The notes beneath the pieces were generated by a model that worked only from the letters and a program-made list of their open reading frames with translations, was not told where the DNA came from and made no database searches. DNA of 57,930 nucleotides from Minisyncoccota bacterium (GTDB lineage Bacteria > Patescibacteriota > Minisyncoccia > UBA6257 > GWB1-50-10), in contig JAGVBB010000002.1 in NCBI GenBank assembly GCA_020059915.1, forward strand, positions 128,129 to 186,058, written 5' to 3'. Shown here piece by piece: positions 1-57,930 of this stretch. How positions within the stretch are numbered: position 1 is the stretch's first letter; the number at the start of each line of letters is the position of its first letter. The translations under genes were made by a program, and so were the position numbers.

Positions 1-1093
1 GGAGAGATAAGAGCACTGGTGTTCCTCCTATTTTTTCCACAAAACGTGTAGCTATTGTTTTATTAAGCGTGGTACGCACGAGATATGATGCGGCAATTGA
101 TTTTTGTTTTGACTGATTTGTTATTGCATATCCAAAATACGATGGGTAACTTAGTGTCTTTTTTGCAGATTTCGGTTGTGGTATTGGTGCAATACCAAAA
201 TTTAAGTTTTGATTTTTTGTTTTAATTGTCTTTATATCACGTTCATAACCGATTATCATTGCAGATTGCTCGGATGCGAATGCATCAATTGAAAACGGCA
301 TAGTCTCATTCCATGTATAGGTTTCTGATTTTGGATCGGAAAATTTTGTATAAAATTCCATCGCGCTTTTTCCTTCATTTCCTGCAAAGGATGCTTGAGT
401 GAACTCTTCGTTAACCATTTTTGCGCCCGCGCGAATCATCAGTGAAGAGAGAATGTCTGATGCATGGAGAATTGTTCTTTCTGTTCCGCCAAGCGATATC
501 GCTGCTTGTTCTATATTTTCATCTTTGTCTTTTTTGACGAGTTTTGGAATCATTTCATCAAGCGCTTCCCATGTTTCCGGTGGGTATATAAATCCTGCAT
601 TTCCCAATATATCTCGGTTATAAAAAAGCACGAGAGTGTCTATGGTATAAGGAAGCGCATATGTTCCATTTTTGTCAGCAAAGTCATATCGCCATACCGT
701 TTCTGGAAATGATTGTTGTAGTTGTAGTGGTGAAATATATTGTGAAGGAATTTGGGCGATCTTATTTTTTAATTTTGGAATGTCGGCATTTTCTACTGAA
801 ATAATATCTGGCGCTTTCCCCAGAGAAAATGCCTCTGTAAGCGCATACATATAAGATTCTTTATCTGGAAATCCTTTATATTGAACTGAAAAATTTGGAT
901 ATTCTGTTTTCATAGAATCAGCCGTACCGATAAAAAATTCATTATCGTTCCCTATGCCCCATATGGAGATAGTTATCGGATTGTTTTTAGGATCATTTGT
1001 TTGGAGTCCTGGAAGAATTCCCACAAGGATGAGAATAAAGAGTGCGACCCCAATACCAACTGCCCCAATGATAAGCATTCGTGAACGGTTCAT
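1..1093 (-). CDS. Extracellular solute-binding protein (ABC sugar-binding type), runs off the window start
   Basis: Not in the ORF track because it is partial. Manual translation from 1093: MNRSRMLIIGAVGIGVALFILILVGILPGLQ...ITISIWGIG...YPNFSVQYKGF...GKAPDII; N-terminal membrane anchor and SBP_bac_1-like motifs. Confidence 0.8.
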   Translation of the reverse strand, partial: MNRSRMLIIGAVGIGVALFILILVGILPGLQTNDPKNNPITISIWGIGNDNEFFIGTADSMKTEYPNFSVQYKGFPDKESYMYALTEAFSLGKAPDIISVENADIPKLKNKIAQIPSQYISPLQLQQSFPETVWRYDFADKNGTYALPYTIDTLVLFYNRDILGNAGFIYPPETWEALDEMIPKLVKKDKDENIEQAAISLGGTERTILHASDILSSLMIRAGAKMVNEEFTQASFAGNEGKSAMEFYTKFSDPKSETYTWNETMPFSIDAFASEQSAMIIGYERDIKTIKTKNQNLNFGIAPIPQPKSAKKTLSYPSYFGYAITNQSKQKSIAASYLVRTTLNKTIATRFVEKIGGTPVLLSL

Positions 1094-1203
1094 CCCGTTA
1101 GAAAATCTGACAATTTGGTTTGTTCGACAATAGGATTATTTCTGTGCGTATATACATATACTATTGGTTATTTATGGATGGTCCGTTTTCTAACGGGATT
1201 CAT
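1088..1203. mobile_element. MITE-like start-codon element, copy 1 (core 1094-1197)
   Basis: 12-bp perfect TIR CCCGTTAGAAAA/TTTTCTAACGGG, flanked on the minus strand by ATGAAT and ATGAAC; the second provides the gene's ATG. Confidence 0.75.
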
Positions 1204-1223
1204 TACCTTTATTATAAACAAAA

Positions 1224-1248
1224 ATCCCACTCTTGGTGAGAGTGGGAT
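1224..1248 (-). terminator. Intrinsic terminator after gyrA
   Basis: Hairpin ATCCCACTCT/AGAGTGGGAT followed by a T-run on the minus strand. Confidence 0.7.
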
Positions 1249-1259
1249 GCTGTTTATTT

Positions 1260-3737
1260 CTAGAGGGCTACAATTCCAATAATTGAATCACCTTTTTCTA
1301 GATTCATAATTTTTACTCCTTGCGTTGCCCTTCCTGCAATACGGATGTCGGAAAGTTTTGTGCGAATTGCCTGTCCTTTAAGTGAAAATGCAATTACCTC
1401 TTCTGCTTCTGGATCAATAATATGTGCAGCAATCACCTTTCCTGTCTTGTCATTTGTTTTTGCTGTCCTAATTCCGCTTCCTCCACGTTTCTGAACTTTG
1501 TACTCTTTTATTGGTGTCTGTTTTGCATATCCATTTCCCATTATTACCAAAAATTGTGTGTCTTGTTTTGTTCCTTTGGAAATAATTGAGAATCCAGCGA
1601 CTACATCTTTTCCTTTTAGATTAATAGCTTTTATACCAGATGCTGTTCTTCCCATTGAACGGACATCCTTTTCTTTAAATCGTATTGATTGTCCTTCGGC
1701 GGTGACAAGAATGATTTCATCTTCTCCCGACGATCGATCTGCCCATTGTAGTGCATCACTGTCTTTTAATGTTATTGCGATAATTCCCGTTCTTCTTACA
1801 TTTGCAAAATCCTTGAAGTCGGTTTTTTTGATGACACCATGATTTGTTGCCATAACAAGAAATCCACTTCCCTCTCCCTTCTTACCCCCCTCAATTCCTT
1901 TGTAATTTACTATTGAACAAATCTTTTCATTTGGTGGAAGTGTAAGAAAATTATGAACCGATTTACCTTTTGATGTTCTTGATGCGACAGGTATTTCATA
2001 GGCCTTGGTTTGGAATACACGTCCTTTGTCGGTAAAAAATAATATATTATCGTGTGTCTCTGTGGTAATTATTTTGTGAATTTGATCTTCTTCTTTTAGT
2101 TCAAATCCAATAAGACCCTTTCCACCCCTTCGTTGTGCCTTAAAGACCGTTGGAGACATACGCTTGATGTATCCATCCTGACTAAGTGTCACTATAACCT
2201 CCTCGTTTTGGATAAGATCCTCTTCCTTAAATTCTTTAATTCCAGAAGAAACAAGTTTTGTTTTTCGTTCGCTGGGATATGTTTTTTTGAGACCACCTAA
2301 CTCATCAGTAATAATCTCAACAATCCGTGTTTCGGACTTCAATATTGCTTTACATTCTGCAATAAATTTTTTCTTTTCTTTTAATTCCTCTTCAATTTTG
2401 ATGCGCTCAAGTGCTGCAAGTGATTGGAGGCGCATTTCAAGAATTGCGTTTGCTTGAATTTCAGAAAGTTTGAATTTCTTCATCAAGTTGGTACGCGCTT
2501 CATCCTTATCTTTAGATTTTTTTATTGTCTCTATAATCTTATCGATTACATCAAGCGCTGTTGCAAGTCCCTCTAAAATATGTGCGCGCTCTTCTGCTTT
2601 TCTCAAATCAAACTCGGTGCGCTTTCGTATCATTAGTTTTCTGTGATCGAGATATGCAGAAAGCACGTCTTTTAATGAAAATATTCTTGGTGCGATTCCA
2701 TTTTCAAGAGCGAGCATATTGAAATAAAAGTTTTTTTGCAATTCGGTGTATTGAAATAACTGGTTGAGTACTTTTTGTGGTGCTGTATCATTTTTTAATT
2801 CAACAACAATACGAAGACCATCGCGATCAGACTCATCGCGGAGATCTCTTATTCCCTCAATTCTTTTTTCTTGTGCTAGCTCTGCCATCTTTGTAATGAG
2901 ATCTGATTTATTTACCTGATAAGGAATCTCGGTTATTACAATTTGGAAACTTCCACTTTTTTTCTCTTCGATCTCAGCAAGTGCACGAATGGTTACTGAT
3001 CCACGTCCTGTTGCATATGCTTCCTCAAGCGCCTTCTTATCAAAAATAACACCACCAGTCGGAAAATCAGGACCAGGAACAAATTGCATTAATTCTTTTG
3101 TTGATGCGTCAGCGTGTTTGGCAAGATACATGGTTGCATCAACTATCTCATGGAGATTGTGTGGTGGAATTGATGTTGCCATACCAACCGCAATACCAAC
3201 GGTTCCATTGAGTAATAAATGCGGAAGTTTAGCTGGGAGATATGATGGTTCAACTCGTGAATTATCATAGTTCGGAATCCAATCTACTGTCTCCTTTTCT
3301 ATATCTGTTAATAATTCTGCAGAGATTTTTGTGAGACGTGCTTCTGTATAACGCATTGCGGCTGGTGCGTCACCATCAATTGATCCCCAGTTACCTTGTC
3401 CATCTACTAATGTATATCTGAGAGAAAAATCTTGTGCCATACGCGCCATTGCGTCATAGACCGCCTGGTCACCATGGGGGTGATATTTTCCTAAAACTTC
3501 TCCAACAACATTTGCTGATTTTTTGAATTTTGCCGTATGGGTAAGTCCCGTATCCCACATTGCCCACAAAATACGTCTTTGTACTGGCTTTAATCCATCT
3601 CGGACATCGGGAAGAGCGCGAGAAACAATAACAGACATTGCATATTGTAAATATGACTCTTGAAGCTCCTCTGTTATTTCCCTTGGTTCAATAGTATCTT
3701 TTGGGATGATATTTTTTTGTTCTTCTTCTTTTTTCAT
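1260..3737 (-). CDS. gyrA: DNA gyrase subunit A
   Basis: [29 protein letters not shown] catalytic Tyr, GyrA-box QRRGGKG, C-terminal pinwheel repeats. Confidence 0.98.
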
Positions 3738-3743
3738 AAATTA

Positions 3744-4166
3744 TTATGGAAGTAATGTCGGTTCAAGTGGCTCTATATCATTTGGTTGAAATGGTATTTC
3801 TTTTATTTCCTCTTTTTGAATAATAACCTCTTTCTTTTTTGTTGCATATTGAAGTGTGTGTGTAAGTCCGTTTTTAAATGTGTTACCCACGGAGAATATT
3901 GATGCAAAAATGTTGTTTGTGGTTATTTTTATTCCTTTCACCATAGATCCGATTATTGAGGTATTTTTTGTTGTTTCAGTTACTATTTCTTGCTTTTCAA
4001 ATACCTGATCACCCTGATTCATACTGGTGCGAGGTAATGTTGCAGAGATATAAATAATCCACACCACAACAATGATTATCATAACCACCCCACTTGAAAC
4101 GATAACCCATCGTCGTTTTGTATGTTCGTCTGAAGATCTAATCTTTTTTATATATTCAGAAACCAT
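3744..4166 (-). CDS. Hypothetical single-pass membrane protein
   Basis: 140-aa ORF tightly packed in the gyrA operon, one N-terminal TM helix. Confidence 0.75.
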   Translation of the reverse strand: MVSEYIKKIRSSDEHTKRRWVIVSSGVVMIIIVVVWIIYISATLPRTSMNQGDQVFEKQEIVTETTKNTSIIGSMVKGIKITTNNIFASIFSVGNTFKNGLTHTLQYATKKKEVIIQKEEIKEIPFQPNDIEPLEPTLLP

Positions 4167-4170
4167 GTTT

Positions 4171-4749
4171 TTATGATTTCAACCATACTACCCGCATTGC
4201 CTTTTCTTCAATTTCCTTTTTTTTGATTGTTAATTTTTCTTCCGCGGTTGCCTCTCTGTTTAATTCCTTAAGAAGTGTGTGTGGCTTTTCGGTGAGTGAA
4301 GGAATTATTATCCCTGGTTCGAGTTGCCGTGTGAGTTTTGCAATTTTTGTAATTTCGAGAAAAGGAGATCCTCCCGCGGGAACTATTGCAATATCATTGT
4401 CAGTGAAGGCAGAGATTGTCTTTGGGTCAAGTTCATTATATAAATGTCCGAGCACTACCAAAGAAATGTCATCAAAGAGTATTTGGTACGCGGTATTTTC
4501 ACATTTTGCTTTTTCATTCCATCCCGTCGAATATCCATGGATACGAACTCCACCAATTTCGTACTCTCCCTGATTTTCAATCCACACAGGAGCGTCCTCT
4601 CCCTCCAGTGGTTCAGAAAATGTCGGTTTTACTGTATTGATAACTACCTGAGCGCCCCTAAAAGATCTTTGATTTTCTGGATCTATAAGGATGGTGTAGT
4701 CTCCTGACTGTATTTTGAAGTAATTTCCTCCTTGATATGTAATAACCAT
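4171..4749 (-). CDS. MBL-fold metallo-hydrolase-like protein (Lactamase_B_3 type, degenerate metal ligands)
   Basis: MVITYQGGNYFKIQ...ILIDP, GEYEIGGV, IAIVPAGG, LEPGIIIPS pattern. Confidence 0.75.
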   Translation of the reverse strand: MVITYQGGNYFKIQSGDYTILIDPENQRSFRGAQVVINTVKPTFSEPLEGEDAPVWIENQGEYEIGGVRIHGYSTGWNEKAKCENTAYQILFDDISLVVLGHLYNELDPKTISAFTDNDIAIVPAGGSPFLEITKIAKLTRQLEPGIIIPSLTEKPHTLLKELNREATAEEKLTIKKKEIEEKAMRVVWLKS

Positions 4750-4851
4750 ATGATATCAACATTGATTATAGAAAATATTTAGCAATTAGGGAATAGCCAT
4801 TTTTTGTTTAACCGTTGCATTTTTTGTTAAAACAACGTATTCTAATGCGGT

Positions 4852-5943
4852 ATGAATATAGTAAAGAACGGTATGTTATTGCTTGCGCAGTTGGTAAAAA
4901 CTGCTCCGCAATTATTTTCTCCACTTAAAGTTGGGGATCTTGTAGAGGGAAAAATAATCGAAAAGAGCTCAAATTGTATACTTGTCGATCTCGGGCGTCA
5001 TGGAACTGGCGTTGTGTATAGGGGTGAATTGCAAAATGCACGCGATCTAGTTAAGGCAATAGAGATCGGGGGTGTGATTAATGGAAAAGTTATTGAAATT
5101 GATAATGAAAAAGGATACACAGAACTCTCACTTACAGAAGCGGGCAGACAAAAAGCTTGGCAGGAGATTGATGAATTAAAAGGAAAAGACGAGGCAATTG
5201 TTGTAAAGCCGACTGGATATAACAAGGGTGGTCTTATTGTTTCTATTCATGGAATCGGTGCATTTCTTCCTGTTTCCCAATTGGCAAATGATCATTATCC
5301 AAAACTCGGTGTTGGCGATAAAACAGAAATTGCTTCAGCTCTTCAAAAATTAGTTGGAGAGGAAATCACTGTAAAAGTTATCGACGCAAATCAGAGAAAT
5401 GGAAAATTAATTGTTTCAGAAAAAGAAGCAGTAGAAGTATCATCTCGCGAGTTGGTAAAAAATTATAATATTGATCAAATTGTTGAGGTAATTGTTTCTG
5501 GTGTTGCTGATTTTGGAATATTTGTAAAATTTGTTGATAATCCAGCAGTTGAGGGACTTATTCACGTATCAGAGCTTGATCATCGCATTGTGGAAAGTCC
5601 GAAGGAAATTGTTAAGGTTGATGAGGTAATAAAAGCGAAGATTGTTGAAATAAAAGATGGAAAGATTTCTCTTTCACTCAAGGCACTCAAAGAGGACCCA
5701 TGGCAAGCGGGATTAGAAAAATATAAGGAGGGAGAGATTGTTCGTGGCACTGTATATATGTTTAATCCATTTGGTGCGGTGGTAAATCTTGATAATGAAA
5801 TACAAGGGTATGTCCATGTTACTGATTTTGGTGGCGCTGATGAAATGAAGAAGGAGATCTCGTTACAGAAAGAATATCAATTTGTTATTGATAGCATAAA
5901 ACCAGAAGAGAAAAGAATTAATCTAAAATTAGTAAAAGAATAA
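4852..5943 (+). CDS. rpsA: S1 RNA-binding domain protein (short ribosomal protein S1)
   Basis: Four S1 repeats (NKGGLIV, AFLPVSQL, DFGIFV..EGLIHVSEL, ISLSLKALKEDPW). Confidence 0.85.
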   Translation: MNIVKNGMLLLAQLVKTAPQLFSPLKVGDLVEGKIIEKSSNCILVDLGRHGTGVVYRGELQNARDLVKAIEIGGVINGKVIEIDNEKGYTELSLTEAGRQKAWQEIDELKGKDEAIVVKPTGYNKGGLIVSIHGIGAFLPVSQLANDHYPKLGVGDKTEIASALQKLVGEEITVKVIDANQRNGKLIVSEKEAVEVSSRELVKNYNIDQIVEVIVSGVADFGIFVKFVDNPAVEGLIHVSELDHRIVESPKEIVKVDEVIKAKIVEIKDGKISLSLKALKEDPWQAGLEKYKEGEIVRGTVYMFNPFGAVVNLDNEIQGYVHVTDFGGADEMKKEISLQKEYQFVIDSIKPEEKRINLKLVKE

Positions 5944-5947
5944 ATTT

Positions 5948-5975
5948 AAAAACCCCATTTCGCATGGGGTTTTTT
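5948..5975 (+). terminator. Intrinsic terminator
   Basis: AAAAACCCCAT-ttcgc-ATGGGGTTTTT hairpin with U-tract. Confidence 0.8.
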
Positions 5976-6044
5976 CTTGTATATTTTTTTAATGCGTGGT
6001 ATACAAAAAATACATTCATTAATAACTAAAGAGAGGAAAGAAAG

Positions 6045-6740
6045 ATGGGAGAGATGAGCCAGAGACATAGAAAAAGTAGAATTTTCCATTTCGTTTTTTC
6101 GTTAGTATTACCACGACTCATAACATTCAAGTTATATGAGCAGGACGAAATTTTTGAAATGATTGAACGGGAATTAGTATTAAATTTCTTGATAAAATCA
6201 AAGAAAGGATCTTTTTCTGAATTAGCAACACGGGCAAAAGAACTTAAAATCCTTTATCAATCACTAAGTGATGAAGAATTGGCGTATTTTCCACACACAA
6301 ATCAAATAGATGGAGAATATGCTGTTCGGTTGTTTCCGTTTTCTCCAGGAGAAGAAAAATCTGCAGAAAGGCAGATGCAGTTTCTAGGGTACCGGCATGG
6401 AACTGGATGTGAGTTGGTACAGTTAGCTTTTGAAAAAAGAAAAATACGAATAAAAAATGGGGCAATAATTGCTAAGGGTACTGCAGCAAAACCGGAAAGA
6501 AATGAACACATTTCTCCAAAATTGGCTGTTGGGGGTGATAAGAAGTTATATTTAAATATTCATGATCATGGTGTGTATGGTTCTCCAACACAGTTGTATT
6601 ATCTTGGTGTATTTGTCCCCAAAAAAAGAAGATCGGTAAATTCAAATATTCAAAGGTATGTTGATTTTATTGACTCTCTTCTTTCGGGCTTATCAAAAAG
6701 TGACAAGGATATGATTATAAAAAAAATATCACGGAAATAA
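6045..6740 (+). CDS. Hypothetical protein
   Basis: 231-aa ORF with its own promoter, SD (GAGAGGA) and terminator; no family recognised. Confidence 0.7.
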   Translation: MGEMSQRHRKSRIFHFVFSLVLPRLITFKLYEQDEIFEMIERELVLNFLIKSKKGSFSELATRAKELKILYQSLSDEELAYFPHTNQIDGEYAVRLFPFSPGEEKSAERQMQFLGYRHGTGCELVQLAFEKRKIRIKNGAIIAKGTAAKPERNEHISPKLAVGGDKKLYLNIHDHGVYGSPTQLYYLGVFVPKKRRSVNSNIQRYVDFIDSLLSGLSKSDKDMIIKKISRK

Positions 6741-6743
6741 TTT

Positions 6744-6778
6744 AACTCCGCCTACTATTGGGCGGAGTTTCTTTTTTT
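6744..6778 (+). terminator. Intrinsic terminator
   Basis: AACTCCGCC...GGCGGAGTT followed by a T-rich tract. Confidence 0.75.
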
Positions 6779-6813
6779 GTATTTTAAGGTATAGTGAATT
6801 GCGTAATAACATT

Positions 6814-8661
6814 ATGAAATCACTTGGAAAAAATATACTATTCACTGTCATTTTTCTTATCATAACCGCACTTCTTTTTGGTGCAGTTCTTGATACTCAA
6901 TCAAAAACACCTGAGGAAATAAGCATTAGTGCGGTAGCAAAAAAAATAATAGATGGGGAGGTCAAAACAATAACAGTACAAGAAAGCGATCTTATACTAG
7001 GACTACAGGATGGTATAGAAATTAAATCAAAAAAAGAAAGTGGTGTTAGTCTCTTGGAGACACTTTCAAGTTATGGGATAACTTCAAGTACACTTGGTAA
7101 TATTGATGTAAATATAAAGGATCAAGGAGGAACAAAGTATTGGATGGGAATTATTATTCCAACACTCATACCACTACTCATTATGGGGTTGATACTTTGG
7201 TGGATGTTTCGTCAGGCGAAGGGTGGTGCAAATCAGGCATTTTCTTTTGGAAGAGTAAATATCCGTTTATTTTCTCCATTGAAAGATAAGATTTTATTCA
7301 AAGATGTTGCGGGCCTTAAAGAAGCAAAGGAGGAACTTTGGGAGGTTGTTGAATTTTTAAAGAATCCAAAAAAATTCCATGCAATGGGAGCAAAAATTCC
7401 ACGAGGTGTTTTACTTATGGGCTCACCAGGAACGGGAAAGACAATGCTCGCTCGAGCAGTTGCTGGTGAATCAGGTGTTCCATTCTTCCATATATCGGCA
7501 TCAGAATTTGTTGAAATGTTTGTGGGGGTTGGAGCGTCTCGAGTTCGCGATCTATTTCAAGTAGCAAAAAAGGCGGCGCCAGCAATTATTTTCATTGATG
7601 AGATTGATGCTGTTGGGAGAGAGCGTGGAACGGGAATGGGTGGTGGTCACGATGAACGAGAACAAACATTGAATCAGATTCTTGTTGAGATGGATGGATT
7701 TGAGCGCGACACTAGTGTCATTGTTGTTGCTGCAACAAATAGACCAGATGTTCTTGACCAGGCACTTCTTCGACCAGGACGGTTTGATAGAAGGGTAATG
7801 CTTGATATGCCGGACATAAGAGACAGAGAAGAAATTTTAAAAATCCATGCAAAGGGAAAACCACTTTCGAAATCAACAGATCTTCATATGGTTGCACTCC
7901 GTACACCTGGATTTGCTGGTGCAGAACTTGCAAATTTAATGAATGAAGCAGCAATTCTTGCGGCAAGAAATAATAGGAAATTTGTTGAACAGGAAGATCT
8001 ATTGGATTCAATCGAAAAAGTATTACTTGGTCCTGCGAGAAAAAACAGGATTATTAATGATCATGAAAAACAGGTTACCGCATATCATGAGGCGGGACAC
8101 GCAATTGTGGCTGCGGTTGTAAAAAATTCTGATCCAGTTCACAAGGTTTCTGTGGTAAGTAGGGGTATGGCTGGTGGATATACATTAAAACTTCCTATGG
8201 AAGAAAAGCGACTTCGAACAAAGTCAGATTTTTTGGGAGAGATAGCTGTTTCATTGGGCGGATATGCCGCAGAACAGGCAGTGTTTAAGGATATTACTAC
8301 TGGATCTTCAAGTGATATACAGCAGGCAACCGATGTGGCGGAGTCACTTGTTACAAAGTATGGTATGAGCGAAAAACTTGGTCCACGTGCATATGGAAAT
8401 GGACAAGAGGTGACATTTTTTGGACGAGGATTGGGATCGGAAAAAGATTATTCTGAAACAATAGGAACTACTATTGATGTAGAAATAAACGAATATATAC
8501 AGAGGGGGCTCCAGACCGCAAAGAAAATAATGGCCACACATCGAAAAGCTCTTGATGGTGTTGCGGCGGCGCTTATTGAAAAAGAGACACTTGAACAAGA
8601 AGAGTTTTATAAACTAATTGAAAATCTTGGTATAAAAAAAGATTCTATTATTTTGAAATAA
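6814..8661 (+). CDS. ftsH: ATP-dependent zinc metalloprotease FtsH
   Basis: 2 TM helices, Walker A GSPGTGKT, Walker [27 protein letters not shown] zinc motif. Start moved to ATG 6814. Confidence 0.97.
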
Positions 8662-8699
8662 TAAAAAACTACCAGTTTATGAACTGGTAGTTTTTTATT
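8660..8699. terminator. Bidirectional terminator-like palindrome
   Basis: AATAAAAAACTACCAGTT-TATG-AACTGGTAGTTTTTTATT between ftsH and the convergent tRNA pair. Confidence 0.75.
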
Positions 8700-8798
8700 A
8701 TAGGCGCTGAATTTGGGATTTTCTCAACTGATTGTTCGCCGTTGCTCACAATTGTTTCGAACCCGGGCTCGCGGTGTGTTTTACTAAACACACAACGC

Positions 8799-8818
8799 CC
8801 TGCCTACCGGCAGGCAGG
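8799..8818. repeat. Short GC-rich palindromic repeat CCTGCCTACCGGCAGGCAGG
   Basis: Imperfect hairpin; 19 nt (8801-8819) identical to 11325-11343 inside folD. Confidence 0.8.
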
Positions 8819-8902
8819 TCCGCCCTTCAATCCCCTACGCGAGCCAAGTAGTTTGCTCGCTCAGCTACAAACAAAAAACCGCTTTCGCGATTTTTTGATT
8901 TG

Positions 8903-8974
8903 TGGGCGTTGAGGGGATTGAACCCCCGACCTTCTCGGTGTAAACGAGACGCTCTACCACTAAGCTAAACGCCC
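8903..8974 (-). tRNA. tRNA-Val(UAC)
   Basis: Cloverleaf GGGCGTT...AACGCCC-A, anticodon stem TCTCG/CGAGA, loop TTTACAC; no encoded CCA. Confidence 0.95.
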
Positions 8975-9000
8975 ATATGTTGTTTGTAATGCCCGTTCTG

Positions 9001-9073
9001 TGGGCCAGGAAGGACTCGAACCTTCGGTCGCCGAGGTATAAGCTCGGTGCTTTAGCCACTAAGCTACTGGCCC
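9001..9073 (-). tRNA. tRNA-Ile(UAU)
   Basis: GGGCCAG...CTGGCCC-A acceptor stem, anticodon stem CCGAG/CTCGG, loop CTTATAC (anticodon TAT), GGTTCGAGTCC T-arm. Confidence 0.93.
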
Positions 9074-9135
9074 TTCCAAACTTTGTATAGACAGCATATC
9101 AGATATACAAAAAAACTCAAGAAAAAACCCCGTAA

Positions 9136-9495
9136 TTATACGGGGCTTCCAATTTTAAATACTGTAGTGATAATATTTTTATTCTTATTTTTCATTGGAA
9201 TAAATGAATAAGCAAATTGAGCAAGGTTATTTTCTTTATGTTTTTTCTCCTCCCCTTCTAGGGCATCCAAATGAAATCCGATGTTCTTTTCGATAGTTTT
9301 CTTTACTTTTTCAAGTAATATTAATGGCTCAAAAAAGAAATATTCTTGTTTTTTAGAATTCTCAAAAAAATGTAACATTTTCTTATTTTCAGTTTGGATC
9401 GCTACGGCGATATAGTCGTCTTGCTTGAAATAAAATGCGACAAAATCACCTGTTTTCAATGTTATCTCATTATTTTCATTATCAAAAAACCTCAT
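9136..9495 (-). CDS. Hypothetical protein
   Basis: 119-aa ORF with SD GAGGT upstream; no family recognised. Confidence 0.6.
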   Translation of the reverse strand: MRFFDNENNEITLKTGDFVAFYFKQDDYIAVAIQTENKKMLHFFENSKKQEYFFFEPLILLEKVKKTIEKNIGFHLDALEGEEKKHKENNLAQFAYSFIPMKNKNKNIITTVFKIGSPV

Positions 9496-9594
9496 TATTT
9501 ACCTCATTGTTATGTTCTGTATTTGTTGTACCGCAAGATAAAACAATATGCAACAAAATTGACATCATCTAGTTTCGGGATTAGGTTGAACAGT

Positions 9595-10086
9595 ATGGCG
9601 TATATGTTTCGTAGTTCTTTGGGGATTGAGTTTGATATTCCTTCAGTGGTGAAGGAGATATTGAGATATATGCGTGAGGACACAAAGAGGGAATATAAAA
9701 TTATTATTGGATCTGATTCAATGGGATTTCAGAACAAGATGGCAGACTTTGTCACTGCTGTCGTTGTTCATCGTGTTGGAAACGGAGGAAGATATTTTTG
9801 GAGAAGAATAGAATTGGGAAAATTTTATACACTTCGTGATCGTATTATTCAAGAGGTTCTTCTATCTCTTGAGATTGCAGAGTTGGTACTAAAAGAGATT
9901 CAGGAATCGGAACATAGTTATCCAATCCCACGATGGAGTTTTGAAATACATGCTGATGTGGGGATGAATGGACCAACTAATACCCTTATTCAAGAGGTTG
10001 TTGGAATGATTCGAGCATCTAATTATGAGGTGAAAACAAAACCAGAAAGTTATGCCGCGTCACATGTTGCCGACATGTATACCTAA
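9595..10086 (+). CDS. RNase H-like YkuK/DUF458 family protein
   Basis: IIIGSDS, FVTAVVVHRVGNGGRYF, EIHADVG..GPT, KPESYAASHVAD. Start moved to ATG 9595. Confidence 0.88.
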   Translation: MAYMFRSSLGIEFDIPSVVKEILRYMREDTKREYKIIIGSDSMGFQNKMADFVTAVVVHRVGNGGRYFWRRIELGKFYTLRDRIIQEVLLSLEIAELVLKEIQESEHSYPIPRWSFEIHADVGMNGPTNTLIQEVVGMIRASNYEVKTKPESYAASHVADMYT

Positions 10087-10114
10087 ATGTATAATGGGGA
10101 CTTATATAAGAGAT

Positions 10115-10687
10115 ATGAGAGATAAAATTGTATTTGATATTGAAACAAAAAACACATTTGCTGATGTGGGTGGTCAAGAGCATATAAAAAAATTAGATGC
10201 ATCGGTTATTGGTATCTATTCATATAATGAAGATGCGTATTATTGTTTTGATGAATCAGAATTTGATGTAGCAGGAAAATATTTCCAAAATGCGTATATG
10301 TTAATAGGATTTTATAGTAAGAAATTTGATGTACCGGTACTCGAAAAATATTTTCCATTTAATATTGCTGCAATTCAACATATAGATATTCTTGAAGAAA
10401 TTGAAAAACGACTTGGAAGACGTATTGGTTTGGGTATACTTGCTGAAGCAAATGTGGGGGCTGGTAAGTCTGCCCACGGATTGGATGCAATTGATTTTTA
10501 TAAAAATGGCGAGATGCAAAAATTGAAAGATTATTGTACTCAAGATGTTCGAGTAACAAAAATGGTCTATGACCAAATGAAAAATGAAAAGTATCTTTGG
10601 ATACCAGAAAAATTTAAACCACAGATGACAAAATTAGAGTTTCAAGATTTTGTAGAGCCAACTCCTCCACCAGCACAATTATTTTGA
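10115..10687 (+). CDS. RNase H-like (YprB/RNase_H_2) 3'-5' exonuclease domain protein
   Basis: IVFDIETK, GFYSKKFDVPVL, HIDIL, YCTQDV: DEDD-type motifs. Confidence 0.85.
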   Translation: MRDKIVFDIETKNTFADVGGQEHIKKLDASVIGIYSYNEDAYYCFDESEFDVAGKYFQNAYMLIGFYSKKFDVPVLEKYFPFNIAAIQHIDILEEIEKRLGRRIGLGILAEANVGAGKSAHGLDAIDFYKNGEMQKLKDYCTQDVRVTKMVYDQMKNEKYLWIPEKFKPQMTKLEFQDFVEPTPPPAQLF

Positions 10688-10699
10688 TATTATAGATAT

Positions 10700-10798
10700 A
10701 TGTTTAATCCAAAAAAACACAAAGTTATCGTTACCGTGTTCATTGTACTCCTTATTGTGGGTCTCATTATGACCTATGTTCCCCTTCTTTTTGTATAG
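10700..10798 (+). CDS. Small 32-aa membrane peptide
   Basis: MFNPKKHKVIVTVFIVLLIVGLIMTYVPLLFV*; basic N-terminus plus one TM helix; TATTAT -10 box 6 nt before ATG; below the ORF track cutoff. Confidence 0.65.
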   Translation: MFNPKKHKVIVTVFIVLLIVGLIMTYVPLLFV

Positions 10799-10881
10799 AG
10801 CTTAGAAAACTACACATTATTGTATTGGATAAAAGCCTGCTTATGTTTGCAGAGTTTTTTGTTACCCGATACTATAACAGG

Positions 10882-11730
10882 GTGATTATAGATGGGAGAA
10901 AAATAGCAAAAGAAATAATAGACAGATTGAAAGAATGTGGGGCACCAAAGAAATTTCTCGGGGTTATTTTTATTGGTAATAATTCCGCATCGGAGAGGTT
11001 TGTCCAGCAAAAAAAGAAAATAGCAGAGATCCTCGGTGTTGATTTTCGGATATATCAATTTCCTGAACCAATACGGGTTGATGAATTAAGAAAAAAAATT
11101 GGTATGATTGGACGTGGAAAAACCTGTGGGGGGTTGATTGTTCAACTACCACTTCCCTCTCATTTAAATAGGAGTAGAATATTAAATTCCATACCAAAAG
11201 GAAAAGACCTTGATGTGTTGTCTGAGTCAGCATATGAACAATTTTTAACTAACCAAAAAATTCTTCCACCTTCAGTGTCCACATTTTGTGAGGTTTTATC
11301 GTATTATCAGCTTCTTGAAAACCATGCCTACCGGCAGGCAGGTGTTTCACATGAAACATCTACCTACCAGATAGGTAGACTTGCCGTCGTTGGAAATGGA
11401 TTTTTGGTAGGAAAACCAATTTCTGACTATTTGAGGTTACAAGGAAAACAATTCGTGGTCCTCGATAAAGGAGATGATTTATCAGAAATAAAAAATGCCG
11501 ATGTGGTTGTGCTTGGAACTGGTGTTTCAAATATTATAGATGAAACAATAATAAAAGATGATGCGCTTGTTATTGATTTTGGTTGCTCGTTCATTAGTGG
11601 GAAGTTGTGTGGAGATTTATTATTTCCGACAAAAGAAAATTTTTCATACACGCCAACACCAGGTGGTACTGGCCCAATACTTGTGGCAAAATTATTTGAA
11701 AATTTTTATAGACTGAATGTAACTAACTAA
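10882..11730 (+). CDS. folD: Bifunctional methylenetetrahydrofolate dehydrogenase/cyclohydrolase FolD
   Basis: IIDGRKIA, GLIVQLPLP, KDLDVL, LVGKP, VIDFG, TPTPGGTGPI; GTG start at 10882; carries an in-frame insertion. Confidence 0.9.
   Translation: MIIDGRKIAKEIIDRLKECGAPKKFLGVIFIGNNSASERFVQQKKKIAEILGVDFRIYQFPEPIRVDELRKKIGMIGRGKTCGGLIVQLPLPSHLNRSRILNSIPKGKDLDVLSESAYEQFLTNQKILPPSVSTFCEVLSYYQLLENHAYRQAGVSHETSTYQIGRLAVVGNGFLVGKPISDYLRLQGKQFVVLDKGDDLSEIKNADVVVLGTGVSNIIDETIIKDDALVIDFGCSFISGKLCGDLLFPTKENFSYTPTPGGTGPILVAKLFENFYRLNVTN
11343..11358. promoter_or_regulatory. parS site (1 mismatch) inside folD
   Basis: TGTTTCACATGAAACA versus the consensus TGTTTCACGTGAAACA. Confidence 0.75.
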
Positions 11731-11772
11731 AAATAGATTTACTCGTAATCATTAAAAAATTGTTTATCAGAA

Positions 11773-11804
11773 AAACCCCGCTAGTTCATGAACTAGCGGG
11801 GTTT
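11773..11804. terminator. Perfect 32-bp palindrome, bidirectional terminator between folD and recA
   Basis: AAACCCCGCTAGTTCATGAACTAGCGGGGTTT. Confidence 0.8.
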
Positions 11805-11825
11805 CTTTTTATAAATAATATATTT

Positions 11826-12860
11826 TTATTCTTCAGTTTCCACTACCACCCCCTTCTTCTCTGCCATCTCAGTTGTTTTCTTTTCTATTGTTTTAAGTAA
11901 TTTTTTATCTGCTTTTAATTTTTCTCTGATATTATCGAATCCAACTCCCATTTTTTCATTTTCAAAACTATAACTTGCGCCATTCTTTTTTACTACTTCA
12001 TATTTTATAGCGGTGTTAAGTACGTCTGCTTCATATGAAATTCCTTCTCCATACATAATATCAAATTCCGCAACACGAAATGGTGGAGCAACCTTATTTT
12101 TTACCACCTTTGCTTTTGTTCTATTTCCAACAACCGACTCCCCCTTCTTTATTTGTGCAATTCTACGAATATCGATTCGAATAGATGCATAGAATTTCAA
12201 TGCCATTCCTCCGGGTGTTGTTTCTGGGTTTCCAAATACCAATCCTATTTTCATTCTTGTTTGGTTTATAAAAATAACAACAGTATTTGATTTTGCGGCT
12301 ATTGCGGTAAGTTTTCGAAGCGCCTGAGACATGAGGCGAGCTTGGAGTCCCATATGCGAATCTCCCATTTCACCTTCGATTTCTGCACGTGGTGTGAGTG
12401 CTGCAACTGAGTCAACAACTACCACATCAATAATATTCGAGCGAACCAAACTTTCTAATATATTTAGTGCCTCCTCACCATTATCTGGTTGTGATATTAA
12501 TAACTCTTTTATTTTTACTCCAATTTTTGAAGCATATCCTGGATCAAGTGCGTGTTCTGCATCAATATATGCAGCTTTTCCTCCAGCTCGTTGTGCCTCT
12601 GCAACTACATGAAGGGCGAGCGTTGTTTTTCCCGAACTCTCTGGTCCAAATATTTCAATAACTCTTCCTTTGGGGAAACCACCAACACCAAGGGCGAGAT
12701 CTAATGAAAAAGATCCAGTTGATATTGCTTCAACTTTTTTAATTACTCCTGTTTCGCCGAGTGTCATAATAGACCCCTCTCCAAAACGTGATTGGAGCGC
12801 CTCCATTAATGACTCTATATCTTTTGCTCCACTTTCTTTCTGTTGTTTTTTTGCTGACAT
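11826..12860 (-). CDS. recA: Recombinase A
   Basis: [43 protein letters not shown]. Confidence 0.99.
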
Positions 12861-12864
12861 ATTA

Positions 12865-13566
12865 TTATTCGTTATTTATTAATTCTGTTGATGACTCATT
12901 TGTTATCTCTCTTTTTTCTTTTTCTGGTACTTCATAAAATACCTGCCTTGTTTCTTGAAACTCCTTTCCTAATAATCCCCTTACTGAGAATCTGAATGTG
13001 TTAAATTCTGGTGAGAGATTAAATGTTTTTTCAAAATTTCCAGATTCATCAGCAACTAGTTGTTCATCATTTACAAATAGCTCATCTGATGGATTTATTG
13101 TACCACGTATAGTAAACGTTGATGTAGAAACTCTTATTCCGTTTTCAAATTCAGCAAGTTCAAATTTTGGTTTTCCAAAAAGTGCAGGAAGACGCACAAG
13201 AAAAAAACCAACAAAAAGAATTCCTATTATAATTCCTATAATCATTTTTAGATTTGTTGCTTGTGTAATAAAGCGATTTCCTGGAAGTTTATCTTTTTCT
13301 CCTGATTGAGCTACTGACTGTGCGTGGTGCGCTTTTATTATTTCCCATAAATCATTTCCATCAATTGAGAGAATTTCTCCGATTTTTAACATATATCCCC
13401 GTACATATGGGGCTGCGGGCAGTTTTGTAAATCGTTCCTCAAGAAGAAGCTCAATAAAACGATCAGAAATTCCACTTGTTTGTGAGAGTTTTTCAACCGA
13501 CATATTTTTTGCTCGCATTGCTTCAGTGAGCAGTGCCGATATTGATCTAATGTTGAATTCTTCCAT
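12865..13566 (-). CDS. RodZ-like HTH membrane protein
   Basis: N-terminal HTH ([18 protein letters not shown]), one TM helix, Ig-like C-terminus; ftsK-rodZ-recA order. Confidence 0.75.
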
Positions 13567-13650
13567 AAAATAATTCTTAAAATTGATTACTATCTTTATA
13601 TCACTCAATTGTTTGTTTGGGTAGTATACAAACCCCCCCTTTTAGGGGGG

Positions 13651-15804
13651 TTATATATCTTCACGTGGTGATTCGTTGGTATCAATGAGTATTTCTCTTG
13701 GTTTTGCACCGTCTCCCGGTCCGATAATTCCTCGTTCCTCCATGATATCTAATAGTCGTGCCGCTCGCGCATATCCAACCTTTAAACGACGCTGGAGTAA
13801 TGATGCTGATGCTTTTCCTGCTGAACGCACAACCTCAATCGCCTCTTCAAGAAGTTCATCATCATCACTATTGGAGCCAAAACTTTCAAACACGTGAGTT
13901 GCTTCTGGTTCTGCAGAATTTTCAATTGAAACACCACTTACTGATACATCATTATTTTGAATAATGAATTGTACTACTTTTTTTATTTCTTCTTCCGTTA
14001 TAAATGCTCCTTGTAAGCGTCTTGGTTTTGGCGAATCAGAAGCGAGATATAACAAGTCCCCTCTTCCTAATAATTTTTCTGCACCGGCGGTATCCAAAAT
14101 TGTTCGTGAATCAATTTGACTTGCAACTTGGAGAGCAACTCGCGTAGTAATGTTTGCTTTAATAAGACCGGTGATAACTTCCACCGATGGACGTTGTGTG
14201 GAAACAACCATATGTATTCCTGTTGCTCGAGCCATTTGTGCGAGTCGTATGATTGATCCTTCTACCTCACGACCATATGTTTGCATGAGATCAGCAAGCT
14301 CATCGATAACAATGAGTATAAACGGAAGTGGTTCTGATGCACTCTTGTTATAACTTTTAATATCGCGTGATCCTGCTTCAAGAAGTGTTTGATACCTATT
14401 ATCCATTTCTTGTATAACCCAACGAAGTGCGCCAATTGCTTTCTTGTTTTCTGTAACCACCGGCGCAATAAGATGGGGAAGATTATTATAAATTGAGAGT
14501 TCAACACGTTTTGGATCAATGAGAATCAACTTCAACATATCAGGAGAATTTTTATATAACAGGGAAACGAGAATGGTATGAATGGAAATTGATTTTCCGG
14601 ATCCTGTTGAACCAGCAACGAGCATGTGGGGCATTTTTGTTATACTTGGAAACATTGGTTCTCCATTAACATTTCTCCCAAGTGCAAATGCCAATCCTTC
14701 TGATTTTTGAAATTCTGGATAAAGAAGAAGACTCCCCAATCTGACGATTGCCGCTGATTTATTGGGGACCTCAATTCCAACTAATGATTTTCCTGGGATT
14801 GGTGCTTCAATACGAATTGGATGAGCGGCAAGAGCCAGTGCAAGATCTTGATTTAGTGTTGTGATTTTTGTAATTTTAACACCTTCTGCGGGTTTCAATG
14901 TGTATCGCGTTACTGTTGGTCCAACATTTATTTCTCCCATCTCAACTGGTATACCAAAACTTTCTAATGTCCGTTTAATGATGTTTGCATTTGCTCTGAG
15001 ATCTCCGATTGTCGGTTTTTCAACAGTTGAGGTGAGAAGATCAATTGGTGGTGGTGTGTAATTTTTTATTACTTTTTGTGAAGACATTTTTGGGACATCA
15101 AAGGCGGCTCCCTCCGCATCACGAATTGCTTCCTCTTCCTGTTTCTTTTTTTCTGCACGTTCAGGTTTTTTTATTTCATCCTTTATTGGTTCTTCTCGTG
15201 GTGTCTCAATAGGAAGATTAATTTTGAGTGGTGTGGATTCTTCTTCATCAGTTTCTTCTTCGTCTTCTTTTTTAAAGAATGAAAAAATATGTAGTGGTCT
15301 ATTGAGTGTTATTAAAAATGAAATAATTATTCCAATAAGAGTTATGATAATTGCTGCGGTTAGGCCAAATGGTTTTTCAAGCATACCAATAAAATTTCCT
15401 ACCCATCCCCCACTTTGTTCAACAACAAGATCCATACATCCGAGAGAAAAGAGAACAAAAGCAAGTCCCCCTAACAGTGGAAGTCCAAAAAATTCTTTAT
15501 CATCAGGAGACAAGAAAGCAAATGCGAGAATAATTGAAACTATTGGGAGAAGAAAATATCCCCAACCAAATAATTTAAAAAACAATGAATAGAAAAATTC
15601 TCCGACTGGTCCTGCTTGGTGTGCTGAAGCGAGTATAAATAATAATGCAATACCAAAAAATATAATTACAAAAACATATCTTCGGATGTCTGGATGCAGG
15701 TCAATTTTTGGAGTGTATCCATTGTTATTTTTTTGTCTTCTCTGCGTCTCATTCTTTTCTCCGACTTTACCCTTCATTTTTTTCTTTTGTTTCTTTTGTG
15801 CCAT
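13651..15804 (-). CDS. ftsK: DNA translocase FtsK
   Basis: N-terminal TM domain, IRIEAPIPGK, AGSTGSGKS, IDELADLM, gamma domain SASLLQRRLKVGYARAARL. Confidence 0.97.
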   Translation of the reverse strand: MAQKKQKKKMKGKVGEKNETQRRQKNNNGYTPKIDLHPDIRRYVFVIIFFGIALLFILASAHQAGPVGEFFYSLFFKLFGWGYFLLPIVSIILAFAFLSPDDKEFFGLPLLGGLAFVLFSLGCMDLVVEQSGGWVGNFIGMLEKPFGLTAAIIITLIGIIISFLITLNRPLHIFSFFKKEDEEETDEEESTPLKINLPIETPREEPIKDEIKKPERAEKKKQEEEAIRDAEGAAFDVPKMSSQKVIKNYTPPPIDLLTSTVEKPTIGDLRANANIIKRTLESFGIPVEMGEINVGPTVTRYTLKPAEGVKITKITTLNQDLALALAAHPIRIEAPIPGKSLVGIEVPNKSAAIVRLGSLLLYPEFQKSEGLAFALGRNVNGEPMFPSITKMPHMLVAGSTGSGKSISIHTILVSLLYKNSPDMLKLILIDPKRVELSIYNNLPHLIAPVVTENKKAIGALRWVIQEMDNRYQTLLEAGSRDIKSYNKSASEPLPFILIVIDELADLMQTYGREVEGSIIRLAQMARATGIHMVVSTQRPSVEVITGLIKANITTRVALQVASQIDSRTILDTAGAEKLLGRGDLLYLASDSPKPRRLQGAFITEEEIKKVVQFIIQNNDVSVSGVSIENSAEPEATHVFESFGSNSDDDELLEEAIEVVRSAGKASASLLQRRLKVGYARAARLLDIMEERGIIGPGDGAKPREILIDTNESPREDI

Positions 15805-15851
15805 CTTGTTATATTAAAGATGAACTGCACCATTTGTGCAATTCCCCACAT

Positions 15852-16526
15852 ATGCACACACTCATCATTTCAGATATTCACCTTGGTTCCAGTGTAAGTA
15901 GAGCAACAAAACTTCTTGAACTGCTTAATACTCTTACATATGAGAGACTCATATTAAATGGTGATATATTTGACGATCTTGATTTTACTCGTCTCGAACA
16001 TTCACATTGGGCGCTACTTTCTAAATTAAGAGATCTTTCAAATCCAAAATGTGGCATTGACGTTATTTGGATTGCTGGAAATCATGACGGTGCAGCCTCA
16101 ATACTGTCCCATCTTATCGGTATCCCCGTGAAATCAGAATACTTATTTGAATGGAATGGAAAGCAGTGTCTTGTGATTCACGGACATCAATTTGATAGGT
16201 TTATGACCCATAATCCGATCTTAAGCACCATAGCTTCATGGTTATATCTTGGGATACAAAAACTTGATACTGAGCGACAGTTCGTGAGTAGATACCTCAA
16301 ACGAGCAAGTAAATCTTGGCTTCGTGTCTCTGAAAAAGTTGCAAAAGGAGCTGTATTATATGGATTGTTAAAGCGGGCAAACATTGTATTTTGTGGACAT
16401 ACACACAAAGCAATGAAGAAGGAATTACGGGGAATACAATATTTTAACTCTGGCTGTTGGACTGATATTCCATCAACATATATTTCAATTACTTCCGATG
16501 GTATAGAAATTAAGGAGGTTGAATAA
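15852..16526 (+). CDS. Calcineurin-like metallophosphoesterase (LpxH/UDP-2,3-diacylglucosamine hydrolase-like)
   Basis: SDIHLG, NGDIFD, GNHD, HGH, GHTH, NSGCW. Start moved to ATG 15852. Confidence 0.88.
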   Translation: MHTLIISDIHLGSSVSRATKLLELLNTLTYERLILNGDIFDDLDFTRLEHSHWALLSKLRDLSNPKCGIDVIWIAGNHDGAASILSHLIGIPVKSEYLFEWNGKQCLVIHGHQFDRFMTHNPILSTIASWLYLGIQKLDTERQFVSRYLKRASKSWLRVSEKVAKGAVLYGLLKRANIVFCGHTHKAMKKELRGIQYFNSGCWTDIPSTYISITSDGIEIKEVE

Positions 16527-16581
16527 CTGACAAGCTGATAGTCAAGCTAGGCCTAGATAATTTTGATGTGTCGCACAATAT

Positions 16582-16597
16582 TGTTTCACGTGAAACA
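16582..16597. promoter_or_regulatory. parS centromere-like site
   Basis: Perfect TGTTTCACGTGAAACA. Confidence 0.92.
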
Positions 16598-16728
16598 TTT
16601 TTAAGATGTTTTTAATCGATTTTATTGAAAAAATGGAAAAACCCGAAAAACCAGGAAAATCTGCCTTATTTTTTAACAAGCTGATAGTCAAGCTAGGCCT
16701 ACATCGTTAAAAAATGTTTATTGAAAAT

Positions 16729-16744
16729 TGTTTCACGTGAAACA
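16729..16744. promoter_or_regulatory. parS centromere-like site
   Basis: Perfect TGTTTCACGTGAAACA within a 24-bp palindrome (16725-16748). Confidence 0.92.
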
Positions 16745-16779
16745 ATTTGAAACAAAAACCCGCCTTTCGGCGGGGAATT

Positions 16780-17580
16780 TTATACAAACAATGAGTATGA
16801 AGCAAGGAGATATTTTATTGCTTCTTCAATAATTAGTGTATCGTTGCCGTCTCTTATAAGAGATTCAGCATCGGTTGATATATTATTTAATCCAAAATCT
16901 GTTTTTTTCATATGTTCAGTAATTCGTAACAGGTTAGGAACTGATTCTGCACACAAGCCACCAGCGATTCCAACCCCTATTTTTCCATTAAATCTTGTAT
17001 GAAGATCGTGGACTATTTTAATGAGATTATCATTCACATCAACCAATTTTCCTTGTCCACCACTCATATCAAAAAGGATTGAATCAATATATGGAGCATA
17101 TTCACCGATTCTTGCATAAAGTGCTGTTGGTGATTGACCAACTTCATAGTAGGCACCGGCACCGATTTGAAGGATTATATTAATATGTGGACACACCTCT
17201 TTAAATTCTTTTAAAGATTCGATATATGGCCATTTTAGGTTTAATTGAATGGCGTTCACATTTGATATTTCAGCAATGTAGCAGAGTTGATTTGTTAAGT
17301 CTCTCCAATCATCACAGTTATAGTGAACCGTGTTCAAGAAGAGTTCATTGCTTGTGAACATTTTTTGTACTTCCTCTAATAGTGGATATCTACTTGGGTT
17401 TGACGGAATATACCCACCAAGAGTTTTTCTGTTCATTAATACCCCAATCATTATTTGTCGGTTGAGACTTGCAATATAATTGTGGATTTCTTTTCCGTTT
17501 ATTCTTTTTAGCAGAAATGCGTGGAAGTCTTCTACTTCATTATGAGTTACAAATCCGGTGACACCAAAGTATGGTTTCAT
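16780..17580 (-). CDS. TIM-barrel protein, TrpF/phosphoribosylanthranilate isomerase-like fold, function unknown
   Basis: NAIQLN, LFDMSGGQG, GIAGGL, STDAES resemble TrpF-type barrel motifs; the N-terminus is divergent. Confidence 0.6.
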   Translation of the reverse strand: MKPYFGVTGFVTHNEVEDFHAFLLKRINGKEIHNYIASLNRQIMIGVLMNRKTLGGYIPSNPSRYPLLEEVQKMFTSNELFLNTVHYNCDDWRDLTNQLCYIAEISNVNAIQLNLKWPYIESLKEFKEVCPHINIILQIGAGAYYEVGQSPTALYARIGEYAPYIDSILFDMSGGQGKLVDVNDNLIKIVHDLHTRFNGKIGVGIAGGLCAESVPNLLRITEHMKKTDFGLNNISTDAESLIRDGNDTLIIEEAIKYLLASYSLFV

Positions 17581-17669
17581 TTTTTCTCCGTTATTTTAAT
17601 TGTGAAAGAATGAATTAATATAAATACATATTTGATATATTGTCAAGTTGTATAGTGTATACTATATAT

Positions 17670-18041
17670 ATGCGAACGATTCGAAAAAATATTGGAGATA
17701 GGGGAGAATTATTTGCTCAAAATTTTTTAAAACAGAATGGTTGGAAGATATTGAAAACAAATATCCGATTACCATGGAATGATGAGATTGATATTCTCGC
17801 ACGTGATCCAGAAGGAGTTCTGGTATTTGTCGAAGTAAAAACAGTTACGGGAAATTTTCTTAATCCAGAAGAACAGATGACTCGTGAAAAAATAAAAAAA
17901 TGTATTCGTGCCGCAACGTGGTATGCAAATCAATTTCCAGAAATTATTTGTGAGCAATGTGGGTGGAGAATTGACTGCGTTGCTTTAAAAGAAAATAATG
18001 GTAATTTTTTAATACACCATCACAAACAGATAGTTTCTTAA
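17670..18041 (+). CDS. YraN family (UPF0102) endonuclease-like protein
   Basis: GDRGE..A..FL..NGWKIL..N, EIDIL, LVFVEVKT, RIDCV. Confidence 0.9.
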   Translation: MRTIRKNIGDRGELFAQNFLKQNGWKILKTNIRLPWNDEIDILARDPEGVLVFVEVKTVTGNFLNPEEQMTREKIKKCIRAATWYANQFPEIICEQCGWRIDCVALKENNGNFLIHHHKQIVS

Positions 18042-18110
18042 TTCTTGTCAAATAATACAATAAATTGTATTATATATTTATTCATTAATAATTATGAACG
18101 TGAGGTAGGT

Positions 18111-18341
18111 ATGATCATTACAAAACTTTTTATCGTAGATGAGTTTGGTACAATAATTCGTTTTGTATCTGTGGAAGATTGCGCGACAAAATTTTGTGGC
18201 ACCTGTATTATGAAGCGCCTTTCAAACCACATGTTTGACACAAGAGAAGAATTCGATCGTACAGTCGAAAATTGTCTTGTTGCAGAAAATGCAGATATTA
18301 GGAAAAAATGCGAAATAGCCCATTTTGGATTTTTCTCATAA
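18111..18341 (+). CDS. Hypothetical small Cys-containing protein
   Basis: 76 aa after SD GAGGTAGG; own promoter and terminator (18351-18372). Confidence 0.55.
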   Translation: MIITKLFIVDEFGTIIRFVSVEDCATKFCGTCIMKRLSNHMFDTREEFDRTVENCLVAENADIRKKCEIAHFGFFS

Positions 18342-18450
18342 ATTTCATCGTCCCGCACATTGCGGGATTTTTTATTATTTTTAGTAGCAAATAAAGCGAG
18401 AGTGTTATTGCTTTATTATTCATAAAAACCGATATAGAATTGGATTATAT

Positions 18451-20586
18451 ATGGAAATGAAGATAGAGGGGGCATATGACCCAAAGTTACACGAAGAACA
18501 AATATATAAAGGGTGGATGGATTCTGGATATTTTAATCCAGATAACCTTCCAGGACCACGAAGTGAAAACTACATAGTATATATGCCGTTACCAAATGTG
18601 ACGGGATCACTTCATATGGGACATACACTTGATAATACACTTCAAGATATTGTTATTCGATATCATCGTATGCGTGGTTATAAGACATTGTGGTTTCCTG
18701 GCACTGACCATGCTGGCATTGCTACACAGTATGTTGTTGAAAAACAATTAAAAAAAGAGGGGATTAATCGATTTGAATTGGGAAGAGAAAAATTTATTGA
18801 GCGTGTTTGGGAATGGAAAAAGGAATATGGAGGAATTATTCTTTCACAACTTCAAAAACTTGGATGTTCTGCAGATTGGTCTCGCACACGATTTACTATG
18901 GATCCAGATTATGCGCGGGATGTTCAAGATGTATTTGTTCATTATTTTGAAAAAGGATTATTGTATCGTGGTTTTCGAACGGTTAATTGGTGTACGCGAT
19001 GTGGAACAAGTTTGTCCGAATTAGAGCTTGAGTATAAAGAGGAAGAAACAAAATTATGGTATATCAAATATAGTGACGAAATTATTGTTGCAACAACACG
19101 CCCCGAGACTATGTTAGGAGATACTGCAATTGCAGTAAATCCAAATGATGAACGATTTAAAAAACTCATTGGAAAAACAGTTGTTGTTCCTATAGCAAAT
19201 CGAGAGATACCAATTGTTGCGGATGAAATGATTGATAAAGAATTTGGAACTGGCATGGTGAAGGTAACCCCCGCACATGATGGTGTTGATTTTGAGATTG
19301 GTGAGCGAAATAAACTTCCCATGATTCAAGTTATTGATGCGCGTGGAAGAATGACGAGTGAAGCAGGTATATATGAAGGAAAAAAAACAAGTGAGGCACG
19401 CGAAGAGATTATTAGAAAGCTTGAAGAGGAAAATAAATTAGTAAAAGTAGAGCCATACAAACATAATGTTGCAGTCTGCTATCGTTGTAATTCTGTTATA
19501 GAGCCAATTCCCTCAGCTCAGTGGTTTCTCAAAATGCGGGGATTTGCGGACTCAGCAATTACTGCGGTGAAATCGGGGAACATAAAGATTCATCCAGAAC
19601 GTTTTGAAAAACCATATTTTGATTGGTTATCAAATATTCGTGATTGGACAGTTTCTCGTCAGATCTGGTGGGGACATCGACTTCCCGTTTGGTTTTGTAA
19701 GAATAGTTTGATTGAGGAGGGAAAAGAATCAACAGAAAAAGATAATTTTATAGTTACAAAAGAGAAACCACATACGTGTCCATTTTGTAAAACATGTGAC
19801 ATGGAACAATCCTCTGATGTTCTTGATACGTGGTTTTCTTCAGCTTTGTGGCCATTTGCAGGGATGAGTGACGAGGATAAGAAAAAATATTATCCAGGAA
19901 ATATTTTAATTACTGCACGTGATATTTTAAATCTTTGGGTGGCACGTATGATTTATTCTGGAATTGAATTTAAAAAAGAAGTCCCATTTAAAGATGTACT
20001 AATTCATGGAACGATTATGACAAAAGACGGAAAGCGTATGTCAAAGAGTTTGGGGACCGGGATTGATCCACTTCAATATATAGAACAGTATGGTGCTGAT
20101 GTCACTCGGTTTGCAGTTATTTGGCAGGCAACGGGGCAGGACATTCGTTGGGATGAAACCGCGGTTATTGGGGGAAAAAAGTTCTTAAATAAAATTTGGA
20201 ATGCGGCAAAATTTGTATTAAGTAATATACAATCAATGATAGATGATAGTGAAAAAATAGAACCCGTTACTGAAGTTGATAAAAAAATTCTTGATGGTTT
20301 AGCAAACTTAAAACAAAGTGTTACTGCAGATATAGAGATATTTGAATTTTCGAAAGCGCTTCACGATATATATGAGTTTTTTTGGCATTCATTTTGTGAT
20401 GAATACATTGAGGTAGCAAAGATACAAATGCAAGATGAGAAAAAAAAGGAGACGACACAAAAAATTCTTTTTTATGTTTTAAAAGAATCACTTATCATGC
20501 TTCATCCGTTTGTTCCATTTATTACTGAAGTATTGTGGAAAGAGGGGATTGGGAGTAAAACACCACTTATTATTCATCAATGGTAG
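18451..20586 (+). CDS. valS: Valine--tRNA ligase (no C-terminal coiled-coil arm)
   Basis: PNVTGSLHMGH, GTDHAGIATQ, SRQIWWGHR, DVLDTWFSS, RMSKS. Confidence 0.97.
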   Translation: MEMKIEGAYDPKLHEEQIYKGWMDSGYFNPDNLPGPRSENYIVYMPLPNVTGSLHMGHTLDNTLQDIVIRYHRMRGYKTLWFPGTDHAGIATQYVVEKQLKKEGINRFELGREKFIERVWEWKKEYGGIILSQLQKLGCSADWSRTRFTMDPDYARDVQDVFVHYFEKGLLYRGFRTVNWCTRCGTSLSELELEYKEEETKLWYIKYSDEIIVATTRPETMLGDTAIAVNPNDERFKKLIGKTVVVPIANREIPIVADEMIDKEFGTGMVKVTPAHDGVDFEIGERNKLPMIQVIDARGRMTSEAGIYEGKKTSEAREEIIRKLEEENKLVKVEPYKHNVAVCYRCNSVIEPIPSAQWFLKMRGFADSAITAVKSGNIKIHPERFEKPYFDWLSNIRDWTVSRQIWWGHRLPVWFCKNSLIEEGKESTEKDNFIVTKEKPHTCPFCKTCDMEQSSDVLDTWFSSALWPFAGMSDEDKKKYYPGNILITARDILNLWVARMIYSGIEFKKEVPFKDVLIHGTIMTKDGKRMSKSLGTGIDPLQYIEQYGADVTRFAVIWQATGQDIRWDETAVIGGKKFLNKIWNAAKFVLSNIQSMIDDSEKIEPVTEVDKKILDGLANLKQSVTADIEIFEFSKALHDIYEFFWHSFCDEYIEVAKIQMQDEKKKETTQKILFYVLKESLIMLHPFVPFITEVLWKEGIGSKTPLIIHQW

Positions 20587-21263
20587 TTCCATCAATTATT
20601 GCCTATCTATTACTTGCATTATTTCCAACAGCTGTATGGATGGTCTTTTTTCTTAAAGAAGATACAAAAAGGGAGCCGGCGCGACTTATTATAAAAACTT
20701 TTTTCTTTGGTGCTCTATCAAGTATTCCCGTGTTAGGTTTGCAGATTTTTGCAGAGAGATTATTTGATGGATATATTTCTAGCTTTTTTATAACCGCAGT
20801 CATCCTTGCATTATTTGAGGAGTTTTTTAAATTTTATCTGACATATCTTGCAGTTCATAAAGATCCTGACTTCGATGAGCCAATCGATCCGATGATTTAT
20901 ATGGTGGTTGCTGGACTTGGTTTTGCAACAATTGAGAATATGTTTGTTATTGCTTCTGTTATGTTCCACCATGATTATATTTTTACATTAACCGCTGTTG
21001 GGTCTGCAGTTGTTCTCCGGTTTATTGGTGCAACATTATTACATACACTTGCATCTGCGGTTGTTGGATATTTTTGGGCACGAGGAATGCTTTTCAATAA
21101 AAGAAAAGAATTTATTGTATTTGGATTGGTAATTGCAACTGTCATCCATGCAATATTTAATACGCTCGTTTTTCAATTTCAGGAAATTAATTTCTTAATT
21201 CCAACATTGTTTCTTGTTGCGGTATCGTTTTTTGTGTTTCGTGATTTTGAGAACCTCAAATAA
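20580..21263 (+). CDS. PrsW family intramembrane metalloprotease
   Basis: EEFFK, GLGFATIEN, LLHTL, IHAIFN motifs; multi-TM. Confidence 0.9.
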   Translation: MVVPSIIAYLLLALFPTAVWMVFFLKEDTKREPARLIIKTFFFGALSSIPVLGLQIFAERLFDGYISSFFITAVILALFEEFFKFYLTYLAVHKDPDFDEPIDPMIYMVVAGLGFATIENMFVIASVMFHHDYIFTLTAVGSAVVLRFIGATLLHTLASAVVGYFWARGMLFNKRKEFIVFGLVIATVIHAIFNTLVFQFQEINFLIPTLFLVAVSFFVFRDFENLK

Positions 21264-21288
21264 TTATTGTGTGATATAATACCAATAT

Positions 21289-21762
21289 ATGGAGTATTTT
21301 GAAGAAAAAGAAACACAACAAGAACCCGAAGATATTTTTGTTGAACTTGCAAAGGTAAAATCTTCACCAGCAAAGATTGTCATTGAAGAAGATCCAAAAT
21401 CCTCAGTGATGGACGAACAGGTGGACGAAATAGAGGGACAACTTACTGTAGATGTATATCAGGATGGAGATGATATTGTTGTACAATCGACAGTTGCGGG
21501 TGTGTCTCCTGATGATCTTGATATACACATAACACCAGAATCAGTAACAGTGAAAGGTTCACGAGAAAAATCACAGAAGATTGAAGATAAGGATTATTTT
21601 TACCAGGAATGTTTTTGGGGGAGATTTTCTCGTTCAGTTATTTTGCCAGCAGAAGTGGATCCAGAAAAATCTACCGCAACGGTAAAAAATGGAGTTCTCA
21701 CCGTTCGTATGCCTCGTCTTAATCGCCAAAAAGGAAAAAAGGTAAAGGTAAAATCAGATTAA
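21289..21762 (+). CDS. Hsp20/alpha-crystallin small heat-shock protein
   Basis: LTVDVYQ, AGVSPDDLDI, GRFSRSVILP, KNGVLTVRMP. Confidence 0.93.
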   Translation: MEYFEEKETQQEPEDIFVELAKVKSSPAKIVIEEDPKSSVMDEQVDEIEGQLTVDVYQDGDDIVVQSTVAGVSPDDLDIHITPESVTVKGSREKSQKIEDKDYFYQECFWGRFSRSVILPAEVDPEKSTATVKNGVLTVRMPRLNRQKGKKVKVKSD

Positions 21763-21790
21763 ATAAATCCCCGCAAAAGCGGGGATTTTT

Positions 21791-22660
21791 TTATTTCATA
21801 CAAAGCGCTCCCTCACGAATCCATGAATAGGCAACCGTACCATCCTGGAACACAACAAGTTGTCGGACGAAATCTTTTTTTGGGTTGTGTCGAGTGACAT
21901 AATCAGTTAATCGTAGAATATTGCCATTGTAGTCATATACGCCACCTCCCCATATATGTCCATGACAAAACTTTGTATTTTTTTTGAGCCACAGACGTAT
22001 TGATGCGATTCCTATTCTGGAAGGAGTAAATTCATTTCTTGACCCATCGGGGTTTCCAATTGGCCATGAAGTAATATTATTTACTCCGTATATATTAGTA
22101 AGTGTATGAACCGCCTCTTTATAGGTTGATACATTTTCAATACCACCTCTTCTTAAAAGTAGAGTACATCGAAGTCCAATTCCATATTTTTGAATATTTT
22201 CAAAAATGGTTTCAAAGTGCGGATATTGAGAAATCCCGTATGCGCATGCTTGTTTTGACTCGTCTATTGAATGAATTGAGACTGCGATGTTTGATAATCC
22301 CAGTCTTTTCCAGTGGGGGAGCCATGTCTCACAAAAATGTTCATCACCAAACAAAATTCCATTAGTAAACAGGTTTACATTTGGAAAATATGCTCCCTGA
22401 GCTGCGCATTTTTGATATATCTCAAGAGCTTTTGTAATAGATTTTGGATCACAGGTTGGCTCTCCACTACTCGTAAGAGAAAGAGACCATCCTCCGTATC
22501 GTGCTGAAAGCTTTATTGCAGATTCGTAATTTTTCCAATAAAGCTCATTGTTATTGGCTTGTGGTCGCAGATATTTTCCTGCGCAAAATTCACAGTTGCC
22601 ATTGCAGATGCCAGATCCTACAAGAGCGGAAACACTATAAATATACTCAATACATGCCAT
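21791..22660 (-). CDS. Radical SAM protein of unknown function
   Basis: CNGNCEFC cluster motif, SSGEPT, FTNG, AVSIHS; start at 22660 after GGAGG SD. Confidence 0.88.
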   Translation of the reverse strand: MACIEYIYSVSALVGSGICNGNCEFCAGKYLRPQANNNELYWKNYESAIKLSARYGGWSLSLTSSGEPTCDPKSITKALEIYQKCAAQGAYFPNVNLFTNGILFGDEHFCETWLPHWKRLGLSNIAVSIHSIDESKQACAYGISQYPHFETIFENIQKYGIGLRCTLLLRRGGIENVSTYKEAVHTLTNIYGVNNITSWPIGNPDGSRNEFTPSRIGIASIRLWLKKNTKFCHGHIWGGGVYDYNGNILRLTDYVTRHNPKKDFVRQLVVFQDGTVAYSWIREGALCMK

Positions 22661-22719
22661 AACACACCTCCTTTGTTTATGTTCTGTTTGTATTGTAAGT
22701 GGAATAAAAACCATTAAAA

Positions 22720-22777
22720 GAGCCATATATTGTGCTATAAAAGCGATTGTATTATAAAAAATAACAATATATTGCTA
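22720..22777. promoter_or_regulatory. Tandem NrdR-box-like operators
   Basis: gagCCATATATTGtgc (22720-22735) and taaCAATATATTGcta (22762-22777), 42 bp apart, adjacent to nrdR. Confidence 0.7.
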
Positions 22778-22790
22778 TACTATTAATATA

Positions 22791-23246
22791 ATGAAATGTA
22801 TTTATTGTAATCATAAAAAATCGGATGTTATAAATTCTCGGGGAATAAAAAATGATTCAATGGTGTGGCGTAGGAGATATTGTCTCGGATGTAAAAAGAT
22901 TTTTACTACCAAAGAAAGCGCAGTTGCTGATAATCTTTTTATAATAAAGAGAAATGGGATTCGACAAAGATTTATATACGAAAAACTCTTTGCATCAATC
23001 TTTAGGGTTATCAATACTGGGAAAAACCGTGATAGTGGCGATGATGCAAAGTTAGCAAAAAAGATTTCTGAGTTGATTGTAAGAAAGTTATTTTCAATCT
23101 CCTCAAATAAAACTATTTCAAGTAATACAATTATTGAGTTAGTACACAAAGAATTAAAAAAGAACAATTCTTCATTTGCTGATATGTATATTGCATATTC
23201 TGACTATCGTATTAAGGTTGCGCTTTCGTTCATAAAGAGAATTTAA
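22791..23246 (+). CDS. nrdR: Transcriptional repressor NrdR-like (Zn ribbon plus ATP cone)
   Basis: MKCIYC...VINSR...RRRYCLGCKKIFTTKE, then IIKRNG..QRF..EKL ATP-cone start. Confidence 0.85.
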   Translation: MKCIYCNHKKSDVINSRGIKNDSMVWRRRYCLGCKKIFTTKESAVADNLFIIKRNGIRQRFIYEKLFASIFRVINTGKNRDSGDDAKLAKKISELIVRKLFSISSNKTISSNTIIELVHKELKKNNSSFADMYIAYSDYRIKVALSFIKRI

Positions 23247-23276
23247 TCTTATAATAAAATACGATATACTATTTTT

Positions 23277-23410
23277 ATAGATCCCGTTAGAGGTAGCACT
23301 GCTTTGTGAGGACGTGATTCCAACGGTGTATCTACATAATGTAATACAAAAAACTATGAATAAAAATAAAATGTCGCAATCAAATATGTATTATTTCTAA
23401 CGGGATGGAT
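23277..23410. mobile_element. MITE-like start-codon element, copy 2 (core 23283-23404)
   Basis: CCCGTTAGA/TCTAACGGG TIR flanked by ATAGAT and ATGGAT; the second contains the ATG at 23405. Confidence 0.72.
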
Positions 23411-23719
23411 CACTTATTTGCATATGGAACACTTGCAGATCCGGAGGTGCTCAAAAAAATAATTGGGAGAGCGGTAGCCCCAACACCAGATAAATTACAT
23501 GGATATCAGTATAAAGATACAATGGTTGTAGTTGATGGAGAGTTTTATCCAGGAATTGAAGAGTGTGAGGAGCTCTCGGTTGATGGCGTTGTGTACGATA
23601 TATATCAAGAAGAACTTTCACTAATTGATCAATATGAGGGTGGTATATACAAACGAAAACGAGTTCGTTTGGAGAGTAATATTGATGCGTTTGTATACAT
23701 TCCAGATCACATAGATTAA
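23405..23719 (+). CDS. Gamma-glutamylcyclotransferase (AIG2-like) family protein
   Basis: LFAYGTL, YPGI, VDGVVY, IDQYEG..YKR. Confidence 0.9.
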   Translation: MDHLFAYGTLADPEVLKKIIGRAVAPTPDKLHGYQYKDTMVVVDGEFYPGIEECEELSVDGVVYDIYQEELSLIDQYEGGIYKRKRVRLESNIDAFVYIPDHID

Positions 23720-23750
23720 AAAACTTCCATATATGGAAGTTTTTTAATAT

Positions 23751-24953
23751 CTATTCTTTTTCTTCTCCTAGTTCCGTTTCAGCGGTTCCGTGTTCTTGTT
23801 TTTCATCAGGATTCGATTCAGCCCGGATATCAATTTTCCATCCAGTCAATCTTACTGCGAGACGAACATTTTGCCCCCCCTTTCCGATAGCAAGAGATAA
23901 TTGATCATCTGAGACAATAATTTTTGCTTCTCGATTTTCTCCAATTTCCACACGAACAGCTTTTGCTGGTGATATAGCGTGTGCTAAGAATTTTTCTGGA
24001 TCCTCGTCCCATTCGATAATATCTATTTTTTCATTCCCCAGCTCGTTAGTAACTGCCATAACGCGTGTTCCGCGCTGTCCTACTGCAGATCCTACAGGAT
24101 CAACTCCCTCTTCTTTTGAGTGGACAGCGATTTTTGATCTACTACCAGCTTCACGCGCTACGCTTTTTATTTCCACGGTGCCGTCTGCAATTTCTGGAAC
24201 TTCGAGTTCAAATAATTTTTGAACAAATTTTGGATGTGATCGCGAAAGCACAATTCCTGGGTGCCGTGCGTCATTTTGTACTGCAAGGACAAAGAATCTC
24301 ATACGTTCCCCAGCTCGATAATGTTCGCCAGGAATTGCTTCATTTCGAAACATTATTCCAATAGCTCTTCCCAAATCAATAAAGACGTTTCCTCTATCGA
24401 ATCGCTGGATAATTCCGCTCACAATTTCTCCCTCTTTGTCTGAATATTCTTCATGAACAGATGCGCGTTCTGCGTCGCGCAAACTTTGAAGTACTACTTG
24501 TTTTGCTGTTTGGGCAGCAATTCTTCCAAAGTCGGAATGAGTTTCAAGTGGGAACTCAAGCTCTTCACCGACAACTGCATCTGGTTTTATCATTTTTGCC
24601 TCCTCTAAAAATATGTGTCTATCTGGTATGTAACGAGGAAGGAGTCCCTCTTCTTCTATTTCTTCTTCTCGTCGTATTTGTTGATGTTCTTTTTTTTCAT
24701 CTCTTTCTTCTTCTGGGACCTCCTCAACTATACGAACCTCATTTGGATCAACAACAGTCTTTACTTGTACAAATGCGAGCTCTCCTGTTTTTGGATCAAA
24801 AGCTGCCCGGATAACCTCTGAGCGTTTTCTATATTCTTTTTTATATGCTGCGGCGATTGCGGTTTCAATAGCGTTTGTAACGCGTTCTGGTTGAAGACCT
24901 TTTTCTTTTGCAATCTGTTCGATTGCTGCGCCCATTTCTTTTATGTTTATCAT
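23751..24953 (-). CDS. nusA: Transcription termination/antitermination factor NusA
   Basis: FGRIAAQTAKQV, S1 domain, AREAGSRSKIAV, SLAIGKGGQNVRLA. Confidence 0.97.
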   Translation of the reverse strand: MINIKEMGAAIEQIAKEKGLQPERVTNAIETAIAAAYKKEYRKRSEVIRAAFDPKTGELAFVQVKTVVDPNEVRIVEEVPEEERDEKKEHQQIRREEEIEEEGLLPRYIPDRHIFLEEAKMIKPDAVVGEELEFPLETHSDFGRIAAQTAKQVVLQSLRDAERASVHEEYSDKEGEIVSGIIQRFDRGNVFIDLGRAIGIMFRNEAIPGEHYRAGERMRFFVLAVQNDARHPGIVLSRSHPKFVQKLFELEVPEIADGTVEIKSVAREAGSRSKIAVHSKEEGVDPVGSAVGQRGTRVMAVTNELGNEKIDIIEWDEDPEKFLAHAISPAKAVRVEIGENREAKIIVSDDQLSLAIGKGGQNVRLAVRLTGWKIDIRAESNPDEKQEHGTAETELGEEKE

Positions 24954-25069
24954 ACTATTTAGTTGTCTATTTAGGTCTTTTTAAAAAATGGTCCGTCCTT
25001 TCGGGGGACGGTCTCATCAACCTAACAGAGAAAGTATACCATATTTCTTTTTTATTTCAAGTGCGGGCA

Positions 25070-26119
25070 CTACAACGTGATATTTGCATTTGCTTTGATT
25101 GGTCGATTCTTCTTTTCTAGAAAATTGATATATCCAGCAACAGCAATCATTGTTGCATTATCTGTATTGTATTGATGTGACGGAGCAAAAAAGCCCACTC
25201 CTATTTTATTACAAGTATTCTTTAGGGTTTCTCGTAATGCTTTACTTGCAGCAACTCCGCCAGATAGAAATAATGAGCGCGCGTTATATTCCTCGATTGC
25301 ACGTGTTGCTTTGCGTTGGAGTACATCGATTGTTGCTTGTTGAAAACTTGCGGCTACATCATTGATATTTGCATCTTTGTGATCGCGTAAGTAATAAAGC
25401 ACGGATGTTTTGAGTCCAGAAAAACTGAATTCATAATTTTTTTCATACATCATTGGACGGGGAAATTGGATTGCTTGTGGATTTCCATTTTTTGCACATC
25501 TTTCTATTTCTGGCCCCCCAGGATAGGGAAGTTTTAATAGTCGCGCCACCTTATCAAATGCCTCGCCGACTGCATCGTCGCGTGTTTCTCCAAGCTTTCC
25601 CCTTTTTGTAAGTGAATCCATTCGGATAATCATGGTATGTCCACCACTTACTACAAGTGCAATCGCGGGAAACAATGATTTCAAATTGAAAATTGAAAAT
25701 TGAAAATTGGAATTTACAGTTTTCTTTTGTTCTGACAAAAGAAAACTGTATAAATGTCCTTCCATATGATTTACTCCAATCAATTTTGCCTTTGGAAAAT
25801 ATTTTTTATGAATTTCTTTTGCAAATCCGATCCCTGTCCAGAGTGCTGGCTCAAGTCCTGGACCGACAGTAACTGCGATAATATCAATTTTTTTCTTTCC
25901 AATTATTTTTTGAATGTTTTCAAAGAGTATAGGGAGATTAATGAGGTGTTCTCGTTTTGCAAGATTGGGAACAACGCCACCAAATGGCTGATGAATAGCA
26001 ATTTGTGATGTTACAAGATTTTCAAGAATGACGAATGTTGGGCGCAAAAGCCCACCACTTGCCTCAACAAGAGAGAATGCAGTTTCGTCACATGACGTTT
26101 CTATTGCCAATATTCGCAT
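25070..26119 (-). CDS. tsaD: tRNA N6-threonylcarbamoyltransferase TsaD
   Basis: ILAIETSCDET, GPGL, NHMEGH, VSGGHT, DDAVGEAFDK, TDNATMIA. Confidence 0.96.
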   Translation of the reverse strand: MRILAIETSCDETAFSLVEASGGLLRPTFVILENLVTSQIAIHQPFGGVVPNLAKREHLINLPILFENIQKIIGKKKIDIIAVTVGPGLEPALWTGIGFAKEIHKKYFPKAKLIGVNHMEGHLYSFLLSEQKKTVNSNFQFSIFNLKSLFPAIALVVSGGHTMIIRMDSLTKRGKLGETRDDAVGEAFDKVARLLKLPYPGGPEIERCAKNGNPQAIQFPRPMMYEKNYEFSFSGLKTSVLYYLRDHKDANINDVAASFQQATIDVLQRKATRAIEEYNARSLFLSGGVAASKALRETLKNTCNKIGVGFFAPSHQYNTDNATMIAVAGYINFLEKKNRPIKANANITL

Positions 26120-26199
26120 TATTTGCATTATATGGAGTTGGATAAATATATGCAATTTATTGAAAAAAAATTGTACTCGGAGTAGTATGGCGTAGACGC

Positions 26200-27690
26200 A
26201 TGAATCGGTTTTTAGAAATGTTAATGGGAATTTTGTCTTGGGGAACCCTTTTGGGGCTCCTTTTTCTTTCATGGAAAGTCCCATTTGCGGTTGCAATATT
26301 TATAGTGCTCTATGATCTCTTTTGGTTTCTAAAAACAGTATATTTATTTTTCCATCTTCGATATTCATTTCGTCAGATGAAAAGAAATATTGGGATAAAT
26401 TGGATTGAACAAATTCAACATGAGTCATTACATTGGGAGCATATTCATCATTTGATGGTTCTTCCTATATATAAAGAATCTTATACAGTAATTAGAGAAA
26501 CAATAGAATCGCTTTCACAAACAAATTATCCGACAAAAAAAATATTTATATTACTTGCTCCCGAAGAACGTGGGGGCATGCGTGGTGATGTAGAAAGAGT
26601 TCGAGATGAGTTTTCGCATTTATTTGGTGGTTTTCTCGTCGTTGAACATCCGGCAAATTTACCAGGAGAGCTTCCTGGAAAGGGGTCTAATGAAACCTAT
26701 GCGGTACGTCGGGCAATTCCAGAGATGATAGAGCCATCCGGCATACCTATAGAACATTTTATTGTTTCTGTTTTTGATATAGATACACGTCCAGGAAAGG
26801 AGTATTTTGGAATACTCACACATGCGTACTGTGTCGCCCCACATCCCGATCGATCAAGTTATCAACCAATTCCCGTTTTTACCAGTAATATTTATAAAGT
26901 TCCCATTGTTGCACGACTTATAGGATTTAGTTCTACATTTTGGCAACTCATGCAACAGGCACGTCCCGAACAATTAGTGACATTTTCCTCTCACAGCATG
27001 CCACTCAAAGCACTCCAAGAAATTGGATTTTGGCATACGGATATTGTTTCTGAAGACTCCAGGATTTTTTTCCAATGTTTTGAACACTTTAAGGGAGATT
27101 GGAGGGTTGTTCCATTGTTATATCCAGTATATATGGATCTTGTTGAGGGTGAAACGGTATTTAGTGCGTTGAAAAATTTGTATAAACAACAAAGAAGATG
27201 GGCGTGGGGAATTGAAAACGTCCCATATGTGTTGAGAAATTTTTGGAAGAGTAAGGTTATTCCGGTTAGGAAAAAAATATTTTGGACGTTTACGTTATTG
27301 GACGGTTTTTACTCTTGGGCAACGAGTTCGTTTATAATCTTTTTGTTTGGATTCTTACCTAATGCAATTGGTGGTCCATTATTCCATCAGACCGTTACCT
27401 CGTATAATCTTCCAAAAATAACCGGATTTATTATTAATCTTAGTACTATTGGTATTATTACCTCTGCCTTCTTAAGTGTTCAGTTACTTCCTCCGAAAGA
27501 TAAAACAAAACATAAGTGGTATGAAGTCCTATATTATCTTGCTCAGTGGATGTTGGTTCCATTTACATTCATTTTCTTTAGTGCAATACCAGCACTTGAA
27601 TCTCAAACACGTATGATGTTGGGGGGGAGATTCAAGCTTGGTTTTTGGGTAACGCCAAAAGCGGGACAGGAGGATAAAAACGATTCTTGA
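26200..27690 (+). CDS. Membrane glycosyltransferase family 2 (processive type)
   Basis: GKGSN, FDID, SEDS, QQRRWAWG (QxxRW); N- and C-terminal TM helices. Confidence 0.88.
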   Translation: MNRFLEMLMGILSWGTLLGLLFLSWKVPFAVAIFIVLYDLFWFLKTVYLFFHLRYSFRQMKRNIGINWIEQIQHESLHWEHIHHLMVLPIYKESYTVIRETIESLSQTNYPTKKIFILLAPEERGGMRGDVERVRDEFSHLFGGFLVVEHPANLPGELPGKGSNETYAVRRAIPEMIEPSGIPIEHFIVSVFDIDTRPGKEYFGILTHAYCVAPHPDRSSYQPIPVFTSNIYKVPIVARLIGFSSTFWQLMQQARPEQLVTFSSHSMPLKALQEIGFWHTDIVSEDSRIFFQCFEHFKGDWRVVPLLYPVYMDLVEGETVFSALKNLYKQQRRWAWGIENVPYVLRNFWKSKVIPVRKKIFWTFTLLDGFYSWATSSFIIFLFGFLPNAIGGPLFHQTVTSYNLPKITGFIINLSTIGIITSAFLSVQLLPPKDKTKHKWYEVLYYLAQWMLVPFTFIFFSAIPALESQTRMMLGGRFKLGFWVTPKAGQEDKNDS

Positions 27691-27738
27691 ACAGTAGAAA
27701 TTTGAGAATCGGTTTCTTCTCAGATATTATGAATATGT

Positions 27739-28887
27739 ATGCGCATTGCAATTCAGGCAACATGGACGGCACGCGGCGGGATTGAAACGTTCGTCTATCA
27801 GTTGATGAAGGAGTTTTCAAAGAAACATGAGGTGTTCTTTTTTGTTTCTTATTGGGGAAATAAAAATATTTATGAACTACCAAAGAATGTTCATATTATT
27901 GAAGTTCCAGTTATTCCTCAAAAAAAGGATAAGGAGAAGATTAAAAATATTTTTTTGCAAAATAAGATTCAGATAATTCATATAAATAATACTGACGCGG
28001 TAAGTATAGCTATCCTAAAAATTGGCAAAAAACTAAAAATTCCTACAGTTATTTCAAATCATCAAGTGCCAGAATATGGGGTATATCGTTGGAATTCCAT
28101 CAATAAAGTTCCAAAAATTCAAAAGATAAAAACCTTAATTCGAAATTTTATTTGGAAACGAGCTCTAGTTTTTATTGATTCTCAAACGAGCCTCGTTATT
28201 GTTCCGAGTTTATTTTTAAAAAATAAACTCATCTCGTATGGAGTAAGAAAAAAAATAGAGGTTATATCATGTGGGGTTGATACAATATTATTTTCACCAA
28301 AGCCAGTTGGAGTAGCTCTAAAAAATTTTTACAAATCTGAGAAGACTATATTGTATATGGGACGTCTTGATTTTGGGAAACGTATTGATGTTTTGATTCG
28401 TGCATATTTCGAAATTGCAAAAAAGTATGACAATGTAGGATTGGTATTATGTGGTCAGGACAGTGGCGCCCTGAGTGCACTTCAGGAGTTAATAAACTTT
28501 TTGAAAATAAATGATAGGGTTTCCATTCTTTCCTCTTTGCCCGCCCAATCTCAGGAGCTGATCAATTATTATCGATATGCAACATTGTTTGTTCTGCCGT
28601 CAGAAATGGAAACACAGGGAATCGTGGTTCTTGAAGCAATGGCGTGTGGACTCCCTATTGTTGCGGCAAATACGAGCGCACTTCCCGAATTAGTTAAACC
28701 AAGAGAAAACGGATTTTTATTTAAAAATGGAGATGTTGAAGATTGTGCAAGATATATCGAAATTATCTTGTCTGATGTTGATCAGGCAAACAGATTTGGT
28801 GCTCGAGGTAGAGAGTTAATAATGGATCATGATATAGAAAAAGTGGCAATACGATTTTTGGAAGTGTATGGGAGTCTTATACAATGA
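27739..28887 (+). CDS. Glycosyltransferase family 4
   Basis: GGIE, GVD..LF, YMGRL...KR, ETQGIVVLEAMACGLPIV. Confidence 0.92.
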   Translation: MRIAIQATWTARGGIETFVYQLMKEFSKKHEVFFFVSYWGNKNIYELPKNVHIIEVPVIPQKKDKEKIKNIFLQNKIQIIHINNTDAVSIAILKIGKKLKIPTVISNHQVPEYGVYRWNSINKVPKIQKIKTLIRNFIWKRALVFIDSQTSLVIVPSLFLKNKLISYGVRKKIEVISCGVDTILFSPKPVGVALKNFYKSEKTILYMGRLDFGKRIDVLIRAYFEIAKKYDNVGLVLCGQDSGALSALQELINFLKINDRVSILSSLPAQSQELINYYRYATLFVLPSEMETQGIVVLEAMACGLPIVAANTSALPELVKPRENGFLFKNGDVEDCARYIEIILSDVDQANRFGARGRELIMDHDIEKVAIRFLEVYGSLIQ

Positions 28888-29417
28888 AAGATTTTGTAAC
28901 AAATGCATATACGCTTCGCGTAACCCCATCGCGAGATTTTGATAAAACAGCACATTTGTTCACAGAGGATTTTGGACGCATTGAGGCGCGCGTGGTGAGT
29001 GGACGAAAACCACTTTCAAAATTTTCCCCACATCTTGAGCCAATGAGACGTGTTACTGTTCGTCTTGCCCAAAGAAAAGGGTTTACTATTACCGATGTGC
29101 TTTCCGAGAAGCCAAGTTTATATATTAAAAATAATAATGATTTATGGAGTCATGCATTAAAGTCATTTTCTCTTATTCATTTTTTAACGCCAAAGGAAAT
29201 GAAGGATGATTCTTTGTGGAACATACTTGAGAATATGAATGAAACAGGAATTATAAACCCCAAAGAAGTACTTTCTTGTCTTGGATATAATATACATCAT
29301 GCATTATGTGATGTTTGTGGTTCTCAGTTTATTGTTGGCTTCAATTTTTATTCTCATGAATTTCTTTGTCTTGCATGTGCAGAGAAGTTTTCAGAATCTC
29401 GTATCGTGATATTATAG
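28884..29417 (+). CDS. recO: DNA repair protein RecO (short form)
   Basis: DFDK..HLFTEDFGRIEA..SGRK..SKFSPHLEP OB-fold N-terminus; C-terminal CxxC...CxxC. Confidence 0.75.
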   Translation: MKDFVTNAYTLRVTPSRDFDKTAHLFTEDFGRIEARVVSGRKPLSKFSPHLEPMRRVTVRLAQRKGFTITDVLSEKPSLYIKNNNDLWSHALKSFSLIHFLTPKEMKDDSLWNILENMNETGIINPKEVLSCLGYNIHHALCDVCGSQFIVGFNFYSHEFLCLACAEKFSESRIVIL

Positions 29418-29421
29418 ATAT

Positions 29422-31203
29422 ATGTCTCTTAATCAACTAGAAAGAGAACTATCTCAACATTCTCATAAAGAACAAGGAAAGAAAAAATCCGTTTTAAAAT
29501 GGGTTCTCATTTTTTTTATTATTTGTTTTTCTATTATTATTCTCGGCGGTGGTTTTCTTATTTGGACGTTGTTGTTTCAGGAAAGTGGATCCGTAGATAT
29601 TTCCATACAAGTTGATAAGAGTATCATGCGTGGCATTCCATTTGAGTCGGTAATAATGATTTCAAACGAACAAGATATTGCAATTTCTGATGCAAAACTA
29701 TCACTCATTCTTCCTGATGGGGTGCGGGAAGCGAGTACAGGAGGTACATTAATTTCCGAACCATTAGGCGTTGTTCAAGGCGGTACATCAGTAAAAAGAA
29801 GCTTTTCTCTTATCTCTGTAAACGAAAAAGGTACAACAAAAGATATTGAGGCGCGGGTCTCATATATTGGTGGAAACAATAACCGATTTGAACCTAACGG
29901 GACAAAAGCAACCATTGAAGTAACTAGCGAACCACTCACTGTTGCTGTCTCCCTTCCTGATAATATTGTTCGTGGCTCTCCATTTTCTTTTGAAATTCAA
30001 TATGCCAACAAATCAAATGTTGATATGCGAGATATCTTAATTCTTGCAGAGTATCCAAATACATTTCATTTTGATCGCGCATCTGTTGATCCGGATAGAT
30101 TAAACAATAGGTGGCATATTGTTTCACTTAAAAAAGATACTATTGATAGCATAGAAGTTACGGGGACATATGAGGGAGATGAGTCGGTTCCACTTACTAT
30201 ACCTATTTCTCTCGCCCTTTCTTTGGGTGATAGAGATTATATTATTGCTTCATCAAAATCTTCAAAGGATGCACAACCATCTCCTGTAACACTCGATATA
30301 TTAGTGAATGGTACAAAAAACTATATTGCAAAAGCAGGTGATACATTAAACTATTCAATTCAATATGAAAACAGGACAGGGACTGCGTTGAAAAATGTAG
30401 AAATTTCTCTCGCTCTTTCTGGTGAGATGGTAGACTTTCAATCTCTTTCTGGTGGAATAATAAATAAGCGTGATATGAGTATTAATTGGAATTCCGCAAA
30501 CACACCAGTTTTGGAATTGTTGAGTGCGGGAGGCAAGGGAGAATTATCAGCAACAGTAAAAGTAAAAGAGATTTATCCAATAAAAAAAGCAAATGATAAA
30601 AATTTTTCTATTGTAGGAAGAGTAAAACTTGAATCTCCAACAGTCCCTTCATATTTACACACCTTAAGAACAACAGCGTCGGCAAATATGGAAACAAAAA
30701 TTGGTGGGTATCTTGGAGTTGCATCGGAGCTTCGATATCGAGATCCAGAATCGGGTATGGTAAACAGTGGTCCATTTCCTCCAAAAGTTGGACAAGCAAC
30801 AGAGTACACAGTTCACTGGGTTTTGGAAACGGGGGCAACAGACATAAAAGATGTTGAGATATCAAGCGTGCTTGAACATGGAGTTCAATTTGCTGGAGTA
30901 TCAAAATCAAACATAGAAACAAAACCAGAATATGACTCAACTTCAAATACCATTAAGTGGAAGATTCCACGCATTTTATCTGGAAGGGGAGTGGTGAGTG
31001 ATATTATTCAGGCGACCTTCCAAGTTCGGGCAACACCATCACAAGATCAAGCGAAGCAGTTCATGCCAATTATGAAAGAAACAATAGCGAGAGGCACAGA
31101 CGAATTTACTGAGATAGAACTTGTTTCGCGTGACGTTGCTCTTTCCACATCTCTTCCTGATGATCCCACGGTTGGTGCGGGTGGGGGAAGGGTAGTACAG
31201 TAA
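29422..31203 (+). CDS. Membrane-anchored extracellular protein with DUF11-like Ig repeats
   Basis: Single TM, repeated YxN.....L.NV.I motifs, GPFPPKVGQATEYTVHW. Confidence 0.75.
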   Translation: MSLNQLERELSQHSHKEQGKKKSVLKWVLIFFIICFSIIILGGGFLIWTLLFQESGSVDISIQVDKSIMRGIPFESVIMISNEQDIAISDAKLSLILPDGVREASTGGTLISEPLGVVQGGTSVKRSFSLISVNEKGTTKDIEARVSYIGGNNNRFEPNGTKATIEVTSEPLTVAVSLPDNIVRGSPFSFEIQYANKSNVDMRDILILAEYPNTFHFDRASVDPDRLNNRWHIVSLKKDTIDSIEVTGTYEGDESVPLTIPISLALSLGDRDYIIASSKSSKDAQPSPVTLDILVNGTKNYIAKAGDTLNYSIQYENRTGTALKNVEISLALSGEMVDFQSLSGGIINKRDMSINWNSANTPVLELLSAGGKGELSATVKVKEIYPIKKANDKNFSIVGRVKLESPTVPSYLHTLRTTASANMETKIGGYLGVASELRYRDPESGMVNSGPFPPKVGQATEYTVHWVLETGATDIKDVEISSVLEHGVQFAGVSKSNIETKPEYDSTSNTIKWKIPRILSGRGVVSDIIQATFQVRATPSQDQAKQFMPIMKETIARGTDEFTEIELVSRDVALSTSLPDDPTVGAGGGRVVQ

Positions 31204-31347
31204 TACAAAGTGAAAAGTGCTCTATAAACATGAAAAACCCATATTCTATGGGCTTTTTGTTTATATAAAAAATGATAATATTGACTTTTTAGTAATTTAG
31301 GTGTATAATATATACATTAACAATTTAATAATAGATTGGAGAAAAAG

Positions 31348-31719
31348 ATGGAAGCAAGAAGATTTTTTGGTTTGGTTTTTATGTTTTTTCTTGGTTTATT
31401 GGTTGGATACCTAATATTCAACAATACACAAAGAAAGCAAGAATCAATTTTAGAGCCGAGCCAACAAAAAATAAGGATAGAAAAAACCATTTCTGAAATT
31501 GAAGTTAATGAATTTGGATATACTGTTCCTTGGGCGGTATCGTATGATGGAAATTCATATAGAGTTAATCCTGATTATACTGTTCATACTGAAACTGGTG
31601 GAACGGTTACGATGCTACTTAAACGCTCAAAAGATGGTTATCACGCCTATCCAAAAGAAAAGATTGAACAAGATGGAGTCCATTGGATGAACGGTGTTGA
31701 TGTTAAGGTTCATTATTAA
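31348..31719 (+). CDS. Hypothetical membrane-anchored protein
   Basis: Consensus promoter TTGACT-17-TATAAT, SD GGAG, N-terminal TM. Confidence 0.7.
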   Translation: MEARRFFGLVFMFFLGLLVGYLIFNNTQRKQESILEPSQQKIRIEKTISEIEVNEFGYTVPWAVSYDGNSYRVNPDYTVHTETGGTVTMLLKRSKDGYHAYPKEKIEQDGVHWMNGVDVKVHY

Positions 31720-31736
31720 TTTTGAAGAGGTGAAAA

Positions 31737-31967
31737 ATGAAAAGTCTTCTTTCCGCTGTTATACTTTTGTGTATCCTGATATATGCATTGGCTTTTATGG
31801 CCGGTGGATCAAAGCTCGCAAACAAATTTCTTAACTGGCTCAAAAAGCAATTTGTTAGTTTCCTGAGATGGATTGGGAGTGCGACAACAGACATTTTGCG
31901 AGCACATCCAATGATTGTTGGAGGTGTGATATTCATTCTTATTCTTCTATTCTTTTTTGGGTATTAA
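31737..31967 (+). CDS. Hypothetical 2-TM small protein
   Basis: SD GAGGTG, two hydrophobic helices, terminator hairpin follows. Confidence 0.65.
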   Translation: MKSLLSAVILLCILIYALAFMAGGSKLANKFLNWLKKQFVSFLRWIGSATTDILRAHPMIVGGVIFILILLFFFGY

Positions 31968-32037
31968 TACGGACCGATATGGTCCGTTTTTATTTATCCC
32001 ATTCCCTATTTTATTATTCCTATGATATTCTAGTGGT

Positions 32038-33375
32038 ATGGATATTTTCGAGAAAATTTCATCACTCGCAAAACGACGTGGTTTTATATATCAAGGATCT
32101 GACATTTATGGAGGACTTGCGGGAACATGGGATTATGGACCACTTGGTGTTGAATTAAAGAGGAATATAAAAAATGAATATTGGAAGACAATGGTGCAAA
32201 TGCGTGACGACGTGGTTGGTATTGATGCGGCGATTATCATGAGTCCGAAGGTTTGGGAGGCGTCCGGACACCTGGAGTCGTTCTCCGATCCGCTTGTGGA
32301 ATGTAAAAAATGTCACCATAGATTTCGTGCAGATACAATTATTGATGAGGTGAAACTGAAGGCAAAAGATTTTTCAATTACCGACTACGCATGTCCTGAT
32401 TGTAGTGGGGAGCTCACTGAACCAAAAACATTCAATTTAATGGTAGAAACATATCTTGGTGTGGTTGAGGGAGAAAAATTGAAAACATATTTACGAGGAG
32501 AGATCACACAGGGTGTTCATGTAAATTTCAAAAATGTGCTTTCTTCTTCTCGAGTTAAATTACCATTTGGTATTGCTCAAGTTGGAAAGGCATTTCGCAA
32601 TGAAATCACTCCTGGTGGATTTACATTTCGTTCACGTGAATTTGAACAAATGGAGCTACAGTTTTATGTGAAACCGAACGATGAGGAATCAATGAAGTGG
32701 TTTGAATATTGGAAAGAGGAACGTAGGAAGTGGTATCTATCACTGGGGATGCGTGAAGAAAATCTCCAATTTAAAAAACATAATCAACTCGCTCATTATG
32801 CGAAGGCCGCATATGATGTTGAATATAATGCGGGCGGAGATTGGAAAGAGATGGAAGGAATCCATCATCGGGGAACGTGGGATCTTTCTCGTCACGAGCA
32901 GTTTTCAAAACAGGATATGACGTATTTCGATGAAGAGTCAAAAGAGCGATATACCCCGATGGTTATTGAGACTTCTGGTGGTGTTGATCGAGCAACCCTC
33001 TTCTTTTTAATGGACGCGTATTATGAAGAAGAGATAAAAGATGGAGATGTGCGTACGGTATTAAAACTCCATCCAAAACTTGCTCCATATAAAGCGGCAG
33101 TATTCCCATTACTCGCAAATAAACCAGAATTGGTGGAAAAGGCACGAGGTATCTACGATAAACTTAAATGTGATTGGATGATTGCATGGGATGAACGGGG
33201 AAACATTGGAAAGCGATACAGGACACAGGATGAGATAGGAACACCATATTGTTTCACAGTAGATTTTGAAACATTAGAAAATGACACGGTAACGGTGCGC
33301 AATAGAGATACCATGACACAGGAGCGGATAAAAATATCAGAAATTTACGATTTTATAAAAAATAAATTGCAATAA
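32038..33375 (+). CDS. glyQS: Glycine--tRNA ligase (alpha2 type)
   Basis: IYGGLAGTWDYGPLG, GKAFRNEITP, REFEQME, IGKRYRTQDEIGTP. Confidence 0.97.
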   Translation: MDIFEKISSLAKRRGFIYQGSDIYGGLAGTWDYGPLGVELKRNIKNEYWKTMVQMRDDVVGIDAAIIMSPKVWEASGHLESFSDPLVECKKCHHRFRADTIIDEVKLKAKDFSITDYACPDCSGELTEPKTFNLMVETYLGVVEGEKLKTYLRGEITQGVHVNFKNVLSSSRVKLPFGIAQVGKAFRNEITPGGFTFRSREFEQMELQFYVKPNDEESMKWFEYWKEERRKWYLSLGMREENLQFKKHNQLAHYAKAAYDVEYNAGGDWKEMEGIHHRGTWDLSRHEQFSKQDMTYFDEESKERYTPMVIETSGGVDRATLFFLMDAYYEEEIKDGDVRTVLKLHPKLAPYKAAVFPLLANKPELVEKARGIYDKLKCDWMIAWDERGNIGKRYRTQDEIGTPYCFTVDFETLENDTVTVRNRDTMTQERIKISEIYDFIKNKLQ

Positions 33376-33400
33376 AAAATCCCCGCAAACGCGGGGAGTT

Positions 33401-33763
33401 TTATTGCCAATTTGGGATGGGCGCCCATGAGTATATGTTTTTCTTTGAAAAATGTGCTCGTATTGCACGTACCTCTTCTTCGTGTTCACTACTATTGAGA
33501 AACATTAAAATAAGATTCTCACATTTTTTTATTGTTGGTTTTTTAAGAAGAAGGTGTTGTAGTGCGGTGATTCTTACTTCGAAATTTTCATTATTGAGTA
33601 ATTCAACAAGCGCATATTCCGCATTCAGTCGTTCTGTTTTTGATTCTTCTTCTGACTGGTAAACAATACCGATATCATTTGTAATAATGTGTCGAGTTAT
33701 TGGGTCGACAATTTTAATGTCTTTGGATAGATTTTCCACAGAATCGGAATATATTCGTTTCAT
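33401..33763 (-). CDS. Hypothetical helical protein, paralog of the upstream gene
   Basis: SD AGGAGG; AEYALVELLNNENFEVRITALQHLL HEAT-like segment. Confidence 0.65.
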   Translation of the reverse strand: MKRIYSDSVENLSKDIKIVDPITRHIITNDIGIVYQSEEESKTERLNAEYALVELLNNENFEVRITALQHLLLKKPTIKKCENLILMFLNSSEHEEEVRAIRAHFSKKNIYSWAPIPNWQ

Positions 33764-33771
33764 TTTTCCTC

Positions 33772-34110
33772 CTAAAATGTGAGCCACGGCTCGCTACCGT
33801 TTTGAATGATCATATGTCTTACTTCGGCTGCTCTCCCTGGATACTGTGTGATATATTTTTTTATAATATCTCTACTTTGTTCACTCGGTTCTTTTATAAG
33901 TAGATAACTGAGTGCGATTTTTTGTGCATCAACACTAGAATCGTTCAGAAGAGATATGAGTGTTGCTTCTGCAACTGGTACATTTTCTTCTTCTGAGTCC
34001 GAAAATATTTCGCCAATTTCGTTTACTATTAAGCAGAATGGATAGGGGGAAACTACGCGTCTTGTTGCTATCAAAATAAGTTCGCTAATATTTAGATCTG
34101 TTTGTCTCAT
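33772..34110 (-). CDS. Hypothetical helical protein, paralog of the downstream gene
   Basis: SD GAGGTGG; AEATLISLLNDSSVDAQKIALSYLL. Confidence 0.65.
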   Translation of the reverse strand: MRQTDLNISELILIATRRVVSPYPFCLIVNEIGEIFSDSEEENVPVAEATLISLLNDSSVDAQKIALSYLLIKEPSEQSRDIIKKYITQYPGRAAEVRHMIIQNGSEPWLTF

Positions 34111-34217
34111 AACCACCTCTTTTTATATTGTGAATGATGAAACTACTATGCAATATAAACACAAAAAATGCAAGTTTTTGTTGTCAGTTATAGCTACTCT
34201 GTTGTATCTTTATATAT

Positions 34218-35489
34218 ATGAATCACAATGTAATTCAGAAAAAACTTTCTAATGGAATTCGATTGATTGTTGTTCCACAAAAAGGAAATACAGCAACAAC
34301 ACTCGCAGTATTTGTTGAGGCAGGTTCGAAATATGAGGAAAAGAAACTAAATGGCATTTCCCATTTTCTCGAGCATATGTGTTTTAAAGGAACAGAGAAG
34401 AGACCAAAACCAATTATCATTGCACAGGAACTTGAGGGACTTGGTGCGGAATATAATGCATTTACTGCAGAGGAATATACTGGGTATTACGCGAAAGTAA
34501 AAAATGAATCATTCCATAATGCATTGGATATTATCACTGATATGTATCTAAATCCTGTAATTAACACAGAAGAGCTTGAAAGAGAAAAAGGCGTTATTAT
34601 TGAAGAAATAAATATGTATGAGGATATTCCACCACGGAAGGTTCCTGAAATATTTATGCAGACATTATATGGAGACCAACCAGCTGGGTGGTCAATTGCT
34701 GGAAAGAAGGAGGTTGTTCAAAAAGTTACACGGGAGGATTTTATTACATATCGGTCACAACACTATGTACCAAGCGCAACTACTATTGCGATTGCCGGCG
34801 GAGCAAACTTTAAACATATAGAAAAAAAACTAGAATCTATCTTTAGTGGGATGAAGAAGGGAAAAAAAGTTGAAAAAAAACCGGTTCGTGAATTACAAGG
34901 AAAACCACGAGAAATGGTTTCATTTAAAGAGTCAGATCAAACCCATTTTATGATGGGATTTCGCGCATTTGATATGTATGACAAACGACGTTTTACACTT
35001 CAGGTACTCGCGGATATTTTAGGTGGCGGAATGGCGTCTCGATTATTTATTCGCGTGCGAGAACAGCTTGGTGCAGCATATTATGTAAATGCATTTCCCA
35101 ATCTCTATACTGATCATGGATACATTGCAATGTCGGCGGGAGTAAATCATGAGAAATTGCGCGCGGTTATTTCCGCGTCACTTGAGGAGTTTGATCGAAT
35201 GAAAAAGGAATTAGTAACAAAAGAAGAATTGGAGCGCGCAAAAGAACATTTGATTGGAAATTTTTATCTCTCAATTGAAACATCCGATCAGTTGTGTATG
35301 TATTATGGAATGCAAACGCTTATGAAAGGAGGGGTATATTCTCCCGAGATGATTGCTAAAAAAATTCGCGCAGTAAAAGCGGGAGATATTCAAAAACTTG
35401 CTCGAGAGTTGTTTATTAATAAATCCTTAAATCTTGCACTTGTTGGTCCATACAAGGACAAAACGTTTAGTGATATACTAAAGATATAA
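34218..35489 (+). CDS. M16 (pitrilysin) family zinc peptidase
   Basis: GISHFLEHMCFKGT inverted zinc motif, NAFT, SRLF..VRE..G.AY. Confidence 0.95.
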   Translation: MNHNVIQKKLSNGIRLIVVPQKGNTATTLAVFVEAGSKYEEKKLNGISHFLEHMCFKGTEKRPKPIIIAQELEGLGAEYNAFTAEEYTGYYAKVKNESFHNALDIITDMYLNPVINTEELEREKGVIIEEINMYEDIPPRKVPEIFMQTLYGDQPAGWSIAGKKEVVQKVTREDFITYRSQHYVPSATTIAIAGGANFKHIEKKLESIFSGMKKGKKVEKKPVRELQGKPREMVSFKESDQTHFMMGFRAFDMYDKRRFTLQVLADILGGGMASRLFIRVREQLGAAYYVNAFPNLYTDHGYIAMSAGVNHEKLRAVISASLEEFDRMKKELVTKEELERAKEHLIGNFYLSIETSDQLCMYYGMQTLMKGGVYSPEMIAKKIRAVKAGDIQKLARELFINKSLNLALVGPYKDKTFSDILKI

Positions 35490-36502
35490 TGTCGGATACA
35501 AGGAAATTTGAAATTGGGTGGGGAACAATGTGGCATATTGCTGCATTTCTCGCAATTGTTTATTTTCTTATTGTCGCGCGATCAGCTGTTGCGGTCTTTC
35601 TCGTTTCTGCTGTGATTTCTCTTGGGTTTGATCCGTTTGTTTCTTTCCTTGAACGCATAAAAATACCGCGCATACTAGGGACATTTGTTGTCTTTGTTTT
35701 TGGAATCTTGATTCTTGGGACCGCTGCGTATATTGCTGTTCCAATTCTTTTGGAAGAATTTCAAAATTTCATTTCTTATTTTAGTTCAGTCTCTTATTCG
35801 CTATTTGGTATAAAAATTCCATCTTTGCAAATTGGGTCTATTGGTCAATATTGGCAGGAAACACTTAATGCAATAGGTGTTTCTGGTGCGTCTATAGGAT
35901 CTGCAGTTGGTTCAATATTTTTCCAAGGGTTTCTCGTTGTTGCAACGGTTGTTTCTTCCTTTTACCTGACCTTTGATGCAACTGTTTTGGAGCGGGTTAT
36001 TAAAGCAATTGTTCCGAGTGCACAAGAAAAGGGAGCACTTACACTGTTCAATAATTTTAAAAAAAGAATTAGAAGATGGTTTTCTGCTCAATTATTACTT
36101 TGTCTTATTGTCGGTTTGGTAGTTTGGCTTGGAATGTGGTTGCTTGGGGTTCCCTATGCATTTGCTATAGGAATTCTCGCGGCAGTGTTTGAGCTTGTTC
36201 CTATGATTGGCCCAGCAATTGTTGGTGTTGCAGCATTTCTTATCGCTATTTCACAATCATTTGCACTTGGAATATATGCACTTATTTTCTTTATGATTGT
36301 TCAACAGCTTGAAAATAATATTCTTGTCCCCTTGGTTATGGGAAGAGCAATGCGAGTTCACCCACTCATGGTAATTCTTTCAATGCTCGCAGGAGGTCAG
36401 ATTGCCGGATTTATTGGGGTTCTTCTCGCTGTTCCTATTGCAGTTATGACGGAAGAGGTGGTAACCTACGTGGGAGAGAGACGCAAAACTTCGGAGAATT
36501 AA
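35489..36502 (+). CDS. AI-2E family transporter
   Basis: Multi-[22 protein letters not shown]....VHPL, GVLLAVP. Confidence 0.92.
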
Positions 36503-36551
36503 GATATATTATTTATCGCTCCGAAACTGTATTCGGAGTTTATTTATTATC

Positions 36552-38006
36552 ATGGAAAAAAATAATTTTTATATAACAACAACATTGCCGTATGTAAATG
36601 CAAAACCACATATGGGACACGCATTGGAATTTGTGCAGGCAGATGTTATTGCAAGATATCAGAAACTTCTTGGAAAAAGGGTTTTTTTCAATACAGGAAC
36701 CGATGAACATGGACAAAAGATTTATACAAAAGCAAATGAAGTAGGACTGGATCCACAAGCATATGCTGATGAATATGCGGAAAAATTTAAAATAATTCTT
36801 GATAAATTGAATATTTCAAAAGATGTTCATTTTATTCGAACAACAGATAAACATCACAAAGAAGCTGCACAATATTTTTGGAATCTCTGCAAAGAAAAGG
36901 GGGATATTTATAAGAAAACATATAAAATAAAATATTGTATTGGGTGTGAACTCGAAAAAACTGACTCTGAATTACTTGATGGAGTATGTCCAGAACACCC
37001 CAATCTTGTTTTGGAGGATCGAGAAGAAGAAAATTATTTCTTTAAATTTTCGAATTACGAAAAACAACTCATATCATTCTATGAGAAGTATCAAGATTTT
37101 GTTGTCCCAGATTTTCGATTTAATGAAATAAAGAATTTTGTTAAAAATGGACTTTCTGATTTCAGTATTTCACGTCTTAAATCAAAAATGCCATGGGGTG
37201 TTGCCGTACCAGATGATGATACTCAGGTGATGTATGTGTGGTTTGATGCGCTTATAAATTATATTTCGACATTGGGTTGGCCAGAAGATAAAGAACAATT
37301 CACTACATATTGGGGAGATAAAGACGTTCAAAATGCAGTTCAGATTGCTGGAAAAGATAATTTGAGACAACAGTCAGCAATGTGGCAGGCAATGCTCATG
37401 TCTGCGGGTGTTCCTACATCAAAACAGATCATAATTCATGGTTTCATTGTGAGCGCTGGACAAAAGATGGCAAAATCATTGGGCAATGTGATAGATCCAT
37501 ATGAAGTTATAGAAAAGTTTGGAACTGATGGATTGCGTTTTTGGCTCACCAAAGAAATGAATACATTTGAAGATGGTGACTTTACTTATGAAAAATGTAT
37601 GGATGCTTATATTAGTGGGCTTTCAAATGGACTGGGGAACCTAGTAAGTAGGACAATGAAAATGGCTCAAAGCGCAGGATTGAATATACAAAAAGAAGTT
37701 TCTATTCATGATGAGGCATTTGTTATATACAGAAAATATCTTGATGTGTATGAAATAAAAAAAGCAGCAGAAGAAATTTGGAATAGAATTTCAATTTGTG
37801 ACAAAAAAATACAGGAAACAGAGCCATTTAAATTAATAAAAACTGATGAGGTGGGGGCAAAAAAAATACTTACCGAATTAGTTGAGCAAATCTGGGAGAT
37901 TGAGTTAATGCTCCGTCCATTTCTTCCGGAGACAGCGGAGAAAATTTCAGCAATTTTAAAAAATCCACAGAACCCGATCACGCCATTATTTCCTCGCATC
38001 ACGTAA
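36552..38006 (+). CDS. metG: Methionine--tRNA ligase
   Basis: [43 protein letters not shown]. Confidence 0.97.
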
Positions 38007-38019
38007 AATAAAGCCCCTC

Positions 38020-38583
38020 TTAGTGAGGGGTTTGTAATTTTTCGAGAAGTTCATCAATCTGTTCATAGAATTCTTGCTCAGTTCCATTATTAGTAAGAGT
38101 AAAATTAGAATTTTTAATTATGTCTCGGATTGATTGTTCCGTTTGTTTTTCTGATTGTTTTTGAAACTGCTCCCAAGTGATTTCCGCTTCTCCAGATTTC
38201 TGTCCGCGTTTTTTTATACGATTAAATCGTATTTCTGGATCAGTATGAAGTCCGACAATAAATGAATTGGGAAGGCGCTGTATCGCGTTTACATCACTTA
38301 AAAAACGAACACCATTCCATGCGACAATCTTTTTTTTTGATTCAAGCATGTCTGCAATCATTGCGTTGCTGATTACTGATTCTCCGAGATGTTCTCGAAG
38401 TCCAATGGGGAGTTTTTGTAGGAGATCACGATTTTCTGGATCAAGGTGTAATAAGGAAAGTATTTTCCCAAGAAGTTCAGAACTTACAAGGACTGTTGCG
38501 TTTTTGTATGTTTTTAGACGATGCCCTATCGTGTCTTTTCCAGATCCGATTTCTCCACAGATCCCAAGATATATTGTTTCCAT
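38020..38583 (-). CDS. P-loop kinase (dephospho-CoA/dNMP kinase-like)
   Basis: GICGEIGSGKDT Walker A, NGVRF..DV, RFNRIKKRG lid, NNGT. Confidence 0.8.
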   Translation of the reverse strand: METIYLGICGEIGSGKDTIGHRLKTYKNATVLVSSELLGKILSLLHLDPENRDLLQKLPIGLREHLGESVISNAMIADMLESKKKIVAWNGVRFLSDVNAIQRLPNSFIVGLHTDPEIRFNRIKKRGQKSGEAEITWEQFQKQSEKQTEQSIRDIIKNSNFTLTNNGTEQEFYEQIDELLEKLQTPH

Positions 38584-38638
38584 ATCTTCTCCATATTTGT
38601 TTTTTAATGTATGCTGGCATCATACCGCTTTTATATAT

Positions 38639-39481
38639 ATGAATGCAAATAATTTTTCTCTGAGACACTTAGATGTTCACACGCATACACATTTTCCTGC
38701 TTATGACGGTGATAGGGAAGATGTAATGTCGCGTGCTCGCGAACAAGGGATTGGGATGATTCAGATTGGAAGTAATATAAAGACATCAAAAGAAGCTGTC
38801 TTACTCGCAGAACAATACAATGATGGAGTATGGGCTTGTGTTGGGCTACATCCAATACATACCCACGAGACGTTTCATGACGAACACGAGGGGGTTGAAG
38901 AACCGGAAGAATTTGATATTGAGCAGTTAAAAGATTTATCAACAAGTAAAAAAGTTGTGGGAATTGGAGAGTGTGGGCTTGATTACTTTCATATAAAAAA
39001 AGAAGAAGACAAGATGATTCAAAAAAAAGTTTTCAAAGATCATATTAAGCTGGCACACGAATTAAAAAAACCACTTATGATTCACTGTAGAGAAGCATAC
39101 ACAGATCTCATTCAAATAATTAAAGAAGAAAAAGAGTTTCTCAATGAGTGCCCGGGTGTTATACATTTTTTTTGCGGAACAACAGAAGAGGCAAAAGATT
39201 TACTTGAACTTGGTTTTTATTTTACATTTGGGGGCGCAATAACATATCCAAAAAGAAAAAATGGAACTGACTATGAGGAGGTTATCAGATTAATCCCTAT
39301 TGAAAGATTATTTTCAGAAACAGATGCCCCGTATGTTGCTCCCGTTCCACACCGCGGAAAAAGAAATGAACCACTGTTTGTTCTTGAAGTTGAAAAAAAG
39401 ATAGCAGAAATAAAAGATGTTTCACCAGAGATAGTATCACGCATAATAATAGAAAATGCGCAAAAGGTATTTGGTATATAA
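38639..39481 (+). CDS. TatD family hydrolase
   Basis: DVHTH, GLHP, GIGECGLDY, IHCREA, HFF, ETDAPY, RGKRNEP. Start at ATG 38639. Confidence 0.95.
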   Translation: MNANNFSLRHLDVHTHTHFPAYDGDREDVMSRAREQGIGMIQIGSNIKTSKEAVLLAEQYNDGVWACVGLHPIHTHETFHDEHEGVEEPEEFDIEQLKDLSTSKKVVGIGECGLDYFHIKKEEDKMIQKKVFKDHIKLAHELKKPLMIHCREAYTDLIQIIKEEKEFLNECPGVIHFFCGTTEEAKDLLELGFYFTFGGAITYPKRKNGTDYEEVIRLIPIERLFSETDAPYVAPVPHRGKRNEPLFVLEVEKKIAEIKDVSPEIVSRIIIENAQKVFGI

Positions 39482-39550
39482 ATTGACTTTGTTGTCTATT
39501 TACCGCTACATTAGTATTAATCATTAATAACAAAAGAAAGGAGTGGTCCA

Positions 39551-40222
39551 ATGAAAAAAATACGAGCTCTTATATCCGACCTAGATGGGACTGCATTAAA
39601 CTCTGGGAAAAAAGGATTTCTCCGTCTTGGGATATTGGCGGAACGGAATGGAATAGATTTTACTGAAGAAGTTCAAATGAGATTAAGGGAAAATTGGGGA
39701 CTTTCTCCTGTTGAACTCATTATGATTGGTTTTTCCGTTAATCGTGAGGTTGCAGAAGATGTATATAATCAATGGGTACATCTAGACAAGCTAGATCCAA
39801 TTCCTTTGGTTGAAGGCGTTGAAGAAATGCTGAGACAGAATGTAGAGAAGGGAATTATAAACTTCATTTTTACTTCCCGACACACAAAAAGTGCTTGTGA
39901 TGTTTTGAAAAGATTTAATATTATTCATCTTTTTAAAGATGTTGTTGGTGTTGAGGGTGGATTAATCGTTTCTGCATCGGAGTTCAGAAAACCAGACCCG
40001 CGTTCACTAAATAATTTATTGCAATTTATTCATGAACGTCATGGAATTTCAAAAGATGAAATCGTATATGTTGGGGACGAAATTTTTGATATTCAGTGTG
40101 GAATGGGTGCCGGACTTCTTACCTTTGGGGTGACCTCGGGGTTAAAGACGAAAGAAGAACTCATTACTGCTGGAGCACCGGAACAAAATGTATTTCCAAC
40201 TCTTGCTCATATTATTTTTTGA
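39551..40222 (+). CDS. HAD family hydrolase
   Basis: SDLDGT motif I, FTS, KPDP, YVGDEIFD. Confidence 0.9.
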   Translation: MKKIRALISDLDGTALNSGKKGFLRLGILAERNGIDFTEEVQMRLRENWGLSPVELIMIGFSVNREVAEDVYNQWVHLDKLDPIPLVEGVEEMLRQNVEKGIINFIFTSRHTKSACDVLKRFNIIHLFKDVVGVEGGLIVSASEFRKPDPRSLNNLLQFIHERHGISKDEIVYVGDEIFDIQCGMGAGLLTFGVTSGLKTKEELITAGAPEQNVFPTLAHIIF

Positions 40223-40297
40223 ATGTACCCCGCTGAAATAGCGGGGTTTTTATTTTTTCTCAATTAGCATTACAATTGGATTAATTGTGCAAATGTT

Positions 40298-42694
40298 ATG
40301 AAAAAATACGATTTTCAGAAAATTGATAAAAAATGGCAAAAAGAGTGGGGAGAAAAGAAACTTTATAAAGCTGAGGATTTTAGTACAAAAAAGAAATGGT
40401 ATTCGCTTGTTGAATTTCCATATCCATCGGGACAGGGTCTACATGTGGGCCATGTTCGTAGTTATACAGCACTTGATGTACTTTCGAGAAAAAGGAGAAT
40501 GGAGGGATATAATGTCCTGTATCCTATTGGATGGGATGCTTTTGGTCTTCCCACAGAAAACTATGCAGTCAAAACAGGCATCCATCCAGTTAAAGTTACT
40601 AAAGACAACACTGATACGTTTCGCAGGCAATTGAAGGCGATGGGTTTTTCTTTTGATTGGGAGAGAGAAATTAATACAACAGATCCAGAATATTATAAGT
40701 GGACACAGTGGATATTTTTGCAATTTTTTAAACATAACCTTGCATACAAGACGATCACTAAAATTAATTGGTGTCCAAGCTGTAAGATTGGCCTTGCAAA
40801 TGAGGAGGTAGTTTCTGGTTCTTGTGAGCGGTGTGGTTCTGGTGTTGAGGAAAAAGAAAAAGAGCAGTGGATGCTTAAGATTACCGCCTATGCTGACAAG
40901 CTGTTAGAAGGATTGGAATCAATTGACTACCTTCCAGAAATTAAAAGACAACAGGAAAATTGGATTGGCCGTTCTGAGGGTGCAGAGATTGATTTTCGAG
41001 TATCTGGAACCGACTCTATTTTAAAAGTTTTTACCACCAGGCCTGACACATTGTATGGTGCAACATATATGGTTGTTTCCCCAGAACATAAGATTATCTC
41101 TGAATTAAAAAATAGAATTTCTAATATAGAGGAAATTGAGTCGTATATTCTGAAAGCAAAAAAGAAAACAGAAGAAGAAAGAATTGAAAATAAAGAAAAA
41201 ACAGGAGTTGAAATAAAAGGTATAAAAGCAATAAATCCTGTAAATGACACTGAGATTCAAATATTTGTTGCTGACTATGTGCTTTCTGGATATGGGACAG
41301 GAGCAATCATGGCGGTGCCCGCACACGACGAAAGGGATTTTGAATTTGCAAAGAAATTTTCATTGCCAGTTATCGTTGTAATTTCAGATGGAAAAATAAG
41401 AGAACAACTTACAGGCGCTTATATTGGGACTGGGACGTTAATAAATTCTGGCCCATGTGATGGAATGGATATTGAAAAAGCAAAAGAAGAAATTATCAAA
41501 CGCGTACATGGAGTAAAAAAAGTTCAATACCACCTTCGTGATTGGGTATTTTCTCGTCAACGATATTGGGGTGAACCAATACCGGTAGTGAAATGTGAAC
41601 GATGTGGATATGTTGCTGTTCCCGAGAAAGATCTTCCTATTGAACTTCCTAATATAAAAGATTTCAAACCACGTGATGATGGCGAATCACCGCTTGCATC
41701 TGTTGAATCTTGGGTGCATACAACATGCCCAGCGTGTGGTGGTGCGGCGCGTCGTGAGACGGACGTGATGCCGAATTGGGCTGGATCGTCTTGGTATTTT
41801 TTGAGATATATTGATCCAAAAAATAAAGATATATTTGCAGATCCAAAAAAACTACAATACTGGATGCAGGTTGATTGGTACAACGGGGGTATGGAACACG
41901 TTACACTTCACCTTTTATATTCAAGATTTTGGAATCAGTTTCTTTTTGACATAGGCGTCGTTCCGACGTTAGAACCCTATACAAAACGAACAGCGCATGG
42001 GATGGTTTTGGGAGAGGGAGGAGTAAAGATGTCTAAATCACGGGGAAATGTTATCAACCCAGACGATGTGATAAAAGCATATGGAGCAGACACACTTCGT
42101 TTATATGAGATGTTTATGGGCCCATTTAATCAATCAATTTCTTGGGATTCAAAAAGTATTGAGGGTACATGGCGATTTTTAAATCGTGTATGGTCTATTG
42201 CACACGAAAAAAAGTTTGGCTCGGAGTGTGATAAAAAAGTTGAACAGATAATAGAAAAAACAGTAAAAAAAGTTGGAGAAGATATTGAAAAGATGGCATT
42301 TAATACCGCAATCAGTACTATGATGATTTGTGCGAATGAGTGTTATTCCGCAGAGGCAATTTCTCGAACCGCATGGGAAAAATATTTGAAAGTTTTAGCA
42401 CCGTTTGCTCCACATATAACAGAAGAATTATGGAGTGAACTAGGAAATGAAAAATCGTTACATATTTCATCATGGCCAGAATATGACCAAAAGAAAATAA
42501 TCGATGATACATTTACCCTTGTTATTCAGGTGAATGGAAAGACTCGGGCAACTATAGAAACAAATACCGGCATCTCTGAAAAGGACGCAAAAGAACTGGC
42601 TTTAAAACAAGAAAACGTTTCTCGAATTATCGAAGGACAGGAAATAAAGAAAGTAATATTTGTTTCCAACCGTCTCATAAATTTTGTAATATAA
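40298..42694 (+). CDS. leuS: Leucine--tRNA ligase
   Basis: FPYPSGQGLHVGH, GWDAFGLP, FTTRPDT, SRQRYWGEPIP, KMSKS. Confidence 0.98.
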   Translation: MKKYDFQKIDKKWQKEWGEKKLYKAEDFSTKKKWYSLVEFPYPSGQGLHVGHVRSYTALDVLSRKRRMEGYNVLYPIGWDAFGLPTENYAVKTGIHPVKVTKDNTDTFRRQLKAMGFSFDWEREINTTDPEYYKWTQWIFLQFFKHNLAYKTITKINWCPSCKIGLANEEVVSGSCERCGSGVEEKEKEQWMLKITAYADKLLEGLESIDYLPEIKRQQENWIGRSEGAEIDFRVSGTDSILKVFTTRPDTLYGATYMVVSPEHKIISELKNRISNIEEIESYILKAKKKTEEERIENKEKTGVEIKGIKAINPVNDTEIQIFVADYVLSGYGTGAIMAVPAHDERDFEFAKKFSLPVIVVISDGKIREQLTGAYIGTGTLINSGPCDGMDIEKAKEEIIKRVHGVKKVQYHLRDWVFSRQRYWGEPIPVVKCERCGYVAVPEKDLPIELPNIKDFKPRDDGESPLASVESWVHTTCPACGGAARRETDVMPNWAGSSWYFLRYIDPKNKDIFADPKKLQYWMQVDWYNGGMEHVTLHLLYSRFWNQFLFDIGVVPTLEPYTKRTAHGMVLGEGGVKMSKSRGNVINPDDVIKAYGADTLRLYEMFMGPFNQSISWDSKSIEGTWRFLNRVWSIAHEKKFGSECDKKVEQIIEKTVKKVGEDIEKMAFNTAISTMMICANECYSAEAISRTAWEKYLKVLAPFAPHITEELWSELGNEKSLHISSWPEYDQKKIIDDTFTLVIQVNGKTRATIETNTGISEKDAKELALKQENVSRIIEGQEIKKVIFVSNRLINFVI

Positions 42695-42700
42695 CTATAT

Positions 42701-43615
42701 ATGAAGAATATCCTTATTATTGTCTTTGTCCTCGGATTAGTACTCTTTGGTGCATCCCAAATATTTTCAGGCAAATCAAAACCTGGTGGGATTGCTTCAT
42801 TTTTCCAACCAGGATTTCTTGATGTATCGGGAACTGACGTTGGGCAAAAACCGGTTTCAGTCGGCCCAACAAGTGAAAATAAAGATGTTCAAGCAAAAAA
42901 AGAAGAAGAAAAACCAAAGGTGGAACCACCATTGGGATATGTTGAATCACAGCTTTCTCCATTTTATAAACAGATCCGCATTAATGGTGTTAATCCTCCA
43001 GATTATTTTGGGGACTATTCTTCTGAGCTTACTATTGCTACCGATAATTTAAAAAATCCAGCAGATATAACTGGTTGGACAATTCGTGCCAATCTTGGTG
43101 GATCAATTGAAATACCTCGCGCCGTTTCTGAATTTTCTCCATATGGATCAAATCCAGAAGGAAATATAATTTTGCGTCCCAGTGAATACGTTAGAGTATA
43201 TTCTTGGAAGAGTGCCAATGGAAAAAATTTCCGCCTTAATAAATGTACCGGATTTCTTAATCAGTCATACAAATTCTCACCCTCTCTTCCGGAGGACTGT
43301 CCGTCAATTGCACAAGATAAAAAAATTATAACGTTTACTGGTGCTTGTCAGGACTTTTTACGATCACTTCCATTATGCAAACTTCCTTCTCCAAGTGATT
43401 TAAACAGATTTACTGGGCCAAATGATATTGAGTGTCGAAGAATTGCTGACCAATATACTTATGGAAGTTGTTATGACACAAATCGGACAAAGACCGACTT
43501 TCTTTCTCGAGAATGGAGAGTTTGGTTGGGTGGGGCAATGCAGTTTGATCCCAAACATGATCGTTTAATTCTTTTTGACAAACAGGGGCTGGTTGTTGAT
43601 GAGTATGTATATTAA
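42701..43615 (+). CDS. Secreted Cys-rich hypothetical protein (lamin-tail-like domain)
   Basis: Signal/TM N-terminus, DITGWTI, FRLNKCTG, D.LILFDKQGLVVD. Confidence 0.7.
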   Translation: MKNILIIVFVLGLVLFGASQIFSGKSKPGGIASFFQPGFLDVSGTDVGQKPVSVGPTSENKDVQAKKEEEKPKVEPPLGYVESQLSPFYKQIRINGVNPPDYFGDYSSELTIATDNLKNPADITGWTIRANLGGSIEIPRAVSEFSPYGSNPEGNIILRPSEYVRVYSWKSANGKNFRLNKCTGFLNQSYKFSPSLPEDCPSIAQDKKIITFTGACQDFLRSLPLCKLPSPSDLNRFTGPNDIECRRIADQYTYGSCYDTNRTKTDFLSREWRVWLGGAMQFDPKHDRLILFDKQGLVVDEYVY

Positions 43616-43651
43616 AAAATCCCGCTAGTCCATGGGCTGGCGGGATTTTTT
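43614..43651. terminator. Bidirectional terminator
   Basis: AAAAAATCCCGCTAGTCCATGGGCTGGCGGGATTTTTT between convergent genes. Confidence 0.75.
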
Positions 43652-44697
43652 TATTTTCTTTCTTCTAGTGTGACCTGCTTTTCAATCTCTATGTCATTAC
43701 GGAGGACTGTAAGAGTAACCCTGTCTCCAATGCCATGATTTTCTAGGAAATCTTGAATTCCTTGAGTTTCTGTTATTGGGACCCCATTCCAAGTAAGTAA
43801 TATATCATTTTCTCTTAGTCCTGCTTTGTCCGCGGGACTACCGGGAGCAATTGCTATGTCTATGATATGTTCTTTTGTTATAAGCGCGCCATAGTCAGTT
43901 GGCATTTTCATTTTTTCTTTTATTGTTTTGTTAAGAATCAGGTATCTTACTCCAAACAATGGTCTTCGTATTTTTCCGTATTTTTTTAAATCCTTTAAAT
44001 CTCTTTTAGCAACATTTATTGGAATGGCAAAACTGATATTTTCCGCTTCTGCAACAACTGCTGCATTTATACCAACAACTCTTCCATAAATATTAACCAG
44101 TGGACCTCCAGAATTTCCTGGATTTATTGCGGCATCGGTCTGTATAAGTCCTCGCATTTCTTGAACGGGGGAATTTTCATTTTCTCGTGCTGATACTGCG
44201 CGAGAAAGCCCAGAGACGATTCCAGAAGAGACGGTATCTTTAAAAAGACCTAGTGCATTTCCAAACGCAAGAACGGTTTGTCCGAGCTCTACATGTGAAG
44301 AATCTCCCAGTTTTATAGAAGGGAGTTTCCTTGCTGGGTGTATTCTTAAAATTGCTATATCATCAACGGGATCTTTCGCAAGTAATTCCGCATCATACGT
44401 TTGGTTGTCATGTGTAGTAACAACATAAAGCACGTCTGATTCTTCGATAACGTGGCGATTGGTGAGTATGATACCCGATCCATCAATGATAAAACCACTG
44501 CCACCACCAATCTCAACAAGCCCCCGTTCATCTATTTTCTCCTCAGGAATTTCTATATGCGTTTTTTGGCGTATTGATTTCTGTTCTTCTTTCAGTTCCT
44601 TTTCAACAAGTTCTTTTGGTTTTTTCAAAACAATAGAAACCACTGAAGGCATTACCTTCTTTATTGTTCTTGTCGTTTGATTTTTTTCTTTCCACAT
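43651..44697 (-). CDS. HtrA/DegP-like trypsin serine protease with PDZ domain
   Basis: GSGFII, TNRHV, DIAIL, QTDAAINPGNSGGPL, GSPADKAGL. Confidence 0.93.
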   Translation of the reverse strand: MWKEKNQTTRTIKKVMPSVVSIVLKKPKELVEKELKEEQKSIRQKTHIEIPEEKIDERGLVEIGGGSGFIIDGSGIILTNRHVIEESDVLYVVTTHDNQTYDAELLAKDPVDDIAILRIHPARKLPSIKLGDSSHVELGQTVLAFGNALGLFKDTVSSGIVSGLSRAVSARENENSPVQEMRGLIQTDAAINPGNSGGPLVNIYGRVVGINAAVVAEAENISFAIPINVAKRDLKDLKKYGKIRRPLFGVRYLILNKTIKEKMKMPTDYGALITKEHIIDIAIAPGSPADKAGLRENDILLTWNGVPITETQGIQDFLENHGIGDRVTLTVLRNDIEIEKQVTLEERK

Positions 44698-44717
44698 GTC
44701 TTCTTTACTTTATTGTA

Positions 44718-45422
44718 TCAAACGTTGAACGTGAAATACATTCTAAAAAAATGATAAAAATATTTTAACGAGAGAATAATAAATCCTTCAGACCTAAATC
44801 TTCTATCAGAACTTTTTATTTTTATCTTTCTTGTGAATACTACTTTTTCTCCGACCGCCATAAGCATCATACTAATTGCCGTATCATCTCCCCAAAAAGG
44901 AATTTCTGGAAATTTTTTTATTTTTTCTATTGCTTTTCTCCGAACCGCAAAGTTTCCCCCCATAAACGCAGAAACCGGCTTTCTCAGTAAAAAACTTATT
45001 ATTGGTCCAATAATTTCAAATCCAATTTCATAAACAAAAAAAGAAATTATTTTTTTTATTCCTCTAAATCCATATTCATAAGGTCCGGATATTGCGCCTA
45101 TTGTGGTGTCGCGCAATATGTTATCTATACGAGAAAGCCAGTGCGCATCTGGTTCTGTATCTGCATCAATAAAAATGAGTATTTCGCCACTACTAACCGT
45201 TATTCCTTTATTTCTTGCAGAATTCGTTCCTCGTTTTTCTTCGTAGACGACAATATCTGCACCTGTCTGTTTTGCTATGTCGATTGATTTATCTGTAGAT
45301 CCATTGTCAACAACAATAATTTCAAATTCCTCTCTCAAAAAATCTTGAACAGCAACAGAATGCACTGATCTACGGATGTAATATTCTTCATTTAAGACGG
45401 GAATGATAATTGAATATTTCAT
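44718..45422 (-). CDS. Glycosyltransferase family 2
   Basis: SIIIPVLNEE, VVDNGSTD, ARNKG, FIDAD. Confidence 0.92.
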   Translation of the reverse strand: MKYSIIIPVLNEEYYIRRSVHSVAVQDFLREEFEIIVVDNGSTDKSIDIAKQTGADIVVYEEKRGTNSARNKGITVSSGEILIFIDADTEPDAHWLSRIDNILRDTTIGAISGPYEYGFRGIKKIISFFVYEIGFEIIGPIISFLLRKPVSAFMGGNFAVRRKAIEKIKKFPEIPFWGDDTAISMMLMAVGEKVVFTRKIKIKSSDRRFRSEGFIILSLKYFYHFFRMYFTFNV

Positions 45423-45483
45423 TGTATAATATAAGCATATTACTGTTTTTTAGTTATAAAAACAAAATTTTCTATTAGTATTT

Positions 45484-46161
45484 ATGTTTTTAAAAATTGC
45501 CCACCGTGGCGCATCAAAAAAAGAACCAGAAAATACACTTCGGTCGTTTCGACGCGCCCTCTCGTTAGGGTCTACATTTATAGAGTGTGATGTTCATATA
45601 TGCAAAACGGGAGAATTAGTAGTAATGCACGATGAAACGGTGGATAGAACAACAAATGGAAGGGGGAAGATACACAATAAAACATATCAAGAACTTCTTG
45701 CTCTTGATGATGGAGTTGGTGAGCATGTTCCGAGGTTACAAGAAGTTATTGAGCTGGTTCACAACAAAGCAAGAATCAATATTGAATTAAAAGGAAGGGG
45801 AACCGGACACGTACTTGCATATACACTTGCTGCATATTATTCGGCGGGATGGAAACTTGGGGATTTTTTTATTTCCTCATTTTCAAGGAGAGAACTTCGT
45901 GCTTTTAGAAAACTAGATAGAGAGACACCGGTTGGATATTTATTGACTGTAAATATGTTTGGAGCGATTCATTTTGCAAAAAAAATAAATGCATATTCTG
46001 TTAATCCTAATGTTCATCGAGTAACTAAACATTTTGTTAATAAAGCACACAAGAATAATCTAAAAGTTTTTGTCTATACCGTTGATACTCCAGAGCAGGC
46101 AAAAAAAATGAAGGAAATGGGAGTTGATGGGGTATTTTCTGATTGTCCAGAAGAGATATAG
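45484..46161 (+). CDS. Glycerophosphodiester phosphodiesterase
   Basis: IAHRGAS...PENT, ECDVH, HDETVDRTTNG, NIELK, GVDGVFSD. Confidence 0.93.
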   Translation: MFLKIAHRGASKKEPENTLRSFRRALSLGSTFIECDVHICKTGELVVMHDETVDRTTNGRGKIHNKTYQELLALDDGVGEHVPRLQEVIELVHNKARINIELKGRGTGHVLAYTLAAYYSAGWKLGDFFISSFSRRELRAFRKLDRETPVGYLLTVNMFGAIHFAKKINAYSVNPNVHRVTKHFVNKAHKNNLKVFVYTVDTPEQAKKMKEMGVDGVFSDCPEEI

Positions 46162-46197
46162 TTCCCAAATACAGGTTCTTTATATATACTGGAGTAA

Positions 46198-47478
46198 ATG
46201 TTTTGGAGAAGACATCAAATGGGGAAACTTGGTTCTGCCGCAAAAGTAGGATTTTTTTTAGCAACAAGACAAATCAAGCGGGCAAGTATCTGGACTAATG
46301 TGCTTGTGGTGTGCGTTATGGTTCTTACATTTCTCAACCTTGTTGTAGTAAGTGGTATTCTTGTTGGATTAATTGAGGGCGCAACACAAGCGGTTCAAAA
46401 ACACTATATAGGCGATGTGTTTATAACGCCGTTAAAAGAAAAAAATTATATTGAACGCAGTTCTATAATTATGAAAACCATCAGAAGTATTCCTGGTGTG
46501 TCTGCGGTTTCTGGGCGATATATAAGTTCTGGAAACGTCGAAGCAGAATATAAAAAAGCAAAGAAAAATTCAAACGATAAAGGAAATGAGGTGAGCACTA
46601 CCTTTGTGGGCATAGACCCGATTGATGAAGATGCGGTTTCTGGATTGTCTCGTTTGGTTATTGAGGGGGAATACTTAAATAGAAATGATTATGACCGAGT
46701 ACTTGTGGGGGGGATGTTATTAAAAAAATATTTGGACTATGACTCCACTACATTTCCTGCGCTTTCTAATATAAATGTTGGTGACAAAATTCGTATAACG
46801 GTAAATGGAAATGTTCGTGAGGTTTTTGTTAAGGGAATTACGAAAAGTAAGGTTGATGAAATCGACAGAAGAATATTCTTTGTTGATTCCCAATTTCGTG
46901 GTTTGGTGGGGAGAGATGATTACAATCTTGGTGAAATTTCTATTGTTACAAAACAAGGTGTTTCCCCCTTTGTTGTGAAACAAGCGCTTCTCGCAAATCA
47001 TTTTGATGACTATTCGTCTATAAAAGCGGGGAACGAGGCAGAGCCAAAGTTTATACAAGATCTTAGGAATACATTTTCGATGCTTGGCACGGCTATTAGT
47101 TCTATTGGACTGATTGTCGCCGCAATAACCATCTTCATTGTTATTTTTATTAATGCGGTAACAAGAAGAAAATTTATAGGAATTTTAAAGGGGATAGGAA
47201 TTCGACCAGTTACTATAGAATGGGCATATATATTCCAAGCATTTTTTTATGCGACCGCAGGAACAATAATAGGATTAGTTATTGTGTTTGGAATTTTAAA
47301 GCCATATTTTGATGCAAATCCAATAAATTTTCCATTTAGTGATGGCATACTCGTTGCGACTGCCAGTGGGACACTTATACGGATTGCGGTGCTTTTTTTA
47401 GCAACGCTTATTGCGGGATATATTCCTGTAAAAATTATAACAAGACAAAATACACTTGATGCGATATTAAACCGATAA
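46198..47478 (+). CDS. ABC transporter permease (FtsX/MacB/LolE-like)
   Basis: TM1, large extracytoplasmic domain, 3 C-terminal TMs, RRKFIGILKGIG. Confidence 0.88.
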   Translation: MFWRRHQMGKLGSAAKVGFFLATRQIKRASIWTNVLVVCVMVLTFLNLVVVSGILVGLIEGATQAVQKHYIGDVFITPLKEKNYIERSSIIMKTIRSIPGVSAVSGRYISSGNVEAEYKKAKKNSNDKGNEVSTTFVGIDPIDEDAVSGLSRLVIEGEYLNRNDYDRVLVGGMLLKKYLDYDSTTFPALSNINVGDKIRITVNGNVREVFVKGITKSKVDEIDRRIFFVDSQFRGLVGRDDYNLGEISIVTKQGVSPFVVKQALLANHFDDYSSIKAGNEAEPKFIQDLRNTFSMLGTAISSIGLIVAAITIFIVIFINAVTRRKFIGILKGIGIRPVTIEWAYIFQAFFYATAGTIIGLVIVFGILKPYFDANPINFPFSDGILVATASGTLIRIAVLFLATLIAGYIPVKIITRQNTLDAILNR

Positions 47479-47480
47479 CT

Positions 47481-48155
47481 ATGATAGAAGCAAAAAAAAT
47501 AGTAAAAAAATTCAAAAGTGGAAGTTCGGAAATTACTGTCTTGAAGGGAGTTGATTTTTTTGTGAAGGATGGGGAATTTATTTCCATTATCGGTCGTTCC
47601 GGATCGGGAAAGAGTACGTTGATGTATCAATTAAGTTTACTCGATAGGCCAACCTCTGGTTCTATTGAAATTGGGGGGAAGAGTGCGGATATGTTGAGTG
47701 ATAAAGAAAGAACAATTTTTAGATTATTCGAGTTGGGATATGTATTTCAAGATTATGCACTTATTCCTGAGCTTAATGCCATAGAAAATGTTATGATTCC
47801 ACTTTTGGAACAAGGAATAAATAAGTTTGACGCAAAAAAAATATCCGCAAAAGTTTTGGACCGCGTTGAATTAAGTGATAAGTACAATAATCTTCCCAAC
47901 CAGCTTTCTGGTGGTGAGCAACAAAGGGTTTCTATTGCGCGAGCAATGGGACATAGGCCAAAAATATTATTTGCAGACGAACCAACTGCAAACTTAGATA
48001 ACGATACATCGTTATCAATTCTTAAAACATTCAAAGAACTTCACGCAGATGGTCAAACAATTATTATGGTTACTCATGAACCAGAATATGTTCAATATAC
48101 TGACCGAGTAGTTACTTTATTTGATGGAGAGATTGTGAGAAATGAAAAAAACTAG
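47481..48155 (+). CDS. ABC transporter ATP-binding protein (LolD-like)
   Basis: GRSGSGKST, LSGGEQQRV, FADEPT, VTHE. Confidence 0.95.
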   Translation: MIEAKKIVKKFKSGSSEITVLKGVDFFVKDGEFISIIGRSGSGKSTLMYQLSLLDRPTSGSIEIGGKSADMLSDKERTIFRLFELGYVFQDYALIPELNAIENVMIPLLEQGINKFDAKKISAKVLDRVELSDKYNNLPNQLSGGEQQRVSIARAMGHRPKILFADEPTANLDNDTSLSILKTFKELHADGQTIIMVTHEPEYVQYTDRVVTLFDGEIVRNEKN

Positions 48156-48353
48156 GACTACTAATTGTCAATTTTGAAAAAGTATGTGCGGTGTGCTCGC
48201 GTTAAGTGCCCACCAGTTTCAATCAGTATAAGGGTTTCTTGGGTTTTTTACATGCCGAAATTTCAGAGGCTCGCATCGGGGTCAAAATGAGACATGAGAC
48301 AAAAAACACACAATTGCGCATCGTGTGTTTCTGTTCTTTTTGGGACTCAATAG

Positions 48354-48896
48354 CTATTCAATGTCTTTTATCGTATTAACCACCTCTAGGTGTTCTGGGT
48401 TTATCCTGTTGTAGTCAATAACATAGTTTCCGTTTTTTCGTGTGACAAAGATGAAGTCAATATCAATTCCCAAACCAGTCGATGCAGTTAAATGTTCTTT
48501 AGTAATTTGTCCGTTATCAAAGATTTTTTCTCGTCCTGTTATCTTCTCATATGGGAGGTCTTCCTTATTGTATTCTTGTATAAAAGCTTCAATGTCTCCA
48601 GAAAATGGTTTTATAAAAAGTCCACTTCCACCCTCCGCATATTTTGGATTATATCGCTGTTCGCCTGCAAAAATCGTGCCGTTCTTTTCACTTACAACAA
48701 GTGGGTCTGAATACTGAAATTCAACTCCTAGATTCTCACTTTTATAGGTTTTTAGTGTAGAGCTTGCTTCTGTATTTATTGGCTGGTTATCTGTTATAGC
48801 ATCTTGTTTGTCTATTGAGTTGTTTGTGTATATAAAATATCCAACTCCAAGAACAACAATTCCAATTATTGGAATAAGAGCTTTAATTGGTTTCAT
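48354..48896 (-). CDS. Hypothetical membrane-anchored secreted protein
   Basis: Start MKPIKALIPIIGIVVLG at 48896; TYKSENLGVEFQY motif typical of CPR surface proteins. Confidence 0.7.
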   Translation of the reverse strand: MKPIKALIPIIGIVVLGVGYFIYTNNSIDKQDAITDNQPINTEASSTLKTYKSENLGVEFQYSDPLVVSEKNGTIFAGEQRYNPKYAEGGSGLFIKPFSGDIEAFIQEYNKEDLPYEKITGREKIFDNGQITKEHLTASTGLGIDIDFIFVTRKNGNYVIDYNRINPEHLEVVNTIKDIE

Positions 48897-49041
48897 TCTC
48901 AAAAAATAGCATTTTCTAGGAATATATACAAATTTATTGACAGATAACGGATTGTGCCGAAACGCAAACAAATCTGTATGTGCTTGCCCCACCCTCCCGT
49001 GCGCACACAGAAAACCACTCGCTAACACGAGTGGCTCCCGA

Positions 49042-49509
49042 TTATGAAAACAATAGAATAGTAAATACGAGAATACCAAACCCTACAGCAAGTAGATTGT
49101 AGGAATTTTCAAAGAATTTTCCTTCAGAACCCTTTTGTCCAGATTTTTTCCATTCTTTCGGATAAATAGATTCTTTTTCTTCATTAAAAAACGCCTCTTC
49201 GTAAAATCCCAATGCGTTTTCAATTTTTGCCAGTATTTTTCTTTGATTGTTAAACCCTTTCTCTAAATCGGCAAAATAATATTTCCTTATGACAAGCCAA
49301 ACAATCAGAACAAAAATTGCTAATGCAATTTTTTGGATTTTATCAAAACATATATTTGATTGAAAAATATATCCAGACGAAGCAAGAAGTAGCCCGAGTA
49401 TCCAAAGAGATACAGTTTGCACTCTCTCACGAATAGTATGCACAGAAGCGTTGCGCTCTTGGAGCGCCTGTATCAAAATATCAAGTTTTTGTTGATCATT
49501 CATTTTCAT
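49042..49509 (-). CDS. 3-TM membrane protein, putative CBASS effector
   Basis: Starts 3 nt downstream of the CD-NTase stop; two TMs, a soluble loop and a C-terminal TM. Confidence 0.7.
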   Translation of the reverse strand: MKMNDQQKLDILIQALQERNASVHTIRERVQTVSLWILGLLLASSGYIFQSNICFDKIQKIALAIFVLIVWLVIRKYYFADLEKGFNNQRKILAKIENALGFYEEAFFNEEKESIYPKEWKKSGQKGSEGKFFENSYNLLAVGFGILVFTILLFS

Positions 49510-49512
49510 ATT

Positions 49513-50391
49513 TTAGTTAATCAACGCATAAACTTTTGCAACAAAATCTTTCGCTTGATCGTGGGTTCTTTTGGTTTGTCCCTTAAATAACCACATTAGA
49601 TCGCTAACCTCAGCATATTCATTTGCCTTTGCGGTATTACCCATATCATTCCAAATTTCTACAATAACCGCATTTACAGCGTCTTTATGGTTATTTTTAT
49701 TGAAATGATGATGGGGAATATTCCACACCAGACACTCAACAAAGAATGAAGGCATGGCATCTGTGGCAAGCTGACCAGAATCAATCATGTGATTTCGGCA
49801 ATTTTTAATCATACGAACGACCTTTTTATACACCTCATTTGTGTCGCTATGCTTTTGCACACCGTTTTCGTGGTGTTGTTTCGGAAAACTCCTTACATCA
49901 TCGCCAGAATCAGAAAGTAATTTTATACCTTCGGCCTCAACCGTTGTGGCAGTTCTGAATCTTTTAAAAACGAAACATGGGATTACATCGGTGTTTACGC
50001 GATAGGTATTAGCGTTTATCCTTATGCACTTATTTTTTCTTTCAACATATCCTGGAAATTTGCTCTTGAGCAAATTCTCAACCTCATTTTTGAATTGAAC
50101 AAATGTATAAGAGCTATCACTGTAGATACTTTTATGGAGCGCCTTATCTTGAGGAGTGAGGTTAGAAATTTCTGGAAAGAACGCGTCTTTATAGCAAACC
50201 ACAATATCAACATCACTATCTTGCCTAACATTTGTTTTGTTTTTATATGACCCCTGCAAAAATACCTCCACTTTTGAGCCAAAATGGTCTTCAAGGATTT
50301 TTCTTATTGAGGCAACAGTTGCAACACACTTGGCATTTTCAGTGTCGGTTAGAGGTCTTGCCCAATTTTGGAGTTGTTGTTCCGTAATCAT
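49513..50391 (-). CDS. CD-NTase (cGAS/DncV-like nucleotidyltransferase, CdnE-like), CBASS cyclase
   Basis: LQGSYKNKTNVRQDSDVDIVV, DVIPC, EGI, FPKQHHENGVQK...YKKVVRMIKN, PSFFVECLVWN. Confidence 0.9.
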   Translation of the reverse strand: MITEQQLQNWARPLTDTENAKCVATVASIRKILEDHFGSKVEVFLQGSYKNKTNVRQDSDVDIVVCYKDAFFPEISNLTPQDKALHKSIYSDSSYTFVQFKNEVENLLKSKFPGYVERKNKCIRINANTYRVNTDVIPCFVFKRFRTATTVEAEGIKLLSDSGDDVRSFPKQHHENGVQKHSDTNEVYKKVVRMIKNCRNHMIDSGQLATDAMPSFFVECLVWNIPHHHFNKNNHKDAVNAVIVEIWNDMGNTAKANEYAEVSDLMWLFKGQTKRTHDQAKDFVAKVYALIN

Positions 50392-50405
50392 AGAAAGTTG
50401 TGAAT

Positions 50406-50442
50406 ATTTAGATTTGTGTATTTTCTAAATCTTTTCTATAAT
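50406..50442. promoter_or_regulatory. Divergent promoter with palindrome ATTTAGA-N11-TCTAAAT
   Basis: Inverted repeat 50406-50430 over the -35 region; TATAAT at 50437-50442, 6 nt before ATG 50449. Confidence 0.55.
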
Positions 50443-50448
50443 ACTACT

Positions 50449-52170
50449 ATGGCAAAAATAAAGCAACAAGAAGTCTTCGACTTCGTCCGAAAATATACCT
50501 CCAAAAATAAATTTGCCCCCTCTTTAGAGGAGATAAAGAATCACTTTAGGTTTGCTTCTGTTTCTACCGCTCACTATCACATTAAAAAACTAGAAGACGC
50601 TGGTCTTTTAAGGAAGCAAGAGAATAAAGCAAGGGCTATAAATCTTGATATAGAACAAAAAATGATCCAGGTTCCAATATTGGGAGCAATTGCTGCGGGT
50701 AGCCCGATTGAAGCAATAGAAGATCGGCAAGAGACTATTGCAATCGCGCAATCTGCAATTTCAGGATTCAGGTCAAATGATGTTTATGCTCTTCGTGTAC
50801 AAGGGCAAAGTATGATCGAAGAAGGGATTGACGATGGTGACATTGTCATCATTTTAAATCAACATAGTCCAAATAATGGAGATAAGGTTGTAGCCCTCAT
50901 AAATAACGAAGAGGTAACTTTGAAAAAGTTCTTTAGAGAAAAAGATAAAATAAGACTGCAACCAGCAAACTCAACAATGAACCCGATCTTTGTAGAACCT
51001 GATGAGCTAACGATTCAAGGAAAAGTTTTGATGACCGTAAAAACTGCCGAAAGAATCAAACCAACTCCACTAATTAAAAACCCGCTACCACGAAAAAGTC
51101 TCTCGTTTGGAGAACCAAATACACTTTTTGAGCTTGAGAAGCCCCCAAAATTTCCATCGACACGATTTCAAGGAAGCAAAACAAAACTTCTAAATCAAAT
51201 TTGGGAGCATATCAAGGATATAAAGTTTGATTCAGCGGTAGACTTGTTTGGAGGAACGGGTTCCGTTGGTTATATGCTCAAAAGTAAGGGTAAGCAGGTT
51301 TTTTATAACGACTTTTTGAAAAGTAATTATTTAGCAGGACTTGCTCTTATTGAAAATTCAAAAGAAACACTGGATGAAAATGATATAGATTTCATCTTAT
51401 CAGTACACAGTAATATTGATTATCCTGATTTTATTCAGAAAACATTTGAAGATACATACTTTACCGATCAAGAAAATAAATGGCTAGATATTGTTTCAAC
51501 AAACATTAGGCAGATGAAAAACAAGTACAAGCAAGCACTTGCTTATTATGCTTTGTTCCAGTCTTGCATTATCAAACGACCATACAATTTATTTCACAGA
51601 AAGAATCTTTATGTTCGTTTTGCAAATGTTGAGAGAAGTTTTGGAAATAAAATCACATGGGATAAGCCATTCGAGGAGCATTTTATAAATTTTGTAAAAG
51701 AAGCAAACGAAGCTGTCTTTGACAATAACCAAAAAAATAAGGCACTGAACTATGATGCAATGTTTTTGGATACGAAAGCCGATCTTGTATACATAGACAC
51801 TCCTTATATTTCAAGCAAGGGTTCTGCCGTTGATTACTTAGATTTTTACCATTTTCTTGAGGGTATAAGTGACTATACGAATTGGTACAGTAAAGTTGAT
51901 TATAAAAGTAAGCATCGGAAATTTAAGTCCGAAAAATCAATTTGGGCAGATAAAAAAAGAATTGCACAAGCTTTTGATGATCTTTTTAGAAAATATAAAG
52001 ATTCGATATTAGTCGTTTCCTATAGATCTGATGGCATACCCACTCCAGAAGAATTGATAAAAATTCTCAAAAAATACAAAAAGGACGTAAAGGAAGTTTT
52101 TAGAAGCGATTATAAATACGCTTTGAGTAAAAATGGTGAATCAAAAGAAATACTTATTGTCGCAAAATAA
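50449..52170 (+). CDS. LexA repressor fused to a Dam-family N6-adenine DNA methyltransferase
   Basis: wHTH (PSLEEI..HF..SVSTAHYH..KLE..G.L), Ala-Gly site IAAGSP, Ser (GQSM) and Lys (TLKK), then RFQGSK, DLFGGTGSV (motif I) and YIDTPY (motif IV variant) in one ORF. Confidence 0.9.
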   Translation: MAKIKQQEVFDFVRKYTSKNKFAPSLEEIKNHFRFASVSTAHYHIKKLEDAGLLRKQENKARAINLDIEQKMIQVPILGAIAAGSPIEAIEDRQETIAIAQSAISGFRSNDVYALRVQGQSMIEEGIDDGDIVIILNQHSPNNGDKVVALINNEEVTLKKFFREKDKIRLQPANSTMNPIFVEPDELTIQGKVLMTVKTAERIKPTPLIKNPLPRKSLSFGEPNTLFELEKPPKFPSTRFQGSKTKLLNQIWEHIKDIKFDSAVDLFGGTGSVGYMLKSKGKQVFYNDFLKSNYLAGLALIENSKETLDENDIDFILSVHSNIDYPDFIQKTFEDTYFTDQENKWLDIVSTNIRQMKNKYKQALAYYALFQSCIIKRPYNLFHRKNLYVRFANVERSFGNKITWDKPFEEHFINFVKEANEAVFDNNQKNKALNYDAMFLDTKADLVYIDTPYISSKGSAVDYLDFYHFLEGISDYTNWYSKVDYKSKHRKFKSEKSIWADKKRIAQAFDDLFRKYKDSILVVSYRSDGIPTPEELIKILKKYKKDVKEVFRSDYKYALSKNGESKEILIVAK

Positions 52171-52173
52171 GCA

Positions 52174-52917
52174 CTACTTTTTCTTCCATTCGAAATATTC
52201 CGTGATGTTATGATATGGCTGTTCTTTCCCCATATCCTTGGCAATTTTTAGTTGCAAGAAGTTTCTCCAATAGTCCTCAAAGACTTTTTCTCCGTGTTTT
52301 GCAAACACGCCAGTTCCGTTTCGTAATATCTCAATATCAGAAGATGAACCAATATTTGCGGTGTTGCCACTTCCTGGCCTATCAGCGGAAAGTTTATATT
52401 TTTCCTGAACAATTATTTCAATATCTTTAATAACTGGTTTTATTTCATCGATTTTTGTTAGGGGAACAATTTCTCCGTCTTTGTCTTCCTCTCTTGTATA
52501 AATAAAACCAAGAACTAAATGTTCTGAATATTCGTGATAAGGGAACATAATGTTCTTTGTTGGGTTTCTCAAATATCCAGTGTACGATCCGAGAGTAAAT
52601 CCAGCGACACGATCCTTAGTTTTTCTGTAAGTACTTTTAATATCAAGGGCGATTTTTTCTCCCGTTGGCAAAACTAGGGTAAGGTCTGGATAAACAGTTT
52701 GTCGATCAGATTGTATAACTTTGATTTTGTACTTCTCTCCAATATCTAAAATAATCGGTGTTGTTACAAGCTCAAATACTTTAGAAATAAGTTTAGTGTC
52801 ACTATTGATCGTATAAATACGATTTTGAGAATCAATGACACCTTTAATATCCCACCCTAGTCCGATAAGAGCGATTTCTTCTTCAAGTATTTTCTTTAGA
52901 TCAAGTTTTTTGGTCAT
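52174..52917 (-). CDS. EcoRV-family type II restriction endonuclease
   Basis: SDTKLISKVFE, YPDLTL, IALDIKSTY (PD..DxK), FTLGSY, recognition loop GSGNTANIGS. Confidence 0.9.
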   Translation of the reverse strand: MTKKLDLKKILEEEIALIGLGWDIKGVIDSQNRIYTINSDTKLISKVFELVTTPIILDIGEKYKIKVIQSDRQTVYPDLTLVLPTGEKIALDIKSTYRKTKDRVAGFTLGSYTGYLRNPTKNIMFPYHEYSEHLVLGFIYTREEDKDGEIVPLTKIDEIKPVIKDIEIIVQEKYKLSADRPGSGNTANIGSSSDIEILRNGTGVFAKHGEKVFEDYWRNFLQLKIAKDMGKEQPYHNITEYFEWKKK

Positions 52918-52919
52918 AA

Positions 52920-53141
52920 TTATTTAACAAAAAAGTCTAAAGACTTTTTATAAAGTTTTGCAAATTCTTTCAGTTGTAGAACATCAAATCGTCTTTGTCC
53001 CGATTCAATCTTTGATACATACGACTGAGTTCTGCCGAGTTTTTCAGCAACTTCAACCTGCCCAAGACCAACCTCAATACGCGCTTGTTTTAAGCGTTCA
53101 ACAATTTTTTTGTGATCATCTTGATAAATTGCTCTTGGCAT
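52920..53141 (-). CDS. XRE-family HTH regulator (C-protein-like controller)
   Basis: RLKQARIEVGLGQVEVAEKLGRTQSYVSKIESGQR, directly upstream of the endonuclease. Confidence 0.85.
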   Translation of the reverse strand: MPRAIYQDDHKKIVERLKQARIEVGLGQVEVAEKLGRTQSYVSKIESGQRRFDVLQLKEFAKLYKKSLDFFVK

Positions 53142-53358
53142 ATGTGTATATCATAATATTCCATTGTGTATTATTCCAAATTGCCATATAATGTATTTAT
53201 GAAGCGGCGGAAGTAAAACCAAAAAATTTCCTTTCCATATTTGTCCGGCTCCCCCCACGCCCCCGCCGAAGAAAAAGGAAAGGTAAGGAAATTTTTTTGG
53301 TTTGGCTAGCGACCGAAGGGAGCACGAGGTGCATTAGTCGAATGCATCAGGATTTTTT

Positions 53359-53426
53359 GCGGGAATGCGTTTGTGTCGCGCCTGCGGCGCGACCCCATTT
53401 CGGCTTCCAATTCCGATTTTCAATTT
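53359..53426 (-). repeat. Post-tRNA-Ser conserved segment, copy A
   Basis: Reverse complement matches 57841-57908 at 67/68 nt. Confidence 0.9.
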
Positions 53427-53516
53427 TGGCGGAGGGGGAGGGATTTGAACCCTCGAGGGGTTTTCACCCCTGCACGATTTCGAGTCGTGTGCCTTCGACC
53501 ACTCAGCCACCCCTCC
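53427..53516 (-). tRNA. tRNA-Ser(CGA)
   Basis: GGAGGGG...CCCCTCC-GCCA, anticodon loop CTCGAAA, long variable arm. Confidence 0.95.
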
Positions 53517-53520
53517 TGTG

Positions 53521-53592
53521 TGCCCTCGGAGAGAATCGAACTCCCATCTTCGCCTTAGGACGGCACTGTTCTATCCGTTGAACTACAAGGGC
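53521..53592 (-). tRNA. tRNA-Arg(CCU)
   Basis: GCCCTTG...CGAGGGC-A, D-loop CGGATA, anticodon loop GTCCTAA, GTTCGATT T-loop. Confidence 0.9.
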
Positions 53593-53661
53593 TTCTGTCT
53601 ATTTATAGATTAATCTCATGAGAGAGTAAAGATTTGTATTTTTTTATACCTAGGGTATTAT

Positions 53662-53982
53662 GTGAATATGTTTGATCGATTCACCTTTGATCGGGACAAA
53701 CTAAATAAGGATGACAAGAAGGAAGTCTATAAACGGCTTGAAAAGACGGAGGCGGATCTTGGGCGGGAATTAGAAACCGATGAAACACCAGACATGATTG
53801 CGCTTGAACTGGAGTGTGCTGATGGGGGAGAAAAGAAACATTGGTTTATGAAAACAAAAGAACTTCCCCTCAATGATGGATATGTGAAACTCGCAGATAT
53901 GCTTGAGGCAACCGCAAAGTTTCCTGATGTTTCCCTTACTGAGGCGGTAAAAAAACTAAAAACAGAAAAGAAAGAAAAATAA
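53662..53982 (+). CDS. Hypothetical protein
   Basis: 106-aa charged ORF between the tRNA pairs; start GTG 53662 or ATG 53668. Confidence 0.6.
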   Translation: MNMFDRFTFDRDKLNKDDKKEVYKRLEKTEADLGRELETDETPDMIALELECADGGEKKHWFMKTKELPLNDGYVKLADMLEATAKFPDVSLTEAVKKLKTEKKEK

Positions 53983-53987
53983 TATAA

Positions 53988-54061
53988 GGGCGATTAGCTC
54001 AGCTGGTTAGAGCGTTACATTGACATTGTAAAGGTCACAGGTTCGAGTCCTGTATCGCCCA
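53988..54061 (+). tRNA. tRNA-Val(GAC)
   Basis: GGGCGAT...ATCGCCC-A, anticodon stem TTACA/TGTAA, loop TTGACAT. Confidence 0.95.
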
Positions 54062-54099
54062 CAAAAATTCCAGTAGATCTGGGATTTTGTTTTAACATT

Positions 54100-54170
54100 G
54101 GGCCTATAGTATAGCGGTAGAACGCCTCCATGGCATGGAGGAAGTCGGGGTTCGACTCCCCGTAGGTCCA
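54100..54170 (+). tRNA. tRNA-Ala(GGC)
   Basis: GGGCCTA/TAGGTCC with G3:U70, anticodon stem CCTCC/GGAGG, loop ATGGCAT. Confidence 0.93.
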
Positions 54171-54302
54171 CAAAAACAAGGAGTGTCTTCGCGACTATGT
54201 TTTTGTAGGATGTCGCATACAAGTGCGACGCCACAAAGAAAATCAGAGCGTCTTCGCGACTATGCACTTGGTTAAATTTACTATTTTTTCTATCATTTAA
54301 TT

Positions 54303-55115
54303 ATGAAACACAAGTTTGACCAATTTCCGATGTTTCCTCCAAATATTGAAAAAGATCTTCAAGTAAAGAATCTTATTGAAAAATCTGGATTGGGAAAGTT
54401 TTCAGAGGAAGAAAAAAAAGAGTTTGATTCATGGAAACAAAATATTCCCCTTTCAAGCCTAGAAAGTCCATTGGGGGGAAAAAGTGCAGAAGATATTTTA
54501 GATTTATTGCCAAATGTTCCGAATCACACAAAAGAACAAGTGGGTTTTTTTGTTGAAATAAAGGAGGAATTATTAGTAGACACAATTTTTGAAAAATTTG
54601 TGAAAGAAAAAAATCAATATGAATTAGCGACTGAGAAAGTTAGTGATTTGGTTTTTTTCTTTTCTGTTGGAGCGCGCACTCATGGAGTTGGAAAAAAAAA
54701 CAAAGGATTTTTTTATGCACATTCGCATCCAGATGTTTTTAGCGCATTTGAACTTGATGAGAAAAAGCAGAAAAATCTTCCTATTCTCTTCAATAAAGGC
54801 GTTTTGCCGAGCGAGGGAGATCTCCAGATATTTTTAAGTGAGAATGAAATAAAAAAAGGTGCCAATGAAGAGAGTGGAGAGAAAATATATTCAAAGAACG
54901 GATGGATTGAGATTAAACAATCTGGTGATGTTGATATAAAAAAAATTCCATTTAAATTAGAAAAATACAGAGACGCTTATTTTGAGCTATTTAGTGGGAG
55001 AAATGAATTTGGGTTTACAACAATTGAGGGGACAAAAGAGTATTTTAAAAATAATTTCCAACTTGATTTAGAATATCATGAATTTAAGGAAAAAGGTGAT
55101 GTGGGCGAAAAATAA
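54303..55115 (+). CDS. Hypothetical protein with JAB/MPN-like HxHP...PSxxD motif
   Basis: FYAHSHPD...VLPSEGDL. Confidence 0.6.
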   Translation: MKHKFDQFPMFPPNIEKDLQVKNLIEKSGLGKFSEEEKKEFDSWKQNIPLSSLESPLGGKSAEDILDLLPNVPNHTKEQVGFFVEIKEELLVDTIFEKFVKEKNQYELATEKVSDLVFFFSVGARTHGVGKKNKGFFYAHSHPDVFSAFELDEKKQKNLPILFNKGVLPSEGDLQIFLSENEIKKGANEESGEKIYSKNGWIEIKQSGDVDIKKIPFKLEKYRDAYFELFSGRNEFGFTTIEGTKEYFKNNFQLDLEYHEFKEKGDVGEK

Positions 55116-55119
55116 GTAT

Positions 55120-56271
55120 ATGTTTAAATTAATACGAAAATATATTCGTATATTTCGAAAATCTCGATTTGATTATGAATCGCTTGTACGGGTACGTGTA
55201 AGTAAGTCTGCAATTCTTCATAATTACGAAACATTTTGTAATGTATGTAATGGAAAACAGGTAGCTCCTGTCTTGAAGAGTAATGCATATGGCCATGGAC
55301 TGATACACATAGGAAAAATCTTGGATTCAAAAAATACCCCCTTTTTTGTAGTTGATTCATATTATGAGGCGCTCATGCTTCGTAATGAAGGTATAAAAAC
55401 GCAAATACTGGTGATTGGATATTCTTTTTTAAAAAATATTTTGACTAATACCGATCCGGGTATAGTTTTTACTCTCTCGACACCCCATCAAATTCGTGAA
55501 ATTTCTGAATCGTTAAAAGTAAAACAGATGTTTCACATAAAGTGTGATACTGGTATGAATCGCCAAGGAATTCGCTATGAAGATCTTGAATATATAGTTT
55601 CTCTTATAAAAGCAAACAAGAACTTCTGTATTGAGGGGATATGTTCGCACCTTGCAGATGCAGATGTGGAAAACTCACTTCATGTAGAACGACAAAAAAA
55701 TGTTTGGATTAATATAGTTCGGGAACTAAAAAACCATTTTTCTCATATTAAGTACTTTCATATAAGTGCAACTGCAGGCACACAATATATTGAACAATTT
55801 GATTCAAATGTGGTTCGCCTGGGAATTGGGCTTTATGGTATTGATCCATTCCCCGGAAGAGCTCTTGGACTTGTTCCCGCGTTGAGTGTGTATGCGGTTG
55901 TGGTAGGGATAAAACCAATAAAGCGAGGTGATTTTGTGGGATATAATGCAACTTTTTCTGCGGAGGAGAACATGACAATCGCGATTGTTCCTGTTGGGTA
56001 TTATGAGGGCATTGATCGCAGACTTTCTAATAATGGTTTTGTTTCTATTCGTGGAACAGCATGTCCGATTATAGGTCGCGTGAGCATGAATATGGTGAGT
56101 GTTGATGTTTCGCGCGTAGAACATGTGCGTGAAGAAGAAGAGGTTTGCGTGATAAGTAACAAGATAGGAGATAAAAACTCTGTTGTCTCTATGGCCGTGC
56201 GATGTGGAACAATTCCTTATGAGATATTAGTAAAAATTCCAGAGCGATTGCGCAGAGAGGTGATTGATTAA
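55120..56271 (+). CDS. alr: Alanine racemase
   Basis: VLKSNAYGHG (PLP Lys), HIKCDTGMNRQG, SHLADAD, VGY, GRVSMN. Confidence 0.96.
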   Translation: MFKLIRKYIRIFRKSRFDYESLVRVRVSKSAILHNYETFCNVCNGKQVAPVLKSNAYGHGLIHIGKILDSKNTPFFVVDSYYEALMLRNEGIKTQILVIGYSFLKNILTNTDPGIVFTLSTPHQIREISESLKVKQMFHIKCDTGMNRQGIRYEDLEYIVSLIKANKNFCIEGICSHLADADVENSLHVERQKNVWINIVRELKNHFSHIKYFHISATAGTQYIEQFDSNVVRLGIGLYGIDPFPGRALGLVPALSVYAVVVGIKPIKRGDFVGYNATFSAEENMTIAIVPVGYYEGIDRRLSNNGFVSIRGTACPIIGRVSMNMVSVDVSRVEHVREEEEVCVISNKIGDKNSVVSMAVRCGTIPYEILVKIPERLRREVID

Positions 56272-56295
56272 TATTTCTCCTTTATACTAAAAGCA

Positions 56296-56895
56296 ATGTC
56301 AAAAATGAAAGAATATATTGATCTTGGTCGTCGCGAGTTTATGAACAAACTTGAGCCAATTATGTCGCCCAAGGAACTTGAAGCAATCGAGACGGCATAC
56401 ATTCTTGCTAAATATGGGCATCGTGGTCAAGAACGTGATGACGGTACAAGATATTTTGAACATCCCAAATCGGTTGCTCACATCTTGATTGAAGAGTTAC
56501 AAATAAACGATTCGCAAACAATTATTATGGCGTTGTTGCACGATGTACTTGAGGACTCACACATTCTTTCTCCGTACAGAATTGAATTAAATTTTGGAAA
56601 GGAGGTTGTTATTGGGCTCAAGCTTCTTACCAAAAAACCCAAGACTGGTTATTTGAAAAGATTGTCTACATATGGAGACAACAAGACGATTTTAGTAAAG
56701 CTCTGTGACAGATTGCATAATCTTCGAACGTTAAAGTATTGCACAAAAAAGAAGCAACAAGAACAAATTGAAGAAACCGAGAGTCATTTATTGCCATTAG
56801 TTTCTTTGCTCATAAAGCGATTACCAAAAAAAGACAAATGGCGAGGAGAATATATCCAAAAAGAAATTGAATTAATTTGCAAAAAATATAAATAA
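56296..56895 (+). CDS. HD-domain (p)ppGpp hydrolase-like protein (small alarmone hydrolase/Mesh1-like)
   Basis: H.GQ.R..G..YFEHP, ALLHDVLED, VKLCDRLHNLRTL; no synthetase domain. Confidence 0.88.
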   Translation: MSKMKEYIDLGRREFMNKLEPIMSPKELEAIETAYILAKYGHRGQERDDGTRYFEHPKSVAHILIEELQINDSQTIIMALLHDVLEDSHILSPYRIELNFGKEVVIGLKLLTKKPKTGYLKRLSTYGDNKTILVKLCDRLHNLRTLKYCTKKKQQEQIEETESHLLPLVSLLIKRLPKKDKWRGEYIQKEIELICKKYK

Positions 56896-56918
56896 AATAC
56901 CCCGATCGGGGTGTTTTA

Positions 56919-56996
56919 TTATCGTGCTCGAAGGTTCATCTTTTTTCCTGCCTTCTTTGCGTGTTTTTTCTTTGCAAGTTTATTTTTCTTATTCAT
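56919..56996 (-). CDS. 25-aa Lys-rich peptide
   Basis: MNKKNKLAKKKHAKKAGKKMNLRAR*; stop abuts the terminator hairpin at 56892-56920. Confidence 0.55.
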   Translation of the reverse strand: MNKKNKLAKKKHAKKAGKKMNLRAR

Positions 56997-57113
56997 CCCG
57001 TTAGAAGTAGATTGCTGTAAATAATCTACATAATTTATTAATTATGTTTCGACTTATATTGTTATATATGATTCACGTATAAAAGTGCAATTGTAACTTC
57101 TAACGGGATTCAT
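56991..57113. mobile_element. MITE-like start-codon element, copy 3 (core 56997-57107)
   Basis: 12-bp perfect TIR CCCGTTAGAAGT/ACTTCTAACGGG with a perfect 6-bp flanking direct repeat (ATGAAT on the minus strand). Confidence 0.8.
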
Positions 57114-57146
57114 AATCTATGTTTGATGATACGCTAAAGTAACTTT

Positions 57147-57707
57147 TTATTCAAATCTATATACAAATATTTTTGATCCAAGCTTTCCACTTCGTTCTTT
57201 TAAAACATATATTGTTTCATGTTCTTTTTTTGAAAAAGGGAAGTCAAAAGAGAACAATTTTGTATTGTGGAGCTCTGTTTCAAGCTTTGGAAGTAGGAGG
57301 TCCATAACACTGGGAAAGAGATAGGTAATAACCACCGTTGCATTGTTCAATGGTACTTTGAAAAAATTCTTTCTTTGTATGGTTATGTTGGGAAACGGTA
57401 TTGATCGAATCTTTGCAACAAAAAAGGGAAATAACGCCTTTTCAATTCCTATAAATGTTGCTTGTGGATTTTTCTTTGCAAGCGCGCATAGAATCCTTGC
57501 GTCTCCACAACCGAGATCATATACCGTGTCATGTTGAGCGATTGTTGCATGTTCCAATAAATAAGGAATCGCCTGTTGAGGGATTGGAATAAATGGAGCG
57601 TGTTCTTTTTTAAACAACAGGCGCCAAAGTGAATGGATAACAATAGCGATTATTGAGAGTGAAATAACAAGAAAGAAAAGGCTTATATAAAGAGAGGTAG
57701 TTTCCAT
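57147..57707 (-). CDS. Class I SAM-dependent methyltransferase with N-terminal TM
   Basis: APFIP, YDLGCGDAR, GIE, VVITYLFP; start METTS at 57707. Confidence 0.88.
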   Translation of the reverse strand: METTSLYISLFFLVISLSIIAIVIHSLWRLLFKKEHAPFIPIPQQAIPYLLEHATIAQHDTVYDLGCGDARILCALAKKNPQATFIGIEKALFPFFVAKIRSIPFPNITIQRKNFFKVPLNNATVVITYLFPSVMDLLLPKLETELHNTKLFSFDFPFSKKEHETIYVLKERSGKLGSKIFVYRFE

Positions 57708-57752
57708 TAGTATATTGTACAAAATAAAAACCTCTGATACATTAGTATTTGA

Positions 57753-57840
57753 GGAAGGTTGGCAGAGTGGTCGAATGCGCCGCACTTGAAATGCGGTATG
57801 CCGAAAGGCATCGGAGGTTCGAATCCTCCACCTTCCGCCA
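57753..57840 (+). tRNA. tRNA-Ser(UGA)
   Basis: GGAAGGT...ACCTTCC-GCCA, anticodon loop CTTGAAA, long variable arm. Confidence 0.95.
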
Positions 57841-57908
57841 AAATTGAAAATCGGAATTGGAAGCCGAAATGGGGTCGCGCCGTAGGCGCGACACAAACGC
57901 ATTCCCGC
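57841..57908 (+). repeat. Post-tRNA-Ser conserved segment, copy B
   Basis: AAATTGAAAATCGGAATTGGAAGCCGAAATGGGGTCGCGCCGTAGGCGCGACACAAACGCATTCCCGC, inverted copy of 53359-53426. Confidence 0.9.
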
Positions 57909-57930
57909 CAAAAATTCCCGAATCCAAAAG

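Follow-up and report, generated by a model that had tools for sequence, protein, structure and literature searches.

The window, a stretch of 57,930 nt from a 686-kb Parcubacteria genome, begins with a minus-strand gene whose start codon stands directly behind a short insert. Upstream of this host gene, gyrA ends at a stop codon (1262-1260, minus strand) and is followed on its 3' side by a terminator-like hairpin at 1224..1248 of the same strand, implying that the host gene has its own promoter. The host gene (2..1093, minus strand) encodes a putative extracellular solute-binding protein with an N-terminal membrane anchor, a name that combines an earlier reader's label with our reading of the sequence alone; the ORF is single copy in the genome and intact over 433 codons, 364 of which lie within the window. 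Along the minus strand, the site consists of a -10 box, TATAAT (1211..1216), a 7-nt spacer to the first ATG (1210-1204), an upstream ATGAAT (1198..1203), a 104-nt core (1094..1197) and the ATGAAC of the host gene (1093-1088, with the ATG at 1093-1091), which is the arrangement reported in the preliminary description. The core, running from 1197 to 1094, opens with CCCGTTAGAAAA and closes with TTTTCTAACGGG and is bounded by perfect 12-nt terminal inverted repeats (1186-1197 and 1094-1105); the exact terminal 12-mer occurs twice in the window, as these two arms. As was also described before, the second ATG lies 110 nt downstream of the first and out of frame with it (110 mod 3 is 2), and no GGAG-type motif or other Shine-Dalgarno (SD) sequence precedes it.

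A comparison with relatives lacking the element had been proposed as a check, and two contigs, one each from separate metagenome studies (X2 and X3, ~97-98% identical), are indeed without exactly 110 nt, namely the 104-nt core and 6 flanking nt. The joint of the empty allele connects 1088 to 1199 with an ambiguity of 5 nt, matching the ATGAA direct repeat, which is present once in the empty allele and twice in the filled one. A duplication of 4 bp plus the end base pair and a duplication of 5 bp plus 1 nt both fit the site, and the upstream ATGAAT can be read as the duplicated host start ATGAA followed by a T, the pairing partner of the A in the rebuilt start. The empty allele reads TATAAT-7 nt-ATGAAC, with the identical box 7 nt before its single ATGAAC; in the genome, a -10 box ~7 nt before the ATG is found in 22.5% of 426 long ORFs, compared with a background of 6-9%. 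Judging from the position of the box relative to the predicted start, the host gene was leaderless before the insertion. The insertion is real and recent, and it landed, in the present lineage, in the predicted leaderless start of the solute-binding-protein gene, giving this gene an upstream ORF and a hairpin leader, as had been proposed. The empty alleles are new here, together with the likely route of expression considered below, and filled and empty alleles make ready construct pairs for reporter work. Two congeners (G401 and G417) have an empty site at eno as well, and no insertion of the same subfamily as this insert (hereafter copy 1) that is orthologous between species was found among the two congeners searched.

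The ends of copy 1 match the family core CCCGTTAGA / TCTAACGGG perfectly (12/12 nt). The end pair CCCGTTAGA...TCTAACGGG occurs nine times in the genome and a control pattern read backwards does not occur (0), while across the order the pair is present in 165 of 401 genomes (controls, 0). Eight of the nine genome copies are gene-less and one, of 277 nt, encodes an 88-aa GIY-YIG nuclease; in all nine, a start codon is flush with the element. Two more copies lie in the window. One (23283..23404, plus strand, 122 nt), whose upstream triplet has decayed to ATA (ATAGAT), precedes a 104-aa ORF that starts at ATG 23405 and is putatively gamma-glutamylcyclotransferase-like, again from the sequence only, and contains a 14-codon ORF ending at a TAA 7 nt before the host ATG. 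The other (56997..57107, minus strand, 111 nt) has ATGAAT on both sides and a downstream ORF of just 25 codons. Among 77 distinct elements, 32 of the 38 T..A-ended copies of 91-130 nt adjoin an ORF of at least 50 codons, compared with ~2.5% for any position. Single-copy eno, pgk and lepB of the genome carry inserts of the same kind.

With its 104 nt, its terminal inverted repeats, the absence of a transposase gene, eight gene-less copies in the genome and a target-site duplication (one ATGAA when empty, two when filled), copy 1 has the characters of a MITE. The target would be start codons of the form ATG-purine-purine, where insertion would duplicate TGRR or ATGRR and the last base of the element, A, would rebuild the ATG behind it. 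As we read the sites, the end base of the element supplies the first base of the host start codon; locus L033 reads ATGAA[C..G]TGAA and so has a GTG start, and L073 and L081 have GTGAA upstream and ATGAA downstream. We estimate with a probability of about 0.9 that copy 1 is a gene-less, MITE-like copy of a very small Parcubacteria mobile element, which has a GIY-YIG parent of ~275 bp, targets start codons and rebuilds the ATG. No published description of a start-codon-targeting GIY-YIG element was found in the literature searched. Such insertions would mean that selfish DNA can occupy the most sensitive spot of a gene in genomes with almost no spare room, and in the annotation of hundreds of Patescibacteria genomes they would lead to short ORFs and wrongly placed upstream starts and mask the true promoters.

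The parent form is seen in the full-length copy (G000:C2:131650-131926), which shares its inverted ends with copy 1 and has the 88-aa ORF between them; beyond the ends, the two interiors are not alignable by eye. The protein consists of one GIY-YIG domain at residues 4-70 (Pfam PF01541, E = 5.5e-18, 65.5 bits against a cut-off of 22.6), an NCBIfam search with it gave nothing over the cut-off (best TIGR01453, 22.4 bits versus 56.05), and its nearest solved relatives are the UPF0213 proteins BH0048 (1zg2, E = 1.6e-9) and EF2693 (1ywl). The full form generally measures ~275 bp, and a GIY-YIG nuclease of 85-95 aa is the sole gene between the inverted ends. In all 21 full-length T..A-ended copies the terminal TGA overlaps the host ATG (ATGA); an ORF of at least 50 codons lies downstream in 19 of them, and in 10 the nuclease ORF begins at the duplicated host start. 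The nuclease is at most a candidate for moving the element: enzymes of the GIY-YIG type cut DNA by hydrolysis, and no strand-joining activity is known for them. A mobile element with a hydrolytic GIY-YIG nuclease as its only protein would seem to stand outside known transposition chemistry.

Several known systems share some of these features. The Correia/NEMIS elements of Neisseria are MITEs of ~100-150 bp, co-transcribed with genes, with terminal inverted repeats and hairpins in mRNA leaders, and the present elements are like them in size, terminal inverted repeats, short target duplication, many copies beside genes and leader hairpins. Correia elements, however, duplicate TA, have no tie to start codons and rebuild none, and we know of no parent element with a GIY-YIG gene for them; membership in Correia/NEMIS was rejected because the duplication here is (A)TGAA and not TA. 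IS200/IS605 elements with their PATEs, and REP/RAYT, are also very small, insert beside a 4-5-nt word, have a subterminal hairpin that is recognised in single-stranded DNA and give rise to gene-less derivatives, so that very small size, sequence-specific insertion and gene-less derivatives are common to them and the present family. They nevertheless use an HUH tyrosine transposase with a covalent joining intermediate and make no duplication, whereas the insert here lies between direct repeats of 4-5 nt and the family's only gene encodes a hydrolytic GIY-YIG nuclease. Translational coupling by an overlapping (ATGA) or closely spaced stop and start is well known, and the present elements resemble it in the TGA/ATG overlap of the 21/21 full-length T..A copies and in the TAA 4 nt before the ATG in gene-less copies; unlike in the textbook case, the upstream cistron comes from a mobile element, whose inverted end includes the stop codons.

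A likeness in gene content is seen with the Ssn nucleases (cd10448), which are accompanied by hairpin repeats of the NTS/SRM type (Chenal et al., Nat Commun 2025, PMC11893778). In the available text of that paper, Ssn is a single-domain GIY-YIG protein of ~100 aa (88 aa here) whose gene is flanked by inverted-repeat sequence, many gene-less repeat copies are scattered through the genome, and the insertion-sequence-like layout is noted by the authors themselves (PMC11893778). Each Ssn/SRM flank, in contrast, is a self-contained hairpin of 20-50 nt, while here pairing is between the two ends of a single element, and the same text reports neither a target duplication nor a start-codon position, both of which are seen here (PMC11893778). 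The terms 'start codon', 'Patescibacteria' and 'Parcubacteria' have 0 occurrences in that text, and the role shown for Ssn in it is modulation of transformation, not mobility (PMC11893778). Its Discussion also cites IS200/IS605 and REP/RAYT.

What the insertion did to the leader can be followed codon by codon at copy 1. The first ATG, at the old leaderless position, opens uORF1 (1168..1203, minus strand), which reads MNPVRKRTIHK over 11 codons and stops at TAA 1170-1168, in agreement with the translation given earlier. Codons 3-7 of uORF1 form the left stem arm, its frame is shared with the nuclease ORF of the 275-nt full-length copies, and its TAA splits an otherwise open 36-codon frame reaching the ATGA overlap. 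A second short ORF, sORF2 (1098..1157, minus strand; 19 codons, MYIRTEIILLSNKPNCQIF), starts 10 nt after the uORF1 stop and ends at TAA 1100-1098, inside the right end and 4 nt before the host ATG; it lacks an SD, and the MFE fold shows partial pairing of its AUG. For copy 1, translational coupling of uORF1 with the host gene through ATGA was ruled out, because the uORF1 stop lies 77 nt before the host ATG, and an in-frame N-terminal extension was ruled out as well (110 nt, with stops). In-frame N-terminal extension does occur in four short copies elsewhere (L022, L023, L050 and L054). The predicted RNA stem is 16 bp and not 12, because the flanking AT on each side pairs too, and the A and U of the true AUG are paired within it. 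The fold of the whole 144-nt leader (-28 kcal/mol, z = -1.19; 21 of 200 shuffles as stable) is unexceptional, so the folding signal is the perfect terminal stem and not the overall energy. Rfam 15 covariance models in E-value mode gave no element match over the gathering score in loci L001-L006. The only match above threshold in these loci was a tRNA elsewhere in L004.

We propose that the gene is kept readable by a relay from uORF1 to sORF2 and then to re-initiation at the true AUG, a route to which we give even odds. Transcription would still start from the old -10 box, and ribosomes would load on the old 5'-terminal AUG and read the 11 codons of uORF1, thereby melting the left arm of the 16-bp stem, in which the true AUG otherwise has its A and U paired. 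After the uORF1 stop they would restart 10 nt on at the sORF2 AUG, translate its 19 codons across the right arm as far as the TAA that the right end provides and, having terminated there, re-initiate at the true AUG 4 nt past it. The relay would be a degenerate form of the full-length design, where the nuclease ORF often starts from the duplicated host ATG and its TGA always overlaps the rebuilt ATG. The right end is open in the host frame, has a TAA at -7 in another frame and a TGA at +1 in the third if host codon 2 begins with A, and owing to this three-frame layout any ribosome reaching the right end would be delivered to the host start. The start codon would thus be both copied and rebuilt by the element, with ribosomes apparently passed on, and the locus would be a natural model of leaderless initiation and of termination-reinitiation in bacteria that do not grow on their own.

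The retention of the second ORF supports the relay. sORF2 is free of stops and indels in 4/4 copies of its subfamily; in a sister copy (X2 and X10) it differs by 2 synonymous changes and 1 R-to-H change, and the 20 nt before it by 3 substitutions and 1 indel. Of the gene-less copies, 7/8 in the genome and 12/12 in two congeners contain an ATG-ORF of 14-34 codons whose end is at -7 or +1. Defining a delivery ORF as an ATG-ORF of at least 14 codons that runs to the right end, we counted 44 carriers among the 55 gene-less copies (20 genome groups), compared with 19 for the element flipped in silico and 13.3 +/- 3.1 in local shuffles, an excess whose z-like value overstates independence because the copies are related and part of which may be ancestry, as shuffling also destroys an inherited coding frame. 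Averaged by genome, the count is 13.8 versus 4.5 of 20. Simple descent from the nuclease ORF does not explain the excess, since 34 of the 44 delivery ORFs end in the TAA frame and not in the nuclease's own terminal frame. Other findings count against the relay. The upstream triplet is ATG in only 29/55 gene-less copies, so that its first step is dispensable elsewhere; sORF2 lacks an SD and has a partly paired AUG; and the third window copy is without a delivery ORF. The frame of the upstream ATG is open in 14/39 copies, where the two other forward frames score 12 and 6 and the three reverse frames 9, 5 and 2, a test too weak to use, for which reason the delivery-ORF test was preferred.

The decay of the upstream ATG (26/55 copies) and the weak frame test (14/39) also speak for a tolerated leader in which the short ORFs are remnants, with direct SD-less initiation at the true AUG while the stem breathes or while the right arm is unpaired during transcription. 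SD-like motifs are found in just 14.1% of the 426 long genome ORFs, compared with 8.2% background, and since SD-less starts prevail in this genome, ribosomes may initiate directly on the true AUG. The third window copy, which has no delivery ORF, fits this explanation too. The burial of the A and U of the true AUG in a 16-bp stem speaks against it, however, as do the delivery ORFs themselves (44/55 versus 13.3 expected and 19 flipped), mostly in a frame that descent from the nuclease does not predict, and we consider a tolerated leader doubtful, though the likeliest of the alternatives. The low SD frequency also bears on the preliminary description, which held that without an SD the gene must be translated by re-initiation, scanning, bypass or RNA processing. 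The necessity was overstated, because the absence of an SD is the rule in this genome; among the options listed, re-initiation is the best supported, given that sORF2 ends 4 nt before the true ATG.

Silencing by the insert had been offered as the other outcome. Copy 1 could be a young, mildly harmful insertion, the host gene being poorly translated or silent and its ORF not yet decayed; the site is polymorphic, with two related populations lacking the insert, uORF1 is cut short by TAA in an otherwise open 36-codon frame, and the host gene is not obviously essential. The host ORF is nonetheless intact over its whole length, and inserts of the same subfamily with a similarly short uORF1 precede single-copy eno and lepB. 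Both genes are expected to be needed, eno for glycolysis and lepB as signal peptidase I. We regard a harmful copy 1 as improbable, and silencing is unlikely as a general outcome when single-copy eno, pgk and lepB carry such inserts.

In Neisseria, RNase III cuts mRNAs at the hairpins that Correia elements form, and a perfect 16-bp stem whose base abuts the AUG could be processed in a similar way, so that an mRNA beginning a few bases before the true AUG is read as leaderless. A cut within the stem would, however, leave a short leader and not a 5'-terminal AUG, and the excess of delivery ORFs would be left unexplained; we hold such processing for quite improbable, even more so than a harmful insertion. 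An internal promoter that starts transcription at the second ATG had been named in advance as what would make the element neutral. The AT-rich centre, a TA-rich near-palindrome with TAnnnT words, could in principle provide one, giving a transcript with the right arm only and no hairpin. The four sister copies do not share these words, though, and a promoter scan found no sigma-70-like site on the gene strand in 950-1350, including the insert, a weak test because the host's own TATAAT, having no -35 match, was missed as well. Near the second ATG, the positions where a -10 box would normally stand are taken up by the invariant end of the element, and an internal promoter is very unlikely. Contigs only were available from the RNA-library runs X10 and X14, and none of them bridges 807-1091. 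One X10 contig includes the sister copy, at a different locus and with both flanks, which is not proof of transcription.

T4 gene 60 and the shunting of plant pararetroviruses are precedents for ribosomes that hop, and at copy 1 AUGAA stands on both sides of the insert and is brought side by side by the stem, so that a ribosome with initiator tRNA might hop over the closed hairpin from the first AUG to the second. Take-off and landing codons do match (AUG AAU / AUG AAC), but take-off is followed by CCC GUU AGA, none of them a stop or hungry codon, and the gap is without an SD-like stretch. Both features belong to the gene 60 cassette as given in the available text of Manning and Atkins (bioRxiv 10.1101/2022.08.31.505936). 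The gap here, 104-110 nt, also exceeds the 50 nt of gene 60, and the first AUG is lost in 26/55 copies, including the full-length copy before pgk; of all the alternatives, we find such a bypass the hardest to credit. The gene 60 cassette is carried by a MobA element and is like copy 1 as a mobile element inside a gene with its own translational device sparing the host product; it differs in that a 50-nt hop takes place inside a phage topoisomerase coding region, whereas a start codon and apparent termination-reinitiation are concerned here (bioRxiv 10.1101/2022.08.31.505936).

Returning to the relay, we tentatively consider a broader reading of the family, which as a whole is rather unlikely to be correct: a 'translationally transparent' transposon that is self-contained at ~275 bp and may be the smallest autonomous one, with a three-frame pad, selected delivery ORFs and targeting of ATGRR in single-stranded DNA. 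The inverted end would serve as a landing pad from which every incoming ribosome is passed to the start rebuilt by the element, and selection would keep an internal start and an open frame to the pad in the gene-less copies. An Ssn-like nuclease would read ATGRR only in the single-stranded DNA of a transcription bubble or R-loop, at the 5' ends of genes. In sister species, different subfamilies are found at the same start codons (queA and an mreC-like gene), and such targeting would explain why these are hit in common.

On the minus strand of the window, the gyrA stop codon (1262-1260) is followed by a terminator-like hairpin (1248-1224), a TATAAT (1216-1211), seven bases and a first ATG in the word ATGAAT (1203-1198). 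Directly behind it stands the 104-nt core of an insert (1197-1094, copy 1), which opens CCCGTTAGAAAA and closes with its exact reverse complement, and the next word, ATGAAC (1093-1088), opens a 433-codon ORF (364 codons inside the window) labelled a solute-binding protein in the preliminary description. The first ATG begins an upstream ORF, MNPVRKRTIHK, that ends at TAA 1170-1168, and the second lies 110 nt 3' of the first, out of frame and with no SD-like motif before it. The layout proposed earlier, including this peptide and the displaced start, can thus be read in the window sequence in every element. The missing SD is unremarkable in this genome: among the 426 ORFs with 200 or more codons, 14.1% have an SD-like motif between -18 and -4 (8.2% in control windows), and 22.5% a -10-like hexamer 4-9 nt upstream (background 6-9%). 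What sets the locus apart, unlike the missing SD, is a stem over the start codon; in the RNA fold the two arms, each extended by its neighbouring AT, form a 16-bp stem whose pairs include two bases of the second AUG, A and U. The folding energy of the whole 144-nt stretch was ordinary (z = -1.19; 21 of 200 shuffles fold equally well).

We aligned contigs of four public runs to window positions 1-8000. Copy 1 was missing from one contig of metagenome run X2 (2,897 nt) and one of metagenome run X3 (3,639 nt), which come from different studies and whose flanks differ from the window by about 1-3%. In both, 1088 is joined straight to 1199, with exactly 110 nt skipped and 5 nt fitting either side; therefore the empty allele reads TATAAT, 7 nt, ATGAAC, a standard leaderless arrangement. 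Copy 1 is a real, recent insertion, and the core idea of the preliminary description, a leaderless gene converted into one with a uORF and hairpin leader, has held in the comparison with alleles lacking the element. In X2, 117 other letters replace the 15 nt preceding the start codon (ATG 6815) of a 620-aa ORF (window 6799-6815), which looks like a family copy at that start codon, absent from the window strain. A second empty site is eno, which carries a 105-nt copy in the genome studied; two congeners (G401, G417) are without the element, their eno start reads TATAAT, 8-9 nt, ATGGAG, and their enolase is 78% identical.

The filled allele contains ATGAA twice, and the 110 nt skipped equal the 104-nt core plus 6. 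Two models fit copy 1: a 4-bp duplication (TGAA) with an outermost T..A pair in the element, or a 5-bp duplication plus one T. Flanks at loci other than copy 1 favour the 4-bp duplication as the probable one. At L033 a C..G-ended element is preceded by ATGAA and the host start is now GTGAA, while at L073 and L081 GTGAA stands upstream and an ATGAA start follows a T..A element. From these flanks, the element's last base seems to provide the initial base of the rebuilt start codon.

The start-codon element was identified as a member of a large and apparently unpublished family; full-text literature searches returned no description of it. In the genome studied (686 kb, 7 contigs, 37% G+C) the end pair occurs in nine copies, all directly followed by ATG and an ORF: lepB, the solute-binding protein, a 104-aa gamma-glutamylcyclotransferase-like protein, a 25-codon ORF, pilT, eno, pgk, an mreC-like gene and queA, the names being read from translated N-termini rather than family searches. 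All nine have ATGRRT or a one-base variant upstream, with T as the sixth upstream base. The words ATGAA, ATGAG or ATGGA occur 6,794 times on both strands, and therefore the word alone cannot account for the position of the element. With a 40-400-nt interior, the end pattern was found in 165 of 401 genomes sampled from the order, in up to 36 copies per genome, and a backwards-read control pattern in none of the 401. Position was tested on 77 distinct elements in the loci examined (9 from the genome studied, 36 from another genome, G384, and one or two from each of the others). Of the 38 T..A-ended copies of 91-130 nt, 32 lay flush against the start of an ORF with 50 or more codons; for an arbitrary position the rate is about 2.5%. 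Among C..G-ended copies, only 3 of 23 were flush with an ORF start. Short members with C..G outer bases (L012, L014, L015, L023, L027 and others) are 58-80 nt long and G+C-rich, share the end core and have interiors resembling two small hairpins; given the 3 of 23, they may behave differently. The G384 loci L040-L073 form a 116-121-nt subfamily with a subterminal hairpin beside one end, whose stem varies between copies on both sides (e.g. GGTCGCC/GGCGACC and GGTCATC/GATGACC), suggesting that the hairpin is recognised. The queA and mreC-like start codons are occupied both here and in a congener by different subfamilies (189 and 105 nt, L039/L134; 186 and 97 nt, L038/L139), which suggests either that these sites were hit more than once or that one element replaced another.

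In front of pgk, the 277-nt copy encodes an 88-aa ORF with a GIY-YIG domain (Pfam, E = 5.5e-18); its closest relatives of solved structure are BH0048 and EF2693, both UPF0213 proteins. This long form is present in 52 of the 401 genomes, most of which have one or two copies. Of 31 distinct long matches in the loci examined, 27 carry an ORF 70-110 codons long. T..A ends occur in 21 of the 27; in all 21 the nuclease ORF ends in a TGA overlapping the host ATG, and in 19 the host ORF that follows has 50 codons or more. The nuclease ORF starts at the duplicated host start itself in 10 of the 21, and there the duplication together with the left end codes for the first residues of the protein, MNPVR. 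Copy 1 falls short of the common 275-nt form by 171 nt (57 codons), and therefore its uORF is in frame with the nuclease; its 36-codon frame up to the ATGA overlap is open but for one TAA. The nuclease-bearing form is the putative parent of the gene-less copies, with a putative role in moving the element. A second small GIY-YIG ORF (83 aa; contig C2, 200852-201301) lies between inverted ends of other sequence (CCCCGTGAGATA) and does not abut a start codon: about 40 nt separate it from the next ATG. Around a third (87 aa, C2:90599-90820) no inverted ends were seen.

Copy 1 contains a second short ORF, which begins at ATG 1157-1155, ten bases past the uORF stop, runs for 19 codons across the right arm and ends at TAA 1100-1098 inside the end sequence, with four bases left to the host ATG. 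Where ATGA follows the right end TCTAACGGG, the host frame is open, the second frame has TAA at -7 and the third TGA at +1. The short ORF is free of stops and indels in all four copies of the 104/105-nt subfamily, whose uORFs vary in length (11, 11, 20 and 27 codons) and frame. Compared with a sister copy at another locus (X2 and the RNA-library run X10), copy 1 differs by two synonymous and one R-to-H change in this ORF, and by three substitutions and a 1-nt insertion in the 20 nt before it. Such ORFs of 14-34 codons occur in 7 of 8 gene-less copies in the genome studied and in 12 of 12 in two congeners. In the former, the only copy without one is the third in the window, which precedes the 25-codon lysine-rich ORF (MNKKNKLAKKKHAKKAGKKMNLRAR), the two lying within 56919-57113 on the minus strand. 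The wider count took in 55 gene-less, host-associated copies in 20 genome groups. Of these, 44 have an ATG-ORF 14 or more codons long, ending at -7 (34), at +1 (9) or as an in-frame fusion (1). With elements flipped in silico the count was 19, and with interiors shuffled in 24-nt windows 13.3 +/- 3.1; the copies are related, and shuffles erase inherited frames. Averaged per genome group, the counts were 13.8 vs 4.5 of 20. Alignable interiors gave 20 same-orientation pairs and 2 opposite, so orientation is biased, not fixed, and the bias could by itself produce some of the gap to the flipped control. A simpler frame test run earlier had given a weak result. Most of the ORFs (36 of 44) begin at an internal ATG, at a median 0.35 of element length, and only 8 at the duplicated host ATG; the upstream triplet remains ATG in only 29 of the 55. 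Four short copies of 66-87 nt (L022, L023, L050, L054) read in frame with the host with no stop, adding about 24-31 residues, ending SNG, before the original start.

On this evidence, we infer that the short ORF may be a delivery device for ribosomes: its translation would open the right arm of the stem and end beside the host start codon, where the ribosome would re-initiate, and the old leaderless AUG, with the uORF, may feed it in copy 1. No contig from two RNA libraries spans the start of the solute-binding-protein gene. Among the possibilities listed in the preliminary description (re-initiation, scanning, bypass, RNA processing or silencing by the insert), re-initiation appears best supported on sequence grounds, through a second short ORF that had escaped notice there. 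Silencing is unlikely as the general outcome, since eno, pgk and lepB, single-copy in a genome scored 100% complete, each carry such an insert.

MITEs such as Correia elements and IS200/IS605-type single-strand transposition are alike in single features only, as is the gene 60 bypass cassette in the available part of its source. The closest published system found is the Ssn family, alike in its GIY-YIG nuclease and in repeats flanking the gene. According to the available part of the source (PMC11893778), Ssn are single-domain GIY-YIG nucleases cutting single-stranded DNA beside hairpin repeats, which flank the nuclease genes and lie scattered in hundreds of copies, an insertion-sequence-like layout remarked by the authors; that part mentions neither start codons nor Patescibacteria and reports no target duplication.

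Other repeats in the window are a 112-nt inverted repeat, 89% complementary (53352-53463 and 57804-57915, arms 4.3 kb apart), with a tRNA in its right-arm region (L004 2257-2341), and a 29-nt direct repeat, 97% identical (16530-16558 and 16676-16704), whose copies are 146 nt apart.

Follow-up and report, generated by a model that had tools for sequence, protein, structure and literature searches.

DNA methyltransferases that also act as repressors are known from restriction-modification (R-M) systems of the M.SsoII and M.Ecl18kI type, in which the enzyme carries an N-terminal DNA-binding domain and the operator overlaps its own promoter (PMC3874152, PMC12707154). CBASS operons may be controlled by a divergently encoded repressor. 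In CapH/CapP this repressor is inactivated by proteolysis upon DNA damage (10.1101/2022.04.27.489752), and in CapW, a BrxR-type protein, by the binding of ssDNA upon DNA damage (PMC11662680). In Caulobacter and its relatives, the SOS box is a direct repeat, GTTCN7GTTC (PMC9578287). Below we describe a locus in the very small genome of a Minisyncoccota bacterium in which a complete LexA is fused to an R-M methyltransferase and faces a CBASS operon.

Results

We analyzed a stretch of 57,930 nt, referred to as the window. The open reading frame (ORF) list and a tRNA search returned the five genes, the 57-bp and 2- to 3-nt gaps, and the tRNA-Ser(cga) as the initial annotation had given them (Table 1). 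Family assignments support its description of a compact composite, in which a CBASS, probably of type I, adjoins a type II R-M system with a methyltransferase fused to a full LexA. A genome of the same genus (G001) aligned to positions 46103 to 48154 and picked up again at 53423 to 54063. Since it has about 190 nt in place of the DNA in between, the block represents a 5.3-kb insertion beside the tRNA. As the initial annotation had stated, no ORF of integrase size was seen in the inserted segment. The insertion also contains a gene for a PsbP_2-like lipoprotein, which had not been counted before. A second, inverted copy of the right-end element was found at positions 1 to 99 of a related locus, L006. 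In addition, positions 50353 to 53133 are spanned by a contig from run X4 with about 95% similarity, so that the same junction is present elsewhere.

Table 1. Features of the inserted segment and its borders (window positions)
Feature	Position	Strand	Basis or remark
Inserted islet, relative to same-genus genome G001	48155..53423	.	G001 alignment
Conserved left flank of cargo slot; terminator-like hairpin (~49010-49039), then U-rich run, directly after the 3-TM stop	48948..49039	-	
3-TM protein, presumed CBASS effector	49042..49509	-	ORF; three hydrophobic stretches in translation
CD-NTase, CdnE-like	49513..50391	-	PADLOC Cyclase PDLC00801, E = 1.2e-92; PDB 6e0m, E = 7.6e-85
Shared control region, 57 bp	50392..50448	.	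Sequence reading
LexA-D12 adenine methyltransferase fusion	50449..52170	+	From ATG; Pfam, NCBIfam and PDB matches
EcoRV-family restriction endonuclease	52174..52917	-	Endonuc-EcoRV PF09233, 3.3e-71; PDB EcoRV 1az4, E = 2.4e-45
C (controller) protein, HTH_3	52920..53141	-	HTH_3, 2.3e-12
C/R promoter with C-box repeats	53142..53185	-	Promoter scan: TTGGAA-18-TATGAT; C start 8 nt after -10
Inverted-repeat-rich right-end element, 100 nt, conserved with L006	53200..53303	.	
tRNA-Ser(cga), borders the islet	53427..53516	-	

The fusion begins with a winged helix-turn-helix (residues 1 to about 70; LexA_DNA_bind, PF01726, 1e-12), continues with a Peptidase_S24 domain (PF00717, 7.8e-31), and ends with a D12 methyltransferase (2.1e-17; residues about 240 to 573) with the motifs DLFGGTG and DTPY; its LexA part has Ala83-Gly84, Ser121, and Lys159. 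It scored 169 to 172 bits against the TIGR00498 lexA model (cutoff, 110.95), and residues 5 to 194 matched the LexA structure 3k2z (E = 1.3e-30). An in-frame GTG at 50416, upstream of the ATG that lies 57 bp from the CD-NTase start, is not used by 39 homologous clusters (566 to 573 aa). We take A83/G84, S121, and K159 to be the counterparts of A84/G85, S119, and K156 of Escherichia coli LexA. All four residues were invariant in 16 close fusions and in an alignment of 62 diverse full-length fusions from three methyltransferase families, every one of which has both the LexA_DNA_bind and the S24 domain. In the absence of selection for self-cleavage, such invariance would be difficult to account for. 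The genome also encodes recA (503 bits; cutoff, 325).

Judged by its homologues, the fusion is a member of a large and widespread family in CPR-type bacteria and is not peculiar to this islet; we found no paper on this family. Of 80 loci with relatives of the methyltransferase, 62 have a gene for an EcoRV-like protein next to it, and the D12 family is also joined to a MerR-type HTH (8 among the 120 matches listed). Among 31 related genomes, 6 had long lexA-matching open frames (495 to 588 aa), which we took as fusions, and 8 had a divergent stand-alone lexA type.

On the other side of the control region, the CD-NTase gene is followed after 3 nt by the 3-TM gene, and the ORF list revealed no further ORF in this operon. 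The translated cyclase has GS (residues 47 to 48), DxD (60 to 62), and D135, the pattern of an intact CD-NTase active site. It stayed below the NCBIfam cutoffs for DS2_2_antiphage (224.9 bits versus 350) and CBASS_cyclase (55.9 and 47.3 versus 200). The 3-TM protein matched no Pfam or PADLOC family, including the PADLOC effector models. Look-alikes in the Atlas are membrane proteins of 150 to 185 aa, and PF24838, which we regard as a lead only, occurs in some of them (13 to 31% of members). Neither an XRE repressor with a metallopeptidase nor a WYL repressor is present in the islet, and its weak capH match (PADLOC, 1.9e-7) is only the C protein, sited with the nuclease.

The nuclease gene is convergent with the fusion gene, with a 3-nt gap, and aligned to EcoRV (1az4) with a YPD...DIK motif and a GSGNT.NIGS loop. 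GATATC, the candidate recognition sequence of an EcoRV-type nuclease, is only mildly avoided in the genome, with 201 occurrences where 270 would be expected (ratio, 0.74); it ranks fifth from the bottom among the 64 palindromic hexamers. The C gene lies 2 nt from the nuclease gene and weakly matches the PADLOC "Control_protein" models (1e-4). It has 20 homologues in the same position beside different nuclease families. The C-box repeat upstream of the C gene, TAATATTCCA/TATTATTCCA, follows a pattern conserved ahead of C genes in other loci. In 18 C-gene promoters, C-boxes were present and a LexA-type operator was found in none. Since the methylase promoter has a LexA-type operator and not a C-box, the system appears to have two separate regulators.

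The 57-bp region contains a degenerate DnaA-box-like sequence, TGTGAATAT (50399 to 50407), a -35-like TTGTGT (50414 to 50419) with only three of six consensus matches, a -10 TATAAT (50437 to 50442), and two putative operator half-sites, TTTCTAA (50422 to 50428) and TTTCTAT (50433 to 50439). The ATG of the methylase is 6 nt past the -10, so its mRNA would be leaderless. A consensus promoter scan listed no sigma-70-like site within 50392 to 50448 on either strand. The predicted direct-repeat operator, TTTCTAT-N4-TTTCTAT, occurred in 73 of 87 upstream regions of 120 nt, where it lies inside or beside the promoter, compared to 33 of 1,718 control windows, a pattern derived from the same sequences in which it was counted. 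In 86 rows counted by hand, some of them near-duplicates, the half-site tracked the LexA recognition helix. Fusions with Gln or Glu after the conserved His of the helix had TTCGG half-sites in 20 of 23 cases and TTC[T/G]A in none; among the 63 with Phe, Tyr, or His at this position, 61 had TTC[T/G]A and none had TTCGG. The two helix classes may be two clades, and this covariation may reflect few independent events. Across the whole genome the operator pattern was found at five places. The site between the CD-NTase and fusion genes is the only one in a promoter region; the other four are intragenic or at a 3' end, and nothing operator-like was detected upstream of recA.

Four of 85 other loci (L008, L093, L116, and L127) encode a CD-NTase, always divergent from and directly upstream of the LexA-methyltransferase gene. 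No CD-NTase was detected in any other position across the 660,766 nt of these loci. The adjoining fusions measure 573 aa in the window and 569, 621, 519, and 501 aa, respectively, in the other four loci, and they carry different methylase types. The initial annotation had counted an adjacency unique to this genome against its reading; since the adjacency recurs, it is not unique. The CBASS-facing promoter of L093 and L116, TTGACT-17-TA.ACT, has the operator within its 17-nt spacer.

L006 was 93% identical to the window over 50394 to 53303 and carries PDC-M48A/B where the window has CBASS, the exchange being bounded precisely by the common control region and the common terminator. The left flank is 88% identical to positions 341 to 433 of L006, where different cargo precedes it, and its hairpin has a predicted RNA fold of -29.6 kcal/mol (z, -3.76; as good in 0 of 200 shuffles). 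Homology to L006 and L007 begins at 50394 to 50406, so that the cargo-specific DNA ahead of the CD-NTase ATG amounts to only about 11 nt. L007 has the same module (93.6% identity) and no cassette; a 299-nt gap is followed by unrelated genes. Homology on the far side was also seen in L109/L110 and L129/L136. In 37 of 41 near-identical module pairs, homology stopped 43 to 97 nt upstream with nothing common beyond, as would equally be expected of a module that has no cargo of its own and integrates at many different sites.

When only ORFs of 100 aa or more were counted, the closest one upstream was divergent in 66 loci and codirectional in 8. Going by the genes predicted there, this slot has many alternative occupants, among them CBASS, PDC-M48, Pycsar, PD-T7-4, OLD, NsnA, and housekeeping genes. 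The slot is not reserved for defense, and many upstream neighbors in other loci are nondefense genes. Twelve of 20 sampled neighbors had no PADLOC match, and Pfam assignments of 90 upstream proteins included DegV, MFS, ClpB-like, ParA-like, glutaredoxin, and IS genes.

Discussion

The best explanation of these observations is that the block is a horizontally acquired defense islet whose chassis is a portable R-M system, and that the fusion acts as a damage-cleavable autorepressor of the methylase and at the same time gates a slot for exchangeable cargo. We assign this reading, islet and mechanism jointly, a probability of roughly 55%. The winged-helix head would bind the direct-repeat operator (TTTCTA-N5-TTTCTA, 11-bp period) inside the leaderless methylase promoter, and the same 57 bp would have to hold the CBASS transcription start. 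Because the predicted operator lies in a region common to both, the fusion at rest would repress its own gene and very probably also the CdnE/3-TM operon that diverges from it. Self-cleavage at Ala83-Gly84 would be stimulated by DNA damage or ssDNA-RecA filaments, which could come from self-restriction of insufficiently methylated DNA or from the cutting of an infecting phage. The DNA-binding head would thereby be detached and both genes derepressed, so that extra methylase would shield the chromosome and the abortive-infection cargo would be armed. The C protein and EcoRV-like nuclease operon would be controlled through C-boxes, as is usual for R-M systems with a C protein. Operator binding, cleavage, induction, and CBASS coregulation are all inferred from sequence. 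The initial annotation had wired CBASS and R-M into a single module through the methyltransferase, with R-M as a presumed first and CBASS as a presumed damage-induced second line of defense. The conserved operator in the shared intergenic region and its covariation with the recognition helix argue for such a link between methylase and CBASS; the nuclease is predicted to be under separate C-protein control.

Alternatively, CBASS and the R-M module could be independent neighbors, back to back by chance, with the LexA head controlling the methylase gene only and CBASS expressed either constitutively from a weak promoter of its own or by read-through. Defense genes generally cluster, the promoter scan gave no consensus promoter for CBASS, and the cassette-free L007, the 37 module pairs with nothing in common upstream, and the neighbors that are housekeeping genes or lack a PADLOC match all agree with independence. 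This is nevertheless rather unlikely in our view, given that all five CD-NTases occupy the one divergent position, that divergent neighbors prevail 66 to 8, and that the operator sits inside the CBASS-facing promoter in two loci; the short cargo-specific stretch before the CD-NTase and the terminator shared with L006 after different cargo also speak against it. Two further considerations weigh against the reading that we prefer: the CBASS genes could also be reached by antisense transcription running on from the convergent C/R operon, and an infecting phage could benefit from a rise in methylase.

It is improbable that the LexA part serves merely as a constitutive autorepressor and dimerization module of the methylase, like the N-terminal HTH of M.SsoII and M.Ecl18kI, with no input from DNA damage. 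Methyltransferase-repressor fusions without protease function are established (PMC3874152, PMC12707154), and the MerR-type heads on the same D12 family suggest that any DNA-binding head may do; the presence of recA and the cleavage site and catalytic residues retained in all 62 fusions oppose this. Still harder to sustain, and highly improbable, is that the fusion is the cell's global SOS repressor that captured an R-M methylase, with CBASS as one member of its regulon. Its score of 172 bits on the lexA model, against 92.7 bits (below the cutoff) for the stand-alone copy, would favor that role. The gene, however, is accessory: it lies in the insertion that G001 lacks at the same site, and only some related genomes have frames taken as fusions or the divergent stand-alone type. 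Together with the single operator site in a promoter region and none at recA, this rules against control of a genome-wide SOS regulon by the fusion.

Beyond the autorepressor reading, we tentatively consider it possible that LexA-methylase R-M modules of CPR-type bacteria are portable damage-gated docks, in which one self-cleaving head silences the methylase and whichever abortive-infection cassette is plugged in, and breaks made by the module's own nuclease in phage or self DNA raise the RecA signal that releases both. If so, restriction itself would be the sensor that arms a second defense layer, with CBASS, Pycsar, PD-T7-4, OLD, NsnA, or PDC-M48 as the cassettes seen in the divergent slot.

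The CBASS part resembles type I CBASS with a CdnE cyclase of the 6e0m family in its two-gene operon of cyclase and presumed membrane effector, and differs in an effector that PADLOC does not match and a cyclase below the NCBIfam cutoffs. The nuclease part resembles C-protein R-M systems of the PvuII, Esp1396I, and AhdI type, with a small HTH gene just upstream of and cotranscribed with the nuclease gene, repeated C-boxes over the promoter, and a convergent methylase gene, whose promoter here bears a LexA-type operator and not a C-box. With CapH/CapP and CapW, the islet shares the placement of a repressor gene, here a candidate, divergent from the CBASS operon. Unlike the XRE/metallopeptidase pair or the WYL protein, the islet repressor would be a RecA-type self-cleaving LexA, and it is physically part of another defense enzyme. 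With LexA of Caulobacter and its relatives, the fusion has in common the complete set of LexA domains and a putative operator that is likewise a direct repeat of 11-bp period, and one fusion subgroup has literally GTTC-N7-GTTC; unlike the Caulobacter protein, this LexA would be an enzyme-fused accessory copy on a mobile islet and not a global regulator. With the M.SsoII and M.Ecl18kI type, the islet shares a methylase with an N-terminal DNA-binding domain, a putative operator in the methylase's own promoter, and a control region common to the methylase and a divergent gene. What sets the islet apart is a head that comprises a whole LexA including the S24 self-cleavage module, a putative operator built as a direct repeat, a separate C protein for the nuclease, and, as divergent partner, a swappable defense cassette in place of the nuclease.

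Gene content of the islet and its ends

The initial annotation had placed five closely spaced genes beside a serine tRNA gene, and the ORF calls recovered each of them where it had been claimed, with gaps of 3, 57, 3, and 2 nt in order.

Features of the defense islet, in window positions
Feature	Position	Strand	Source
3-TM protein	49042-49509	-	ORF call
CD-NTase	49513-50391	-	ORF call
LexA-methyltransferase	50449-52170	+	ORF call
EcoRV-like nuclease	52174-52917	-	ORF call
HTH protein	52920-53141	-	ORF call
tRNA-Ser(cga)	53427-53516	-	

Family searches bore out the CD-NTase, whose gene matches PADLOC Cyclase (1.2e-92). The fusion carries LexA_DNA_bind (1e-12), Peptidase_S24 (7.8e-31), and D12 methyltransferase (MTase) (2.1e-17) domains and scored 169 bits against the lexA model (cutoff, 110.95). 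The nuclease matched Endonuc-EcoRV (3.3e-71) and the small protein matched HTH_3 (2.3e-12); no family was matched by the 3-TM protein in these searches. For the latter, an atlas search returned only unnamed membrane-protein clusters with PF24838 in 13 to 31% of members, a lead and not an assignment. The nearest solved structures were LexA 3k2z for the LexA part of the fusion (1.3e-30), CdnE-type 6e0m for the cyclase (7.6e-85), and EcoRV 1az4 for the nuclease (2.4e-45), with the YPD...DIK and recognition-loop motifs aligned. An Rfam search of 48000 to 54400 gave four tRNAs and subthreshold matches and nothing else.

The genome that holds the window comprises 686 kb in 7 contigs. Collinearity between the window and a genome of the same genus runs up to 48154 and resumes at 53423; the other genome has about 190 nt in this interval, and the segment 48155 to 53423 was therefore gained or lost as one unit beside tRNA-Ser(cga). 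Its contents are the CBASS pair, the restriction-modification (R-M) genes, and a gene for a PsbP_2-like lipoprotein; no recombinase-sized ORF was seen within it, in agreement with the initial annotation, which had reported no integrase. The lipoprotein gene (48354 to 48896, minus strand; E, 1.2e-7) is missing from the same-genus genome. Past the gene for the HTH (C) protein lies an inverted-repeat-rich element of about 100 nt (53200 to 53303). It is also found in L006, a comparison locus with a 93%-identical module, at 1 to 99 and 4560 to 4663; a second copy, inverted, is thus present there at the opposite contig end, and the pair brackets cargo and R-M genes. The window has the right copy only. 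The element may represent a mobile hairpin repeat or else a flank used in recombination. In addition, tRNA-Ser(cga) and tRNA-Ser(tga) are each followed directly on the 3' side by 79 nt (53352 to 53430 and 57837 to 57915, respectively) that match each other at 97.5% identity as inverted copies; a terminator-like hairpin is part of this sequence.

A family of LexA-methyltransferase fusions

The LexA-MTase fusion is a family and not an oddity of this block. Among the matches listed in a protein search, at least 39 clusters of 566 to 573 aa carried all three domains at 54 to 98% identity; 355-aa MTase-only relatives were also returned. In species-representative genomes, the full fusion was present in 5 of the best 80 loci, and MTase relatives adjoined an EcoRV-like gene in 62 of them. 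A metagenome scan queried with the LexA part only returned 80 loci: 56 complete ORFs of 440 to 624 aa, 14 ORFs cut by a contig end yet already longer than LexA, 4 stand-alone genes, 1 broken gene, and 5 loci not classified. LexA_DNA_bind and S24 were present in all 62 full-length fusions, and A83, G84, S121, and K159 were invariant across their alignment. The enzyme part was N6_N4_Mtase in 48, D12 in 14, and N6_Mtase/Eco57I in 4, some fusions counting in more than one class. We found no published LexA-MTase fusion in the literature, R-M review texts included; supplements and subscription journals were outside this coverage.

The window's genome also has recA and a 28%-identical stand-alone LexA-like gene. 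Among 31 related genomes, the lexA match lay inside a 495- to 588-aa open frame, taken as a fusion, in 6, and the divergent stand-alone type was present in 8; the fused copy is thus an accessory gene. The stand-alone gene (G000:C2:73318-73905, minus strand; locus L002, 1489 to 2217) scored 92.7 bits, under the lexA cutoff; its AG, Ser, and Lys residues are retained, and an AGTAT repeat with an 11-bp period lies near its start.

Variants of the architecture were also seen. Among the 120 protein matches listed, 8 were MerR-fused forms, namely, D12 methylases of about 445 aa with a MerR-type HTH head (P0058, P0068, P0078, P0091 to P0094, and P0115), which suggests that the D12 methylase captured different DNA-binding heads repeatedly. 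On a 2-Mb contig (L010, 6391 to 17086), two LexA-MTase R-M systems adjoin, one pairing D12 with an EcoRV-like nuclease. In the other, N6_N4 is paired with an MvaI/BcnI-like nuclease, and the C protein shares 74% identity with that of the window. Next to the two systems are an IS transposase and a gene of the GmrSD type. In L155 (from 1376), a LexA-like ORF ends after 49 aa and a 428-aa ORF follows 9 nt on in the same strand, probably a frameshifted fusion.

A candidate operator in the methylase promoter

The 90 nt upstream of the fusions displayed a single architecture, two half-sites TTTC[T/G][A/G]T placed 11 bp apart in either orientation, the pair lying inside or beside a -10/-35 pair. This pattern, which was derived from the same upstream sequences that were then scored, was present in 73 of 87 upstream regions versus 33 of 1718 random windows from the same loci. 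The half-sites of the window (50422 to 50428 and 50433 to 50439) are in the spacer from TTGTGT to TATAAT (50437 to 50442). Since the ATG lies 6 nt past TATAAT, the MTase mRNA is predicted to be leaderless. A palindromic operator, TTC[G/T]-N16-[C/A]GAA, was found in only 7 of 87 loci, and the direct repeat was adopted instead.

The half-site tracks the recognition helix. The count was made by hand on a table of 86 rows, some of them near-duplicates, and the two helix classes may correspond to two clades. Where the conserved His of the helix is followed by Gln or Glu, the half-site is TTCGG in 20 of 23 rows and TTC[T/G]A in none; where Phe, Tyr, or His follows, it is TTC[T/G]A in 61 of 63 and TTCGG in none. 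This covariation fits direct read-out by the fused head.

Two further motifs were considered. GTGTAT occurs in the methylase promoter of the window and twice upstream of the C gene; it was dropped as an Esp1396I-like C-protein site because it is not conserved in the 93%-identical L006 and L007. Immediately ahead of the -35 element or the operator is a motif like a DnaA box (TGTGGATAA or its complement, in either orientation), noted in the window and in the upstream regions of loci L086 to L165; it was present in 51 of 87 LexA-gene promoters versus 17 of 1718 control windows. It is degenerate in the window (50399 to 50407) and perfect in L006, and homology between near-identical modules has its left end there; the stand-alone lexA-like gene is preceded by a copy with one mismatch. 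The motif may tie LexA-gene promoters to DnaA or replication stress. Genome-wide counts (17 perfect TTATCCACA boxes versus about 8.5 expected) were uninformative on the promoter-linked box.

Gene order was counted with a simple longest-ORF caller, taking on each side the closest ORF with 100 aa or more. The upstream neighbor was divergent in 66 loci and codirectional in 8, and the downstream neighbor was convergent in 48 and codirectional in 10. Downstream neighbors fall in several unrelated nuclease clusters, and a homologue of the window's C protein follows the downstream ORF in 20 loci. C-gene promoters have a repeated C-box pattern in common, and the LexA-type operator was found in 0 of 18. 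A promoter scan of the window placed the C promoter at TTGGAA-18-TATGAT, ending 8 nt ahead of the C start.

CBASS and other cassettes upstream of the fusion

Divergence of a CD-NTase from a LexA-MTase, which the initial annotation had noted, recurs: in L008, L093, L116, and L127, as in the window, the CD-NTase gene immediately precedes the fusion and is encoded on the other strand. The adjoining fusions measure 573 (window), 569, 621, 519, and 501 aa, and cyclases, effectors, and gene order vary among the five loci. Searching 85 loci (660,766 nt) by tblastn with all five cyclases gave no further copy. A promoter pointing toward CBASS, TTGACT-17-TA.ACT, is present in both L093 and L116, and its 17-nt spacer is filled by the operator. 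Other occupants (cargo) of this slot are PDC-M48A/B (L006), a Pycsar cyclase (L112; 2.5e-61), PD-T7-4 (L128; 6e-84), an OLD-type nuclease (L157; 1.7e-71), NsnA (L165), and RmuC (L009).

L006 is 93% identical to the window over 50394 to 53303 and 88% identical over 48948 to 49039, and it holds PDC-M48 in place of CBASS between these stretches. On the left, immediately past the last cargo stop, the flank consists of a strong hairpin and then a U-rich run; the right flank starts 3 to 12 nt from the CD-NTase ATG. As only about 11 nt of upstream DNA is the cargo's own, its promoter must be in the shared control region (50392 to 50448), barring antisense read-through from the operon of C protein and nuclease. 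L007 has the module (93.6%) and no cassette.

A DNA contig of sequencing run X4, about 95% alike, spans 50353 to 53133, so the same junction exists in another sample. In a search of sequencing runs, none held half or more of the words (best, 0.25). Contigs of the metatranscriptome runs X16 and X17 cover parts of the methylase, nuclease, and C genes and little of CBASS; because contigs cannot show transcription, starts, or levels, we concluded nothing from their cover or gaps.

Discussion

We propose, with a probability of roughly 0.55 and from sequence comparison, that the C protein times the nuclease and that the cleavable LexA head represses both the methylase and the divergent cargo until RecA filaments release them. 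The fused head would act on the methylase promoter and, judging by the geometry, on the cargo too; RecA filaments would lead to cleavage at Ala83-Gly84. Raised methylase levels following breaks that the cell inflicts on itself would make sense as a safety loop. We infer every step from binding onward.

The main rival, which we consider less likely, is that these genes are unrelated neighbors in a defense island. Module pairs whose identity across the start codon was 80% or higher numbered 41; in 36 of them, homology stopped 43 to 97 nt upstream. It resumed on the far side in L006/window, L109/L110, and L129/L136 and, in short stretches, in L149/L150. In the remaining 37 pairs, no sequence was shared beyond the break, a picture that simple insertion of the module at many sites would also explain. 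PADLOC matches were absent for 12 of 20 sampled upstream neighbors, and among the 90 proteins encoded upstream, Pfam recognized both housekeeping and IS genes, in keeping with this rival. On the other side stands the recurrent CBASS adjacency. The single module first proposed survives in part: the adjacency holds, and the slot also takes other cassettes and housekeeping genes.

If true, control by the fused LexA head would join two fields usually kept apart, R-M toxicity control (C proteins and MTase autorepressors) and the transcriptional arming of abortive infection by DNA damage (CapH/CapP and CapW). It would offer a simple, testable case of layered immunity through one polypeptide and account for the complete, cleavable LexA kept on methylases of three unrelated families. 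Its practical yield would be a compact promoter cassette that is bidirectional and responds to damage, a predicted code for protein-DNA recognition that relates helix residue to operator dinucleotide, and, in the LexA-MTase promoter, a genomic marker for new defense genes in uncultivated small-genome bacteria.

The islet is a variant on two known kinds, the MTase-repressor fusion and, if the proposal holds, damage-gated CBASS, and recurs in uncultivated small-genome bacteria. Its candidate operator resembles the Caulobacter SOS box, GTTCN7GTTC (PMC9578287), in being a direct repeat of the same period. CapH/CapP (10.1101/2022.04.27.489752) is a parallel in that an abortive-infection cassette is armed on the damage signal; here, the same signal would also raise the methylase.

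What the first reader, a model, noticed from the sequence alone, without database searches (positions are those of the whole stretch)
56991..57113. Family of ~110-bp inverted-repeat elements that sit exactly on start codons and duplicate them (clearest copy)
Seen: on the gene strand the layout is ATGAAT-[CCCGTTAGAAGT...ACTTCTAACGGG]-ATGAAT-gene, i.e. a 111-bp core with 12-bp perfect TIRs and a perfect 6-bp direct repeat that contains the start codon. The same ends occur at 1094-1197 and 23283-23404. All three copies I found lie on the start of unrelated genes, and their AT-rich interiors are mostly divergent. The upstream ATG opens a uORF (MNPVRSYNCTFIRESYITI*), here in frame with the downstream ATG (117 nt) but interrupted by a stop. 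No transposase is in the window. Inference: a non-autonomous element with ATNNAT target preference that leaves the CDS intact but gives it a hairpin leader whose stem includes the AU of the real start codon. It may be a harmless parasite, a portable translational switch, or a piece removed or bypassed at RNA level. I do not know a named IS/MITE family with these ends.
Basis: partly seen in the sequence, partly recalled or inferred. Interest (0 to 1): 0.88.

Follow-up and report, generated by a model that had tools for sequence, protein, structure and literature searches.

The report
Mobile elements that capture start codons
A family of small mobile DNA elements in a tiny-genome bacterium inserts exactly at gene start codons, rebuilds the start codon it splits, and in its full-length form appears to borrow the duplicated start codon to make its own small nuclease.

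Summary
The genome (686 kb) holds 9 exact and 2 degenerate copies. Ten of the 11 sit on a start codon. The same ends occur in 20 of 41 related genomes and in 26 of 301 genomes sampled across the phylum; reversed-pattern controls gave 0 and 1 hits. It is mobile DNA. All three window copies have precisely empty orthologous sites in same-genus genomes. Metagenome contigs skip two other copies by exactly 111 bp. The anatomy is Y-CCCGTTAGA…TCTAACGGG-R with a 4-bp duplication (mostly TGAA), so the element's own last base rebuilds the host ATG or GTG. Host genes look leaderless. A 277-bp copy outside the window encodes an 88-aa GIY-YIG nuclease. In relatives this ORF starts at the duplicated host ATG and stops at a TGA overlapping the rebuilt host ATG. 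The closest known system is Ssn/NTS (PMC11893778). Nuclease-driven mobility and a translational relay are inferred. No RNA data were available.

The parts
56997..57107 (-). Element copy 3 (the clearest copy): 111-bp core, CCCGTTAGAAGT...ACTTCTAACGGG, non-coding (MITE-like).
   Evidence: RNA fold -33 kcal/mol, z = -5.7. The site is empty in G001 and G002.
57108..57113 (-). Upstream 6-mer ATGAAT. It consists of the original A, the duplicated TGAA and the element's terminal T. It opens the uORF MNPVRSYNCTFIRESYITI*.
   Evidence: Position -6 is A in 62 of 64 oriented copies.
56919..56996 (-). Host gene: a conserved 25-aa basic ORF (MNKKNKLAKKKHAKKAGKKMNLRAR). Its ATG is rebuilt from the element's last base A plus the duplicated TG.
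   Evidence: The ORF is conserved in G001 and G002. In G023 it also carries an element (L073).
57126..57131 (-). Candidate -10 box TATCAT, 12 nt upstream of the upstream ATG. It is conserved in G001 and G002. This is an inferred promoter, so this gene may have a short leader rather than none.
   Evidence: Read from the sequence. Inference only.
1094..1197 (-). Element copy 1: 104-bp core.
   Evidence: The orthologous site is empty in G001, G003 and G006, holds a degenerate copy in G002, and is occupied by a CCTGTTAGA variant in G004.
1198..1203 (-). Upstream 6-mer ATGAAT of copy 1. It is preceded by TATAAT (window 1211-1216) with a 7-nt spacer, a leaderless-type promoter.
1..1093 (-). Host gene of copy 1: a solute-binding protein (433 aa, cut by the window edge), starting ATGAAC.
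   Evidence: Pfam SBP_bac_8, E = 5.4e-22.
23283..23404 (+). Element copy 2: 122-bp core, with imperfect distal inverted ends.
   Evidence: The site is empty in G001 and G002 (TATACT-N6-ATGGAA).
23265..23282 (+). TATACT -10 box (23265-23270), a 6-nt spacer, and the upstream 6-mer ATAGAT (23277-23282). This 6-mer is a decayed copy of ATGGAT, so the upstream start codon is lost.
23405..23719 (+). Host gene of copy 2: a 104-aa gamma-glutamyl cyclotransferase-like protein, starting ATGGAT.
   Evidence: Pfam GGACT, E = 4.2e-15.

Best explanation
This is a family of mobile DNA cassettes.

Shown:
- The element is Y-CCCGTTAGA(N)...(N)TCTAACGGG-R, with 12-14 bp inverted ends.
- It is found inserted just after the first base of a start codon (A|TGRR) and is flanked by a 4-bp duplication of TGRR.
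- Its own last base (A or G) together with the duplicated TG rebuilds the host start codon, so the host CDS is untouched.
- The original A plus TGRR stays upstream as a second ATG.
- Related strains and species have precisely empty sites.
- The same ends enclose an 88-95-aa single-domain GIY-YIG nuclease gene in about 275-283-bp copies. The 100-190-bp copies share only the ends.

Inferred:
1. The nuclease is the mobilising enzyme, acting on the hairpin that the two ends form in single-stranded DNA, as the related Ssn nucleases do on their NTS hairpins.
2. Preferred targets are leaderless genes. The upstream ATG is then the 5'-terminal AUG of the mRNA.
3. In full-length copies this AUG (or an internal ATG 20 nt in) starts the nuclease ORF (MNPVR...). 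The TGA of the downstream duplication stops it, overlapping the host ATG (ATGA), so the host gene is translated by termination-reinitiation.
4. In short copies a uORF plays the same part, or the host AUG is used directly.
For: Mobility:
- Metagenome contigs from 4 runs (3 studies) skip exactly 111 bp (105-bp core + 6) at both C6 copies. The letters that fit on either side of the joint number 6 and 5.
- Empty orthologous sites exist for all three window copies.
- The reverse also occurs: sites occupied in G001 or G002 are empty in G000.

Anatomy:
- An exact 4-bp duplication is present in 54 of 92 copies. It covaries: TGAA, TGGA, TGAG, TGTA, TTTA, CTTG, TTGA.
- The terminal bases are always complementary. 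Copies with C..G ends give host GTG starts while the upstream copy keeps ATG (L013, L036).

Start-codon placement:
- 10 of 11 copies in G000.
- 76 of 92 copies are followed by ATG or GTG, and 64 of 92 open an ORF of at least 50 aa there.
- Only about 5% of the 7997 ATGRR sites in the genome are start-like.

Leaderless context:
- TANNNT peaks at a 6-7 nt spacer from position -6 (25 of 64 copies).
- An SD-like motif is present upstream in 3 of 64.
- Genome-wide, TATAAT-N6-8-ATG is enriched (41, 31 and 29 sites against about 12 at other spacers), and 45-61% of those ATGs open long ORFs.

Nuclease:
- Pfam GIY-YIG, E = 5.5e-18. The catalytic motifs are kept.
- Homologues are multi-copy (up to 10 per genome) and found in 31 of 41 genomes.
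- The cassettes have lineage-specific inverted ends, all starting CCC.
- 10 of the 12 genomes with at least 5 copies have a nuclease at least 58% identical, against 1 of 29 of the others.
- Five main transposase Pfam families are not found in G000.

Relay:
- The nuclease ORF is in frame with the upstream host-derived ATG in L010, L048 and L077.
- Its stop is the TGA at +1 in 6 of 9 full-length copies.
- 15 of 36 uORFs in short copies run through the whole element and stop at -7 or +1. Interiors are open in the uORF frame in 15 of 36, against 5 of 36 and 8 of 36 in the other two frames.

Tolerance:
- The single-copy pgk, eno and lepB genes all carry an element at their start.
Against: - GIY-YIG enzymes are hydrolytic nucleases. 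None is known to carry out transposition, and a 4-bp duplication with inverted ends is the classic mark of DDE transposases (established knowledge). The link to the nuclease is correlative.
- G028 has 12 copies but no nuclease was found at E <= 1e-8. G025 has 6 copies and only a 40%-identical one.
- In G000 the short copies share only the 12-14-bp ends with the full-length copy.
- 38 of 92 copies lack an exact duplication. Among them the left 6-mers ATTTAY, ATTCAY and ACTTGY recur, and simple decay does not explain them (ACTTGT differs from ATGGAT at four positions).
- 23 of 64 oriented copies have lost the upstream ATG, including G000's own full-length copy (ACGAGT). A relay from the 5' AUG therefore cannot be general.
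- In G000 no short copy has a uORF that reaches the host ATG.
- The excess of open uORF frames rests on related copies within a few genomes, so it is suggestive only.
- Selection against insertions inside genes accounts for part of the start-codon bias. A rough survivors-only expectation is about 35% or less.
- Transcription starts are inferred from -10 motifs only. The clearest copy has TATCAT 12 nt upstream, so its gene may have a short leader.
- No RNA data were available.
Confidence: 0.65

Rival explanations
1. These are ordinary MITEs moved in trans by a classical (for example DDE) transposase that is not in this genome or has not been recognised. The GIY-YIG gene is a passenger, or a selfish homing-type nuclease that merely lives between the ends.
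For: Inverted ends with a short fixed-length target duplication are typical of DDE transposition (established knowledge). G028 has 12 copies and no nuclease was found. Cargo varies: whole tRNA genes lie between the same ends in G018, G007, G025, G217, G234 and G250. Short copies in G000 share only the ends with the nuclease copy.
Against: Five major transposase families were not found in the 100%-complete G000. In the range searched (spacing up to 300 bp in relatives, any spacing in G000) the only protein-coding copies carry the GIY-YIG gene. They have a constant 274-283-bp architecture, and the 3' end of the element encodes the nuclease C-terminus. Nuclease lineages carry their own matching ends. 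High copy number goes with a close nuclease in 10 of 12 genomes.
Confidence: 0.2
2. The inserted segment is neutralised at the RNA level. The 14-bp closing helix is cut out or trimmed (for example by a double-strand-specific RNase), or the element is spliced. This would regenerate an mRNA that begins at or near the real AUG. It is compatible with DNA mobility and would replace the relay step.
For: The helix closes exactly at the real start codon, and the 5' end of the inferred transcript lies 4 nt from its foot. In copies without a duplication, the recurrent left flanks TTCA, TTTA and CTTG can pair with the right-flank TGAA. The last two need G.U pairs, which exist in RNA only. Many copies have lost the upstream ATG, yet they sit on single-copy housekeeping genes.
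Against: No Rfam ribozyme or intron family matches, even at E <= 1. Only 12-14 bp of the stem pair, and G.T mismatches equal A.C mismatches (17 against 17) on the sense strand, so there is no RNA-specific signal. The interiors are not conserved between subfamilies. No RNA reads were available to show it.
Confidence: 0.15
3. The elements have been domesticated as a portable translational control module. The hairpin would hide the start codon and the uORF would tune expression of the host genes, rather than the element being a tolerated parasite.
For: The same gene starts are occupied in different genera: queA in G000 and G001, the 25-aa ORF in G000 and G023, and the SBP gene in G000, G002 and G004. 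The start codon is partly paired. uORF frames are kept open in a subset.
Against: Close relatives manage without the element at the same genes. The host genes are functionally unrelated: PGK, enolase, MreC, QueA, signal peptidase, SBP, GGACT, a T2SSE ATPase and a 25-aa ORF. Interiors diverge freely. Copy number tracks presence of the nuclease, as expected for a parasite.
Confidence: 0.1

Closest known systems
Ssn/NTS: single-domain GIY-YIG ssDNA-specific nucleases with flanking hairpin repeats (Chenal et al. 2025, PMC11893778). I read the Results sections on NTS, SRM and the Ssn family, the Discussion, and Methods passages.
   Same: Both have a nuclease of about 90 aa made of a GIY-YIG domain only. 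In both, the gene is bracketed by hairpin-forming repeats that also occur many times in the genome without the gene. The authors themselves note that the NTS-ssnA-NTS layout looks like an insertion sequence. The junction of flank and stem is alike: NTS reads ...GTCAT-TCCCG..., and on the strand opposite the host gene ours reads ...TTCAT-CCCG... This is my reading of the published motif. It is a resemblance, not a test.
   Different: Here the two ends pair with each other across the whole cassette, whereas in Ssn/NTS each flank is its own 20-50-nt hairpin. The published SRM search motif does not find our elements: 3 hits in G000 against 0-4 in shuffles, none at an element. Target duplications, empty sites, start-codon placement, start-codon rebuilding and use of the host ATG and TGA are not described there. 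A text search of that paper found 0 occurrences of 'start codon' and 0 of 'Patescibacteria'. I could not test membership of cd10448. The best PDB sequence matches are UPF0213 proteins (1zg2, E = 1.6e-9; 1ywl).
Bacterial MITEs and insertion sequences with inverted ends and target duplication (general class; examples such as Correia elements are recalled, not tested).
   Same: Inverted ends, a fixed short target duplication, many dispersed short non-coding copies alongside rarer coding copies, and presence/absence polymorphism.
   Different: The only encoded protein is a GIY-YIG nuclease, not a known transposase. Insertion is essentially confined to the first bases of start codons, in one orientation. 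The element's terminal base restores the start codon.
IS200/IS605 with REP/RAYT and PATE elements (hairpin-recognising single-strand transposition; named in the Discussion of PMC11893778, details recalled).
   Same: Mobility is thought to depend on hairpins formed in single-stranded DNA. Targets are short, asymmetric and specific, which fixes the orientation. Small non-autonomous hairpin derivatives are abundant.
   Different: Those elements use HUH/Y1 transposases, have subterminal hairpins rather than inverted ends, and make no target duplication. Y1_Tnp was not found in G000, and our elements do have duplications.
Rickettsia palindromic elements (recalled; PMC11893778 lists Rickettsia among genomes rich in SRM repeats).
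   Same: Palindromic selfish repeats of about 100-150 bp in a reduced genome that land in or on genes without killing them.
   Different: As I recall them, RPEs are tolerated as in-frame insertions inside coding sequences. Here none of the 56 oriented short copies is fused in frame to the host protein, and the CDS is left unchanged.
Programmed translational bypassing (T4 gene 60; mitochondrial byps; recalled).
   Same: A non-coding, hairpin-forming insert lies between duplicated codons near the start of a CDS.
   Different: The take-off and landing codons differ in 5 of 9 G000 copies. No stop follows the take-off codon, and the uORF reads on as P-V-R. Nothing supports hopping.

Membership tests
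Transposable element of IS/MITE type | Terminal inverted repeats | tested here: met
   The ends are perfect for 12 bp in the clearest copy. Positions 1-12 are Watson-Crick paired in 56-64 of 64 oriented copies, and positions 10-12 vary in a compensated way.
Transposable element of IS/MITE type | Target-site duplication of fixed length | tested here: met
   An exact 4-bp duplication is present in 54 of 92 copies, with many different 4-mers. 38 of 92 lack it, partly with recurrent non-matching left flanks. This remains unexplained.
Transposable element of IS/MITE type | Empty sites in relatives (presence/absence polymorphism) | tested here: met
   five G000 loci have empty counterparts, and two loci are occupied in relatives but empty in G000.
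Transposable element of IS/MITE type | An autonomous copy with the same ends that encodes the enzyme that moves it | tested here: inconclusive
   Copies of 274-283 bp with the same ends encode a GIY-YIG nuclease. Transposase activity is not known for this fold. Five transposase Pfam families were not found in G000.
GIY-YIG nuclease superfamily | GIY-YIG catalytic domain with its conserved Tyr, Tyr-x-Gly, Arg, His and Glu positions | tested here: met
   PF01541, E = 5.5e-18, 65.5 bits against a cut-off of 22.6. The motifs YTYVL, LYTGYT, RKRLKEH, IYYEAC and REKYLK are aligned across the full-length copies. Which residues are catalytic is recalled.
Ssn family (cd10448) with NTS/SRM repeats | Single-domain protein of about 90-100 aa | tested here: met
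   88 aa, with the GIY-YIG domain covering residues 4-70 and no other domain.
Ssn family (cd10448) with NTS/SRM repeats | Assignment to CDD cd10448 (GIY-YIG_unchar_3) | not testable with these tools
   No CDD search was on hand. The nearest solved sequences are UPF0213 proteins.
Ssn family (cd10448) with NTS/SRM repeats | Flanking repeats that match the published SRM motif HGTCWYN(0-2)YYVSBRHN(0-5)WNVSBRGN(0-2)RNCYNB | tested here: not met
   3 hits in G000 against 0-4 in five shuffles. None lies within 100 bp of an element or a GIY-YIG gene.
Ssn family (cd10448) with NTS/SRM repeats | Site-specific cleavage of single-stranded DNA only, next to the hairpin | not testable with these tools
   This needs the enzyme assay of PMC11893778.
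Group I intron with a GIY-YIG homing endonuclease | Ribozyme core, and an endonuclease of the intron-encoded type | tested here: not met
   No Rfam intron match on the elements, even at E <= 1. TIGR01453 scores 22.4 bits against a cut-off of 56. The short copies are only about 100 nt.
IS200/IS605 | Y1 (HUH) transposase and no target duplication | tested here: not met
   PF01797 was not found in G000. Duplications are present.
Programmed ribosomal bypass element | Matching take-off and landing codons, with a stop right after take-off | tested here: not met
   The second codons differ in 5 of 9 G000 copies, and the frame reads on as Pro-Val-Arg.

The most novel reading that the evidence does not exclude
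This may be a new class of prokaryotic transposon whose only enzyme is a roughly 90-aa GIY-YIG single-strand nuclease. On this reading it recognises the hairpin made by its own ends and homes to the first bases of leaderless genes, possibly the single-stranded DNA of the transcription bubble at +1 to +6. It brings neither a promoter nor a ribosome-binding site, and in some copies neither a start nor a stop codon. The duplicated target gives it the host's 5'-terminal AUG as its start and a TGA as its stop, and its last base rebuilds the host start codon. Parasite and host gene would then be read one after the other from a single leaderless mRNA.
Probability: 0.4. Interest if true: 0.92.

Novelty: new variant of a known kind. 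Interest (0 to 1): 0.82.

Why it matters
If the nuclease moves these elements, it adds a catalytic type (GIY-YIG) to the short list of enzymes that drive transposition in prokaryotes. It would also give the recently described Ssn/NTS pairs a concrete selfish-element origin, which their discoverers only suspected.

The targeting is unusual. The element lands on start codons of apparently leaderless genes, including the single-copy pgk, eno and lepB genes, in a 686-kb genome with little room for error. It repairs the damage with its own terminal base.

This makes two open questions testable. The first is how internal AUGs behind a structured leader with no SD sequence are translated in ultra-small bacteria (relay, scanning or processing). 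The second is whether single-strand nucleases can find transcription start sites.

There are practical sides too. The elements mislead gene callers at start codons. The nuclease and hairpin pairs are candidates for programmable ssDNA tools of the kind proposed for Ssn.

Tried and rejected
- RNA evidence: the look-up of sequencing runs listed no RNA holder, only 20 DNA metagenome runs with small shares. Nothing can be said on expression, retention or processing.
- Supplementary files of PMC11893778 (lists of Ssn homologues and SRM genomes) could not be seen. They may show whether relatives of this phylum were already in their set.
- tRNA-intron idea: in L007, L008 and L022 the element sits in what looks like the anticodon loop of a tRNA gene. 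A scan of 168 deletion joints per locus gave many arbitrary calls and no clear mature tRNA. Left open.
- RNA-specific stem selection: G.T and A.C mismatches at stem positions 10-14 are equal, 17 each. No signal.
- 'Short copies are internal deletions of the nuclease copy': in G000 identity stops at the 12-14-bp ends. In G020 about 24 nt of the 3' end are shared. I dropped this as a general claim.
- Zero-duplication insertion between R and TG as the explanation for copies without a duplication: the empty G000 sites for L020 and L091 do not contain the left 6-mers ACTTGT or ATTTAT. Rejected.
- Internal outward promoter at the 3' end of the element: no acceptable -10 box at the right distance from the host ATG (my reading). 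Rejected.
- The first pattern call failed on a syntax limit and was replaced. One coordinate slip was corrected.
- Literature: five searches found no paper describing GIY-YIG cassettes with inverted ends at start codons. Only listings and abstracts were seen, except for PMC11893778.
Full report
**1. The observation**

At window 56997-57107 there is a 111-bp segment with perfect 12-bp inverted ends, CCCGTTAGAAGT...ACTTCTAACGGG. On the gene (-) strand it is flanked by ATGAAT on both sides. All six exact 9-mers in the window are paired.

The window is G000:C3:128129-186058 of a 686-kb, 37% G+C genome in 7 contigs.
- The genome holds 9 exact pairs, 104-277 bp long. All 9 are followed directly by an ATG that opens an ORF.
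- Two degenerate copies were also found. C3:29494-29599 lies at the start of a 434-aa ORF and is flanked by ATGGAT/ATGGAT. The copy at C4:~22101 lies in the spacer upstream of an L3-like gene.
- So 10 of 11 copies are on a start codon.
- Only about 425 of the 7997 ATGRR sites in the genome are start-like.

The host genes are unrelated: PGK, MreC, QueA, signal peptidase I, a solute-binding protein, a GGACT-like protein, a T2SSE ATPase, enolase and a 25-aa basic ORF. pgk, eno and lepB are single-copy.

**2. It is mobile DNA**

I laid Logan contigs of four metagenome runs (three studies) on G000:C6:23200-43100.
- One joint skips 111 bp at the ATPase gene. It is seen in 3 runs.
- Another joint skips 111 bp at enolase. 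It is seen in all 4 runs.
- 6 and 5 letters respectively fit on either side of these joints.
- 111 bp equals the 105-bp core plus 6.

For the window's own copies I fetched the orthologous loci.
- The 25-aa gene of the clearest copy has a single ATGAAT and no element in G001 and G002.
- The GGACT gene is empty in G001 and G002 (TATACT-N6-ATGGAA).
- The SBP gene is empty in G001, G003 and G006. It holds a degenerate copy in G002 and a CCTGTTAGA variant in G004.

The reverse also occurs. A xerC-like gene in G002 and a proS-like gene in G001 carry elements where G000 is empty.

The 25-aa ORF is conserved in G001 and G002. In another genus (G023) it also carries an element.

**3. Distribution**

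- CCCGTTAGA-N70-300-TCTAACGGG occurs in 20 of 41 genomes of the family and order, at 1-18 copies each. The reversed-pattern control gave 0 hits.
- With RTG appended, it occurs in 26 of 301 genomes drawn across the phylum, in many families. The control gave 1 hit.

**4. Anatomy across 92 copies**

I fetched 79 of the 125 matches outside G000. 46 were left out, mainly in G002, G036, G028 and G025. I added G000's 9 copies. My looser pattern found 92 copies in all, a few of them nested, tandem or short.
- The element is followed by ATG in 63 copies and by GTG in 13.
- An ORF of at least 50 aa starts there in 64.
- The base before CCCG and the base after CGGG are always complementary: T..A in 67, C..G in 24, G..C in 1.
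- The four bases outside these terminal bases are identical on both sides in 54 of 92 copies. They covary: TGAA, TGGA, TGAG, TGTA, TTTA, CTTG, TTGA, TAAA, TCAA.
- Copies with C..G ends show ATGAA-C|...|G-TGAA. The host start has become GTG while the upstream copy keeps ATG (L013, L036).

I therefore read the element as Y-core-R with a 4-bp target duplication. Its last base supplies the first base of the rebuilt host start codon.

The orientation relative to the host gene is constant.

Only 12-14 bp of the ends pair. Positions 10-12 vary between subfamilies, but they stay complementary in 56-60 of 64 copies.

**5. Leaderless context**

- In the 64 oriented copies, position -6 (the first base of the upstream 6-mer) is A in 62.
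- TANNNT hexamers peak 7 nt (17 copies) and 6 nt (8 copies) upstream of that position.
- SD-like motifs occur upstream in 3 of 64.
- In G000, TATAAT-N6/7/8-ATG is enriched (41, 31 and 29 sites against about 12 at other spacings). 45-61% of those ATGs open ORFs of at least 100 codons.

The targets therefore look like leaderless genes. The element would lie at +7 of the transcript, with the upstream ATG as the 5'-terminal AUG. This rests on motifs only.

The clearest copy has TATCAT 12 nt upstream, conserved in G001 and G002, so its gene may have a short leader.

**6. The coding copy**

The 277-bp copy at G000:C2:131650-131926, upstream of pgk, holds an 88-aa ORF.
- It is a GIY-YIG domain protein (PF01541, E = 5.5e-18).
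- Its nearest solved relatives by sequence are UPF0213 proteins.
- Its conserved motifs are intact.

Homologues occur in 31 of 41 related genomes, with up to 10 per genome. I examined 29 loci, the best one per genome.
- 18 have flanking inverted repeats of at least 8 bp, though a few of these (for example L101, L104, L108, L120) may be chance matches.
- Their sequences differ by lineage but mostly start CCC: CCCGTTAGA, CCCGTACGA, CCCGATAGT, CCCAGTACA, CCCGCACCT, CCCTCACCC, CCCAGCACC, CCCCCACAC.
- Several sit on ATGAA starts with a TGAA duplication (L096, L116).
- G000 itself has a second cassette, with ends CCCCGTGAGAT, 45 nt upstream of an L10-like gene.

Copy number tracks the nuclease. Of the 12 genomes with at least 5 CCCGTTAGA copies, 10 have a nuclease at least 58% identical to the G000 one. 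Of the other 29 genomes, 1 does.

DDE_Tnp_1, rve, DDE_3, Y1_Tnp and Transposase_mut were not found in G000, while the control genomes gave hits.

**7. How the nuclease gene is expressed**

- In L010, L048 and L077 the nuclease frame is open from the first base of the upstream 6-mer (MNPVR..., MYPVR...). The host-derived ATG is therefore its start codon.
- In G000 and L004 the nuclease has its own ATG, 20 nt into the transcript.
- In 6 of 9 full-length copies the stop is the TGA at +1, which overlaps the rebuilt host ATG as ATGA.
- Two copies are broken.
- The conserved end reads Pro-Val-Arg in this frame. The other two frames are closed at once by TGA and TAG (my reading).

Among 56 oriented short copies, 36 keep the upstream ATG.
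- 15 of these 36 uORFs run through the whole element. They stop at the TAA of the right end (-7; 9 copies) or at the TGA (+1; 6 copies).
- Interiors are open in the uORF frame in 15 of 36. The other two frames give 5 of 36 and 8 of 36, and the antisense strand gives 27 of 168.
- These copies are related to one another, so this is suggestive only.
- None is fused in frame to the host protein.

The RNA of the clearest copy folds to -33 kcal/mol (z = -5.7). Its 14-bp closing helix includes the A and U of the real start. Copy 1 is weaker (z = -2.2).

**8. Reading**

Shown:
- It is a mobile DNA element with inverted ends and a 4-bp duplication.
- It sits on start codons and rebuilds them.
- A nuclease-coding form exists that uses the duplicated target as its start and stop.

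Inferred:
- The nuclease moves the family, by acting on the hairpin of the ends in single-stranded DNA.
- Leaderless starts are targeted or uniquely tolerated.
- Host genes are translated by termination-reinitiation, or directly.

Against:
- No GIY-YIG transposase is known.
- Some genomes hold short copies only (G028).
- 23 of 64 oriented copies have lost the upstream ATG.
- 38 of 92 copies lack an exact duplication. Their left 6-mers ATTTAY, ATTCAY and ACTTGY recur. These are not present at the empty sites. They can pair with the right flank, partly only through G.U pairs. I cannot explain them.

**9. Comparison with what is known**

The closest system in print is Ssn/NTS (PMC11893778).
- It consists of single-domain GIY-YIG nucleases of 94 aa that cut only single-stranded DNA next to a hairpin repeat.
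- The genes are flanked by such repeats. The authors liken the layout to an insertion sequence, without showing mobility.
- Our elements differ in that the two ends pair with each other.
- The published SRM motif does not find them.
- Duplications, empty sites and the start-codon logic are not in that paper.

Rfam has nothing on the elements. Five literature searches found no description of such elements.

**10. Verdict**

This is a real, widespread and well-delimited mobile element family with an unusual target and expression strategy. I rate it a new variant of a known kind (hairpin-associated small GIY-YIG nucleases; IS/MITE elements). The case that it is a new class of transposon remains open.

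Noticed in passing
L007 (G018:C5:5519-5621), L008 (G007:C36:9714-9830), L022 (G025:C4), L042 (G007:C37:3579-3679); also G217:C12:4275, G234:C4:123928 and G250:C18:50208: The same inverted ends enclose a complete tRNA gene (Val-CAC, Leu-CAG, Ala-CGC and others) instead of a nuclease. In at least three cases this roughly 100-bp cassette sits inside what looks like the anticodon loop of another tRNA gene of similar type. No duplication is seen there, and no clean way to splice the outer tRNA was found.
   Followed up: partly
G000:C2:200900-201250 (outside the window): A second GIY-YIG cassette lies in the same genome. It is 51% identical to the first and has its own 11-bp inverted ends, CCCCGTGAGAT...ATCTCACGGGG. 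It sits 45 nt upstream of an L10-like gene, not on the start codon. A third GIY-YIG gene (C2:90602-90802) has no inverted ends.
   Followed up: partly
L006, L037 and L038 (G014 contigs C8, C21, C32): 78-bp units with the same ends (CCCGTTAGAGAG...CTCTCTAACGGG) stand head to tail, separated by 6 nt. These are small arrays rather than single insertions.
   Followed up: no
G000:C2:117310 and C2:118051 (outside the window): Two solitary ends (ACTTCTAACGGG followed by ACRGGTTT) lie 741 bp apart with no partner end nearby. Read on the other strand, each is a left end preceded by ACCTGT or ACCCGT, like the non-duplicated left flanks seen elsewhere.
   Followed up: no
window 56919-56996 (-): A 25-aa, very basic ORF (MNKKNKLAKKKHAKKAGKKMNLRAR) is conserved in G001, G002 and G023. 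It is probably a real small protein gene that automatic annotation could miss. A hairpin at about 56896-56920 looks like a terminator shared with the convergent HD-domain gene.
   Followed up: partly
Copies without a duplication, e.g. L015, L034, L063, L076, L083 (ATTCAY); L059-L061, L091 (ATTTAY); L008, L017, L020, L050 (ACTTGY): The left 6-mers recur across genomes and can pair with the right flank RTGAA (TTCA perfectly; TTTA and CTTG only with G.U pairs). This lengthens the closing helix and removes the upstream ATG. They are not present at the empty orthologous sites.
   Followed up: partly
L040 (G018) and L078 (G020): Elements also sit on the start codon of the 37-38-aa ribosomal protein L36 gene (MKVRASVKKIC...) in two genera.
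   Followed up: no
G011:C192:29285-29311 (L075): A minimal 27-nt form consists only of the two ends around a 3-nt loop (CCCGTTAGAAATTTAATTTCTAACGGG). It resembles the short NTS-type hairpins of the Ssn paper.
   Followed up: no
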